Of a stretch of DNA of 64,000 bases, positions 1 through 64,000 are shown one piece after another (position 1 is the first letter of the stretch; each line of letters opens with the position of its first letter). The notes beneath the pieces are model-generated. The model was not told the origin of the DNA and did no database searches. It saw only the letters and a program-made list of their open reading frames with translations. Made by a program: the position numbers and the translations under genes. The DNA comes from Setoptus koraiensis (Eukaryota > Animalia > Arthropoda): the NCBI GenBank assembly GCA_048013815.1, contig CM106585.1:18786001-18850000 (forward strand). The letters are read 5' to 3'.

Positions 1-1174
1 ACTATTCAAGGGACGCGTTATATATTCGGCTCGTAGAGATTCTGCCTCATTTTGGAACCAGAGTGTGACTGAATATAATATTATAAATAAGGTAACAGAT
101 GTATGACTAGGCCCCATGATGAGTGTGGAATGGACGGCAGGTATATAATAATATATGATAAATAATGATATTTTCCACAAACGTTCGTCCAAATGCAAAA
201 TTAAGCCAGGGAAAAAAATAAATAATAATAAGAAACAAATTTTGGCCTACAAGATATTTCAAGATGAAAGCCTGAAATTGTGTCTGTATTTTTGCAACGA
301 TATTTAGGCGCTCAATGCGAAAAGAATCCGTCAGTGGCGCTAGTAGCGTAACTGACAAGTGAGCAGCATATTGCTTTGTTTGTGATGACGCAACGCAGTC
401 TCTACTCTGATAAACTTCTAATTTACTATCTCTTACATAGTAATCGATAGAAATCAACAATTGAGACACATTTCTGTTGTTGCTTTTTTTGTACTGGGTG
501 TTCCGTTAGAATTATGCACTACGATAGAGATTCACTGAGCCGACAGTATCGCACCATTAATACAGCAAAATTTTCCTAAATTCAATTGAATGCTGGTCTA
601 TTCAGCGATCGATCTGAGAGCCTCATTTTCTCTGACTAAACTCACAAGTTGTCGGATGTGTAAGTCTGTCCACTAGATAGGTTATTTGTCGGTCTAACGA
701 CTGCGACAGTTTGCCGACACGACAGATGACTTTTCACTTTTGAGATGCTAATTATTTGGCTGACATTAATTATCGTTCACTATGAGAGTGTCAATCTTTT
801 TTTCGTCACCATCTTGTTGCCGAGAAAAGTTCACTCAATTTTTGGGCATGTTCTGGAAATGGTTGTTACTTCGCTCGCAGATGCACATGTCTTTTTGAAT
901 ATCCGTCGACATAAATTCGTTATCTGTCAACCGGAGTCGAAAATTTCACTTTTCCTCATGAATACTAGCTTATCTTTTTTTCGTTTTTAGCAAGTGGGTA
1001 CACCGCGTCATTCCTCGCAAGTCTTCGCCAATAGTCTTGTGGTAGTCATTCCATTTTTTTCTCTCTCGCTCTTTCGAGCTTCAACCGAATAGAATCTAGC
1101 TCACCCCATTCAGACGCTTGGCGATCTGATCAACATCGAACGACAACAATAATATCTCTTCAGTAATCTGCAAA

Positions 1175-4006
1175 ATGGAAGTCACAATATTGACCCTCTC
1201 CATGATGATCATAATGTCCACTACTGGACAACTGCTTCCAGTTGACGCTCAACTGAGAAATTTATTTGCTCTGGTGGGAAATCCTTTGGGTCTCCCACTT
1301 GACACGCAAAACGAGCCAAGCAACGATGTTATACTGCAAGATTTGGATGATTTCTTCCATCTGAATCAACTCAACGATCACATGATCAAAGATATAAGAT
1401 TAAAATTTTCTGATCAATCAACTTATCTGGAAGATACTAATTCGGCTGCCACGAATTACATGATAAAAACACTGCACGCCAAGTATAAAATGTCCATTAG
1501 AGGTCTTAGCACTGCCTTCATTAGTTTCTACGATTCGCCCGGAGAAAAAGAGCTCTCCAGCAGTCCAAGAGTGAATCAGACCTTGTGCGGTCAACAATTG
1601 GAATACATGCTATCGTTGGCTGTCCATGGCGACACTCATATATCTATGGGATCTAATTTGAATGTAATGCGCATATTGGATACATTTGGACGACCTGAAG
1701 TGAGTACATTCGAATCGCAATTACTCTGGCTGGGTAACTATCCGCAATGCATGTCGTCACGACTATTGATTCCCATTCAAGATAATAGACATGACAAGCA
1801 ATCAGCAGAAGCGTACGAGAAAGTTGCCATGCATTATTGTTTAGGTCACATCCGGTATCCAGAATGGCCGAATAGCAGCTTCTATTTAAAAAATTTGGCT
1901 ATCAAAACTGGACTGTGTCTACCAGATACGTGTGACTCGTTTAGTTTAGATTATCACAGAGATAAGATAGTTAAGTTAACCCTGACAAATTTCGGCCCGC
2001 GCCACGAAGGTCTCTACATGTCTTCACTGTATTGTTTGCCCCATCACCAGTCAAAGCTACTCGACACGAGCAACGATTTAGTATACCTATCATTTAAGTG
2101 GTTCGTCATTATATGGTCCACGATAGTGTTCGCTTGCACGTTTTACCATTTTTGTTTAATCACGCAAAACAACATGAGAATCAAGGCTGAAAAGAAGCTT
2201 GAGTTGAAATCACAATTGACAAATATGATCCGATCGCAAGTAGCAGACACCAGAGAGTTACAATCTAACAACGGTGGGGCCGCCTCAGAGCGACAATTAG
2301 TGGAGACATTGCGAGCGGACTATTTTAGTTTGCGTATGAAACAGAAGCGCGAAATAAAACGTTTGCGGCGCCTCACAGAACCGGAACGAGTACCAGCAAT
2401 AGTTGCTACATTTTCAATTATCAACAATTGTAGAAAATTATTTGACATTGGAGGCGACGATGATGAGGACGAAATCAAACAAAACGACGGCAACAACAGC
2501 AAACAATCACCTCGAATCGTTATCGTGGACGGTATAAAGGGTATGGCAATCACTATAGTTGTACTTGGCCACTTGGTCATGGGCAAAACACTTGGAACAT
2601 TCACCATCGCCGAGATGAAACAGAGTTTCAACTTGCCATTCAGCGATTACTTTTTCGTGGCTCCCTTCATGATGTTGAACTGTTTCCTTATTGTCACCGG
2701 TTTTCTGACCTCATTTCTAATGTTTAAGCGGGGCAAAAAGTTCATTGAGACACCCATTAATCACGTATTTATAACAGCGCTGAGATATTTGCGTGTTGTG
2801 CCAATATTGTTGTTTGCCGTATGGATGTCAAAGGCAAACTATAGAGTTTCCGGTCACGGCCCCATTTGGGACTATGGAACTGCCAATATATCGCACGGTA
2901 AGATATGTCACGATGAATCATGGTGGCTGTCTGTATTCTTACTAAACAATATGCGCCAAATGAATCTTCAGTGCGTCGGCCAGGCATGGTATTTGGGCAC
3001 CGACTTTCAATTGTTTCTGGTAACACCGCCGTTTTTAATATTGTTGTCGAAAAACCATCGCCTTGGCTACCTGGCCTGCGTGTTGGCCTGTCTAACGGGT
3101 ATACTAGCCTCAATTGTGGCGCTAATGTGGCTTCCCGTTAGCAAGCTCATCTACCTTTACAAGACACCATACAATTTCGCCCTAATTGAAGATGTCCACT
3201 TCTACTACACGACGCCCATAGTCAGATGCGGGCCTTATTTCATGGGCCTCGTGGTTGGTCATCTATTACATCGCATGAGCAGAGGCGAGTTCTCTTTGGA
3301 ATCGGCCGCCAGCGGCCAGAATTGGCTCAAAAGATGGCCAGCAAACACAATTTTGTCCAATGGTACAAATAATGACGATGACAATGATACAAACCGTAAT
3401 TCTGGAATCGCAAACAACGGCGCACAAATTAAACGAAGACTAATTAGCTTTTTCAAGGCGCATTCGGTATTGATTGGTCTCACGGTGACCATATTGACTT
3501 TTGGCAGCGTACCGAGCTACTTGTTCACTGATGTTTTGCGAATCGAGGGTACATGGGACGAACCCATCGTACGTTTATCAATGGCAATTTTCTATAGCGT
3601 GGCCAATTATGCATTTTGTCTATCGATGGCAGTTGCTTTGTTTTTCGCCGGCGCTGGATACGATAAAACCTACTATTTCTCTATATTCAAATTTAAACTT
3701 TGGCGTCCATTAGGGCGCGCCTCATTATCGATTCTGTTGTTTCACTACATAATCCTGATAGCATTCACCTTAAACAATTCAACAAGACTCGAGTCGTCCA
3801 GTATGAAGACTCTATTAACCTATTTGTTTGGCGGAGGTATAGTCTGTATAAGTTGCTGCGTAGCATTGTGTGTCATGTTTGAGTATCCGGTGGTCAACAC
3901 AATCGAATATGTAGTCAAAGCACGCTTTTATCGGCAACGAAGCAGTAATTTAGATGAACACGAAATGAAACTAGAGACACGTTACAATGGTCATCAACAA
4001 TACTAA
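1175..4006 (+). CDS. nrf-6: NRF-6 / OACYL-family multi-pass membrane O-acyltransferase (943 aa, intronless)
   Basis: ATG in aaaATGg context and a hydrophobic leader. N-terminal NRF-like region (ILDTFGRP...WLGNYPQC...YC, GLCLPDTC). Acyltransferase-3 motifs: VDGIKGMAITIVVLGH, FLIVTGFLTS, RYLRVVP, AWYLGTDFQLFLVTP, YTTPIVRCGPYFMG, WRPLGRASLSILLFH, FEYP. Assignment is at family level. Confidence 0.9.
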   Translation: MEVTILTLSMMIIMSTTGQLLPVDAQLRNLFALVGNPLGLPLDTQNEPSNDVILQDLDDFFHLNQLNDHMIKDIRLKFSDQSTYLEDTNSAATNYMIKTLHAKYKMSIRGLSTAFISFYDSPGEKELSSSPRVNQTLCGQQLEYMLSLAVHGDTHISMGSNLNVMRILDTFGRPEVSTFESQLLWLGNYPQCMSSRLLIPIQDNRHDKQSAEAYEKVAMHYCLGHIRYPEWPNSSFYLKNLAIKTGLCLPDTCDSFSLDYHRDKIVKLTLTNFGPRHEGLYMSSLYCLPHHQSKLLDTSNDLVYLSFKWFVIIWSTIVFACTFYHFCLITQNNMRIKAEKKLELKSQLTNMIRSQVADTRELQSNNGGAASERQLVETLRADYFSLRMKQKREIKRLRRLTEPERVPAIVATFSIINNCRKLFDIGGDDDEDEIKQNDGNNSKQSPRIVIVDGIKGMAITIVVLGHLVMGKTLGTFTIAEMKQSFNLPFSDYFFVAPFMMLNCFLIVTGFLTSFLMFKRGKKFIETPINHVFITALRYLRVVPILLFAVWMSKANYRVSGHGPIWDYGTANISHGKICHDESWWLSVFLLNNMRQMNLQCVGQAWYLGTDFQLFLVTPPFLILLSKNHRLGYLACVLACLTGILASIVALMWLPVSKLIYLYKTPYNFALIEDVHFYYTTPIVRCGPYFMGLVVGHLLHRMSRGEFSLESAASGQNWLKRWPANTILSNGTNNDDDNDTNRNSGIANNGAQIKRRLISFFKAHSVLIGLTVTILTFGSVPSYLFTDVLRIEGTWDEPIVRLSMAIFYSVANYAFCLSMAVALFFAGAGYDKTYYFSIFKFKLWRPLGRASLSILLFHYIILIAFTLNNSTRLESSSMKTLLTYLFGGGIVCISCCVALCVMFEYPVVNTIEYVVKARFYRQRSSNLDEHEMKLETRYNGHQQY

Positions 4007-4039
4007 TGTACCGGTTGTTATTATTATCTATTGTTTAAC

Positions 4040-4045
4040 AATAAA
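4040..4045 (+). terminator. Candidate polyadenylation signal (AATAAA) of the NRF-6-like gene
   Basis: AATAAA 34 nt after the stop codon, inside a 97-bp gap before the convergent H3-variant gene. Confidence 0.5.
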
Positions 4046-4103
4046 TCACAGTTTGAATACAAACTATTCGCTCGTCTTTTGCGATTATGATCTTAAGGTG
4101 CCA

Positions 4104-5012
4104 TTAGCTTCCTGGAAGGTTGGCCATCCTTTGGGCCAAATGGATGTCCTTGACAAATAATGTGACTCTACCTGCATGTATCGTTGCATAGTTGGCATTT
4201 TCGTATAAGTTGGTCAGGAAGGATTCAGCCGAGCGTTGCATGGCAATCAAGGCAGCATTTTGGAATTTAATTTCCGCTTTCATGGCCCGACCAACCTCTC
4301 TGACATATCTTATGAATACGGCTCTCGGTATGCAAAAATTTGTATCATCCTCATAGCGTTTTATATCTCTCATCAAACGAAGATTACTGGCCGCCACTCT
4401 GGCTCTAATCATGGACACATTGGCACGGCTCTCTAGCTCGTTGTTGTTTGCATCAACTGATGGTCCCGGTGCCACTCCTCTTCTTGGTGTAGTCTTTCGA
4501 CGACTGCCTGATTGTTGCGCCGGTTGTGTCACCGGTTCTAGCGTGAGTTCTTGCGAGGATTCTTGCGTTGATTCTTGCGTTGATTCTTGCGTTGATTCTT
4601 GCGTGGACTCTTGCGTGGATTCTTGCGTGGATTCTTGCGAGGATTCTTGCGTGGGTTGTGTCGTCGGTTGTTGCGTCGATTGTATCGTCGGTTGTTGCGT
4701 CAATTGTATCGTCGGTTGTTGCGTCGATTGTATCGTCGGTTGTAGGTTTGTTTGTGGGCCCAGCACGAGTCTAACCCGACCTCCTTTGCCTCTGCCCATT
4801 CCTACTTTACCCCTGCCTATTCCTACTTTACCCCTGCCTAGCCCTACTGCACGGCTCGAGGAGGTCTGGTTGGAGACGTCCCCATTATTAATCACCCGGC
4901 GAATCTCTTCAATTTTCTTGTCTACGGCGTCCTCAATTGATGCCGTGCTCTTGCGTGCCGTCTGTGTATTCCTGCGTTTCCTCCGGTTCACTATGTTATT
5001 ATTTTCATCCAT
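4104..5012 (-). CDS. CENPA: Divergent histone H3 variant, probably centromeric CenH3/CENP-A-like (302 aa from first ATG, intronless)
   Basis: C-terminal H3 fold: RDIKRYEDDTNFCIPRAVFIRYVREV...KFQNAALIAMQRSAESFLTNLYENANYATIHAGRVTLFVKDIHLAQRM. H3 Q68 is replaced by I and T107 by A, and HAGRVTLF matches human CENP-A. The N-tail is long and non-canonical. The ORF track starts at TTG 5018; the first ATG is at 5012. H3-family membership is near certain; CenH3 identity is less so. Confidence 0.7.
   Translation of the reverse strand: MDENNNIVNRRKRRNTQTARKSTASIEDAVDKKIEEIRRVINNGDVSNQTSSSRAVGLGRGKVGIGRGKVGMGRGKGGRVRLVLGPQTNLQPTIQSTQQPTIQLTQQPTIQSTQQPTTQPTQESSQESTQESTQESTQESTQESTQESTQESSQELTLEPVTQPAQQSGSRRKTTPRRGVAPGPSVDANNNELESRANVSMIRARVAASNLRLMRDIKRYEDDTNFCIPRAVFIRYVREVGRAMKAEIKFQNAALIAMQRSAESFLTNLYENANYATIHAGRVTLFVKDIHLAQRMANLPGS
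4549..4745 (-). repeat. Coding tandem repeats in the H3-variant tail: 12-bp unit (TQES, about 8 copies) and 24-bp unit (QSTQQPTI-like, about 4 copies)
   Basis: Plus strand reads gattcttgcgt(t/g) repeatedly, then gattgtatcgtcggttgttgcgtc repeatedly. Confidence 0.95.
4778..4845 (-). repeat. 21-bp coding repeat encoding GRGKVG(I/M) units ending in GRGKGG
   Basis: cctactttacccctgccta(tt) occurs twice, plus a diverged third copy; translation is GLGRGKVGIGRGKVGMGRGKGGR. Confidence 0.9.
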
Positions 5013-5458
5013 CGTCAACTATTGATGATAAAGTAAGTATAAATTTTACTAAGTAAATTGTGGCCGCTATAGGAATTTCATTTAAATTGGTGGCTCTAGA
5101 ATGCACGAATGTTGTCGGGTGCAACTCCTTCAGTCAGCAATTTCAACGAACAGATAATTGCAATCTTGGCGATTACGCCCCCTTGCGCGTACTTTTTGAT
5201 TGCTGCGTCTCTTTGGGGGGAGCAGCACAGTTTTTCCCGCCAGAGAAACTTATCACGCCAAGTTGAAACGTTGTCATTGCCTGAAGACTAACCCATTTGT
5301 AGTTGCGGTTGCTACCGCAAGAGCGAGCGCGCAACATATGATTTGTATTTTTGTTATTCCACTTGGCGAAACAACGTGGTGCTTTCGGCGTGCATGAACA
5401 TCCATTTTATTATTCTTTCATTTACAAATATGTATCGGGACAAACCAAATGCAACGAC
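5013..5458. promoter_or_regulatory. Putative bidirectional promoter (H3 variant / OGG1) with an E2F-type site
   Basis: 446 bp between divergent ATGs; TTTCCCGC at 5233-5240 fits the E2F consensus TTTSSCGC. Confidence 0.5.
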
Positions 5459-6715
5459 ATGAGAAGAACACGAATCAAAACTTGCCAGCCACCGAAGGAG
5501 ACGAGAGAGACCAGCAAAAGAGTCAACAGCGACGATGTTCACAATATTAAGCGAATCAAGGGGCAATCATCTCAACATGATCAGACCGATTTCAACATCA
5601 GAGAGGGATTTCTGCAAGTCAGCGAAGACGACCTGAATCTAGACAGAACTCTTCTTGGAGGACAATCTTTTCGATGGCGCAAGCAGCCAACAGTTAAAAG
5701 TTGCAACTCAAACACTTGTTATACTGGACCTATTGGCAATAGTGTATATAGACTTTGGCGAGAAACACCGGACAAGGTCGCTTTTAAATGTTATCAGCCG
5801 CTCAGCAATCTCGACAAAGACAAAGCGGATCCCGCAGCGGTGCTTCGTGATTATCTCAGATTGGATTATGATCTTTCAAATTTATACAAACACTGGTCGG
5901 ACAAGGATGAAAATTTCTCCAGGCGCGCAACCAGCTACAGCGGATTTCGGATACTAAGACAAGATCCAGTTGAGAACGTATTTAGTTTCATATGTGCCAC
6001 AAACAATAACATTAAACGTATTAGTGGAATGGTCGAGAGTATGTGTGAACGGTTTGGCAACTATCTCATGACCATAAGCAGTGGTGGAGACATTCCGGAT
6101 GACAAGAGATCCTCTGTGAAAGATGATAAGAGCACTGTCACTAATTCTAGCCAGCAGTCGGCCTATGATCTCAGGATGCAAAACGAAGAAAAATACTATT
6201 CTTTTCCCACCGTAACACGATTAGCCGAGGAGGATGTACACGATTGTTTAAGACACGAGCTAGGCTTCGGATACAGAGCAAAATTTATAGCAAAATCTGC
6301 CCAGCTCCTATTAACTCTAAGCGATAGCACTGGCTATTCCGATCCACGAGATTACTTGCTTTCCTTACGCAAAAAAGCCTACAATGAGTCATGTTCAGAG
6401 CTACAAAAGCTGCCTGGCATTGGAAGAAAAGTCGCCGATTGTATATGTCTTATGTCTATGGATCATTTAGGTTCGGTACCTACAGATTGTCACATCTACG
6501 AAATAGTTTGTCGAGACTACATGCAAAACCTGAAAAAAGAACGCAAATCTCTAACCGAATCTGTGCATAATCTCATTGGAGATTACTTTCGCGATCTACA
6601 TGGTCCTTTGGCTGGATGGTCAACGAGTGTTCTGTTTATTGCCGAGCTCAAGCATTTGCAAGAAGACAAAGATCTTAAAAAGACAAAAGTGAAAAAAGAA
6701 TCCAAGAAGAGCTGA
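5459..6715 (+). CDS. OGG1: 8-oxoguanine DNA glycosylase / AP lyase (418 aa from first ATG, intronless)
   Basis: LNLDRTLLGGQSFRW; GFRILRQDPVENVFSFICATNNNIKRISGMVE; LGFGYRAKFI; HhH-GPD motif LPGIGRKVADCICLM...VPTDCH with the catalytic Lys and Asp kept; GPLAGW...LF. The track's 5351 start is TTG; the first ATG is at 5459. Confidence 0.95.
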   Translation: MRRTRIKTCQPPKETRETSKRVNSDDVHNIKRIKGQSSQHDQTDFNIREGFLQVSEDDLNLDRTLLGGQSFRWRKQPTVKSCNSNTCYTGPIGNSVYRLWRETPDKVAFKCYQPLSNLDKDKADPAAVLRDYLRLDYDLSNLYKHWSDKDENFSRRATSYSGFRILRQDPVENVFSFICATNNNIKRISGMVESMCERFGNYLMTISSGGDIPDDKRSSVKDDKSTVTNSSQQSAYDLRMQNEEKYYSFPTVTRLAEEDVHDCLRHELGFGYRAKFIAKSAQLLLTLSDSTGYSDPRDYLLSLRKKAYNESCSELQKLPGIGRKVADCICLMSMDHLGSVPTDCHIYEIVCRDYMQNLKKERKSLTESVHNLIGDYFRDLHGPLAGWSTSVLFIAELKHLQEDKDLKKTKVKKESKKS

Positions 6716-7259
6716 TGTCTAACATAAAATTAGTGTAGCTATGGTCGGTTTTATACTCTGTTCATAGAAACAACTCACACAGCAAATTTGTGTTCGGCTT
6801 CATGTTAAAATCAGTGAATCTTGATTAAAAAACTCCAATCACCAATTCGCCACGAATTTAACTACTTTGACACCTTCACAAAGAATTATCAAGACTGTTC
6901 GCTCTGTTTATTAATCGTTGCAGTATTTTGATTTTCTCCAAACTAGGCTATCGTAGCTATGTAAGCTGCATCTTTTATACCTATCTCGTTCGAGCTCACT
7001 ACTGTTTGTTCTCCCTCGCAACGTAATACGCAACGTCGCCTCTCTTGCCCTATCATTCATCATTTATTGTTCATAATCACTAACATCACGCTATGAATCG
7101 ATCATCTTCAATCTTATTGCAATGTCATTGATGAGAACAGACAACCATCTTCGGTGACGTTATCACAATATCGATGTTTCAATGATCCGACCACGTGTGA
7201 GTTTTTGTGAGGCCAACTCGAGCGAAACTCGCGCAACAATTTTTTGTCCAGCATTTATG

Positions 7260-8798
7260 TTAAAACCAGTGATCCAATTGCGGGTTAGTTTTTGAGAAGC
7301 CCCAAATTGATATTCCCATTCCAGCGAGAAAAAGTAGAAGGAGCGAACATACAACTATACTGATAATTATTCCAACTTCAGCACCAGGTGATCCGCCCAA
7401 ATGATGCACTACATGGGACCCATGGACCCCATGATGGTTTATTATAACTATATGATTAACGGCATGACCAAACCCGTGACTGACAGCGCTTGTTCCTCCG
7501 AATTTGACGTTATTCTCAGAATTTGCCAAATTATCTAGCATTGATTCTTTGAATGAATCATCCAAAATAGATAACTTGATGTACTTTGAGACCAACCGTT
7601 CAGCGCTGCTCGAACGTTTCGTAAGCCATCCTCTGAGGCCTTGCGAATAGGTGTAACATTCGAGATCCTCATCAAATATCTGGAAGTTGTCCACCACCTC
7701 TGCATATTTGTGCACTTTTCTAACTTCACCATCATGTTTTTTGGTTAGATCGACAGCTATATGATCGTCGTCTGACGCTTCTTTGTTCAGCTTAAGCGAA
7801 GTTTCCTGTTCCAAATCGAGCCTCGCCTCAACAATGAGCGCACCCTGGCAGTATTGTACAGCCTGTATCCAGTTTCGAACTCGTTCATCTGCATTCAAGC
7901 CTACGTCCAGAGTGTCTAAGTCATTTCGTGCCAAATACCCCCTCAAAGCAAGTCGTGCAATTGCATAAATTGAACTCTGAGCATACTCATCTATCAATTC
8001 ACAAGCACTCTTCGTTTTGGTAAACTCATCGAGCGCCTCGTTAGAATTAATTGTCATGTACAGCTTAAACTCTGCTTCCGGTGATGGTTTCAGCGTGTCT
8101 AACAGCACAACATTCTCTAGTTTAGTAAAAACATTGGGCGCGTATTTTATAACGAGACTGAACAGTTTACGCATAACACCAGACAGATTCTTTGCGTTTG
8201 TCCCATCGAAGGTCTGATTGGTTTTCGTTGACAGTCTGACAATTCTCTTGACAGCTTTCACCACTTCGGCATTCTCCTCTGCCAATTGTATCTTTCGTGC
8301 CAACGATTTCTTGCAAGTCAACACAACTTGCCCAGTAAACAATCGAAAGAATTTCAAAAATCTGTGTCTCTGTTTTCGTTTGAGATATTTACTACGGCTT
8401 GCATTGCCTCTTAGCTGCTCGTCAAATCGCAACAATTGCTCGATGTATTCCGGTTCGCAAACAGAATGAATCTCTTTCGCTTGAAGAATAATCTTTCGGA
8501 ACTCCTTGATGTCTTCTGTTCCATTCACACTGCGTAGACAAGTGTTTATCAATGTATTCTGTTCTTGTGTGGCAGCCGCGTTACCCTCCGGCAAAAGTCC
8601 ATCCAGCAATTCTAGATACCCTTGTACACAATCCGTTTTCTTGGTCAACTTTACACATTGTTCTTTAGTCAGAGGAATCAAACTCTCACCATAGATCACG
8701 TCAATGAGTAAAAATTGGCCCACAAGCGCCAGAGAGGCAATTAGCAAAATGTTTGTATAAACCATATTTTTCGAACCTTTTATTTCCGGTTGTTTCAT
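7260..8798 (-). CDS. Uncharacterised secreted/type-I membrane protein with a His-rich juxtamembrane segment (512 aa; signal peptide fits best from Met at 8765)
   Basis: 1.5-kb uninterrupted ORF with normal amino-acid composition. Hydrophobic NILLIASLALVGQFLLIDVIYG leader, several Cys, and a C-terminal TM (VGIIISIVVCSLLLLFLAGMGISIW). No family recognised. Confidence 0.8.
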   Translation of the reverse strand: MKQPEIKGSKNMVYTNILLIASLALVGQFLLIDVIYGESLIPLTKEQCVKLTKKTDCVQGYLELLDGLLPEGNAAATQEQNTLINTCLRSVNGTEDIKEFRKIILQAKEIHSVCEPEYIEQLLRFDEQLRGNASRSKYLKRKQRHRFLKFFRLFTGQVVLTCKKSLARKIQLAEENAEVVKAVKRIVRLSTKTNQTFDGTNAKNLSGVMRKLFSLVIKYAPNVFTKLENVVLLDTLKPSPEAEFKLYMTINSNEALDEFTKTKSACELIDEYAQSSIYAIARLALRGYLARNDLDTLDVGLNADERVRNWIQAVQYCQGALIVEARLDLEQETSLKLNKEASDDDHIAVDLTKKHDGEVRKVHKYAEVVDNFQIFDEDLECYTYSQGLRGWLTKRSSSAERLVSKYIKLSILDDSFKESMLDNLANSENNVKFGGTSAVSHGFGHAVNHIVIINHHGVHGSHVVHHLGGSPGAEVGIIISIVVCSLLLLFLAGMGISIWGFSKTNPQLDHWF

Positions 8799-9756
8799 AG
8801 GAGTTTTCTATGGACACTGAGTGGGAGAGCTACTGAAGGGTTTTTTCAACAATTTATACCTCATTTCCACAACTCTTTGTTGCACTCATCATGAATATAC
8901 AATTTCTATTTTTAGTCAGACTATAAATAATTCATGGCCCCCACGAAGACTTTATACGAAACTTATATGACAGACTTTTATTCAGTGAGATACAATCAAC
9001 GCCGGCTAAAAAGATACGAAATGTCGAACAAATGTATATATCATAACTAGGCAGAACAGAATCGGTGGTTGCAACTACTCAAAATCGGTTTCTATGCGAT
9101 CCAAACGTCGCATTTTTCCGTTTTTTTTTTCTGTTTTTGTCGGTCAAAATTAGTAATCGAGGGGAGGCAGGCGGAAGGAAGACCTCCCGGATTCAAAACG
9201 GGGAGGAAACCTCACCAACTCCCAAGAATTCATGAATTGACATTCTCATTTGATATTTCGTTGAAACGTGGAAGAATTTATGGAAAAAAAAACTTTTTTT
9301 TCAATAATTATGCCTGCAAAGGGTTAAAGTTCGATGTTTTCGGTGAATTCAAATAGGGATTGCAAGACGTATCTCAGTGGGTGTGACCCAAATACGAAGT
9401 TTTGGAGTTTTGCCGTCAGGAGAAAAATTTCGCCTGTTATAACTACAATACATTAAAACTGTTTTCTTGTAAAATTGTGACAAGTTTTACCGAGCTATAG
9501 CGAATCACACACGACGTGGAAATAACATTCGATGCGAAAATCCCCTCCGGGGCTAATTGTCAGGTAACGTGGTCGCGAGATAAGAGAGGAAATAATAACG
9601 ACTAGCAAGGCGGATAAAGATTAAGTATATTGAGGAGACGAAAGTATGCAATGCACTGGGTATGTTGTTTTTACTTGTTTTTGTATCTCACAACTAGTTA
9701 ATTTTTAACATGATCGCACATGAAAATATAGCACTTTTACGCTTTTATCCTACAAG

Positions 9757-12153
9757 TTAATGGCCAATCAATCTATACCAGCGACGATTTCTTCTGCTCA
9801 AGGTGGGCGCCACTTGCCTTGCGCAGCTAGCTTGATGGAATTGGCTCGATGATTGACAAATGGGATAATTTCTAATGTCAATATATGGCGCTAACGCAAT
9901 GGGTAATTTGCGCTGTTTGATGGCGTCATTGGTCTGCTCTGAAGCTAATTCAATTCCGGTCAATTGGTCATCATTATTTTGATTACAGGTGGGGCTGCTG
10001 GCATCACTGAATAGTTTTGTAATATCACCAATGTGTAGCTGAGAATTGTTGTTGCTAGTGTTTTGTGGAATTTGATTATATAATGGCACAGATTTACTAT
10101 AGATAGAATAGTTGCTGTTGTACAATTGATTGCTACTGTTACTGTGTCGATGATTTGATACCGTTGTTGTGGCAACATTACTGCCGTCTATGACACTCGA
10201 AGGTCTATTAAACATTATACTTAACAATTTTGACACATTCCTCTTGCCGCCACCATTTCCGTTGGAATTATCTGTACTTTTGCATGAGCTACAACTGCCC
10301 CTAGAGAGACTTCTCTCGTTAGAATTGTTGCTGTTTGATAGATTGGTAGAATCGGAGGATAATTTAAACAGCTTTGAATGGGCATTGCTGGTGCTGTGAT
10401 CGGACAAATCCAGCGATTTGTTTAATTTATCTTCGTCATGCGATATGTCGTCATCATCCAAAACGTCCGACGTGGACGAACATTGCCGATTTGCGTGCTG
10501 CCGCTCGCTGTCCTGCGTCTTGAGACTATACGATTTTTGTCTCGGTATTAAATGTGTCACATTTGTTACGATGGCCATCTCTTGTTTGGGTGCCACGACC
10601 AACTTTTGTTGTTCCTTGAGTTTGATTCTGTCGTCGGCTGTGCCGGCCATCATCATACCGGTGACAGTTATGGTGGTTCGTCGTTGTTTGTATTTAAACA
10701 GGCCCCTTCTCTTGGTGCGCGTCCGCGACAATTTATCCAACGATCCGTTGCTATCTGCTATGATTTGCTGTTTATCTGTGTCGCCGATTGCTCCAATACT
10801 GAAACATCGGCTGCCATTATTATTATTATCTATTGTTTGCAATAAATCGCCGCTTGAGTAGTCACTATTTGATGACAACAAGGCGGTTGCTTGTTGTTTT
10901 TTACTGTGATGCTGTTTCCTATTATGATTAACGAACGTCTTCGAGGAAACTATGGCCAACGAGGCCCGTCTAAACGACGACTTTATCGAGTCATATCTGT
11001 CATGTAGGTTATTGTTGAGCTTTGTTGAGATCTTTACACTGTTGCTATTACTATTATTGCTATTACTGCTGCTGCTGTCAGTTGGTGGGCGCCCAAGGCC
11101 ATTGTTTGGTGTGATATGTCGATTGTTGTGGTCACTTCCGGTGGTTGCAGTGGTCGATTGACTGGGCAAACTGTTCGCTTGTATGAGCAGTGCCTTGAAG
11201 GTGTTGCATATGCCCATGTGAGATTCGGCTGCCGAAATCTGTGTGGCCAAAATTAAATTAATTTTATAATTTAATCAATCAGCGAGGTATAAGTGAGGTA
11301 ATTGATAAATTGTTAGTATGTTTCGATTTAGATTGGTGGCTCGCACTTTTTTGGCGCACTTTTTTGGCGCACTTTACCCGTTCGTGGACCTACCTCAGAA
11401 AAGAGACACTGGTGCAGCGCGGCCAACGAGTGACCCTCGAAGCCCAACACTTGTCGCCCGTCTCTGCTCAGGTCGCATTTGTTTGCCAGCAACAGTATTG
11501 GCCTCTTGATTTTGGTCAGCAATTGCATAGAGACTTGATTGCAACAGGGGCCCGTTGAGTGGCTCATTTGTTGTTCATTCAGGTTTGTCATGACATTTTC
11601 GATGGCCTTCAAATAGTATCGTGCCCTGTCAAAACTGTTCCTGTCATTGATGGCATATATCACAATGAACGCGTCCGCCCAGAGCATTTTCGCTACCAAT
11701 TGCGACCCATTGACGTTGTTGTTGTCGCCGTCAGAGTTGTTGTCGTTGTCGTTGTAATATTGGACAGTTTGCTCTTGAAGCTCCACCGAAGTGGTCATAT
11801 TTTTCCTTGCGTCATACGCAATCGGTTGCTTGTAAATCCAGTCTACAAACGTTTTATGGCAATTAGCGATGGTGAACGATCATTTTAAGCAAAAATCAAC
11901 AAAATTATCGTTAGTCACCCATTGGTTTGCGACACGAGATTGTTGTTTGTTTGAACGAAACGAAACGAAAAAAAAATTGTTCAAATTGTTTCGTTTGCCA
12001 AATTGTCTTACCTTTGGACGAGCCGTAGTGGCCGATGAATCGGTGCGTCAAGAAGCGCACAATTGTCGCCGATTTGCCCACATTTCTCTCGCCCAAAACC
12101 AGAACCTTGACGGTGAGCTGGCGAGGTGCCCTCTTCCTGTTGGGCACCGCCAT
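9757..12153 (-). CDS. Ras-superfamily GTPase-like protein (RERG/RASL11/RASL12-like) with a long Ser/Asn-rich tail; 3 exons, 690 aa
   Basis: Exons 12153-12012, 11842-11394 and 11238-9757. Splice sites AAAG|GTAAG...TTTGTAG|AC and GAG|GTAGGT...CACAG|ATT keep frame. This gives G1 [26 protein letters not shown]4 NKCD and a G5 EISA formed across the junction. Confidence 0.85.
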
Positions 12154-15100
12154 ACTTGTTACGTAAGCACTTATTACTTATTATTACTTATTACTTGTTA
12201 TTGTTGTTACGTTGTGAGAGTTGTCGCGGCGAAAGCGACTTTGTTGTCTCGCCGAGCGGTCGCCTGATGTTTGCTGGATGTGACGTGCGATATCGGCCAC
12301 TCTCTGGCGCCAATTTTCGGACTGTTTCGCAAATTTTCAGACTGTTTCGCAAATTTTCAAACTGTTTCGCGAATCGTCGGACTGTCGCGCAAACTCAGCT
12401 AGCTGGCCAAGATGCGATAATTAATTGGAGCTGCTGCGATGAAGGTTGCTCGATCGTTCACTGATGCAGCATTTTACGCTTGCAATTGCACCCTCACTAA
12501 CTGGCGTATAAATCTCGCTCCAATTACGCGTTTAGCTTTGGGCTGACAGGCTTCTCGTTGCGGCCCATTCATTCATTGTGTGCTCTTGTCACATATATAT
12601 ATAATTCTTGTTATATGTAACTCTTGTTATATAAGATATATATACTTTTCAGTTTGTGCTGCGCGCTAGACGCTTGCGTGCGATATTGTGTTTGGCAATT
12701 AATCCGAGTCAGTATGTTGGTGTCGTCGAGGATGCCGAGATTGCCTGATCACATCGTCGTTCACACATTGTCGTCTTGTGGCGAGCCGATGTCAGCGTGC
12801 GTTGCTGTTGTCATCGTTTGAGTCGCTATTAATGGGCGACGATGCCAAAAATGATGCCGATTAGAGTTCATTGATTCCTTTATCTCTTTTGCTGTGTCTG
12901 TCGGTTGGCCGATGCTAATTTTGAGCACTAACTTGTATCATCACAGCGCACATTAACTAAAAATACTGTTCGCTGATTAGTCGCTGATGGCTACGGCACT
13001 AGCTCATTTGCATAAGTCGTGGCGTCTCGTTGCGGCTTCTAGTTCTAGAAATTGTTTCGGCCTCTTCGGGCTAGAGTGCAGTCGCTATAGTGCAGTCGCT
13101 ATAGTGCAGTCGCTAGAATCGAGTCGACGGAATCCAGTCAGCAGAACGCAGTCACTAGAATGCAGTGTCTTGCCGCCGATCCGGTGCGTTGCGTGTTGCG
13201 CAATTAAAGTGTCGTCATTTGTAGTTTGTGTCTTGATGTAGTTGATTAATAAAACTTGTGTCGACTCGTCAACTGTCTCGCACAAACTGTGCTCATCGTG
13301 CAAACTCTGTCGCCGATGTCGCTATGTCCGCCGCGCATCCGTTTCGGTGTGCGCAACTGCAACTGATTATGCAACGGGTTAATCATGCCAAACCAGCACT
13401 GACGCGTCCTTTGCGACGTCTGACCTGACCGCGATCGACGGAGCCCGCTCGTCAATCGCGTTCGGCTGTTCGGCTGTTGGGCGGCTCGGCTGTTCGGCTG
13501 TTGGGCGGCCCGGCGGCTCGGGTTGCCAATTGACCTCGCTCACAAGTCACATTCGGTGTGTGTCATTCAGCGGCTGCATACGCGCTGCATAATGACGGCG
13601 GGCATGCTCACTGGGGCCCGGTGGGCGCAACCTTTTCACACTTGCGTTCGCAGTTTGGCCCCATCCCTGTTTATTCACGCTCGACACCGGCCAGCCGGAG
13701 TAGACTGGCGCCGCCAGAAGTGGTCGGCACTGTGCGCATGACCCCAGAGGTCAGCCAGCCGGCCGGCCAGACCCCAAAAGGCACGAGAAGGGGGGATTAT
13801 CCGATTCACGCTGATTGCGCTGCGCGAGCGGTAGCCCATCTGGTCACGACTATCTAGGCTAATCTGAGGGCGCGAGCCGGGCCCCAGCGCGTTATTTTAC
13901 TATCGCTCTTTACTATCACAGCGCACACACGCTAGACAGTCGCTTCGGTCGCTTCTTTCGCCAGCCAGCTGGAATTGTCACCAGCGGGTGTGTTTGCACA
14001 CCGTTACTATTATTATGTAATAGCTGCCTGTCTGTATGCACGCCGCGCCGAACCCGATCGAGCCAAATCGAGCCGAATCGAGCCGAATGGAGCCGCCGCA
14101 CAGCAATCGATCTATTGTTAGCGGGCCCCAATAGATTGCCGGCCAGCACAGCGTGCGGGTGCAATGAACTTGGCGACCACGGGCCCCCCCTGTCGGCGTT
14201 GGCTGGCTCGGTCCGAATGCGGCACAATTGCGAACCAATGACCTCACAAGTATGACGATAGCCTCGCTGGCCGGCCAACGGGCCATTTTTGTCGTCGGCC
14301 ACCTTGTTGTGGCGCCCGGTATGATACCGGCGGTATCAGCGGGCCACTGTCACGGCGCTGGCTCATCAATCATACACCGGGGCCAGATTGACAACTGAGG
14401 CCCCTGTCGCAGGTAATGTGTGCGGCGGCCCGCTGGAGTCAGCTTACTACCGTAGTAATACTACGTGCGATTGGTCGATGGCCGCCGGCCAATTATTATC
14501 AGCCGATACCGCCGATAATTATCGCCTGACGACCCCAACAATGGCCAGCAACATTAGCCGGCCCTGTGGCGACCGTGCCCTGCGAGAATATCGTCGTCTG
14601 GGGCTGGGCCCCTTGGCCAGCGAGCGGGGGCCCAAGTGCCGGCCGAATGCATTTTTCCGGCTGTCAGGTGTCGGTTGTCCAATGTGACTCACGAGTCAGC
14701 TCTGTCGTTTTTCGACACAGAAGCTGGCTGCCAGAACACACAGAGGGGGGCGGCCGGGGAGGCTCTTCCGCTCATTCGCGAGGCTCCCTCTTTCGCTTGC
14801 CTCTCGCTCGAGACTGTCAGCCGATCTCGACCTGCAAATCTGCGACCAAAGTGCAATCTCCGATCGTCCCAGAAGCGAGCGCGCGGCTCCAAAAGCGACG
14901 CCCGACCTCTGAAAGAATCTGAACGGGGCCTGAAAGATTCTGAAAGATTCTGAGAGAAAAATAAATACCAAAAGCCCGTCCGCTCTGGACGATACGCGGG
15001 CCACTCTCTGGCGGGCCCATAGACGAAAGGATTGAGCCACCCGGTTGTTACATTTGAATTTGCGCGAGTTCGATGAACTCAGCTCGGCTATTTGATGTGC

Positions 15101-15388
15101 CAGCGCGCTGTCACTCACAACGAGCAGCCTCGACTGATAAAAGAATGGCGAGCTCGAGCTATTAAGGCACCACACTCACTATTGAATTAGCACACACACA
15201 CGCACGCACACAGCTTTCTAAATGCGAGCTGAGCGACCAAGACGGGCCAGCGCCGGCCGAGGGGCCCCGAAAGTCGGCGTGCATGTCATGGCGCGCTCAA
15301 GATTACTCCCACTCAGGTATGTGACTGAGCTGTTGGCTTGCGCCTTGAAATTGCATTCCGTTGCACTATTGTGTGTGTGTGTGTGTGT

Positions 15389-15428
15389 GCTGTTTGGGGG
15401 CCCGTGGGCCCACGGGCCCCCAAACAGC
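15389..15428. repeat. Perfect 40-bp palindrome
   Basis: GCTGTTTGGGGGCCCGTGGG|CCCACGGGCCCCCAAACAGC equals its own reverse complement; it sits next to a (GT)n tract. Confidence 0.95.
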
Positions 15429-15550
15429 GACCGGCCAGCCGGTGATCAGAGTGGCGCCACTCGGGCACGCAATCTCGCCGTCAGCCTGGCTTTGCGCTGC
15501 ACGAATTTTATTACAAAATTGCGCTCGCACAGCTCGCCTCAGTGTATCGC

Positions 15551-15558
15551 TATCGATA
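15551..15558. promoter_or_regulatory. DRE-like element TATCGATA
   Basis: Exact match to the arthropod DREF core-promoter motif; a single site, function not shown. Confidence 0.3.
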
Positions 15559-16438
15559 CATTGGGGCACCTAGAACTTGTAGGCTATAAGTTCTAGGATA
15601 GAAGTTCTAGGCTAGAAGCTCTAGGCTAGAACGGATCGGAAGTGACTTTTTGTGCTCCATTAGCGTGCGCTGTTAGTGCCCTGGTGGCACTCCGGAAACC
15701 GCGCACGCTCTGGTTGACCCCGCACCAATCGGGTGATTGAACTGCAAGTGAGCCGGCTGTCCGAGTGAACGCCCATCGTCGGGTTCAACCGGCCGGGTTC
15801 GTTGTCATTTGAATATCGGCCGGCTAGCCGGTGCGGTTAGCCGGTCACCGGCCGCTGTTGGGGGCCGGTTAACGGAACACCATTTTACAGGCTTGGCAAA
15901 AGCTAAATATCGCACACACATTGGAACGAGTGCCACTAAAACGATTAGGGCTCGATTTGATTTATTGCCCGGCGCGATTGTCGCTCACAGTGCTTGAACC
16001 CGTCGCTGCATTCCGATTAACAATTAAACCATTCGCTCTGTTTGCGTCACGCTTCATTTGGCCCAAATCAAGTCTTGGGTCATTGCAGAAATTGAATTAG
16101 TGCGTACACTGGAGCCAATGATCGGCCATTTATTGCCATGTCTCCATTCGCTTGGCTTGATCTCGACAAAAGGCCCACTCCAGCTAATGATCCAGAACGG
16201 ATGTGGGCTCGACACAACATTCATTCATCATTTGTGTTGTAACTCTTCTCTGTGTTGTGTCAATAACGCAATTACGTCACCAACTCACGTCATGGCTCAC
16301 GAATTAGTCGATGAATAAATCAAAAAGTCAAAAATAATCCAAAACAGAACACACCTACGAGATATCATACGAGATATCAGCTGCTTCGCTTTATTATCTT
16401 TATCGCTTGTCGTCTACAAATCATCATTAATCAGCCCA

Positions 16439-17082
16439 TCACAACAGCCAGCTACTCAGAAGTCCGCCACCGCCCAGCGTATTACCCAAGACGCCCGTCT
16501 TGCACCAATCATACGACGAGCCGTACGGAGAATACGGGTTGGCGCCCCACAAACCTCCGCCTTGATAACCGGGCCTCAGGGCGTAGCCGTAATTGCCGTA
16601 TCCTGAGTTGTAACCAGTCCCGTAGGCACCGTATCCCGAACCGTAGCCAGCGCCGTAGGCGCCGTGTCCTGATCCATAGCCAGTCCCGTAGCCCAGGCCG
16701 TACCCACTGCCGTATCCGGCCCGACCGGCTCCATAGCTTTGTCTACCCAGGCTGAGGTAACCGCCTCGTCCGCTACCCTCAATGTTGAGCCACCCGTTCG
16801 AGTCGTGATCGTAACCGTAGCCGCTCGCGTAACCGTAATTTTGTCCTGTCAGATAAAATAAGCGATATGAGATGAGATGAGAGTGCTCCTAAATTGACGA
16901 CAGCGCCACAGACATCAACTGATCGTATGGACTTGCGATAAACGTCAAGAGCCAACGATTTTTTGTGGTCACTCACCTGGATAATGTTTGATGGCCTGTA
17001 AGCCTTGGTGTGGGAACGCGATCAATTGCAGAAGACCAACTGCGATCAAGCTGAGAATGCTTCGGAGATTCACTAGCATCAT
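16439..17082 (-). CDS. Secreted Gly/Tyr-rich structural protein (cuticle/cement/eggshell-like); 2 exons, 170 aa
   Basis: Exon 1 17082-16977 (MMLVNLRSILSLIAVGLLQLIAFPHQGLQAIKHYP, signal-like); intron CCAG|GTGAGT...TGACAG|GA; exon 2 16845-16439 (QNYGYASGYGY...GYGSGYGLGYGTGYGSG...LSSWLL*). AATAAA lies downstream on the minus strand at 16395-16390. The ORF track misses this frame. Confidence 0.85.
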
Positions 17083-17229
17083 TTCGATAGAGTCGAGTAA
17101 ATCTCTTCCAATTTAATTAATAGATTATCTTGATTGGCAATTGTTTGATTTTCGATACTGTAATAGACTTAGACTTGCCTGGATCAACTACGACTGACTA
17201 CTGATTTCAGGTATCACCCAACAACTGTC

Positions 17230-17237
17230 TATTTATA
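17230..17237 (-). promoter_or_regulatory. TATA box (TATAAATA) of the Gly/Tyr-rich gene
   Basis: Minus-strand TATAAATA followed about 35 nt later by an Inr-like ATCAGTA (17205-17199), about 150 nt upstream of the ATG. Confidence 0.45.
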
Positions 17238-17622
17238 CGCTGTCACTTGGCAATCGTACAAACGACAACGGAAGTGTCGGGTACCCGCATCAGTTTCATT
17301 CAAGTCTGTTGTCAACTACAAAGTCACATATTTTCTCACTGTGTAATGAACACCGATAGTTGACACACGGTAGAGAAGTCACTAGTAGGGCCTAAAAAAT
17401 TGAGCAAGTAGAATAATGCTTATGATATATCACGCTACATTTGATCGCATTTTAATTTATGCACAAAATTTGACACAACGGTCTGTGCGATATTGACATT
17501 GAAACAGCGGATGGAGAGGTCGAAATGACTTTTTTTTTCTAACTGGAATCAGTAGTGTATGAATACCTGTGTGATAAATCATTGTATCTCACATTTCCAC
17601 ATGTTTTTGAGTGTCCCTGGGT

Positions 17623-19594
17623 CTAATCTTCTCTGTGAAATTGATTCATATGTGTCGTTATATGAATATTAACATCAGCTGCTCGCACTAGATATGGATA
17701 ATCTCCGCCTGATTTCAGAAGGGCAACCTTGGCATTTGGATACAGCTTGTGCAGTCCCAAATGTATTGTATTGTTGAGATCATAGCGTTCAAAGAGTTCA
17801 ATTATGGTCAAGAAAATATTTGATGGCATATGTGTTGGATTGACATAGTCCGATGTGTAGTTCAGAGTTAGTCTTGATGCCAATTCTGATTGACTCATAC
17901 CTTTCAGGCGATCTGACATGAAAGACATTGCCCTCAGTTCATCACGGCTGGCTGTAGAATTCATCACATGTCTGCTCATTGTTCCTGTTTGATGGTTTGA
18001 GTTTCTATTCTTAATTGTTACAGATGACTGTTGATTGGGGAGATCATGAGAATTGTTACTTGGTAGAGCAGTCGACATAAGTGCCAATTTCGGCATCATC
18101 CAGAAAAACGATGCAGCTCCGCTTCTCTTGAAAACGTTTGTATCTATCCAAGTTGAGTACAATATAATTGACAGAACTCTGTTTCTACCATGTAAACTGG
18201 AAGCAAATTTTTGTGCTAGAAACCCACCCAAGCCCGAACCAAATAAATGAGCCCTTTTGATATTTAGAGAGTCCAAAAAGGTTCTAAAACCAAAGTTGAA
18301 GTTCGCAATGGACCAATAATCTGGCCAAAATACTGAAATGCATCTATAAGACTTTGAAAGTTCCAAAATTTGCTTGTAGAACACGTCCGCCGTCTCTGTG
18401 GCCCCTGGCAAAAATATTAATACTGGCGGATCTGATGAAGTAAGGCTTCCTTCCACAAAAGAGTTCTCCTCAGAACTCTGTGATAATTCTTTTCTTTTTT
18501 CCTCTGGTCTGTTTTTGAATTCTTCGTCATTGTTTGGGTTTTGTTGCGCTTCAAACTTTTGATGATTCTTGCGACTATCATAAGTTTTGGTCAATTTAAA
18601 TTCTTGTTTTATCACATCAGTTGCTTTTGGTGTAGATTCCGAATTATTATCCGTCATTGTCATTGTGTTACCTGATCGGTCTTCTTTAATTTGAGCGTTT
18701 AATTGGCTTGCTGCGGAGTCTTTATTGTTGCTACTAATGACGGATTTATTGGTCGATTCCTGTGTTTCCTCTTTAGCAGAGGAGACGCTTTGTTTCTTGT
18801 TAAACTTAATGGGTATACCAGAATCATAATAAAGCCAGCATTGATTCTCGTCCGAGAAGAGACGTTTCAATGGGACTCGACCTCTAAAAGTGGAATAAAG
18901 ATCATCCGGATCCAGCTCGTCCAGAGGAACTGTATAGTTCAGGATATCCGTTTCGTTGCTGAATGGTTCAAAATGTCTCAAACAGTCAATACTGTAAATG
19001 TGCGAATCATGGTGTTCAGGTAAAGTGGGCAATCGAGGCAACGTAATGAAATTGTGTATAGTAGATCGTCGATAATGTTTGGCAGCAGAATTGTTTTTTT
19101 GTGGCGAGTAATCGTTGTAGTTGTTGACGTTTGTTGATCGGTTAGGCAATTGATTTGTGGTCCAAGCACGGGATCGACGGTGTCGAGTTAATTGATTAGG
19201 AGAAGAGAGGAGCATACTTTTGTTATTATTATTGGTCATCTTAGAGTCATTCATAGTTTTCTCAATATTGATATCCCCACTGCGACCTCGATCATGTGCA
19301 GTCAGAAGGGAGGGAGCTGATGATCTGATAAATTCAGAATCACAAACAAACGATGATCTAGAGAAGAACATGGCAATTGGAAGGGTTTGGGGGGGGGGTC
19401 TGTAGCTAGTGTGAGGCAGCTTTTGAATAGCCAGTTCAAAATTAATATTGTTGTATCATTCGCTGAATGAGTTTTATTAGTTTAGATTGGGCTTGAGAAT
19501 TTATCTGTGTCAAGTGAAATAAGAATGGCACGACTGGCATAGACATAGTGAAAGAATGAGCCACTTACCCTTGACTTTCTTCGATGCAGGCCAT
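17623..19594 (-). CDS. SPG21: Maspardin (alpha/beta-hydrolase fold); probably 2 exons, 600 aa (582 aa if started at 19371)
   Basis: FRGRVPLKR, LIFLPG...TADVFYKQIL, HLFGSGLGGFLAQKFA, FWMMP, QSELASRLTLN and KLYPNAKVALLKSGGDYPYL all match maspardin. A micro-exon at 19594-19569 (MACIEESQG; GG|GTAAGT) splices in frame to CTACAG|A at 19399, and there is an in-frame stop upstream of its ATG. Confidence 0.9.
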
Positions 19595-20159
19595 AGTGAT
19601 CGAGATTTAGATCTTTGACGGAGTGATGGTTTTGTCGATTGATCTTATTGTATGCGAACAATAAAAGTAGATGATGATAATAATAATAGTAATAGAATAA
19701 AAGTCGATAGTGTAATAATAAATAGAGTCTGTGAACGTTCAGTCAGTCCGATACAGATATCCGAGATAATAGATATGGACCATCAATGGCAATCGATATC
19801 GGTAACATTTTCAGTCAGTCTTTCACAATTGGATCGGTCGATATTCAGTCGTCACAACCGTGTAAGATCCAAATAATCTCTTCAATTGAGACTTCGTCGT
19901 TGTTGTTGTTGTTGTTGATGTTACTTGATACGCATTCAATGTTGATGGCCACCGATGTGTGCCACTATTTTTGTGCGAATCCTTTATCAGCTGATCGTTA
20001 TTTGGCGGCGAGACCGGTGTGAGTGCACGGCAAAAACAATCGGACGCAGTCACTTTGAAACTTTCAAGCCAACACAACATATCACAATATTATCTCAATA
20101 CACAATCCCAAATACTTGACAGTATTATTATCAGAGATTAATAAGGATAATCGCGCAAA

Positions 20160-21282
20160 ATGTATACTCAATCACCTTCAAAACGATTATCTGCCACCGT
20201 CTGTCAGGTGAACAACAGCGTCAAGTATTACTATGTAAATTTTGAGTATCCGGCAATAGTCTGGCGAAACGTTTTCATATTTATCGCACTTCACATACTG
20301 TATCTATACGGAGTTTACTACTCTCTTTTGCTGGCACCCTGGTCCGTTTGGTTCTTCAGTAAGTAACTGAGTGGTCTGACCCGCTGACAATACGCTCGCA
20401 CAGACTTAATTACATTATTATTTACACATGTCTCACTTTATATGTCCCAGTGTATTTTGTCGCCCTGTTGGGAGGCCTAGGTATCACCGCTGGAGCTCAT
20501 CGACTTTGGTCGCACAAGACATACAAAGCAAGCACTCCGTTACAGGTCTTTTTGGTGATTTGTAACTGTATTGCCGGACAAAATGATCTCATTGAATGGT
20601 GTCGAGACCACAGGTTACATCACAAGGCCTCAGAATCGGATGCGGATCCGCACAACTCAAACAGGGGATGGTTTTTCGCTCACATTGGTTGGCTGTTACA
20701 ACGCAAGCATCCAAAAGTCATTGAGACCGGCTCCAAACTTGACATGAGCGACCTGGAGAACGATCCTATTCTGGTCTTCCAAAGGCGCTATTACTGGCCT
20801 CTATTTGTGTCGTTCGGGCTCGCCATACCCATCGGAGTTTGTCACGTTTATTTTGGCGCGCCTCTATTGCATTCCATCGGCATAGGTAAGAAGTCAGTCC
20901 AGGCTACCAATGCTTTCATCGCGGCTCAACTAAACTAATTATTTTGTTCAATCTTCACCACAACAACAATCATTTAGCTGCGTGGCGCTATGTAGGTTCC
21001 CTCCATTGTACCTGGCTTGTCAACTCGGCCGCGCATATCTGGGGCGATCAGCCCTATCGCACAAATATTGAACCCAGAGAGAACAGTTTTGTTTCTTTTG
21101 GAGCCCTTGGCGAGGGTTTCCACAATTATCATCACACATTCCCATTTGATTACTCTACAAGTGAATTTGGTAAATTTTGCAACGCTACAACAGCCTTCAT
21201 TGATGCGATGGCCGCCATTGGACTGGTGCGTGATCGCAGATCAGCCAGCAAAGAACTGATAAGTAGTCGTCGTGTGAGCTGA
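20160..21282 (+). CDS. SCD: Delta-9 acyl-CoA (stearoyl-CoA) desaturase; 3 exons, about 312 aa
   Basis: Exons 20160-20358, 20451-20885 and 20978-21282, with two 92-bp GT-AG introns that keep frame. His boxes HRLWSH, HRLHH and HNYHH; also IVWRNV, GITAGA and WLVNSAAH. The true C-terminus may use an extra small exon via GTGAGC at 21274. Confidence 0.92.
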
Positions 21283-21930
21283 AACAAAAGCAACAACAGT
21301 GCCAACAAATGCAATCTAATCTAATAAGCTTTTGTAGGGGCGACCTCTGGTGCAAGATCATCACAATTTGTGACATTTTTACCTATGCAAAGCAAGGGTG
21401 AGAACTTGTGTGGTCACCTGTTGTTGTTGTTGTTGTTATTTAATAAATAGGATGATTTTTTTGTTCCTTGCTAGTGGTCTGATGCACATAGTAGTGTTGT
21501 TCTGAAATTGTCGTGGTCATTAACACGGAACAGTGGACAGTGCCGCCAAATATGAGAAGCAAATACATGTTGAGGTTTTATATGATGTATTCTCGCATCG
21601 TGTACTTCGCTGAGTCTCCGGTAGCTGCAGTCTCTCTCATGGTTTTTATACCATTTGTGTGAGACAGCAGAAATAATTCTATCATTCTGAATAGATCTGC
21701 CAAATTTTTACGGCAAGAGAACTTGCGTCGCCGATGGTCTTCGACTGCCACTTATTTATTACTTATCGAAATCAATGTTTCCGGTCGTAGAAACAAAAAC
21801 TCGCTCCAAAACTAGATTTGATATTGAATCAATAGTCTTGCTGGCGCGGTAGTTTTGGCACAAATTTAAACATTCGCGGACACAATTATCTGCTCGTCAT
21901 CATTAAAATCGCTCTACTCCAATGCCCTTC

Positions 21931-22030
<100 letters not shown>

Positions 22031-25000
22031 ATAAATCGACCACAAGGTGAACTTGGGAATGCCGCAATGTCTGAATAAATATGGACAAATCTGCTTGTTC
22101 TGGCTCGCATCGCATCTGGTACATTGATTGACGCAGTAATTGTGTATGATTGCGAATATTATGCTCGTATTTTACAATTGTCACTATGTGAAAAAACTGT
22201 TGCCTCACCTTTTTCCATGACAGCGGCAATAGATGGCGCGCCAATCCCGCTCGACCACAGTCCAGGGTCAGACAACAAAACAATCTCACACTGACCCAAG
22301 TGTTATCTCCGTGTATCGAAATATCGGAGTTGAGCATCAACATGTCAATGGATGCGACTGAATCATCCGTGAGGTAGCTCGCCGACCGAAATCAATTCAA
22401 TCGTGTCAGACGTGCAAAAGCAATCGGTTTTTCGATCGTTTTTTTCAATCGGTTCGATAACCGAAATCAAGCAACGGATTTCGCTCGACAACACCGTACA
22501 TGCCCGACATGGACATTGTTTCGGGTTGAACCCTGTCATCTGGGGCTCTCCATTCACCTGTCATCGTGCCCCTCGATGTGGCCGTTTAAGAGCTCGCCAG
22601 GTGGCGACAGCGACCAGCAAAGGTGCGGGCCGGATTTTTCCGGTACGCAGTTCCAGCGGCAGATGAGTAGATTTATTGAGAGGGATCATGAGCATGTTGA
22701 CAACAAATGCGGGTGAGACAGATGTATAAATTTGATTTCGTTTCGTTTGCTCAGCCTGTTAATTGGTAATGGTTTTCGCATTTGTGTCAGCAGCAGTTGT
22801 AGTGTCACATGACTGGACATGTTAACAAGGAGAGGAAAAGGAAAACAAACTGAATGCAACGAAACAAATTAAATTGTCCGTCGGTTGCTGGTCGACGGCC
22901 AACGAGCCACTGCGAGCTGCCGATGTTGGTTTATCTCGCTTCGTCGGCTTCAAATGAAAAGCAACAGCTTCGCTTGGTTAAATTCAGCGCCACCAGTTGC
23001 GCCTTCACGCTTGGCCGGCTCTGAACTAGTTCTCAGTTCGGAGGCCCAATTGTGCTTGCGACACATTGGGCCTCCGAACTGAGACGAACTGGACCAAAGA
23101 GCGGCCTCGACAGCAGTTTGTGCACGGTGCTTTATGGTGATAATTTGTACTGTATTGTGTGTCCTCAAAAAAAAAAAAATTGCTCTACGCGTATGCCTAT
23201 AGGAAGTGTGCTGCTGTTGGTGGCAGTGATCAATCTTGTTTCTAGTGTTAATTTGAATTGGGTTTATACAGCATTTTGGCGGCACTCCACAATGTGTTGA
23301 TTGGTTTGCCATGAGGTCTCTCAACATTTCTGATCGTCGTCATCATTTATCGGGCGCTTGGGCCGAGTTTAATCGCACAATTGGCGCTTTATCATCGACG
23401 ATCCATTCAAAGCGAGTCTTTGTTGCTTGCGAACACCATTTGTTGCAGCGTGTGTGTGTGAATTTTATCGCTTCTTTTTATCATCGGCCCGCATGGTAGA
23501 TCACGCTCGCATCGCATTGTTGCCGGCCATTTAGTTTCAATATCGATTTCCAGCGGATTGCTGGCCGCGCTGCGTTCGAACGTGCCCACTTCGGCCGCGC
23601 CGAACTCGAGCGGGCCGAACTCGAGCGGGCCGAGTCCGAGCGGGCCGAATGTGTCGCCGGCGAGCAGGGGCATTGTGCCGGTCGCAATCGGCGACAACTT
23701 ACGTGACGCGCTTGATTAACTCTACACCCCGAGTCGGGCCAGTTTCTTCTTAGCCGCTTAGTTCGCGTTGGCCGCCAGCGCCGCCTGGGCCCGTTCCTTT
23801 GCGCCTTCTTGGCCGAACAATGAACGCTCGAATGTTCGAATCAAAGAAACTCGCCCCAATCCAGTGCGGCATTGTTGTTGCTCATTGTGGCGAGCGCTGC
23901 AAACAACATGTTGAACATGATTTGATTTGTACTTTTTAACCATGACAACCAACAAGCAAATAAATCGATTTGTTGGCGCTGTCGTGGTCGCTGTTGTCGA
24001 CAAACATCAAACGTCGCTGTCTGATATGGCGCTCGGACATTTACATATACAGCCAGAGAGAGAGAGAGAGAGAGAGGGAGCAAACAAAGCGCACCAGCGA
24101 CAACAATAAACGCGCAAAATAACGTGCCAGCGTGCGGTGGCGGCTCTCAACCGGCCCGTTAAAAGGTTGCCCGAATTGGCTTCTAGTTACAAGATTATTT
24201 CGAGCGACACCGGCCAGCGGCTACCGCGAACAGTCAGTGGCCAAAACCGATAACCGATCGCCGTTCGGCCAGCAAACAACCAAAGTCAACCGATGAGATG
24301 AACAAATGAGCGCCGCCGCCGCGGCCGCAACGCACGAGGCTCCCACCGGCGCTCACATTCCTCGTGGCGGCCGGATAATGAGTCGGCCAATCGACGCTGG
24401 CCATACCCGCCGCCGACACAACGCACGCGGCATAACGAATACGGCGTCCCGGCCCGATTCTCAGGTGATTTCTCAGGTCGCTCTGACTTGATGCCTCAAC
24501 GCGCTCGGGCATGTTGAGGATATTTCATTGGATATTTCGTTGCGCCGGTCAAGCCGGTGAGCAGCGATCAACAAGACAAGAGATTTCGGTCACGCTGTTC
24601 GACAGTTCCTCCACAATCAATTAGAACACACACACGCACGCCAAAATGGGACGGCCTCGTTAATTGTCGGCCCAATGCCATTCAGCTAAACCGGCCCAAG
24701 CGCTTGTCGAGCCGTTTGCGCACGGATCACAATCTAATCAATTTCGAGCCAAACCGAAACGAAACTCTTTCTCTGTCTGTCGCCCCCTTCTGCGCGTTTG
24801 TCGGATGCCTTCGAAGGGCCGCCTTCGCTGACATGGCCGCGAAATGTCAGCTGACAGCCGGTTCGTCACGGCTGACACGGGCAATGTTTGTCGCGGCACG
24901 GTCGGCCACGACCGACCAACCGGCACCAACCGGCATCGAGCGGCACCAACCGGCACCAATAGGCACCGGCCGCAATTGGGCCACGTTCGCGCGCTGCCAA

Positions 25001-25542
25001 AAGAATGCCCGCGCTCTCAAACCACCATAATAACAATCAAACAAGATTCTAATAATGATGCGGCGCGACATGTTAATCGGACGAAATGTCTGCGCGACCT
25101 GCGAACGCCCGAAGTGTCATCCGCTCAAAGTCCGGCCGCGTCCATTTATATTTATGTATTCCATTTATCTATTTGTGTACGTGTGTTTTTTTTTCTGGCT
25201 GCTGCTATTTTCGGTAATCGCCCCCCGTACGACCGACAGTGCGTTCGCGGACAAGGTGACACAAACATGCACACGGGGCTCGCCGAAGCGTAAATCGATA
25301 ATTTGTTCGAGTGCTGTCGCCCAGCTAAATATACATCTCAAGTAGTTGATCACAGTTGTGTTGTCGCGAACGCATATGTCGGACACTTATGCCGACCTTG
25401 TTCGCGAACATTTTTTAATGCACAAACGCGCCTCAACTTGACGCGACACAATCGCTTGGGTTGTTTTTGGCACCGCGGAAAGTGTTGTTGTGCATGATTG
25501 TTCGCTGTCGAAGCGGAAACTTCATTTCGGGCGGTTTTTTGT

Positions 25543-25625
25543 GCGGTTTCGGGCGGTTTCGGGCAGTTTCGGGCGGTTTCGGGCAGTTTCGGGCCATTTT
25601 GGGTAACTTCGGGCAACTTCGGGCG
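25543..25625 (+). repeat. 10-bp minisatellite (TTTCGGGCRG-like), G-quadruplex-competent
   Basis: Eight GGG runs spaced by 7-nt loops (25551-25623). Confidence 0.9.
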
Positions 25626-25672
25626 AGCAGCGTTTGGGGGTTGCGCGTAACGAGCAAGTTTTATTTTATCCG

Positions 25673-25686
25673 ATCTCCATGGCAAC
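25673..25686 (+). promoter_or_regulatory. X-box-like (RFX) motif ATCTCCATGGCAAC
   Basis: Fits RYYNYY-AT-RRNRAC; shares 13 bp with the site at 47938. Confidence 0.35.
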
Positions 25687-28600
25687 GATTGGCAGAGTGA
25701 CCAAGCCAACGAGCAAGCGCGATGCCAAATGTGACGCCCAGATGGATCGGTATGATGCCCGGTTTGTGCACTTGTGAAGAGCGCTGCTCTGATTTCTGGC
25801 CAACGATGACAACTATGATGCAGTCGATTATGTTGCAAATTGACGGACGCTTATAGGCCCCGTCGTCATGATTGATGATTGGTCACGACCATCGCAAGCG
25901 CAACATTGAATATCATTGGTTGATCGCAACTCGCAATCGATAAAGAGAGCAACTTATTATTGAGAGGCAGTCTAACAAGCCGGCCATGATTCATTGATTA
26001 ATATCAATTGGTTGGCATGCTGTCCATGGCACGCAGAGGCAGCAAATGCGGTGGAAAACTCTGTTGTGGAATGCCAATAAAAGTTAAAAGTTGAGTTGCG
26101 TAACGTGCTGGCCGTTGCAGCGGCTACCTGTGGGCGCTGAGGTGCTAAGGCACAAATCTGCAAATGCCAATGTCTCATTGGTTTACAAATCTGGCAGCAT
26201 TACATTGGCGTGTGTGTGTGTGTGGAATGGCGGTGGAATCAATTTTCATTAAAAAGCGTCCACTGATGCACAATGTGTAACTCGAAAATTTCTTCTGCTT
26301 TTTGTTCACTCGATCAGCGGATGATTCTGGCATGATTCGCCCGACAAAACTTGAACGGAATATTTAGACTCACAAAATACGTTGTTGCAGAATGGAAGTT
26401 TGGAATTTTCGGCTCAACTCGACTCAACAGCAACAACAACAAGTTATCTCGCCCTAGTGGGCATAATGAATCTGGCATGAGCATGCACAAGGGCCACGAT
26501 GAAATGAATATGGAATGAGATGATATTGGAATATTTAATTTGCTCGGTCTACGGGTGGTCGGCCGACTTTCGTCTCGCACAATTTTATGCAACGGGCAAC
26601 GGGCAATGGGCCGTTTGCGGCCGGCAATGTTGCCCGGTGAAAAACACTTCAAAACAAAGCAAAACAACATTGAACGACCGAGGCATCGCACATTGTTTTA
26701 GCTTATCACATTTGGCTGGCGCTGGCGTTGCTGTGATACGATCGCCGCGCTGCATTATTCATCCGAGTTTCATCCATTGGTTCGAGTAGCGGTCGAATAG
26801 TCTAGTTTTGGCACCGACTGGCTTCCACTGGTCAGTCAACGTGGAAGCGGCAGCCAACATTGGGCGACCATTGGGAACATTGGTCCAATCGAAAAGCGGC
26901 TCGCAGATAGATTGAAATTCTCGAGCGGTATCAAATTCTTTCGTGAGCTACTTTATTTCTTCTATACATAACCTTCGCCCAAGCCTGGCTGTGGCAAACG
27001 TTGCCGCATCATGACACAGGTGAATGATGATTCTATCGCTCTATGCGCTCACTGCATATCGAGGTATCCATCATCATCACGACGCCGATGATGAGGGTGC
27101 ACTTGTTTCGGGCACTGGCCACTCTCGCGCAACAATGAGCCCCCCGTTGCTCGGCTCGGCTTGGCCCGGCCGGTCGCTTTGAAAATTTGAATATTCTGCC
27201 CGAGTTTTTTTCGGCCATGTGCAGAGTGTGGCCGCCAGGTGGCGCCAGCGGACGTTTCAAAATTGAAAATTTTTACAAATTTTTCAAGATTTAAAATTTG
27301 TTGTTTTCTTTGTTCTTTGTTCGGGCCAATTCTTTTCGGCGGAATTCCGGAAATCGTCCAAGTTCGACATGACGAAAAAAGAAAAACATCCACACAAAAC
27401 TCTTGTTTTGGTGCCCATTTCACCCATTATCTGTCTTTCGGGCAACATCCGAAGGGCCGAGGCGACAGTGTCAACTGGGCTCGAGTGGTTGGCTCACAAA
27501 GAAAAGTTGTCGGAATAGCCTCAAAACACACTCAAACTCGTAGTCTCGGAGCAAAAACAGCTGGAAAGGTCTGTGAATGACAACAAACTTGACACATGCG
27601 CCAATGAGTTGTGTCAGTCAGTTTTTCAGTCATGTTTTCGCCAACGCAACGCCGGCTCGCAATGAGCGAGGGCGATTGTAGTGGCGCGGCCGAAACGGAC
27701 CGAATAATTGTTGCGACGGCCCGAAGAACACGCTCGCTGATTAATTGATGATGAAGTTCGCTATCGATGCAATCAATCGATCAAAATAGTTGCGCAGGTA
27801 AGACGAGCGCTCGGCCGTCGAGTGCGACTCGCACTTGGCGAGTCGGAATTCCAGTGAGCGCCGAGAATGCGCTTAAAATTCTGCAAGTTTGTGTGTGTGT
27901 ATAAATGGTTGTAAATGTTGTAATTGTTGTTGCCCGATGTAATGTTTTTAATTCCTCAATCAATGGTATTGCCAAATTTGGCCTTTCTCTGAAGGCTGGC
28001 GATTATTGTATGTCGATTGCAGCTCGTCGCATTTAAATGGAAACAATCGGCATCCATGGCAGCGCCAACCCGAACGAGATCCACTTTTTATTGGCGGCGC
28101 TCGCTGTTGCAGCGTATTGGCGCTGCCCGGTGCCCATTCCGGCGGCCACATTCAACAAGATCATCAATTGTAGTTGTTGTTGTTGTTGTTTACGCAATTG
28201 TTGTTAAAATAAACCATTATTATTCAACACAACCGACTTTTATTATGATTGACCACTACACTTCAAATTACTATTCCGACTGGCGATCATCGTGTGTCGG
28301 CCATGTTGCATTGTAAAGCGATAAGCAATAAAAATGCAATCAATTGTTTATTCTTCACTTTGTACAACTTTGTGTATAAATACATTGTGTATAACGCGCT
28401 GGCCAGTTCAATGGCTGGCCGGTTGGTCAGCCGAGCTGGAGATTGCAATTTGCGGCGTTCGCAACTGGCGGCCCGAAGTTCAAGATTCGCCGGCCACTTG
28501 TGCGAGCGGCCGGCCCGGCTGTCAAGTCGCGCCGGCCGCCAATGACAGCGATTAGAACAGCCCTTGAGCGAGCTTCGAATGGGTCTGGTCACTCGAGTTA

Positions 28601-29600
28601 TCGCGCACACGAGAGCCAAAGTTGCCACCTTTGTTGTGTAAGTGGTCGCACCGTGTTGCTGCAAGCATCTGTCGGCGCGACAGCCTTCAAGGTGAAACAA
28701 AAAGTTACATCACAATCAGCGAGTCGCACAATAATCGAATAAGTGAGCAATTGAAGGGCAACAATTGTGCGAATTATCAATAGCACCGGCCGGCCAGTCG
28801 ACACAGTGGAGAGAATCGCCAGTCGACATAATTGAAAGAATCGAGAGAATGGCCACAGTGCGAACAAACGCAACGGACAGCACGGGCCCGAGAATCACTT
28901 TCACGCCCGCTCTGGACTCCAGAGTCTGGAGCGGCCACTTGGCCGGTTGGAGTGGCGCGCTATGCCGAGCGAGGAATTTTAAGTGGACAGCGCCGACGAG
29001 CAATTCATTAGATGTCAAGTATCGACTTTTTTGATAGATGAACGTGCTCGCCGATTGAGCAATCGTTGCCGTGTTTGTTGTATCAACTCCGACGTGCTCG
29101 CCAGTCCGACATCCAGCGGGCAACACGGACGAAAAATTAATTCAACATGTGGCCGCAAATAATTGTGTGAGCGCTCACTTTCGCGCTAATTTGTGGTTAC
29201 GCCATGTCAATGGTGTGACGGCAGCAACTGCGCCGCGATGCGCCGAACTCGCCAGCGGACGGCCGCCGATCGATTGGCCGGGGGGAGTTCGAAATTGCTG
29301 AGCCGGCGAGCGGAGGTGAGCCGAGGTGAGGAATATCTCGGCTGGCTCTGGCGTGATCGCCAAATCAAAATCGAAGCCTCAGCAGCAGTAATCAATCGGA
29401 ATGCAGCGAATCGATCAACGTTGAACCTGTTCCTTTGATCGTGTTTGGCTTTCGCCAATCGATGATGCTGCAAAACTGGGCCAGCTCTCGGTGCTTGCAG
29501 TGGCCGGCGAACAGACATTTTTCGCGATTCATCAACGCGATTCGCTTTTCGATTGTTTATTTTCCATCGGGTTGCCCGAACAACAGCGCCGGCTATCCGC

Positions 29601-29701
29601 GTGTGAATAGCCGGCCAAGTGCGAATGGCCGGCGAAACGTGAATAGCGGGCCAAGTGTGAATAGCCGGCAAAATGTGGATAGCCGGCCAAGTGTGAATAG
29701 C
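29601..29701 (+). repeat. Degenerate 18-bp tandem repeat (GTGAATAGCCGGCCAAGT-like)
   Basis: About five copies visible. Confidence 0.8.
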
Positions 29702-31280
29702 CTGTTGGTCGCCGGCAACGGGTCGATTTCGTCGGACGAATTGATATCTGGAGACCACCGCTAGAAGCGCCTACAAATTGCTTTATTGTGTGATTGTTGT
29801 GCGGCGCATTGTCGCTTGCGACGGCCACAAGAAGCTTTTCAACGGGTTCGATTGCGAGTGTTGGCTCGAACAGAGAAAATAAACTTTTTCTTGCTTGCGC
29901 CAACCATCATTTTGGGCTTCTATTTTGGGCACAATTCCGCTACTTTCTGTTGCGCTCACCTGAGTGAATGTGTTCCGAAAAATGCACTGGTATAATGCAT
30001 CGCACTGTGTGCAAGGCCATCGCTTGACCACTTGACTCTGCGCTGCTTTTTCCCGCTGGCCCGAAATGACCTCTCTGGCCGAAGCGTTGCTGCGTCGATT
30101 TGCGACTCTTATTTTTTGCTCATTGTGCCCACTGCGCCCGCTGACCACTGCGCCTGTTGACCAGTGAGCCGACCGACGGTCGGATCGATGGGCCGACTGA
30201 CACTTGGCGCGACTGTTAATGTGCTGACGCTGAAGTGAGTCAGAAAAATCAGAGTATCACGCTGGGCAGCCACTAGAGAAGCAACGTGAGCATACAACAA
30301 TAAATACATACATATTATAAATATATTAATAATACATTAGCGGGCATGCGCGCAGCTACGGCGACGCATCGGACACAATGGATGCATTGCAACAATTGTT
30401 GGATATAAATATCCAGGGCGAGCTCACCGCTGAGCCGCTGGCTGTTAGATGGAGCCACCGGCTGCACGTACCATGAGCGGGCCGGGCATTTCTGGTGGCG
30501 TTTCCGGACGGCCACTCACATATGTTGTTGAGTCGTTGTTGCTGTTGAGTTGTTGTTGTTGTCGCTGTTGAGTTGTTGTTGCTGTTGAGTTGTTGTTGCT
30601 GTTGAGTTGTTGTTGCTGCTGAGTTGCTGTTGAGTCGCTGTTGAGCAGTATCATAAATGGGACGATTAGCGCCGCGCAGCGCGTGCTACCTGCGCCACTT
30701 CCTATGCGGGCAGGCCCGGCCGAAGCCACGGAAAACTGTTGCTGGCGACGGCTCTCTGGCCGGCACGAAATCACATCTACCCGGTCATGGGGGCGATTTG
30801 GGTAACGCGGCGGCAGCGGCAGCGACAGACCAACAGCGAGCGCTAATTGAAACGGTGGCTCGCTCGGCCGGCCGGCCAACCGGCCGCCCGTCCGTCCGTT
30901 CGTCCGAATCAAGCGGTGGCTGTGAGATGATTAATGGAGCCACGAGCATAAATAATGACACAGTCGGTGAGACACCGAGTGCTTGACGCTGGTGGTGACA
31001 GACGGACAGTGGGGAGGATTCTTTGCACTCGGAACGCTTCTTTCTTTCTTTATTTCCATTATTGGTCTGATTATCATTCTTGGCATACGCACTACAACCA
31101 TGATTCGGCTTGCAAATAAAAGTGGCAGCGTTACTTGGAACGTGCTCGCTCTCGTCATGCTGCCACTTGCGAGTTTTTAATTTTGAATTTTGCCAATTTC
31201 GCCAATTGGCAGCCAACCGCAGCCGTATCAGGAGCCCAATCCAACAGCAACATGCGAGCCAGCAACAACAATGCACAGGC

Positions 31281-31391
31281 CAACAACAGCAACAACAACA
31301 GCAACAACAGCAACAACAGCAACACCGGCAACGACAACAACAACAGCAACAACAACAGCAACGACAACAACAACAACAGCAACAGCAGCAG
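31281..31391 (+). repeat. (CAA/CAG)n opa-like trinucleotide tract
   Basis: One of about 12 similar tracts on either strand, approximately at 30533-30645, 36866-37000, 41190-41322, 44723-44880, 51122-51242, 58057-58140, 58335-58395, 59125-59195, 59562-59612, 60210-60310 and 63275-63385. Confidence 0.95.
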
Positions 31392-34099
31392 CGAAACGGA
31401 CGGCATCGGCTCCTTTCAGCACTGCTCAAACAAAGAATCAATTTTTAATCTTTTGGCTTGTGTTCGGCACGACGACCGTTGTCCGTGTCAATCTCGCCTA
31501 TGTGTGCTCTCTCGTGTGCGCCTTCGACACGAACGAGCCCTTCGAACGTTCGAATTTCGAATTTCGAAATCCGAATTTAGAAGTTCGAAGTCCTGAGTCC
31601 GAAATCCATTTCGCCGTACTTAGCGTCACTGACACTGTTTTAAACTGTTATCATTGGCCGGTACGATTCGAACTGCTCGAATATTGTTGTTACTCGCGCT
31701 CATCAAGCGTTGGGCCCCGCTCAACCGATCGCCGGCGTGCCGACGCATTGTCCGTCCGTCGGTGCCACCTATCATCACCGGCCCGGCCGCAATCGGTGCA
31801 ACTGTCATTGGTGTGCCATTATGGTGGCCATTACCGTGCCCATCATCGCTGCTAATTTGGGTGCCCCGGATGAGAGTGCGCGCACCGGCCGCGAGGCGGC
31901 GCCCTGCGACCGACCCGGGCCGGCAGACGCCGGCGCCAGCCCTGCACGACAAACAAACGAATCGCTGGCGTCCGCTGGGCCAGTGTGTCGGCACTTCGAA
32001 TGTGTTTGCGCGTTAGAATAAACGTTCGAATTCGGTGCGTATGACCCATGCGACCGTATGAGAATGGAGGGCAGAATCACACAGGTAGTGGGCGAGTTGT
32101 GTGCGCTGCGAATGGGCGCACGTGCGAACGTGCATCGCTTCGAGCGTCGCCGGCGTTGCTAATTCCGGCGACGCCGGCACAATGGAATTCACTTGTTGAT
32201 CTCGATTTCGTTGGATTGTTCGCAGTTCGTCGTTGCGAATCGGCCAATCGCAACGAGACAGTCGAGCAGCGGCTGCAAAGTTGTGCCCAGAGGCCGTGCA
32301 CGCCGCTCGAACGGTGCAGCCGGCCATCGTCGGCGAAATTTGGCGAAATTTCGCCCAAAAATGAGCCAATTGGAACTGCTGCAATTGGCGCATTACAGCG
32401 AACGATAATGAGCCTCGGATAGCATAAGTGATATCGGTGGCATCAGTTTAATTTCTGGCACCAGATCAATGGGCCGGCTGCGTCATGCTGCACGAATGGC
32501 ACTGCGGCGCAACGATAACACCGAGAACGCGCACGATGAGAACGGAACGCAGTTAAATTCAATTGGCCCGTGTTCGCGAATTTCGAACTTCGAATTTCGA
32601 ATCGCCAATCGCGAACCATTCAGCGCGAATGATACACATTTTCGAGGCAGAAGGCGTGACCAATCGCCACTAACGGCGCTGCAAAGATTGCAGTTGTTGC
32701 TGTTGTTGTTGTTGTGAGCGATGCTGGTCAAACTCGGCCAGTGATACTGGCGGCGATAAACGGAAAGAATTTCGCTGGCGCTGGAACGACGCTCAAGCGG
32801 ACGGGTCGGCCGGCCCGCATCGCGCCGGCCAGCAATTCCGACTAAATGATAAACGGATAATAAATAATGCCGACCGGGCGGTGGGAACACGCCATACATG
32901 CTTATAAATATAACTGTACCTGTGCGCGCAAATATTCGCGTTGTGGCGTGCCTTTGGCCGGCCGGTGCTCGCCACCGACGCTGACCGACCCTCGGTGACA
33001 ATTGATTTATTTGCGCCCGTCACAAGCGCATAATCGGCCGGGCTGTCGGGCGGCCGGCGCGGCCAGTAGTCGGCGGGCGACTCGCCAGCGCCTAATTAAT
33101 TGGCTTCCATTTCTCACTTGTTCACCTGTGGCCAGCGGTATGTGACGACTCTGCGAAATCTGAGCGAAAATTCCAATTAGGAGGCCGCCGCCGCCACCAA
33201 TGGGTGTCACTGGCGGCTTCGGACAGTCGCCCGAAGAGGCCGCCGCGAACGGTCGCTGCGCGCGGCAATTGCGGCCCGACAGCGACGGGGCCGGCCCGCG
33301 AGTGTGGTCCGCACGTGTTGGCCCGTCCGGCCAGCCGCCTGGAGCCGGCGTAATGGCGAGCCAGCCGCTGATTAATTGTTGCTTGGCATTGCTCGTCTCG
33401 GCGCTGACGGGCGCTCATATCGCCGACTTGGCTTGTCTCAATGGTTGCGCTCTAATCAACAATTAATAGCCGCCGCGATGCTAATCTCGTCACCAGTTCG
33501 GGTTGCCCGTCACTCGGGCCGCGTCACTCGCAACTTGCGGCCGCTCAACGCCGCACTCAAGCGGCCGGACAAGAGGCAGCGTTCCTTTCTGGACAGTTCG
33601 TCTTCTTTCTCTACGACCACGATGACCAGAAATAAACGCTTCTTGTCCGGCTTGTCGCTTGTATAATTGCGATGGCGACTCACAAGTTGCCAGTCGCAAC
33701 TTGCAAGCAATGACTCGGCCTTAGATTGGCGGCGCTGATTAGCCGGCCGGCCGGCCGGCCGATTGGCCGCAGATTTTGCACACCCAAACAAGATAAATCA
33801 CACTCACTTGAGCGACAACCGCGGGCACTGTGTGTCACTGTTGTGTTGCGCTGGCCCTTTTTGGCCACTGGCAACAAGTTGTCATTGGCACTCGCTCCGT
33901 GTCGCCAATGGAGAAAATAAAAATAAAATAAAAGAAAGAAACTCGCAAACATTCTTCGTCTCTCCTTGAGGCTGGCATGCTCACCTGTCCGCCACTGTCG
34001 TTCGTCGGCCGGGCGCCAGGTGGCGCGCCCCGGCCGAAAACGAGCCGACACAGGTGCCGCGAGCGACATTATCGATTTCGGACTGACAACAAACTGACT

Positions 34100-34440
34100 T
34101 GTGAGAAAAATTTCAGTGTTTTCCGAGCTTTCGGCGCCTTCAGTGTTTTCCGAGTTTTCGGTGCCCTCATTGTTTTCCGAGCTTTCGGTGCCTTCAGTGT
34201 TTTCCAGATTTTCAGTGCTTTCGGTTTTTCCAAGTTTTCGGTGCTTTCAGTTTTTTCGCGCTCGCAGTTTTTTCGGGGTTTTTCGTGTTTTCGGCGCTCT
34301 CGAAGTCGCCCAATGTCGAGCAGGCGGAGAAATTCCTTCTCGGCGAGCAGCTCTCAGCTTGGATTTCGGTTGCGACGGCAGTTCGGATTTCGGTTGCGAC
34401 GGCAGTTCGGATTTCGGCTGCGACTGCAGTTAGGATTTCG
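34100..34440 (+). repeat. Compound minisatellite: about 27-bp unit (tcagtgttttccgagctttcggtgcct-like) then 24-bp unit (cggatttcggttgcgacggcagtt)
   Basis: Tandem copies visible; TTTCGG/TTTCCG core. Confidence 0.8.
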
Positions 34441-37400
34441 GGAAAAAATGTCGCGCCGGCCACAACGTCCTATGGTGGTTGTCGTTAATTAATGCTGCAA
34501 GACAAAATGCGCACCAGCTCGCTAATGGCTTCTTGATCTTGTTTCAGATTAGGCCAGCTTCGGCGACAATGTCGCTGGCCTGTTCCCGCATCGTTTGCAC
34601 TGTTTTGGCAGCCATTCCGATAGTGTACTCTCACTCGACAGTGCTCGCCGAATGGCGTGTATCTCCCGCAAGCGCTCGGGGGCGACGCTACACGAATATC
34701 TAATCTGCAGCCAGATGCGGCCGAATGGAGGCAAGTGGAGCCAGCGGAGGCAGATGGAGGCGCCCCCTCGCACTTATCTGTGCCATTATCTCTTTTTGTC
34801 TCTGTCAATTTGACAGTGTCAAAGTTGAAAGTGCTGGATGTGACATTGCTCGCTGCGACCTTATCTAATCTATTAGCATGTTCTGCAATGATCTGCTTGC
34901 AAATAGCTGCATACGCCGGGCCATTCACGGAGATTGTATCGGGCGCAAGCGAGTGCATAAATATCACTTTTGTGTATCATTGTACATTGTTGTGTTTTGT
35001 GTCGCTCGCTAATGCAGTCGGACAATATGCGATCTTATCCGGCCGACTCGCTGCATTATCCGACCGACTTGCGGCATCATCCGACCCGCTTGCGACATTA
35101 TCCGACCGGCTTGCGATAAGGCCGCGCGATAATGTCGCGCCAACTCTGTCCGCTGTCCGCTCGCCACTCGCCACTGGCAGCCCGAGCCGGCCTGAGCGTG
35201 CCCGAGCCGCACTGGCCACTCTCAGCCAGTCTCGGCGATCGCTTATCTGCACCGTCGATTTGTGGCCGCGCTCGTCAACCACAGCAACAAGCGCAACAAC
35301 AAGCACAACAACAAGTAGTGAATTCCTCGACTGTGTCCATTAACTGAAGAATGTCGGCCGGCCAACTGACCACTGTCGCTCAGTGGCCAGCTCTGTCTCA
35401 CAAATGCAACGTTTAGCGTCGTCAGCTGACTCCAACTGGCCGCCAGGTAATTTGCTCAAATTACCTGGCTGATTATAATTACACATTATGCGAGTGGCGA
35501 AAATACTTTAGGCGTTAGGCGAGCTATTTGTCAATTTGCTATTTACTTTGGTGTGCGTTGGCGACGCACACCAACATTGATCGCCCGAGATGGCGCTGCA
35601 CCTGTTGTGATCTATGGCATGTGTCAAAGTGTTGCCGTTGCCCGTCGTTCAGTTTGCCAGTCAGTGCGCCCGTGATGCACCGACCGAACGGCACTGCGGC
35701 CGCATATAGACCAGGCGATCGATATAGAGTCAGCACTGTCGAATGTGCATGCATAATGCATTGCGCAATGCTTGCGTCATCAACAAGTGGTCAGTCAACG
35801 CTCAAACGCGGCTTCGAAATTCGAACAGGCGCACCGAGCTTCGAACGGGCGCACTCGAATTGCGAACTGGCGCATTCGGATCGCTGCGTTCGGGCTGAAA
35901 GTTCGAGTTGTAAGTTCGAGTTGGAAATTTGAGTTGGAAATTCGAGTTCGAGGGGCGAGTTCGAAATTCTGAGCGAATCGAAAGAAATCGCTCAGAACTT
36001 GTGAGTGAGAAGTTCTGAGTCGGCGAGTTCTTCTCGCACTGGCGCTGGCCGTGCCATTGAGCACTCGCAAGCGTGCCAGTGGAGCCTTACGCAATTGCGC
36101 CGAAGTGGGCGTCCAGTGGGGCACGCACACATCACATTAGAGCGTCTATATTTAGTTAGACTGGCCGGTTGGCCGGATTGGTCGTTGGTCGGCTGAATTG
36201 GACAACGGCGCTGCGCGCACTCGCAAGCGGATCCTTGTCACTTTTGAGCAACATTGGTCCGGTTTGCGACATGCCCTTGCCATGGGCAACAAGTGGGCAG
36301 CATGACAGCGCACTCCGGCACGGACGGCGCAGCACAGGTGAACAGGGCGAGCGGCACGGAACATGTGCCGACACGCCCTCGTGGTGCCATATCGAGAGTG
36401 GCCACTGGCCACGGGGAGAGTGGCCGCTCTCGCAGAGCGATAGAGAGCGAGAGAGAGAAAAGTCGCATCGTCTGGCCATAATGAAACCGGGCCGCGCCGG
36501 CCGTCGCGCTCGGGCCGACGGTGTCGCGGAGTCGCAAAGTCGGGGAGTCGCAAAGTCGCGGAGTCGCGGACTGGCGCTTCTCAGGCGACGACTGTGCGCA
36601 CGATAATGATCGCTTGCATTGCGACCCATTTCTGGCCGCTCCGGCCGCCAGAGATTCTCTGGCCGAGCATCGCTCAATGTCGAGGTCGCTCGGACACTGC
36701 GAGCCACTGCCAGTTGGACGGCTCCGAAAAGTGGCGTCGGCCGGCCAATTTGAATATGTGCGCTCGATGAGGCATGCGATTGTTTGCGTCGCAGTGTTTG
36801 CGTCGTCGTGTTGGCGTCGTTGTGTTTGTGTTGTTGTGTCCGCTGCCCTGGGCCGACTCGGCGTTGTGGTTGTCGTGGTGGTTGCCGCCGTCGTCGTTGT
36901 TGTGCTTGCTGTTGTCGTCGTTGTTGCTGTGGTTGTTGTTGCTGTGGTTGCTGTGGTTGTTGTCGTTGTTGCCGATGTTGTCGTTGTTGCCGATGTCGCT
37001 GGCAGTGCCAGACAATATATAATCACGACGACAATTGTCGCCACCGGCTCGATCGCTCCAATCAGCTGTGCGGCGGCGCTCTAATTGTGCATTAGCGTAT
37101 GAGGGCGTGACAGGTGGTGTCACTTTCTGGTGGCCGTCATGACAGCGGTCAGCGGTGCCGCCGTCATGACGGGATTTGAGCCAGTTGTTTGCCATACTAC
37201 ACACTGCCATTAGTGTCTGATTATCAGACTGTCTGATATTAGTGTCCGATGTTGGCGTCTAATGTCAGTGTTGGATGCTGGTGCTTGACATCGCATGTTG
37301 GTGCGTGATGCTGCCAGTCGGTGCGCAAACTGACAGCCCACTGACGTTGCAACTGTCACTCAGCTGGCCGTCGCCGGCCCATGACTCATGACAATGCATG

Positions 37401-38354
37401 AGAGAACAAACAAACAAACGAAACGGCCAGCGGACAAACAAACAAACGCTGTCGTTGCAACAGTGTCGTTGCTGCAACAGTGTCATTGTTGCAACAGTGT
37501 CATTGTTGCTCTGCCAACGTTACATTCGGCTCAAACGATTCGAGCTGGCGCCGTCCACTTGTTGTGCGTTCGGCGCGCACGGCCATATATCACGGCACGG
37601 CCAACAAGTGCCAACAAGTGCCAACAAGTGCGTGCTTATTAGATTGTGTCACTCGGTTGCGTTTTTGGCCAGCTCGCCGCCCGAACGGCCAACGAGCGCC
37701 GCTCGCAATCGCACCATCGATCAACGGCCACTTCCTGCTCGCCTTTTCACTGCCCGTTTAATTGTGCCCGGCGCGCCATTCGGCCGGCTCGACCCGATTC
37801 GGCCGCATGCGGTCTCATTCGGTGCGACTCGGTCGCATTCAATGCGTTATTCAGTGCGATTCGGCCGCGGTCGGCCGCGGTCGGTCGCATGCAATCGCAC
37901 TCGGCTCGACGCACTGCGCGCCACTCGACGAGCGCCATGAATAGACTAAATGCGAGTGTCGCCCAACGGGGACCCATTAGCACTTGCATTAGCACTTGTT
38001 AATGGACGCCCGGCCAGAGTCATTAGCCGCCAGTTGCGTTGGGCCGCCCTCCGACGCGGCGCTCCGAGACTTTACAGACTGTCGCGCAAAGCGCGCTGTC
38101 AGCGAGACGGCGCCAATCGCCACTGACCTCCGCCCGCGGCCGCCGCCAGATGTCGCCCTCGGGCCGGCCGTCAATGGTCAATTGCGACACGTTTATAAAT
38201 AAATATATGCCAAATAAACAGCTAGATAAACGGCGTTGCGCCCGTCACGACTGGGCGCTTTTGTTTGTCAGCGCTCCGCAATGAACTGATCCGCAATGTA
38301 CTGATGTCGCCCGTCGACTCGCCGGCGTCGCCCGTTCGCGCACCATAAACATGC

Positions 38355-38570
38355 ACCGAAATGCGACCGAAATGCGACCGAAATGCGACCGAAACGCGAC
38401 CGAAATGCGACCGAAATGAAGGCCCGATGACGAGGACAATTTTCGGCTCCATTCACGCCGCACTTTCTCGCCACGCCGGCCGCTGGAAAATTGCTGATTG
38501 GCCCAAAACCGCTCCAAAAAACCGCCCGAAAAACCGCCCGAAAAACCGCCCGAAAAACCGTCCCGAAACA
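38355..38570 (+). repeat. 11-bp (CCGAAATGCGA) x6 and 12-bp (AAAAACCGCCCG) x4 tandem arrays
   Basis: Direct reading; both are reverse-strand relatives of the TTTCGG family. Confidence 0.9.
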
Positions 38571-38817
38571 GCGCTCCGAAAATCGCTGCAGAAATGGAGG
38601 GGCGCTCTGAAAAACGATTGTGGAACATTTGGCGCGTCGCGCCATCCATCACTGGGCACCGCTCGAACGGACGGCGCTGCGCCATGGGCACATGACGGCC
38701 GAAATCGGTATGCAACGGACGGAATCGGATGAGATGCAGATGGAAATGGAAAATTTCCAATGGAAATATTGAAATTAAATCAACCGTTGACATCGCCGGC
38801 CAGACCGCGTCGGAGCG

Positions 38818-38950
38818 AGCTCCAATTTTCGGCTTCGGTTTGCGGCTCCGATTTTCGGCTCCAATTTTCGGCTTCGGTTTGCGGCTCCAATTTTCAGCTC
38901 CGATTTTCGGCTTCGGCGTGCGGCTCCGGCTTGCGGCTCCAATTTTCGGC
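38818..38950 (+). repeat. Degenerate tandem repeat (ctccaattttcggcttcggtttgcgg-like)
   Basis: Several copies with a TTTTCGGC core. Confidence 0.8.
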
Positions 38951-41900
38951 GACAGTGCATTTTTTCCGCTTCTTCGCCTTCAATTAGAACCATATTTTAT
39001 GATTTATATTTTATAATTGTGTGTATCTGTCGCTCGTCATCTTTTGCGCCCTTGCGCTGGCAGCGCTCGGGCAGCCCCGCTCGGTCGCATTGTAATGATG
39101 ATTTGCCATGACCACCGTGCTGCAGAGGCCGCGACCGCAACCTCGGCGGCGGCAGCGGCCAAATTATGGTGCCAGCAGCGCCATTGACATAATCATAACT
39201 GGATGACTAACGAGAAACAAACAACGACGACGATTAATTAACAACATTTGTGTGTCTGGCGCTTGGGTTGTGTTGTCCTGTTTGTTGTGTTTGCTCTGGC
39301 AGCATCGGCAGCCAACAAGCCGGAGAGAGAGAGACAAACTAATTATCAAGTTGATTGATTTGAGTCGACGCGATTCCTTGTTTGCCGCATCATCAATCAC
39401 ACACACCACACAGTGATAAGTTTTGCATTATTTCTGTGAAACGAATGCAAAATTTGCAAAAATGTGAGCCCTGTCGCGGGACGAACTCGGTTGGTTCTTG
39501 TTTCGGCGCTGCCGTGCCAAGCAAGCAGCGGTCAATCAGCGCCACTCGAGAGTGGCCCATATAGTTCCAGTTGGCCTGACAGGATGATTAACGCCGGCCG
39601 CGGTTGCCTCCGTTGGCTCGTTGGTGCACTTGTCCACTTGTGACAAGAGTACAAGCGGCGACAACTTGTGTGCCGGCGCCGCCGCTGCCCGGTGGCGGCG
39701 CGGACGCAACCGGGCCGAGCGGACGCAATCGGGCCGAGCGGCGACGAGGACGCAACTGGACCGAGCGGCCAGGCTAGCCGATTCGCGGAGGGAAGCCAAT
39801 TGTCGCAGCGGAGCCAATTGTCGCGGACAAGCCGATTCTCGCCGAGAAGCCGCGAGAAGCCGAGAGAAGCCGAGAGAAGTGAGAAGCCGCGAGAAGCGAG
39901 AAGCCGACAAGTCGAGAAATCGACCGGCCACGAATGGGAACGGCGCAGAAGGGTTAATGTGGCTGCCTTCACGCTTGTTGCGGCTATTAATTCAACTTGA
40001 ACCGGCCACTTGCGTAACGCGCCGGCGTCTTGACCACTGGCTCTTGACCTGGCGCTAAGAAGCGCCAAAAACAAGTGGCTAATTGTCTTATTGTGTTCAA
40101 TTGCACACACGCTGGCAGTAATGGCCGCGATTGTATCATGCCGGCCGGTCGTTTGCAAGCCGCGCTCGCTGTCCGCCAATGGGCACAAGCAACAAACAAA
40201 CAAACGCTCGGCGCTTTCTCCGGCGCGACTCCAGCCGCTCGACCGGCCGACCGACGCTGGCCCGACCGACCCGAGCTACGCTGGCGACCGACCGACCGAC
40301 CCGAGCGGCCGGCAGCGGATAGATATCATCAGCAGAGCAGCCGATTATGTAACACACTGGCTAACTGGCTGACTGGCTGACTGGCTGACCGGCTGACCGG
40401 CTGACCGGCCGGCCGGCCGGCCGCCAGTTAGCCGGTCGGTCGTTAGCTGGCGGCTAATGAGAACAACAATAACAGCGACGACAACGACCACGTTAGCGGA
40501 CAAGAATAGAAAGCGTTATCGCCGTCGTAGGCCATTGTGCCGAACCGTCGCCGCTGTCAGTCGCAGATTTGCAACTGCTCAAATCTCGAATCTCAAATTT
40601 AAATTTGAATTTAAATCTGAATTTAAATTTAAGAGTTTAGCAGCAGCGACGGCGCCATAATCAGGCGCTCGGACATTGTTTTTGGCTGGCCAGGCCGGCC
40701 ACTATTTACCAACTACGAGCGCGATGATACCAACACGATGATTGATCGGCCGCTTGACGTTTGGTCGTCGTTGTTTGCGTAATCAAGGTAAGATCTTCTT
40801 CTTATTATTCTGATTCGCAGCGGTGGCTGGCGGCGGCGGCAGCAGCAGCAGCCTCATGCGCAATAATACATACGTAATAATGAACACAAAAACGCATACA
40901 AACAAGCAGCAAGTGCAACATTTAGCTGGTGCCAGTTAGCACCACAAGAGCAAAAATTGATTTAATCTAGTTATTTCTAAACTTCTAAATTAGAACTTCT
41001 AATCAACTTTTGCCATCTCAAACCATTATTGCTGCTACTATTATTATTATTGCCATTACTGGCTGCCTATGCGCCTATGCTGTAATGGCTTGTATATGGT
41101 TGCATCACTAAACGAGTCAGTTGTTGTTATTGAGTTAGCTGCGATGGTGCTAAATTAAAGTTAAAAACTAATCGTTTCTCAGCTACCTGTTGCCGCTGAT
41201 GTTGTTGCCGCTGTTGCCGATGTTGTTGTTGTTGCCGATGTTGTTGTTGTGCTGCTCGTTTGGTGTTGTTGTTGTTGCTGTTGTGCTGCTCGTTTGCTGT
41301 TGTCGTTGTTGCTGTTGTTGTGGCGCTGCGAGCGCAATGTAAGTGACTCTATTAGCAGTCGCAGGTAGCTCACAAGCTCGCGAGAAAGAGGAAAGAATTA
41401 GCCAGAACGGACAGAGATCATGACGCCGGCGGTGGCGCGTCAATGGTCAAGTGCAACATTTATTTATTTATCATGGACGTCGTGACTCGTTCGCTTCGCC
41501 TTGCGCTGCCCCCAAGTTCCAATTGCGATTGCCAGGCCAGATTCGAGCCGGCGCGAGGCCGCCAGTGGGCAGCAGATGAGTCTCGTTCGAGCCAGGCGAA
41601 CAAGAAATTAGAATCGGAATCGGTGGAACGCGAACGCCGAAAAATGGAAACGCCAACAGACGCATCAGATCATAACTAATTGATTACTTTTCACCTCTCC
41701 CAATACAGTGCATGCTGGCAAAACTGTGCCTGATGCTCTGCTGCCTCTCAATGATACTTGATTTATCATTTATCTTGGCCACTTGCAAATGGAATCATTC
41801 CCAACAAATTACTGCTCACTGCCAGTGAGTCACTGCAGCACAATTTGTTGCAATTGTACTGTTGTGTTTACCTTGTTTGCGTTGGCATTCCAAGCGGGCG

Positions 41901-44900
41901 ATTCCAACATTTCGCTGCTTCGCTACCTCGTTATTTCGCCGCTTCGATACCTGGCCGTTTCGCCACTCGGCCACGTCGAGCCGCGAAAAGAACGAAAGGA
42001 TTGCTTGCCGCTGCGCCTTGCAACTGCTGCCACTTGTCAGGCAAATGCCAGCCCGAAATGATACCGGCCAGCTGCCAGCAGCGCCACTCGGTGCAGGGCG
42101 GGCATCGGCATGCGAAGCGAGTCGAACCTCCGCCGGATTCGCTCGGCGAGCAGCGTCGAACGCGGCCGAACGGCGTCGAACGCGGCCGAACTTCGGCGGC
42201 CGAGCTCCACTGGCGCTGCGTACGCCTTCGAACTGGCAGCGGCGCTAATTAACTCGCACAACGCGCAGCGCCGACGCCAGCCAATCGAATAAAGAAGCCA
42301 CCACGTGCCCCCGGCGGCCGGGGTGGCCGCTCCAACTGCGGGGGCTTCGGTGGCCGTTCGATGGCCGTTCGATCGGCTTCGATGGCCGTTCGATCGACTT
42401 CGGCGGCCGTTCGATCGACTTCGGCGGCTTCGACGGCTTCGACTGGCCGCCGAAGCTGCGCGCGGGCCGGCCCCCACAATTGGCCGAACCGCGATACGTC
42501 GCGCAGATAAGATGCTGCGCCGGCTCAGCAGCAGACGCTCTGGCCAGGTAATATGTAAATCGGCGACCATTATGACGATTATGAAGGCATAAATGTGCGC
42601 TGGCGCGCGTGGGGGCAGCCACCATTTTCGCTCCACACGGGCCACTCTGACGACGGCCGGAGCACGCCCCCGGCTCCCTTGCGCGATGATTGTTTGCGAG
42701 TTTAATTTTGTGCAAGTTTTATAAGCTTTGCCCATTTCTATTAAAGCTAATTGGCAGTTAGCGAAAACGAGCCGATCATTATCTCTGTCGCTCTCTCACC
42801 TGATCGCTATGATCGCCGCAGTATGATGGCCGTAGTATGATCGGCGGAGCATCGCACTGCCAGTGCGACCGGCGTGGCGTGGTCAGCGCACGGGGCCGGG
42901 TCACTCCGATGGCCGAACAATTGAATCAATCGATTCGAATTGATTCAAATTCGAAGCGTTTAATTCGCTCGATCCGACGGCCGCTCAGCGCTCAGCGAAC
43001 CGGCCGCCGGCCCGCGCACCAGGTGAGCAAGGGGTCTCGCCGGCCCTGACCGGCGGCGACGCCCCCCGTTTCGCGGGCATAATCATGATTGTTGCATTGG
43101 CACTGCCGCTGCTGCTGCCGCTATCATGTTAATTGGCATTAGATTAATTTTTGCATGCGCGCCAATTGCTGGCAGCGCCACAGAAATGATAAATAGAGCG
43201 CAAACAGCGCGAGAAGCGAATGATAATTTTTCGCTCGCGATTCCGCTGATGATTCCATCAGGCGGCCGCCGACGGTCGCTGCGGACACGCCGCTTTCTCG
43301 GCCGGCGCCCCGGTTCCCGCCCCTCGGGCTGCTCCTCGGCTATCGGGCTACTCCTCGCTTCTCGATGTTCGGGCGGCTTCTGGGCGGCCTATCGGGCGAC
43401 CGCTGGCGGGCGTGAGAGCGGCGGGCCGGCAGCGTCGGGCCGGGCCGGCGCCGAAGAAGACACAACGGCGGCAACAAGTGAGCGGGTACGAATAATGATA
43501 GAGTGTGGGGATGGCTCTGGGCGACGAAGCAATAATTGCCAATAGAGCCAGCGACGAATTCATCGTCGTATCTGTGCGTTTGTGTGCGTTCGGCCGCGTT
43601 CGCCGAGTGAGTCGGCCGCGTTCGCAGCCCGAATCGCCGAATGAGTCGAGTGCGTTCGAATGCGTTCGAACTGCCGACTTCGACAGCGCCGAACGCGCCT
43701 GACCCGGCGCGGTGCGCCGGCCGAAATGAATTGAAAACGAATCGAAACTCACTTAATTCTCACTTATTATTGTGTGTCGTTGGCCGGTGTGTGTGTGTTC
43801 GTTGCGCCATTAGCACAATTAGACGGGCCCGTCATTGAATTGCCGAATGTGTGCACTGGCCATTGTTGGCCATTGTTGGCCAGTGCGCACATTTGCCAAC
43901 ATTCAATGACGCAAACCACCACTGACAACATTCGAACAGGTGAGAACGGCGCTGACAAAGTATGTTTGCTTGCGTAATTGTTGCCGCACATCATCTTCCT
44001 GTTTCTGGCCCGTCCGACAGCCACTTGTTACTGATACACAGCGCAGTGTGTCAATAGAGATAGCGATGTTTTTTTGTGTCAATGGTTGTGTGTCGCGCCG
44101 TCGCTGTCGCGGACACTGATGCAATAGGCGCCGACCGCCGCTTGGCGTCAATTTATACGGCCGACCGGACCGCGGCAACAGGTGAGTCGGGCCATTGAGT
44201 CACTCGACTCGAGTGTGAGTGTGTGTGTGCCCGGTCGGCCCATAAAGATATGATTTGCATAATGATGGCCGGCGCAGGTATAGCATGCGCATGATAATTG
44301 TAGCCGGTGCGCGCTCGCCGAGCCGCCGAGCGGACCATTAGCGCCGACAGCGCCCGTAACAAGCGCCGATCTCGATTTCTGGTTGCGCCGCTCCGTCCTT
44401 TGCGCTCCGTTCGTCGCTCTCCGTTCGCCCGTTCGGTGCGTCCGAAGCGTTCGAAGCGTCCGAAGCGTTCGAAGCGTTCGAAGAGTTCGAGGCGTTCGCG
44501 GCGAAGCTGCGCAGTGGTGGCCAGTGGCCGGCCGGCGGCCGGCGCCGGTGTGCGCAACAACAAGTGCCACTTACTTGACGTTGACGTCGGCGCTCGGTCA
44601 CACAGACGCGACGCACACGGGGAATGACATTGAAAATATCATCGTGCCATTACCATATGCGATATGGCGATACGGCGATATGGCAATATGGTGTCCGTGG
44701 CCACGGTGTGCGCCGTTGATGGTCGCAGCAGCAGCGACGGCGGCAACAACCACAACAACGACAGCAACAACAACAACAGCAGCAACAGAGGCAACAGCGC
44801 CAACAACAACAGCGACGGCAGCGGCAACAACAACAGCGACGGCAGCAAAAACAGCAACAACAACAACGCCAACAACGGCCGATAATACAATTGTCGATGG

Positions 44901-45301
44901 ATACTTATGGCGACCGAGCGGCGAGCTTGTTCACTCGCACTAGCCTGCTATTATTATCGTTATCATTATTATTATCATCATTATTATGGTTGTTGTTGCT
45001 GTTGTTATTATTATGTAACGACCGGGCCGGCCAGTTGCATAATAACGACAGGCATGCTGCGTTTGTGCGTGCGAATTTGCAAGCTGTCGCTATAAGTTGA
45101 TATGCGCTGGCAGATGCTGCTTATATCAACTTATGGCGACTTATGTCGACTTATATCGACTGACCACAAACAAAAACGCCAGCCAAAACGGTTGCCAGCA
45201 GCGAAATGGTTGCGCAACAGATAAAACAAGACGACGGCCCAATATGACACAACAGCGACAGCGGCGATAATAATTTCTCGGCTGCTGTTGGCGATCTATC
45301 G

Positions 45302-45393
45302 ATGTTACGTAACCGTCTTGCGCTTGCGTAGCCATCGTATGGTTACGTAACCGTCTTGCGCTTGTGCAACCATCGTATGGTTACGTAACCGTA
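45302..45393. repeat. 38-bp tandem repeat x3, each with a palindromic GTTACGTAAC (PAR-bZIP consensus)
   Basis: GTTACGTAAC at 45304, 45342 and 45380. Confidence 0.95.
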
Positions 45394-47937
45394 TTGTGAT
45401 GGCGCAACTGGCGTGCCATGCTTGCCACTTATGCGCGGCGACTTATGCGGCAAAAGTGGCCGCGCTAGCCACGCCAAATATTACGAGTTGGTCGGTGCGG
45501 CCAGACGGGCAGGCATCAGCAACAATTAAAGTGACGATGATCATAAAAAATTCAAACTTTCCTTTCTGGCATCAATGCCGCATCAATTATTATCATTATT
45601 ATCCCCAACTTGGCTCTCGCTCACTCGCTCATTCGTTTATCTCCGATTCTTCGCACTCTGGGCACTCTGGGCACTCTGGGCACTGTCCGTATTCATGGTA
45701 TTCCTCGTATTCTTGTTCAGCGCGTTCGCTTACAACTTCGGACACCAATGGCGCTCGGCAGTGTTGCGAGTGGCCACTGGCCGGCCGACAACTCGCCCGT
45801 CGGAACAAGTGCGCCCGCAGCACCCTGCAAACGGCGCGGCCATCGAGCGGCCGGCGAGCGGCGTCAACAATTTAATTTTGCCCAGTGACACTGACCGTCC
45901 CGCGCCAGAGGGCGCCACCGGATACGCAAATAGACAATGTCCAATTATTATTGCCACTGCCATTAGCGTGCTCATCATTTTGGTGAGTTTGGTGGCTCAA
46001 AGAGTCTCGTCAAAATGCGAGAGCGAACGCCGAGAGAGAGAGAGAGCGAACACAGAGAGAGATGTGTTTATTTATAATGGAGTAAGAGACGTGTGTTCGA
46101 GAGAAAAGAAGAAAAGTCGAGAAGAGAACAGGTGAAGAGAAGCGGCCCAACGAAGAGCGAAGCGCAAACGCAACAGGTTGCCGCGGCCATAACTCAACAG
46201 GGAGTCGCGCCAGCCCCAACAATAATGGCAATAACGCCGGCCGGCCGGCCGGCCCAAAAGAATATCACTAGGCAATATCATTGCAGTGGCCTATGGCCAG
46301 ACTGTTATTACGCAACGCAACCGAGCGCCGTCCAATACGCAAATACGCCGGCCGGTTGCGTTGCGCAACAAGAATTAAGCGAGCCATCAATTACGCAACT
46401 GTGCGCCGGCCGTCGAGCTAGCTCATTAGAGCCACGACACACACACAGGCAGAAAGTGCAAAGAGTTTGCGCCGGTCGAGCTCGTTGGTCATTTTTCACT
46501 CACCTGGTGAACTATTTGCTGCATGTCATTCGAAATGTCTTGTGACTCACAGTTGTGAGTGTGCGCAACCAGCAACAAGCCGATATAAATCATATTCAAA
46601 TCAGTTGTTGTCCGGCGAGCCCGACAACAACAATGCGCTTCGGCGCGCCGAACAATCGCCGCGCCGAAGCGGCCAGCAACGGTCAGAAACACTGAGAAAA
46701 TCAAGAAATGTCGGCAAACATTGGCAAATGTCGGCAGCAACCCAAAACAACGTTGGCGTCTCGACCGGGCGCACCATGATAGATCGCGCCAGCGAGACGC
46801 TGTCAGAGCCATACAACAGCCACAATCGATCATCGATTGATCCCCGAGTTACGTAAGCGCCTGGCCGGCGACCGGCCGCTGCCCACGAACAACGCCAACG
46901 GGCACCGTCTCGGCCAGGTGATCTATGGTGTTGCGTTGCTGTGGAAAGTGTCATTTTTTTGCGCTTCCATCATCTGTTAGCCGTTAACAGTTAGCGACAG
47001 CGCCAGATTACCTGGCGGCGGCCCGATGCGGCGCATAATTCTGATTTTGCATACCGTGTTCGGCAGCGCTGTTGCTGCTGCCAAGTGTGCCCAGTGCCCG
47101 CTCCGAGCGCCGTTCGCCGGCTGCCAATCACGACCAACAATAATGAAATTAAAATAAAAGAAAGAAAATTCCTGAGCAAAATGCGCACTTGTCCGGCCGT
47201 GGCCCATGTTTGTTGTTGTTGCGCCACTAATAACTTGTGGCTTGTTAGCAGCGACCAGCGCTTCTTCTCATTCTTTTTGCGCCATACCGCTCTGCCCGGT
47301 CGTTTGTGTCTCGTTGGGCCGTTTGCGTCTCGTTGGGCCGTTTGCGTCTCGCTGGGCCGTTCGCGTTCTTCGGGCGAAATCTTTCTCGGCCCTGTCAACG
47401 CTCTTCCAGCGGCTGTTCGGCGCTGCAGTCGGCGTTCAAGCCACTTCGAAATTCGAACTTCGAAGTTCGAAGCGACGCCGCTCGGCTCGAAACGGCCGCG
47501 AATAGAGACACAAGTGTGGCTGGCAATTGCGAGCGCGTTGCGTCAACAGCGGGGTGTCTCTCTATCTCTCGTTTTATTTCGAGCTGCTTTTATTTCGTCT
47601 CTGATAAACGCACACACATACCGACCGAAGCGCCCCCGCGCCACGAGATGATCGATGGGCTAATTTGTATTCAGGTGCAAAGATTTTGTCAACTGGCATC
47701 ACCTGAGCTGACCACACCGCTGGCCGGCTCACAATTACTGTGATTGTTTGTGACACTCGGCCGGTTGTTGTTGTTGTTGCTGTTATGGTGCAAATGGCCT
47801 TTGTTGCCCGGCTTGATTAATTATCGATTTGCGTATGAATTACTGCTGGCAACCCAACAGCGACATTGCAGCCACTGATTTATGTGCACGGTCCATTACT
47901 GACTTCGCTCTGTACCTGCCTACCTGGTCGGTATAAA

Positions 47938-47951
47938 GTCTCCATGGCAAC
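47938..47951 (+). promoter_or_regulatory. X-box-like (RFX) motif GTCTCCATGGCAAC, abutting TATAAA
   Basis: Fits GTHNYY-AT-RRNAAC; TATAAA is immediately 5' at 47932-47937. Confidence 0.4.
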
Positions 47952-49427
47952 CTCGATCTCCAGCTTTCAGCATCTTTTATTAGTATCATGCGACTATTAA
48001 TTGGCGCTATTAGTTGTCACATCGGTCGGCGAAATAGTTTTTCCGGCTCGCCCACGCACACTTGTGCATTGCGCTTGTATATTGCACTTGTCCATTGCAC
48101 TTATGTATAAAACTGACCATTGAGCCGGACTGTTGCGGCTTCTGTAAGCTCGGATGCCATTCAATTCAAATTAGCAATTCAACAACTTCCAAATGAGTAG
48201 ACAACTTGGCAAGTTTTCTGTCCATTTCAAGTTCTCAAAAACACAGTATTGCAAGCAATGGCGACGGGCAGCGTGAGACGGGTTGAAAAAGTGACGGCCA
48301 AGAAAAGTTTAAAGTCATTGTGCAGCGTGCTTTATCGCATTCGGGCGATTACTGCCAACAGCAACAACCACGACGCCAGAGAACAATCAAGGCCGATTAA
48401 AACGTTTAATTTAATCTAGTTATCATTGTTCTAATATTTCATTGTTGCAGCCACATATTGAAGCGACCGGCCAACGCGATAACGAGAAAAAATCCGCCGA
48501 TTTCTTTGACTTTTCTAAGAAAAGTTTTCTTGCCATTTTGCACTTGTTAACGGGCCAGCCGAAATATGTGCGACTTTATAAAGCGACTGGACAGTCGACT
48601 GGACTTTTCGTCGCGGCCAGCAACTTATCCTACGAAACAAACTTTTCGCAACAAGAAGAAGCGTCTAGATTAAATACATAATCATTAATATACAATCATT
48701 AATCTGTGCGAGACTTGGCGCAGCAGCAACGTGAACTAAATGGAACCGGCGCCCAGTTGGTGGTGCTGTTGTTTAATTTAGCTCGCTTATGTTGATCAAC
48801 ATCGAAATGACGTTGATGAACTTGAAGCACTTCATCAGCGCCAACATTGCGTAACCTCTAAAGTTTATACTGGCCAAACTGACGCGCTGGCCAATTCCTT
48901 CTTGGCTGGCCGGCGCTGATTTTCTCAAAATCTCAGTTTGTTGGCAGTTTGTTGTGGCCCAGCACTTGCCCACGGTAACCATAACCCACCCCGAGCTTGC
49001 CCGAAAGTATTGCGAAAGTTTTCTCATGCTCAACAAGCTCTCATGATAATAACAACAACAACAATAATAATGATAAGCTGACATAAGATGTAATTGTGTG
49101 ATGCAAGCAATGTGATTAATCGGGCGCACAATGGCCATAGCTCACGCTGGGCTACCTCAGGGCCATTGTTGGCGTGCCCCGGCTGCTCGTCTCGCCTGCG
49201 TCCATGTCCGCCGCCGTTCGGGCCGGGCCGGCCGAATGCGGCCAGCGCACGCCGATGACGCAAGTCGCATTCGGTTCGTGCCGGACATTTGCGCAACTGT
49301 CTAGTTGGCCCGTCTAGACAGGCGAGTGCGACCGCGACTAAACGAGCACGCCGAGCGAGAACGCTCGGGTAATCGCTCGGACGTTGTGCGTTGGCCAGCA
49401 GTTCGACCCGAGCTGTTCGAGCGGCAT

Positions 49428-49510
49428 CCGGGCAATTTCGGGCGATTTCGGGCGATTTCGGGCAGTTTCGGGCAATTTCGGACAATTTCGGACAATTTCG
49501 GGCGATTTTC
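49428..49510 (+). repeat. 10-bp minisatellite (TTTCGGGCRA-like), G-quadruplex-competent
   Basis: Five GGG runs with 7-nt loops (49430-49472), then degenerate copies. Confidence 0.9.
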
Positions 49511-49986
49511 AGATATTTTTTGGGCGATTTCGCGCGATTTTCAGATATTTTTCGGCCGATTTTCTGATAATTTTCGGGCGAGTTTGGGACGATTGGCGCT
49601 GATTTCCGAGCCGTCCTCAGACGATTTTCGGGCGACCTGCGCGGATTTCGGGCCGTCGGCGCCACCAGCAAACAGAGGATCATTTTTCATTATTCATCAC
49701 CCGTTCGGCCGCTCACGAGCGCGTCCACTAATAACGCCAATAGCTCGGGTCAGCCAGTTGTCAGGCGCGCAGCGATAAATGTTTGCCCATCGGTTATTGA
49801 TGATCTGGCCAAAGGAGCACGAACGAATTACCTGGGCCACTCACGCTCACTGGGGGCGCCACCGACGGGAGCACCTAATCAGGCGCGATCGTCCATCATG
49901 AGCGTGCACTGCGCAACCGGCCCGCATTCGGACTTGCCATTCAGACTTGCCATTCGGACTCGGCCGGCTAGCTCGCCAGCGAGCCA

Positions 49987-50066
49987 CTTGACCATCTCGA
50001 AACTTGACCATTTCGAAACTTGACCATTTCGAAGCTTGACCATTTCGAAGCTTGACCATTTCGAAG
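49987..50066 (+). repeat. 16-bp tandem repeat CTTGACCATTTCGAAR x5
   Basis: Five near-identical copies (one T>C change). Confidence 0.95.
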
Positions 50067-53000
50067 CGTGTGACGCGTCGTTCGCGGTCCGAACTTGGAT
50101 TTTGGAGCGGATCTGGCGCAAATCGGCGCGGCCAGCGGTTAGCCGCTGGCCGCCGAGAGGCTGCCAATTGCAACTGTGTGCATGGGCGCAATTGGACAGG
50201 GTAGACAAACATGACGAGGGCAAACACGGTGCAACTTGCAAGAGAGCAATAAATTCCCCGGCGAAATTCATTTCATCGCGGCAATCGCGCGGTTTGCGCA
50301 GTGGTGGCCGTTTATGGTTCGTTGTCGCTGTCGTTGTGTTCGTGCAGCGGCGGCGTTCTCTCAAATTCGCGGAGCGTCGATTCTCGGAACGTTGGCCGCT
50401 GTTCGAATTCTTTCACAGTGGCCAGTTAGCCAGCGCGATGTGTTTACTGGCACTTTCGCTGGCAATCCGCTGACCGCCGCCGAAACGCTGATGATGGCGA
50501 CGTGTCAGCTGATTGCCGCTATAGCAATTTGTTGTGGCACAATTGAATCAAAATTGGAATTCCTCGCTGGCTCTCGCCAGCGCCTTCGCTGGGCCTGTCT
50601 CATCGTCGTCATCAACTGTGAAATAATTTCGATTTCTATTTCGATTTTGAGAGCAGCGGCCAGTTTGCGCAACGTCAACAACAACACCAACGGCAGCAGC
50701 AGCAGCAGCAGATAAGTCAAATAGGTGTGTGTACAAAGTACAAATAAAGTATAAACTTGTCCACTTGCGTGGGGGACCGCGTGCCCGAGCCCCGGCTGGG
50801 GCCAGCGGGCCCGACGCCGAAACAAAAATTGGCACGGACACGAAAATGAGATTAAATTCCGACCAAGTGGACACACAAAGAGGCCGTTTTATCTACAAAA
50901 CGGCGCATCCGATGCGTCCCAATGGCTGGTGCAAGTCGCACCGTTGCTTTGGGCGTCCGTCGCAAACGCAATTGTCGCCTCTGTCTGGCTGTCACGCTGC
51001 GCCCTTCGAGTGTCTGACAGCCGCACACATAAGCTCGTTACGTAACACGTAACGCGCCAGCCAGGTGCTTGACTTTGCTGGCTGCACCGCTCGCTTTGTG
51101 GCGCCAGTTTCGCTGTTGGGCAACATCGGCAACCACGCCACCAACAACAGCGCCATCAACAACAGCAACAACGACAGCAGCAACAACGACAGCGGCAGCA
51201 ACAACAACAACAACAACAGCAACAACAACAACCACAACTAACGCAGATATGAATTATATTTTGAAAACCGTTCGGAGCTTGTGCGTGCGTTTCCTGTTGC
51301 CGACCGCCGAGCCGATGATGTAACAATGTGTGTGTGTGTGACAATTGCAGCGCAACAAAATTACGCAATACGCGCCCGTCACGGAACGTCGTGTGTCGGG
51401 CAACGGCGGTGCCAGTGACACATCGCAGCAGCATCGCCACCGCCGCCGCCGCCACACAATTGCCCGCTACGTCTCGCTGGGGGCCCCGTCGCGACGATTC
51501 TCTCAAGCGCACTCGGGGCGCAGGTAATTATACCTGTGCACGTTCGGGGCTTGTTTGTGGGCTTCCCTTGTTTGTGCGAGCCAGCGAAAGAAACGGCATA
51601 TTTCTGGCGGCCGGCCGGCCGGCAAGCCAGCCCGAAATGCAGCCAGGCAAAAGAATGCAATCTGTCCGCGCACAATTCAATCTCGCCTAACAATCCGATA
51701 ATCTGTGCCGATAATCAACTGTCACGAGCAGCGTGCGCCGGCCCCCAAACTGTGCACTTGCGTACGAAACTGAGGGCTTGTGGCCGAAACTTTCGTCTCG
51801 TGGCCGAAACTTTGATGCGACCACTGTTTGCAGTGCCCCGGCGCTGGACAAACGCGGCAGCCCGACGCACACAAACCGGATTGTGCCGGTAGCCGCACAA
51901 TCTCGCGTCGGGCGGCGCACAACTGGGCGACAATCTTAATTAATAATTTATGACGGGCCAGCGCCAATTTTCCGCCGTGCATTTTGCGCCCTGGCGAGTG
52001 GGCCGGACCCGCGCGCCGCTCGGTAGCGCCGCCCGGTCGCCGGCCTAGTCGCAGGCCTAGTCGCCGGCCGGGTCGCAGGCGGTGATTTGCAGGCGCGCAA
52101 GTTGGCACGCTGGTCGACCCGCTCCAAAGGGGCGCTCCAGCGGGCTCGGCTCGTCATTTGGTTGTGGTAATCGGCACAGTGCGAGTTATTTTGCCGGCGC
52201 ATTGGCGGTCATTTGGTGTTTCAATTTGTTTGTCGCCCCCGCCGCCGGCAACGATGATCGGTTGTGCGTTGCCCGACTCACAATTGTCAGCGCGAGCTCG
52301 ACGGGCACCATCGGCTGCCAACTAGCGTGGCCCAGTTGACATTTAGCTCGCTGGCTGTTTGCCGATGCCATTTGCCATTTGTTCCGGCCCAGTGATACGC
52401 ACGAAAGTCGACGTGATATCGCTTCCCGTCACGTTGGCGCATCGACGAGCTCGCCCGCCGATATCCGCGATCCAGCGATCCGTTTCGAGGAGCGTCGGCC
52501 GTGTTCGCGAATTGCGCCGCCGTTGATGCAGCCGCTCGCTGACGGGCCCGCTGAGTTGTCAGCAGCAGCAGCAGCGAGCTAGCTTGCCAAAAAGATAAAG
52601 TGTCAATGTAATTTAGTGTTTTGCGCTTCAGTTTTGCAGTTGATTGAAAGTTGTTGCGCCGGCTTGGCTGTGCGGCGCTGCCAGCCCAACTCACATATCG
52701 ACATGGCGGTATCATAATGATCGACAGTTAATTTCGTCTACACAACTATTATGTAACTTGTCACTATTAGTCGTTGGCTGCCCGTCGCCCCCGCTGATGC
52801 GGCCCGCACTGGCTGCTGACGGGCATTACTCAAGTCTCGACAGTTTGGCCTCGGAAGCGCCAAGTTGACACATTTCAATTGGTTGCGACTCGGCTGCTGC
52901 TGCTGGCCCGACGAACGGTCTAGATGTCGCTGCGAGCGTGTTGCGCAATTGCGACAAACAACTCCCGCAACAAACACACAGCAAAGCGACATTTATTGTT

Positions 53001-54180
53001 TAAGTGATAAACACAAAATAGAAACATAGAAATTAAGCCAAATCGCGCGTTATTAGTAAGCGAAACACGGAAGAGCCGCGACTCGTCGGCTGCCGAGCGA
53101 TCGCAAATGTGTCATCGCGCTTCGCTGGGGCCGCCCGACATGCTAATCAAGACAAATGGCTGCGCAGTTGTTGTAGTTGTCGCCCCCGCAAATGTTGTCG
53201 GCGCGTCGGATGTTGTCGAGCTCTCAAATGGCGTCTAGATGTCGCTTTTCGGGGGCTCGCCAAACGGCTGCCAATCGACGGCTACAAAAACAAACATTGA
53301 TTTGTGTGTGTCAATTTGTCAGCGTCTCAGCGAGATTGTTCATTTTTTACTGCGGGCCTCGTTTGTATACGGGGGGTGCGTCTCCTGGCCCCCATACAAA
53401 CGAGGCCCGCAAACGACCCGCGCGGCCAATCGGCGCGCGGGCCGGCGACACACCCGAGCGGAGCGCCGGGCTGTTCCGCTCGGCTGGTCGGCTGGCGATG
53501 AAAAATGGGCGCTCGGCCGCTCTCTGGCTGCTGGAGTGTCGCGGTTGCTGCTGCTGGCGAGCGCAAATTGGGCGCCCCAACGAGCGCCCGTCGGCCAGCC
53601 AGCCCGCCCGCCCGCCCGGCTGCAAAGTAATAAAGATAATTGAATGAATCGCTCCCATCCCGGCGAGTGTCGCTCGCTTGGGCTCCCCTCGAGGGAGCGG
53701 GCGCCTTGAGCGGCCGGCCGAGCGGCGTCCGTGGCGCGACGGCAGCGAGATTGCTATCGCCGTTACTGCAATTCATTATGGTGCTTGCACACAGGAAGAC
53801 AAGTCATTAAGACACATGCACCGCGCACACAATGGGGGCACCACTCGCAATCTCGGCCGCTTTGTCTAGCTGTCCGTTGCGCTGATTTAATTCGCGCCGC
53901 TCGCACTGGGGCCCGTTCCGCTGCGTGGCGAGCGGGCCGCCTGACGAGAGCGCTATATGCTAATGACCCGGCGAGGGCCGCGCCCGCGACCTCCGCTCGC
54001 CCGCTCGTCGTCGGGCGCTCGTCATTGGGTACGCGGCCGGTCGCGGCTCGTCGTCGGGCGCGCGGCCGGTCGCTGCGGCGGGCGAGCGACGGGACACGCA
54101 CATTGCGCACGTTGAGCATGCTGCAGCCGGCGATCCGCCCACGGTGCGGGCGCGCTGAGCGCGCCCGAGTCCGCAGAGTG

Positions 54181-54680
54181 NNNNNNNNNNNNNNNNNNNN
54201 NNNNNNNNNNNNNNNNNNNNNNNNNNNNNNNNNNNNNNNNNNNNNNNNNNNNNNNNNNNNNNNNNNNNNNNNNNNNNNNNNNNNNNNNNNNNNNNNNNNN
54301 NNNNNNNNNNNNNNNNNNNNNNNNNNNNNNNNNNNNNNNNNNNNNNNNNNNNNNNNNNNNNNNNNNNNNNNNNNNNNNNNNNNNNNNNNNNNNNNNNNNN
54401 NNNNNNNNNNNNNNNNNNNNNNNNNNNNNNNNNNNNNNNNNNNNNNNNNNNNNNNNNNNNNNNNNNNNNNNNNNNNNNNNNNNNNNNNNNNNNNNNNNNN
54501 NNNNNNNNNNNNNNNNNNNNNNNNNNNNNNNNNNNNNNNNNNNNNNNNNNNNNNNNNNNNNNNNNNNNNNNNNNNNNNNNNNNNNNNNNNNNNNNNNNNN
54601 NNNNNNNNNNNNNNNNNNNNNNNNNNNNNNNNNNNNNNNNNNNNNNNNNNNNNNNNNNNNNNNNNNNNNNNNNNNNNNNN
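54181..54680. other. Assembly gap (500 N)
   Basis: A run of exactly 500 N suggests a fixed-size placeholder; ORFs spanning it are artefacts. Confidence 0.99.
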
Positions 54681-56080
54681 CGCCGCAACGTCGCCGCCAG
54701 CCAGCGCGCCGTAATGGGGTCAATCCAATCTAATGCGTGCAGCCGGCAATTGTGTGACGCGCCTCACTAGCCAGCCACTGATATAGACACATTTCGTCGC
54801 GCCGGCCCCGCAATCCGTTTTATCATGCTGGCCGGCGTGATAAAATGCGTGCACCTCGCCGACGTGCCCGTCCGGCAAACGAGCGCCGTCCATGAATACT
54901 GGCGCCTGATTTGCGAATCCGTGCATGTTGATGTCCAAGCCACTTGCGACTTGAGGGTCTCGAGTCTCGAGTTGAGACTCGCCAGGGATTCACGCGCCGC
55001 GCGATTCGCCGATTCACGCGCCGGGCGATTCACCAGTCACAACCTAGTGCAAAGTAAAACGTGAAGCCCATTCACGGATAGCGAGCGCGGCGCGATTCAT
55101 GAATAGGCCCGCAAGGACGCACCCTCAATGAATAGCGAAGGGGGCCGTCGCGTTTGCGGACTCGATCGGGCCGGACGACCGCCGATTGACTACGCACCGC
55201 ACACCGGCACCCGCACCACTCACAGTGTGCACGCTATTCGCAGCGTGCACGGTATTCACAGAGTTCCCGCGGTATTCGCAGTGTGCCCGCGGTACTCGCA
55301 GTGTCCCAGTGAATATTGATTTCGTCGAGTCGCTGCGCACCTCTGCGCCGAGGCCCCGAGGTGGCGCCTCGGCGCCCGGTCGGGCCGCAGGGCCACTCGA
55401 GACGCGGCACAATGTGACGTAAGCCGTCGTTTGGGCGGCCATTTGACGTGCCATTTCGACAGGCTCCGACGGCGAGATAAACGCGGCGGCGCGCACACGG
55501 CCGAGAGATAAAATCATTGTTTGTCGTCGTGTGTCACACATTGACTTGATTATATTTATTTTCCAACCGGTGGCTGTCTGTTGTTGTTGTTGTTGTTGTT
55601 GTGGCTGTGGTTGGCGGTGGTTGGCGGTGGTTGACTCACGGCTTCGCCGGCGCGGTGGCTGTCGCAGGCCGACTGGCAGCCTCGTCGGAGCCCGGCTCTC
55701 ACGAGGCGAGCGGCCTCGTGAGAGCATAAACAGGGGGGCCAACCAATGACGAACATATGATTGTAATTATGTGAGCGCGCGTGTGTGTGTAATCAAGCAA
55801 AATGCCTCGTCGTCGTCTTATTGGCAAAGTTTTGCAAATAAGCAGCGATAATAGCGGACCGAAGCCGACCAATAAACAAGTCCGACTCCGTCGGGCTCGA
55901 ACCGTCGATGGCAGCGCACCAGATCACACGCGACGATAAGGCCAGAGATAAAGGGTAGATAATGATTATATGGCTCATTTGTTGTTGATTTATGCATCTA
56001 TCTGGCTGGCGGGCGGGCGCCCGAGCCGCAGCCATTGGCTACTTCTTTTACTCACTGTCGGCGCTCGCGACCGGGCGCTA

Positions 56081-56130
56081 ACTAAGCGCCCGCCTCGCAC
56101 TAAGCGCCCGCCTCGTACTAAGCGCCCGCC
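56081..56130 (+). repeat. 18-bp tandem repeat ACTAAGCGCCCGCCTCGY x about 3
   Basis: Direct reading. Confidence 0.9.
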
Positions 56131-59100
56131 GCTTACCCGCAACAACGACGCACTGCACAACAATAACTGGTAGCATAGCGCCCAAATTAATGCCGCCCGA
56201 TATACACGCGCCGGCCCGATGTACGCCGCACCGGCGATGCACTCGCGCTGCTGACTTGCGAGCGCCAGCAGACGGGCATTAAGCAGCAGCCGCGATAGAT
56301 AATGAGCTCAAGCCACTTTCTCATTTGATTATCATTATGTGCCCTCTCGTCTCCAATAATCTCTCCCTCTCTCCGGCTGGCGCTACTTGCCCGGCCAACG
56401 AACTCTCGCTCCCCGCGCTCCCGTCACTCTCCCTGGCGCTCCCGTCACTCGCTACCCGCTGGATACTCTCTGCTCAATCGTGCGGCGCTCTCCCGACGTT
56501 CTCCCTGTGTTCTCCCGATACTCTCCCGACGTTCTCCCGATATTCGCCCGACGGTGTCCCGATATTCTCCCGATATTCTGTCGAGGTTACTCGCTCGCTG
56601 GCTGGCGCTAGCGCCAGCCAGCGGGCCGCCAGTTGCCAGCCGGCGCGCTCCGCTGGCCCGCTCGCGGCTCCCTTATTTGGCCCGCCATCGGCGGGCATGG
56701 TCGTTGCGAGACCCGGGCATAGTCGGGCACAGCCGGGCATATTCAGCGCACTCATTATAAGCCGCGGATAGACGCAATTAGTCGCAGCCGACAAAGGTGA
56801 GCTCTAATTATTGTTTTAATTACCGCGGGCCGTTGCAACTCTGGCGGCCGACTCTGGCGACTCGACTTCTGGCGGCCGACTCCGGCGGCTCAATGTGCGC
56901 TCGTCGGGCCCGCACAGCAGCGGCAGCCACAGCGTAGCTCGACGGCCGTGTGCCAGCGTCGACCGGCAAGATAGTTGCGCGACACGAGCGCTAGGCGGCC
57001 AAAAAAGCGAGCAAACAATAAAAGGCTCACTTGTCAAGCTCGTCGCGCCGCTTTGTTGATCATTCGTGCCGATGAGCCAACAAACACGACTGACAAGTGC
57101 CATTGATACTGCTCACAAGTGTCACAAGGCGCCGATGTTGGTCAATGTTTGTCGATGTTTGTCGATGCTCGTCGATGCTCGTCGATGTTGTTTGTCGCAA
57201 AACAACAACACTGCACATCGAGGGTGCAGCGGCCCGGGAGAAGCGGTCAAGCCGGTGCACATACTGCGACTTATGCACCGGCAGCATTTGCTGCCACATT
57301 TAATTAACTATGTCGCACACTGTCCCGTGCACCACCGGCCCCATGCTGCACCGCTGCACAGCTGACGCGCTGCACCGCTGGCCCGCTGCACCATTGAACC
57401 ACTCACATGGTGCACCACTGGACCAGTGACATGGTGCAAGACGCGCGATGCCATCATTTATGCGCATCAGCGTGTCAGCTGTTGTTGTGTGCAAGCGCGT
57501 GCACCCCATCGACCAAGTTGATGCACCTGACCGGTCGGTCAATCGGCCAACTAATTGGGGCCAGCTCATTAATTAGTGCTCACCAATTAATCAGGCGACC
57601 AGAGAGACAAACGAGGCACAGGTAAGGGGCGATTGTTTGCTATTATAGGCCGCTTGTTATTATTGTGTGTGTGTGCGTCAGAGTTGAGATCAGCTGCACC
57701 TTGCAAACCTTGGGCAAATTTGTTGTTTGGCCGGATTGGAAGCCGGCCCAACTGGCACCAACAATGACAAATAAAAGTGCGACCGATTGACCTTGCAACC
57801 GGATCGACAGTGGCGAGCCGCCGACCGACTCGAGCGCGGGCCGGCCCGCGAAAGTTGCTGCCGAGAGCGAGGAAAGACAACAACTGATTAGCGACATAAA
57901 CGCACGGACAGAGAGATAAAAATAATAAGTACGCGCACATAAAAGGCGCATTAATTATCGTTTACCTTTGTTTATGTGGCCTTTGTGCGGCTGTCAGCGC
58001 GAACCGAATGGTCGCTTCGAAATGCGTTCGACGGTGCTGTCGTTCGGCCGCGTTGTCGTTCGACAGCGACAGCGACGGCAACAACAACAACAACCACGCC
58101 AACAACAACAACAACGACGGCAACAACCACAGCAACAACAGTCCATTCAGTGGGAACGGCAGCAATTTGATTTGATAGTTTAATTGCAACCAATTGAATT
58201 TGACGCACGATAATAAATGACCGTTTAAAATTCCTGCAAAATAACAACTGGCGCTGCCGGGTTGCAGCCCGCGAGCCACGAAACGGCGCAAACGGACAAA
58301 TGTAAAATTAATCGTCGCCGTCGACAATATTGTCTGTCGTTGTCGTTGTCGTTGTTGTCGTTGTTGTTGTTGTCGTTGCTGTCGTTGTTGTTGCAGCCGG
58401 CAGTTAAATTAATGTTTCTCAAATCATGGCCGATTTCATCATTGGCCATTAGCAGCGGCCAACAGCAGCGGCCAACAGCGACGGCCAACAAGTACATGTG
58501 CACATTAGCATGCATATAGGATGTGTCGCGAACAATAGGCAAATGAGCCGGCGGACACTGACGACAATTAGCAAACTAATTATCTTGGCCGCGCAGTTCC
58601 ATTACCTGGCCACCAGTTGGCCTATAGGCCGTATAGGCAGGCAGCGGTCATTTGTTTTCCCATGCTTGTTTGCTGCTGGCCGTTTATTTGTCACGCTAAT
58701 TGGCGGCTTGGGCGCCATTGGGTCGATCAATATTTTCGCTGTTCAGCATCGGAATACGACACGATATGTTTACAATATGTCGTATATCATGTGAATAATA
58801 TTGAGATACATATATATTGTTGATAAGTGATAATAGCACACTTGTCGTGCAAGATGGGCCCACGCTGGCGCGGCTCGACGGACGGCGCGCTTGTGGGCTG
58901 TTACGTTTTGACGTTGCGGTGCGATTCACGCGTGGATACTCGCCACTGTCAGTGTGGCGCTGTGGCGCTATGGCGCAAGCTTGGCGAAGCTCGCCAACGC
59001 TTTGTGTTTGTGGCGAACACAAACAATTTCGGATATAAACAAACCGCTGCGGCCCAACAATGACAAATTGGCTTCATTAGGGATGGTGGCGCTAATTTGT

Positions 59101-59222
59101 TGCTGCTTGCAGCAGCCCAAGCAACGAAAACAACGACGACAACAACAACAACGGCGACGACAACAACAACAACAACAAAGGCGACGACGACGACGCAGCC
59201 GCCCAAACGGCTGTCGCGGATC

Positions 59223-59269
59223 AGCCGAGAGCGGGCCAGCCGAGAGCGGGCCAGCCGAGAGCGGGCCAG
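59223..59269 (+). repeat. 15-bp tandem repeat AGCCGAGAGCGGGCC x3
   Basis: Direct reading. Confidence 0.9.
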
Positions 59270-61708
59270 CGACTGCAATTATGTAACAAATGAGCGCGTC
59301 AACAATTAAAACAAACACAATTAAATTACAATCCAGATTATATCAATTCGTTGTTTTTGTTTGCACAAGTTCGGGCTGGATGCGACCGGCCGCTGGAACC
59401 GACTGCGCCGGATCGGACAATCGGCGGCACAACTTGGCTGCTGCAACATATATCGGTCGGCCGCTGACGACGCCGGGCTCGTATGTAAATAGGCCGCGCC
59501 GGCCATTGAGCCGGGCCGGGCAGATGCCGGCGACAAGGCGCTGGCCGAGCCAATTGCGTAATTGTTGTTGTTGCTGCCGTGGTTGTTGTTGTTGTTGTTG
59601 CTGTTGCCGTTGTGAGTAATTGCCAGCGGACGAGTTCCAAGAATAACAAGTTGTTAGCGCGGTGTGTCTATTAGTTGAGTTATGTAAGCGAGCAACAACA
59701 ATAAAACTAAAAGCTGAAAACGTTTATAAATGTGTAATACGTTATGTATTTATACACCAGTCGGTTGTTGGCTCGGCTGTTGCTCGGTTGTTGCTCGGCC
59801 GTTTACAGCTGTTTATGGTGGCCGGTCGCAGTTGGCACTGGGCTCGCAATTGTAAAATACACTGCGCACCATACAATATGTTGCATAACACATTATGTGT
59901 TATATAATATATTGAATGACGACGCTATTTACATGCCAGTCGGCGCGCCATCGGCCGAACAAGCACCTGTTGCAAGCCTATATCTGGCAGATATAGCTGG
60001 CCGGCGTTGCGCCTATGTCTGCAACGGCCGCAAGTGGCATGGGGCACACGTAGCGCGATTGTTGTAAATGGTTGTTGGCAATTGTTGTCGTTGTTGTTGT
60101 TGCAACATCAATCATTGCAAGGGCCAATTAAACGGCAATCAGCAGCGCCGTCATGTGGGCACCTCCGACGACCGTTCAATGTGCAATTCAATCTGCGCTC
60201 CGGCCAATTCCAGCAACAGCAACAGCGGCAACAGCATCGGCAACAACATCGACAGCACCGGCCACGACGGCAACAACACGGCAACAACACGACGCGGCCA
60301 ACAACAACAGGTGACCGAGAGCGCGAATGGCAATCGGATATCATGAATGAGTTTTCGCGCCATTTCGGTGTTGGCCGCGATCGCGGCCAAATATCGCCCG
60401 ATGCTGCTGGCCGGACAAATATCGCCGACCGGCCCGATATCGGCGACCGGCCCGATGCTGCTGGCCGGCCGGCAGGCCCGATATTGGCGGCCGGCCGGGC
60501 CCATATTGGCCGTACATTGGCATTGGCTGGCCAGTGATGAAAACTCCGGCAAACTCAAACTTGCCAAACTTGCCAAACGCCGGCCACTCGACGTGAGAGC
60601 GTCACGAGAGCGACGACTCGCACGCCGGTCCGAATGGGCAGCCGGCGAACAGGATCTGGCAAAATCATGCCGGCCCGACAGAATTGATTTGAATATAGCC
60701 GCGGGCTGGCGCGCCGTTGTGCCAGCGCCAATCAATACTGCATAATAATATCGCCGGTATGCGTATGATGATATAAATAAATGTGCAAATCGGCGAGCCC
60801 AAGTGCAAAGTTAATGGCCATGGTCAGTTAACATTTAACAGCCCGAATGACACACGCTCAATGAAGAAATGATACCAGCTCAATGGAGAAATGATACACC
60901 TTGCGAGATTCATTTCTCCATTGCTTCATTTCTTCATTATTCGTGGCTCGCTCGTTTCGCTAATTGTCCGATCGGCGGGCGGCGCAATTCACGATGACGA
61001 CGCCATCACCATTAATCATCGTCCGTCTGCACACGCCCCGCCGCGCGCCGCATCACGGGCACCCGGCCAATGGTTGGGCCGACGGTCGGGCCGGCGCTCG
61101 GCACGACCAGCAGCGGCGCAAAGTGGCCGCCGGAAATGGACGCCCGTTAATTATCTCGGCGGCCTGTTGTTGGCCTTGCAGCTCGTTGTGAGCTCGTCGT
61201 GTTGCGCAGAGAAAACACGCAGGCGGCCGCTATGCAAATGGGCCCGGCGCGCACGAGCCCGCGGAGGCAAACATGGCGCGACGGGTTTCGCTCGGGGCAC
61301 AGTGCGACGGCCCGACCGGCGGCGGCGGCCCCCACCGGGCCCGAAGAGCCCCCTCTCGGGCTGACGCAATTCGCCTCGCGCGGCGAATTGAGTCACAACA
61401 GCAAGTCGGCGATTGGCGACTAGCGGTAATTGTATGTGACACACAATGCGATTATCCGCTCGCCTAGTTAGCGTCTATTTGCAGCTTGTTGGCTCCGCTG
61501 GGCGCCCACGAGCGGGCGGCCGGCGTCGGTTGGGCGCCAACGGGCTGCCGGCTGGCGTCGGCTGTTCGCTTGCCTGACGGCGATACTTGTCTGGCTGGCA
61601 TCGATACTATTTAGCCATTTAGTGGCTTACGTAAGCTCGCGGATGTCACTGTCGATTACAACCACCGGTTGTGCGATCATTCGTTGTGTGCCGATTTGTG
61701 TCGCCTCT

Positions 61709-61788
61709 GTCCGTTAAACAGAACGTCTGTTTAACGGACTGTGCGCAACGCGGGGCCCGTCGTCAGCCCGAGACTCTCTCGGGCTGAC
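61709..61788. other. Two adjacent perfect inverted repeats (14-bp stem/3-nt loop and 12-bp stem/3-nt loop)
   Basis: GTCCGTTAAACAGA-acg-TCTGTTTAACGGAC (61709-61739) and GTCAGCCCGAGA-ctc-TCTCGGGCTGAC (61762-61788). Confidence 0.9.
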
Positions 61789-62242
61789 AAGAGAGAAACT
61801 GCCACTAGGCGACGCTCGGCGAAATACGCGCAATAGTTACCGAAACTGGCAACTATTGCGCGCTCGATGGCACCGTGATCCAATTTAAAGTATGTGCATG
61901 TGACGTTGATTACAATGTACACACACACACACGCACACACGCGGGTCGTGTTACGTAACGAGCCGCTCGTGCGCTCGTCAAGAACGCGCGTCGTGCGACA
62001 TGCAAATTTCGTTGAGTGCGCTGTCAGCAGCACCCCCAACTCGTGCCACTAAAACCAAACTATAAATAAATATAACTCACTGGCCGCGCGGCACGTGGTG
62101 CTGGCGACACGATGCCCGCGGAGAGATGATCTAATTTTGATTAGCTATCGCTGCACAGCCTCTGCCACGAGCTACACTCACCTTTGGCACCTTTGCTATC
62201 TATTTTTGCCGCTTGGCGCTTGCCATTTGCCGGCGCCTCCTC

Positions 62243-62635
62243 TGGGCCATATCGCTGGGCCGCATATCGCTGGGCCGCATATCGCTGGGCCGCACATCTC
62301 CGGCAGGCGCGCCCGCACAGCCGGCCAGAGAGGTATAAATAGCGGACGTGTCTAGCCAATCATGGGCACGGGCGCGGGCGAGCGGCGAGCGCCAGCGTGA
62401 AGCGCGCACCGAGATAAATAGAGATGGAGCGGCAAGATTTGCATTTCATTTGCGCATTTATAAGTAGCCAGAGGCGACGCGCACAAAAGGCGACGACACA
62501 CAGATTAAACGGCAAAGTGGGGCCAGTTCGCGGGCCCCAATAACGCACGGCAATAACGCGCGGCAACAACGCGCGGCAACAACACGCGGCAACAACGCGC
62601 GGCAATGACGCTCGCCAATAACGCGCGGCAATAAC
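62243..62635 (+). repeat. 15-bp (GGGCCGCATATCGCT) x3-4 and 12-bp (AACGCGCGGCAA-like) x about 7 tandem arrays
   Basis: Direct reading at about 62243-62298 and 62540-62635. Confidence 0.85.
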
Positions 62636-62927
62636 GGCCCATAGCGGTATGCAAATGAGCCGCCTGGCCTGTTGAACTGGGCCCCTCGCCCTTGGTCTCT
62701 GCCTCTCGCTGTGTCTCTGTTCGGCCGCTTCTCGGAAGCGCTTTCTAGCGAGCTAATGGCCGGTTTGTGCAACACCTCCAGATTATTATCTAATTACCTA
62801 ATTACCTGGCGATGTGCGTCGCACGCTTTCGTTGCGGAGCCTCGGAGCGGCCCGCGCAAAGCCCGCACGCGAGCTGCACATGATACAACAAGCCATGTAA
62901 CGAGGCTCTAAATAGCTACACGACTCA

Positions 62928-62966
62928 TGGCCTCTATACCTCGTGACTTACGAGGTATAGAGGCCA
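62928..62966. other. Perfect inverted repeat, 17-bp stem / 5-nt loop
   Basis: TGGCCTCTATACCTCGT-gactt-ACGAGGTATAGAGGCCA. Confidence 0.95.
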
Positions 62967-64000
62967 CACGACGTGCAAAGGTTATACCCTGCACGCTGTG
63001 AAAAGGTGCCTGGAGTGGCGACCGTCCGAGCGGCATCCGGAGCGGCCCGCGCAAACTGTGCCGATCGGCACACGGGCCCCCGGTAATCTAATCAGCGTCT
63101 CTTGTGCGGGGCCACTCGGGCGCGCTACGACCTGTCACTTGTTATTGGGCGCGCCGTGCACCCCACGGGCCTCGCGGACACAGAATCCCGGAAAATCCGG
63201 GGAGACTCCACGCATTCGCTACAAGATATAAATGGAGTGTTCACTGTAGCGAGTCTATCCGTCGCCCCTCTGCCGTTGTTGTCGGCGCTGCTGCTGTTGT
63301 TGTTGTTGTCGCTGTTGTTGTTGTTGTTGTTGGCGTTGTTGTTGTTGCTGTTGTTGGCGTTGTTGTTGTCGCTGTCGCTGCATATTGTCGAGTCAAGTCG
63401 GCCCGCTCGCGCACTGTCAACAATGGCGACTCGACTCGGGCGCACAATCAATGGCTTCCGATCAATCAATGGCTGCTCGTTGTTGTCGTCAATTGATTGT
63501 TGATCGATGGCCTCAATTTAAGTGTCAAATGTTTGCGCGAGTAGCAAGGGGCCCCAAGAAGCCGTAAGAAGCGGCGCGACTTTACGACGGTCCGAAAGTT
63601 TGGCCGCGTTTCGCGCACGCACAAACACACACGCGGAACAGTCGGCTGGCCACTGGCGTTGTGCCGCTGTGCTCGCCGCCAATGTGCAATGTGGGGCCCC
63701 GTCCGGGCGACACCAGGCACAGTCCGAGCGACACAGTGCCAGTGGCGAACAGCGGCACAGAATGTCCGGCCGGCGCACGGGATGCGGAACGCATTTGCAC
63801 AGTGTATTTATTTGATCTTTTTATGGTGATTTGGGGCCGCCCGGCACAGATGATACGTATCGCACACCGAGATTAGGTGCGACACGATACCCGCGCGCCA
63901 CAGCGCCGCCGATACCCGGTGGCGCGGGCATTAACTTAATGAGCGCCATCAACGGGCAACGGGTGCAGCCGGCGGGCCGCGAGCAAGCGACCGGGCAATT

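What the first reader, a model, noticed from the sequence alone, without database searches (positions are those of the whole stretch)
4104..5012. Histone H3 variant with a mosaic tail: H3K9/S10 motif plus three H2A/H4-like GRGK motifs
Seen: the roughly 200-aa N-tail contains QTARKST (4964-4944), identical to H3 residues 5-11. K9/S10 are kept, but the K4 position is Thr and the motif is no longer at the N-terminus. It is followed by GRGKVG-I-GRGKVG-M-GRGKGG; GRGKGG equals H4 residues 2-7 and GRGK also starts H2A. Just before the fold lies RRKTT...RGVAPGP, a possible K27-to-RPG remnant. Known: CenH3 tails usually lose H3 tail motifs; ARKS is the Su(var)3-9/HP1 and Aurora B site; H4R3/H2AR3 GRG sites are PRMT1/PRMT5 targets. 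Inference: one tail may display H3-type and H4/H2A-type mark sites together, as a centromeric or novel chromatin variant or a mark decoy. I do not know of a described example.
Basis: partly seen in the sequence, partly recalled or inferred. Interest (0 to 1): 0.75.

Follow-up and report, generated by a model that had tools for sequence, protein, structure and literature searches.

The report
Mite centromeric-type H3 with conserved tail motifs
This intronless gene of a gall-mite (eriophyoid) genome encodes a fast-evolving, most likely centromeric, histone H3 variant whose long disordered tail has kept the H3 lysine-9/serine-10 peptide and a short H4-like GRGKGG site under selection; this is an interesting detail of a known protein class, not a new class.

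Summary
ORF 4104-5012 (minus strand) encodes 302 aa. It has a C-terminal H3-type histone fold and a tail of about 200 aa. The tail carries QTARKST (H3 residues 5-11), three GRGK units and RRKTTPRRGVAPGP.

An orthologue in a related mite (P0001) is only 43% identical overall. It still keeps TQTARKST, one AVGLGRGKGG.VR block and RRKxTPRR, although synonymous sites are saturated. These peptides are therefore under selection. A likely orthologue in Fragariocoptes setiger keeps QVARKST, but not GRGKGG.

The "three" GRGK motifs are one conserved site plus a recent 21-bp tandem expansion. The expansion is polymorphic, with 2 or 3 units.

The fold is 38-47% identical to H3 and under strong purifying selection (dN/dS 0.08). 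Q68 and T107 are replaced. Its α2-α3 half scores better against human CENP-A than against any wild-type H3. However, loop 1 is not extended and F84 is kept.

My best reading is the eriophyoid CenH3 (confidence about 0.65). QTARKST is an ancestral H3-tail remnant, not a mosaic by recombination. The H4 likeness is a 6-mer that fits the HAT1 consensus GxGKxG. No RNA, localisation or modification data could be obtained.

This scan has not reported this gene before. It has noted a CENP-C gene and another QT(A/V)RKST-bearing ORF elsewhere in the same genome.

The parts
4104..5012 (-). Complete intronless CDS (302 aa plus stop) of the H3 variant
   Evidence: The N-terminus M(I)DENNN is shared with orthologue P0001. 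Fold dN/dS is 0.08.
4971..4985 (-). Basic cluster RRKRR (KKKKK in the orthologue), NLS-like, directly before the H3-like peptide
   Evidence: The NLS role is an inference.
4944..4964 (-). QTARKST, identical to H3 residues 5-11 (K9/S10 cassette)
   Evidence: It is invariant in P0001 with synonymous codon differences. F. setiger P0023 has QVARKST.
4881..4937 (-). Conserved tail block (residues 26-44) predicted as the only helix of the tail
   Evidence: AF2 predicts a helix at 29-42 with pLDDT about 88. The pattern D.VD..IE..R..IN.G is shared with P0001.
4779..4838 (-). GRGKVG-I-GRGKVG-M-GRGKGG. The third unit is the conserved site. Units 1-2 are a recent 21-bp tandem duplication.
   Evidence: TRF finds period 21 with 3.3 copies. 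Codons are listed. P0001 has a single copy. Run X7 has a 21-bp in-frame deletion. All units fit the HAT1 consensus GxGKxG (PMC10092946).
4650..4742 (-). QPTIQSTQ coding repeat (24-bp period), not conserved
4548..4649 (-). QEST coding repeat (12-bp period, about 10 copies), not conserved
   Evidence: Short-read contigs break here.
4461..4502 (-). RRKTTPRRGVAPGP. The RRKxTPRR core is conserved. It is a possible H3 K27-region remnant and contains a minimal CDK-type TPxR site.
   Evidence: P0001 has RRKNTPRR. F. setiger has the intermediate KALKST..PAT..RLRPG. Both the remnant reading and the kinase reading are inferences.
4107..4442 (-). Histone fold: long αN (residues 191-223), α1 (230-244), α2 (252-279), α3 (287-297) and a short C-tail ending LPGS
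   Evidence: Pfam and PDB searches and the AF2 model.
5013..5350 (.). 338-bp intergenic region shared with the divergently oriented OGG1 gene (5351-6715, plus strand); presumed bidirectional promoter
   Evidence: The promoter role is an inference.

Best explanation
The gene most likely encodes the CenH3 (CENP-A-type) histone of an eriophyoid mite, a lineage reported to have holocentric chromosomes.

Shown by the sequence and the comparisons:
- The C-terminal fold is a divergent but strongly constrained H3 fold.
- The tail of about 200 aa is intrinsically disordered and evolves fast through coding-repeat expansion.
- The tail carries four short islands under purifying selection. They are (i) a basic cluster plus TQTARKST, (ii) a short helix, (iii) AVGLGRGKGG.VR and (iv) RRKxTPRR.

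Inferred origin of the islands:
- Island (i), and probably island (iv), are remnants of the ancestral H3 tail (K9/S10 and K27 regions) pushed apart by insertions.
- Island (iii) lies in inserted sequence. It resembles H4 by function or convergence, and shared descent is not needed to explain it.

Inferred mechanism:
- The ARKS cassette serves as a mitotic Aurora-B-type phospho-site, and possibly as a K9 methyl/HP1 site, on centromeric nucleosomes. This would be analogous to Aurora B phosphorylation of human CENP-A Ser7.
- The GxGKxG site is an acetylation (HAT1/RbAp46/48-type) or arginine-methylation site used during pre-deposition handling.
For: Histone fold and CenH3-type features:
- The H3 fold is confirmed. 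It is 47% identical to H3.3 over α1-α3 and 38% over the wider envelope.
- H3 Q68 is replaced by Ile and T107 by Ala (read from the alignment). These are two of the diagnostic residues listed in PMC4359364.
- The α2-α3-C-terminal half scores 49-51 bits against human CENP-A chains and 44-46 bits against every wild-type H3.

Conservation and rate of evolution:
- Orthologue P0001 is 43% identical overall, while a neighbouring gene is 82% identical between the same two genomes.
- dN/dS is 0.08 for the fold, 0.11 for the GRGK block and 0.22 for the N-tail. dS is above 1.4 and saturated. TQTARKST and GRGKGG are invariant with synonymous codon changes.
- F. setiger P0023 keeps ARQVARKST near its N-terminus. 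Holding the three mite proteins together as a clade gave a log-likelihood 4.69 higher than the free search's tree, and the AU test did not reject it (p-AU 0.546).

Chance and uniqueness:
- The motif matches exceed chance.
- No other protein among 1.84 billion cluster representatives matches the tail.

Context and precedents:
- An earlier scan note (s1-349808, not tested here) places a CENP-C gene just upstream of the window.
- Literature precedents are PMC2199334, PMC5097169, PMC8450102, PMC4797270 and PMC10092946.
Against: - Loop 1 is not extended, and F84 is retained. Both are usual CenH3 hallmarks.
- The fold phylogeny is unresolved, and the protein sits on a very long branch.
- F. setiger P0023 looks much more H3-like. 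It keeps Q68, F84 and T107, its fold is 66% identical to H3, and it shares no synteny. Its orthology is therefore only 'not rejected'.
- Several holocentric insect lineages have lost CenH3 (PMC4359364).
- I could not scan the rest of this genome for a better candidate.
- No RNA run was found, and the contigs laid on the region behave like DNA.
- No localisation or modification data exist.
Confidence: 0.65

Rival explanations
1. It is a lineage-specific, non-centromeric H3 variant, for example germline-, sperm- or chromatin-state-specific. Its tail would present H3K9/S10-type and H4-type sites elsewhere in the genome. The real CenH3 would be another gene, or would have been lost in this holocentric lineage.
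For: - Loop 1 is not extended and F84 is kept.
- The tree does not place the protein with any named CenH3.
- The F. setiger relative keeps most H3 hallmarks.
- CenH3 loss accompanies holocentricity in insects (PMC4359364), and eriophyoids are reported to be holocentric (PMC7738191).
Against: - Q68 and T107 are replaced, and the α2-α3 half is more CENP-A-like than H3-like.
- The tail is extremely long and fast-evolving while the fold is constrained. This is the classical CenH3 pattern.
- Earlier notes on this genome name no other H3 variant with an intact fold.
Confidence: 0.27
2. The motif matches are functionless leftovers or low-complexity coincidences. QTARKST would be a not-yet-eroded remnant and GRGKGG a chance Gly/Arg/Lys word. 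The tail would act only as a disordered spacer.
For: - Most of the tail is repeat-driven and unalignable between species.
- GRGKGG is absent from F. setiger.
- GRGK copy number is polymorphic.
- ARK[ST] is retained in 8 of 23 other divergent H3-like proteins.
Against: - Both peptides are invariant between two species whose synonymous sites are saturated, with silent codon differences inside the motifs.
- Shuffles give 0 of 20,000 and 3 of 20,000 matches.
- ARKST persists in the more distant F. setiger protein.
Confidence: 0.06
3. It is a pseudogene or a mis-called ORF. The real gene would be the antisense ORF 4411-5025 (plus strand), or nothing at all.
For: No RNA evidence was obtained. An overlapping 204-aa plus-strand ORF exists.
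Against: - The minus-strand ORF is intact in three species.
- Fold dN/dS is 0.08.
- All repeat periods (12, 21, 24, 36) and the polymorphic indel (21 bp) are multiples of three.
- The antisense ORF is the Cys/Val-rich translation of the repeats read backwards.
Confidence: 0.02

Closest known systems
CenH3 / CENP-A (human CENP-A, Drosophila Cid, C. elegans HCP-3)
   Same: - A divergent H3 fold under purifying selection.
- A long, unalignable, rapidly evolving N-tail with short lineage-specific conserved blocks.
- Q68 and T107 are replaced.
- The HAGRVTLF-type α2/α3 junction scores best against human CENP-A.
- The tail carries an Aurora-type R-K-S site, as human CENP-A carries Ser7 (PMC2199334).
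   Different: - There is no loop-1 extension, and F84 is kept.
- The tail retains an exact H3 5-11 peptide and a GxGKxG site.
- Centromeric localisation is untested.
- The host lineage is reported to be holocentric.
Canonical H3 / H3.3
   Same: - The fold aligns without gaps to H3 47-130.
- The QTARKST peptide is identical to H3 5-11.
   Different: - Fold identity is only 38-47%.
- The H3 tail is otherwise gone: K4 is Thr, there is no free ARTK N-terminus, and the RYRPG motif is lost.
- The tail is about 200 aa instead of about 40.
- The protein evolves quickly between related mites (77% fold identity).
Histone H4 / H2A N-termini (SGRGKGG / SGRGK) as HAT1 and PRMT substrates
   Same: GRGKGG is identical to H4 2-7. 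All three units fit the HAT1 consensus GxGKxG (PMC10092946).
   Different: - Only six residues are shared.
- The motif is internal, not N-terminal, and is not preceded by Ser.
- There is no H4 or H2A fold.
- The motif is absent from the F. setiger relative. Common descent is therefore not shown, and convergence or chance plus selection is more likely.
Other divergent H3-like proteins that keep an ARK[ST] cassette (P0022, P0030, P0036, P0057, P0079, P0131, P0136)
   Same: These are H3-fold variants with modified or extended tails that still carry (Q/K)(T/V)ARK(S/T). In some of them it is internal or repeated.
   Different: Their identities and functions are unknown because the library is unannotated. 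None combines the cassette with GRGKGG. Their folds are 65-78% identical to H3, against 38% here (P0079 was not measured).

Membership tests
CenH3 / CENP-A | H3-type histone fold | tested here: met
   Pfam PF00125 at 2e-18. PDB H3.3 at 6e-20, aligned without gaps. AF2 predicts αN-α1-α2-α3 with pLDDT 82-97.
CenH3 / CENP-A | N-terminal tail highly divergent from H3 in length and sequence | tested here: met
   The tail is about 200 aa, disordered and repeat-rich, and unalignable apart from short islands. The retained QTARKST 7-mer is the exception.
CenH3 / CENP-A | Extended loop 1 relative to H3 (PMC4359364) | tested here: not met
   The region across loop 1 aligns to H3 without gaps (MKAEIKFQ against FKTDLRFQ). 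F. setiger P0023 has one extra residue.
CenH3 / CENP-A | Absence of the H3 Gln, Phe and Thr residues. PMC4359364 gives positions 69, 85 and 118. I map these to H3 Q68, F84 and T107 from memory of Malik & Henikoff 2003. | tested here: inconclusive
   Q68 is Ile and T107 is Ala, so both are absent, but F84 is retained (alignment). P0001 shows the same pattern.
CenH3 / CENP-A | Accelerated evolution compared with canonical H3, with a constrained fold | tested here: met
   Identity to P0001 is 43% overall and 77% in the fold, while the neighbouring gene is 82% identical. Fold dN/dS is 0.08.
CenH3 / CENP-A | Phylogenetic grouping with CenH3s, apart from H3/H3.3 | tested here: inconclusive
   The 129-row fold tree is unresolved and the protein sits on a long branch of 1.23. 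No named chelicerate CenH3 sequences were available. The α2-α3 half prefers human CENP-A by about 5 bits.
CenH3 / CENP-A | Localisation to centromeres or kinetochores, and a requirement for segregation | not testable with these tools
   This needs cytology, CUT&Tag or knock-down.
CenH3 / CENP-A | Being the only or best such variant in the genome | not tested
   Only the 64-kb window can be read. Earlier notes on this genome list no other H3 variant with an intact fold, but they are not a systematic search.
Canonical H3 / H3.3 | Near-invariant sequence (over 90% identity) and the complete ARTKQTARKS...RYRPG tail | tested here: not met
   Fold identity is 38-47%. Only residues 5-11 of the tail are retained.
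H4/H2A-derived tail (true mosaic by descent) | Sequence similarity to H4 or H2A that extends beyond a short motif and is present across the lineage | tested here: not met
   The longest shared word with the H4 tail is 6 residues in this protein and in P0001, and 3 residues in F. setiger.

The most novel reading that the evidence does not exclude
In holocentric gall mites, which lack a pericentromeric heterochromatin block, the CenH3 tail may carry the signals that normally sit on neighbouring H3 and on the partner H4. An HP1/Aurora-B-readable K9/S10 cassette and a HAT1/PRMT-type GxGKxG site would then be built into each centromeric nucleosome. The nucleosome would recruit the chromosomal-passenger/HP1 and deposition machineries on its own.
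Probability: 0.12. Interest if true: 0.75.

Novelty: new member of a known kind. Interest (0 to 1): 0.4.

Why it matters
If it is the CenH3, then eriophyoid mites keep a CenH3/CENP-C-type kinetochore base. These mites have among the smallest arthropod genomes and are reported to be holocentric, whereas several holocentric insect orders lost CenH3.

The tail is also a natural experiment. Nearly everything in it has been replaced by repeats, yet the H3 5-11 peptide and one GxGKxG site have survived. That points to specific enzymes or readers acting on a centromeric histone tail, such as Aurora B, K9 methyltransferase/HP1, HAT1 or PRMT. It also gives short, testable targets for mass spectrometry and mutagenesis.

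This remains a modest advance. Lineage-specific conserved blocks in CenH3 tails are already known, and no function has been shown here.

Tried and rejected
RNA evidence
- One run search and one read-laying run found only DNA-like Logan contigs, with no joints and no transcript ends. Splicing and expression therefore remain untested.

Searches for more orthologues
- The word-index search on the whole protein found only P0001. The same search on the fold region also found only P0001.
- The exhaustive profile search found no other protein that matches the tail.
- P0002-P0004 are low-complexity or unrelated hits.

Synteny
- The P0001 contig's downstream neighbour is the orthologue of window ORF 17623-19371, so the region is rearranged but nearby.
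- The F. setiger locus shares no neighbours with the window.

Fold phylogeny
- The tree is unresolved. Only the query+P0001 pair is supported.

ESM Atlas
- The query itself could not be searched because the machine was busy.
- The search with P0023 did not distinguish H3 from CenH3.

Other checks
- A literature search for CenH3 together with ARKS found no paper holding both terms among those listed.
- Rfam found nothing in the window.
- The overlapping plus-strand ORF 4411-5025 was rejected as an antisense artefact of the repeats.
- A Haspin/Survivin (H3T3ph) or K4-reader role was considered and rejected. The motif is internal, K4 is Thr, and there is no ARTK N-terminus.

Full report
**Observation.**
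The minus-strand ORF has its ATG at 5012 and its TAA stop at 4104-4106, and encodes 302 aa. All the stated motifs are present at the stated coordinates:

| Feature | Residues | Window coordinates |
|---|---|---|
| QTARKST, preceded by Thr at the H3 K4 position | 17-23 | 4964-4944 |
| GRGKVG-I-GRGKVG-M-GRGKGG | 59-78 | 4838-4779 |
| RRKTTPRRGVAPGP | 171-184 | 4502-4461 |

Pfam finds the core-histone domain (PF00125, E 2e-18). The best solved structures are H3.3 and H3.2, and residues 213-296 align without gaps to H3 47-130. I compared the tail with H3 and H4 N-termini taken from tool-returned proteins. The tail shares exactly QTARKST (H3 5-11) and GRGKGG (H4 2-7). In 20,000 composition-preserving shuffles of the tail, a shared word of 7 or more residues with the H3 tail never occurred. 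A shared word of 6 or more with the H4 tail occurred 3 times.

**Genomic setting.**
The gene is intronless. It lies between a convergent NRF/acyltransferase-3 gene (1175-4006) and a divergent OGG1 gene (5351-6715), with 338 bp between the two start codons. Earlier notes of this scan describe the genome as a two-piece eriophyoid (gall-mite) assembly. They also place a CENP-C gene just before the window's start (not tested here). One of my own results fits an eriophyoid origin. One of the few related proteins found comes from Fragariocoptes setiger, an eriophyoid. Eriophyoids, and Acariformes generally, are reported to have holocentric chromosomes (PMC7738191; PMC7392213).

**Anatomy of the tail.**
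Three coding tandem arrays make up much of the tail. All their periods are multiples of three:
- a 21-bp array (the GRGK units, 3.3 copies);
- a 24-bp array (QPTIQSTQ, 4 copies);
- a 12-bp array (QEST, about 10 copies).

AlphaFold2 predicts the tail as disordered except for one short helix at residues 29-42 (pLDDT about 88). After the tail come a long αN (191-223), α1 (230-244), α2 (252-279) and α3 (287-297).

**Relatives.**
The word-index search found one clear orthologue, P0001. It is 288 aa, comes from a Logan assembly, scores E 3e-56, and is 43% identical. Its contig also carries the orthologue of window ORF 17623-19371, which is 82% identical. The histone variant therefore evolves much faster than a neighbouring gene.

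The alignment shows that the repeats are not conserved but that four islands are:
- (K/R)5-x-TQTARKST;
- D.VD..IE..R..IN.G, which is the predicted helix;
- AVGLGRGKGG.VR, present once in P0001;
- RRK(T/N)TPRR.

Nei-Gojobori estimates show saturated synonymous divergence (dS from 1.4 to above 3). dN/dS is 0.08 for the fold, 0.11 for the GRGK block, 0.22 for the N-terminal tail and 0.44 for the variable middle. Codons inside TQTARKST and GRGKGG differ synonymously between the two species. These peptides are therefore maintained by selection.

An exhaustive profile search of 1.84 billion cluster representatives found 9,207 H3-fold proteins. None other than P0001 matched the tail. Among the hits, P0023 is a complete intronless 208-aa ORF of F. 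setiger (KAG9510509.1). Its N-terminus reads MPRPQRNVARQVARKSTTP, and further on it still reads KALKST..PAT..RLRPG, which resembles H3 K23-G44. It has no GRGKGG and shares no synteny with the window.

The fold tree of 129 rows is unresolved. It joins only the query and P0001, with support 100, on a very long branch. Constraining the three mite proteins to one clade gave a log-likelihood 4.69 higher than the free search's tree. The AU test does not reject that clade (p-AU 0.546).

**The 'three GRGK motifs'.**
Units 1 and 2 differ at one base of 21. Unit 3 is the copy that aligns with the single GRGKGG of P0001. Contigs of another public run (X7) lack exactly one 21-bp unit, in frame. There is thus one conserved site plus a recent, copy-number-polymorphic expansion.

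**What it is.**
Several features argue for a CenH3:
- The fold is only 38-47% identical to H3 yet strongly constrained.
- The tail is long, disordered and fast-evolving.
- H3 Q68 is Ile and T107 is Ala. These are diagnostic positions named in PMC4359364; I mapped the numbering from memory of Malik & Henikoff 2003.
- When only α2-α3 and the C-tail are searched, human CENP-A chains score 49-51 bits. Every wild-type H3 scores 44-46 bits.

Other features argue against:
- Loop 1 is not extended, and F84 is kept.
- The phylogeny is uninformative.
- The F. setiger protein keeps Q68, F84 and T107.
- I could not search the rest of the genome.

I put CenH3 at about 0.65. A non-centromeric lineage-specific H3 variant is at about 0.27.

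**Origin of the motifs.**
TQTARKST sits close to the N-terminus in all three mites. In F. setiger it sits at nearly the canonical distance from residue 1, and recognisable K27-to-RPG sequence follows it. The simplest reading is descent from the ancestral H3 tail, with insertions pushing the remnants apart. The insertions are the helix, the GRGK block and the repeats. This is retention and not a mosaic made by recombination.

Such retention is not unique. Among 23 single-domain hits whose folds are at most 72% identical to H3, 8 carry an ARK[ST] in the tail. In some it is internal or repeated.

The H4 likeness is a 6-mer in inserted sequence and is absent from F. setiger. Common descent from H4 or H2A is not supported.

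**How it may work (inference).**
- The conserved Q-T-A-R-K-S-T covers an Aurora-type R-K-S site. Aurora B phosphorylates the human CENP-A tail at Ser7 (PMC2199334).
- From established knowledge, the same residues are those recognised by K9 methyltransferases and by the HP1 chromodomain.
- A Haspin/Survivin or K4-reader role is unlikely, because the peptide is internal and K4 is Thr.
- All GRGK units fit the HAT1 consensus GxGKxG (PMC10092946).
- HAT1-RbAp46/48 acetylation of H4 K5/K12 in the pre-nucleosomal complex is required for CENP-A deposition in vertebrate cells (PMC5097169). HAT-1 is required for de novo holocentromere formation in C. elegans (PMC8450102). Hat1 also associates with Drosophila CID (PMC4797270).
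- RRKxTPRR contains a minimal CDK-type site.
- None of these modifications has been shown for this protein.

**Limits.**
- No run on record as RNA holds the locus, and the contigs laid on it span intergenic DNA.
- Indirect support for translation comes from the conserved start (M(I)DENNN) and from the intact frame in three species.
- Further indirect support comes from the in-frame polymorphism and from repeat periods that are multiples of three.

**Verdict.**
This is a real and well-conserved feature. It is most likely the eriophyoid CenH3, whose tail retains the H3 K9/S10 peptide and carries a conserved GxGKxG site. It is a new member of a known protein class with an unusual but not unprecedented tail. 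Interest is moderate (0.4).

Noticed in passing
window 5018-5019: Contigs of run X5 read TT instead of AC on the plus strand. On the coding strand this turns TTG into ATG two codons upstream of the start, giving MTMDENN.... It is a harmless start-site polymorphism.
   Followed up: partly
window 4798 (21 bp): Run X7 contigs lack one 21-bp GRGKVG unit, in frame. This is a copy-number polymorphism of the coding repeat.
   Followed up: yes
window 22000-64000: The right two-thirds of the window is much more GC-rich than the gene-dense left part (50-60% against about 40-45%). It has few long ORFs, many CAA/CAG-type imperfect microsatellites on both strands, and 10-bp TTTCGGGC(G/A)N arrays at 25520-25646 and 49399-49535. 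There are no Rfam matches. This is odd for a streamlined genome, and its nature was not determined.
   Followed up: partly
window 17623-19371 (-) and L001:1382-3136 (-): In the related species, a 582-aa abhydrolase/maspardin-like gene lies directly downstream of the H3 variant. Here it lies 13 kb away, so the region has undergone a local rearrangement between the two mites.
   Followed up: partly
The two inner-kinetochore partners would then be near neighbours. This may be coincidence.
   Followed up: no
These are the same two spellings found in the CenH3-like tails of this mite (QTARKST) and of F. setiger (QVARKST). It may derive from the H3 or CenH3 tail, or compete for the same readers.
   Followed up: no
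P0030: An unannotated 223-aa H3-like protein from a marine eukaryote data set carries three ARKS-type cassettes in an extended tail (KQTARKSS, ETARKSTGG, QLARKSTAT). This is another natural case of a repeated K9/S10 peptide on an H3 fold.
   Followed up: no
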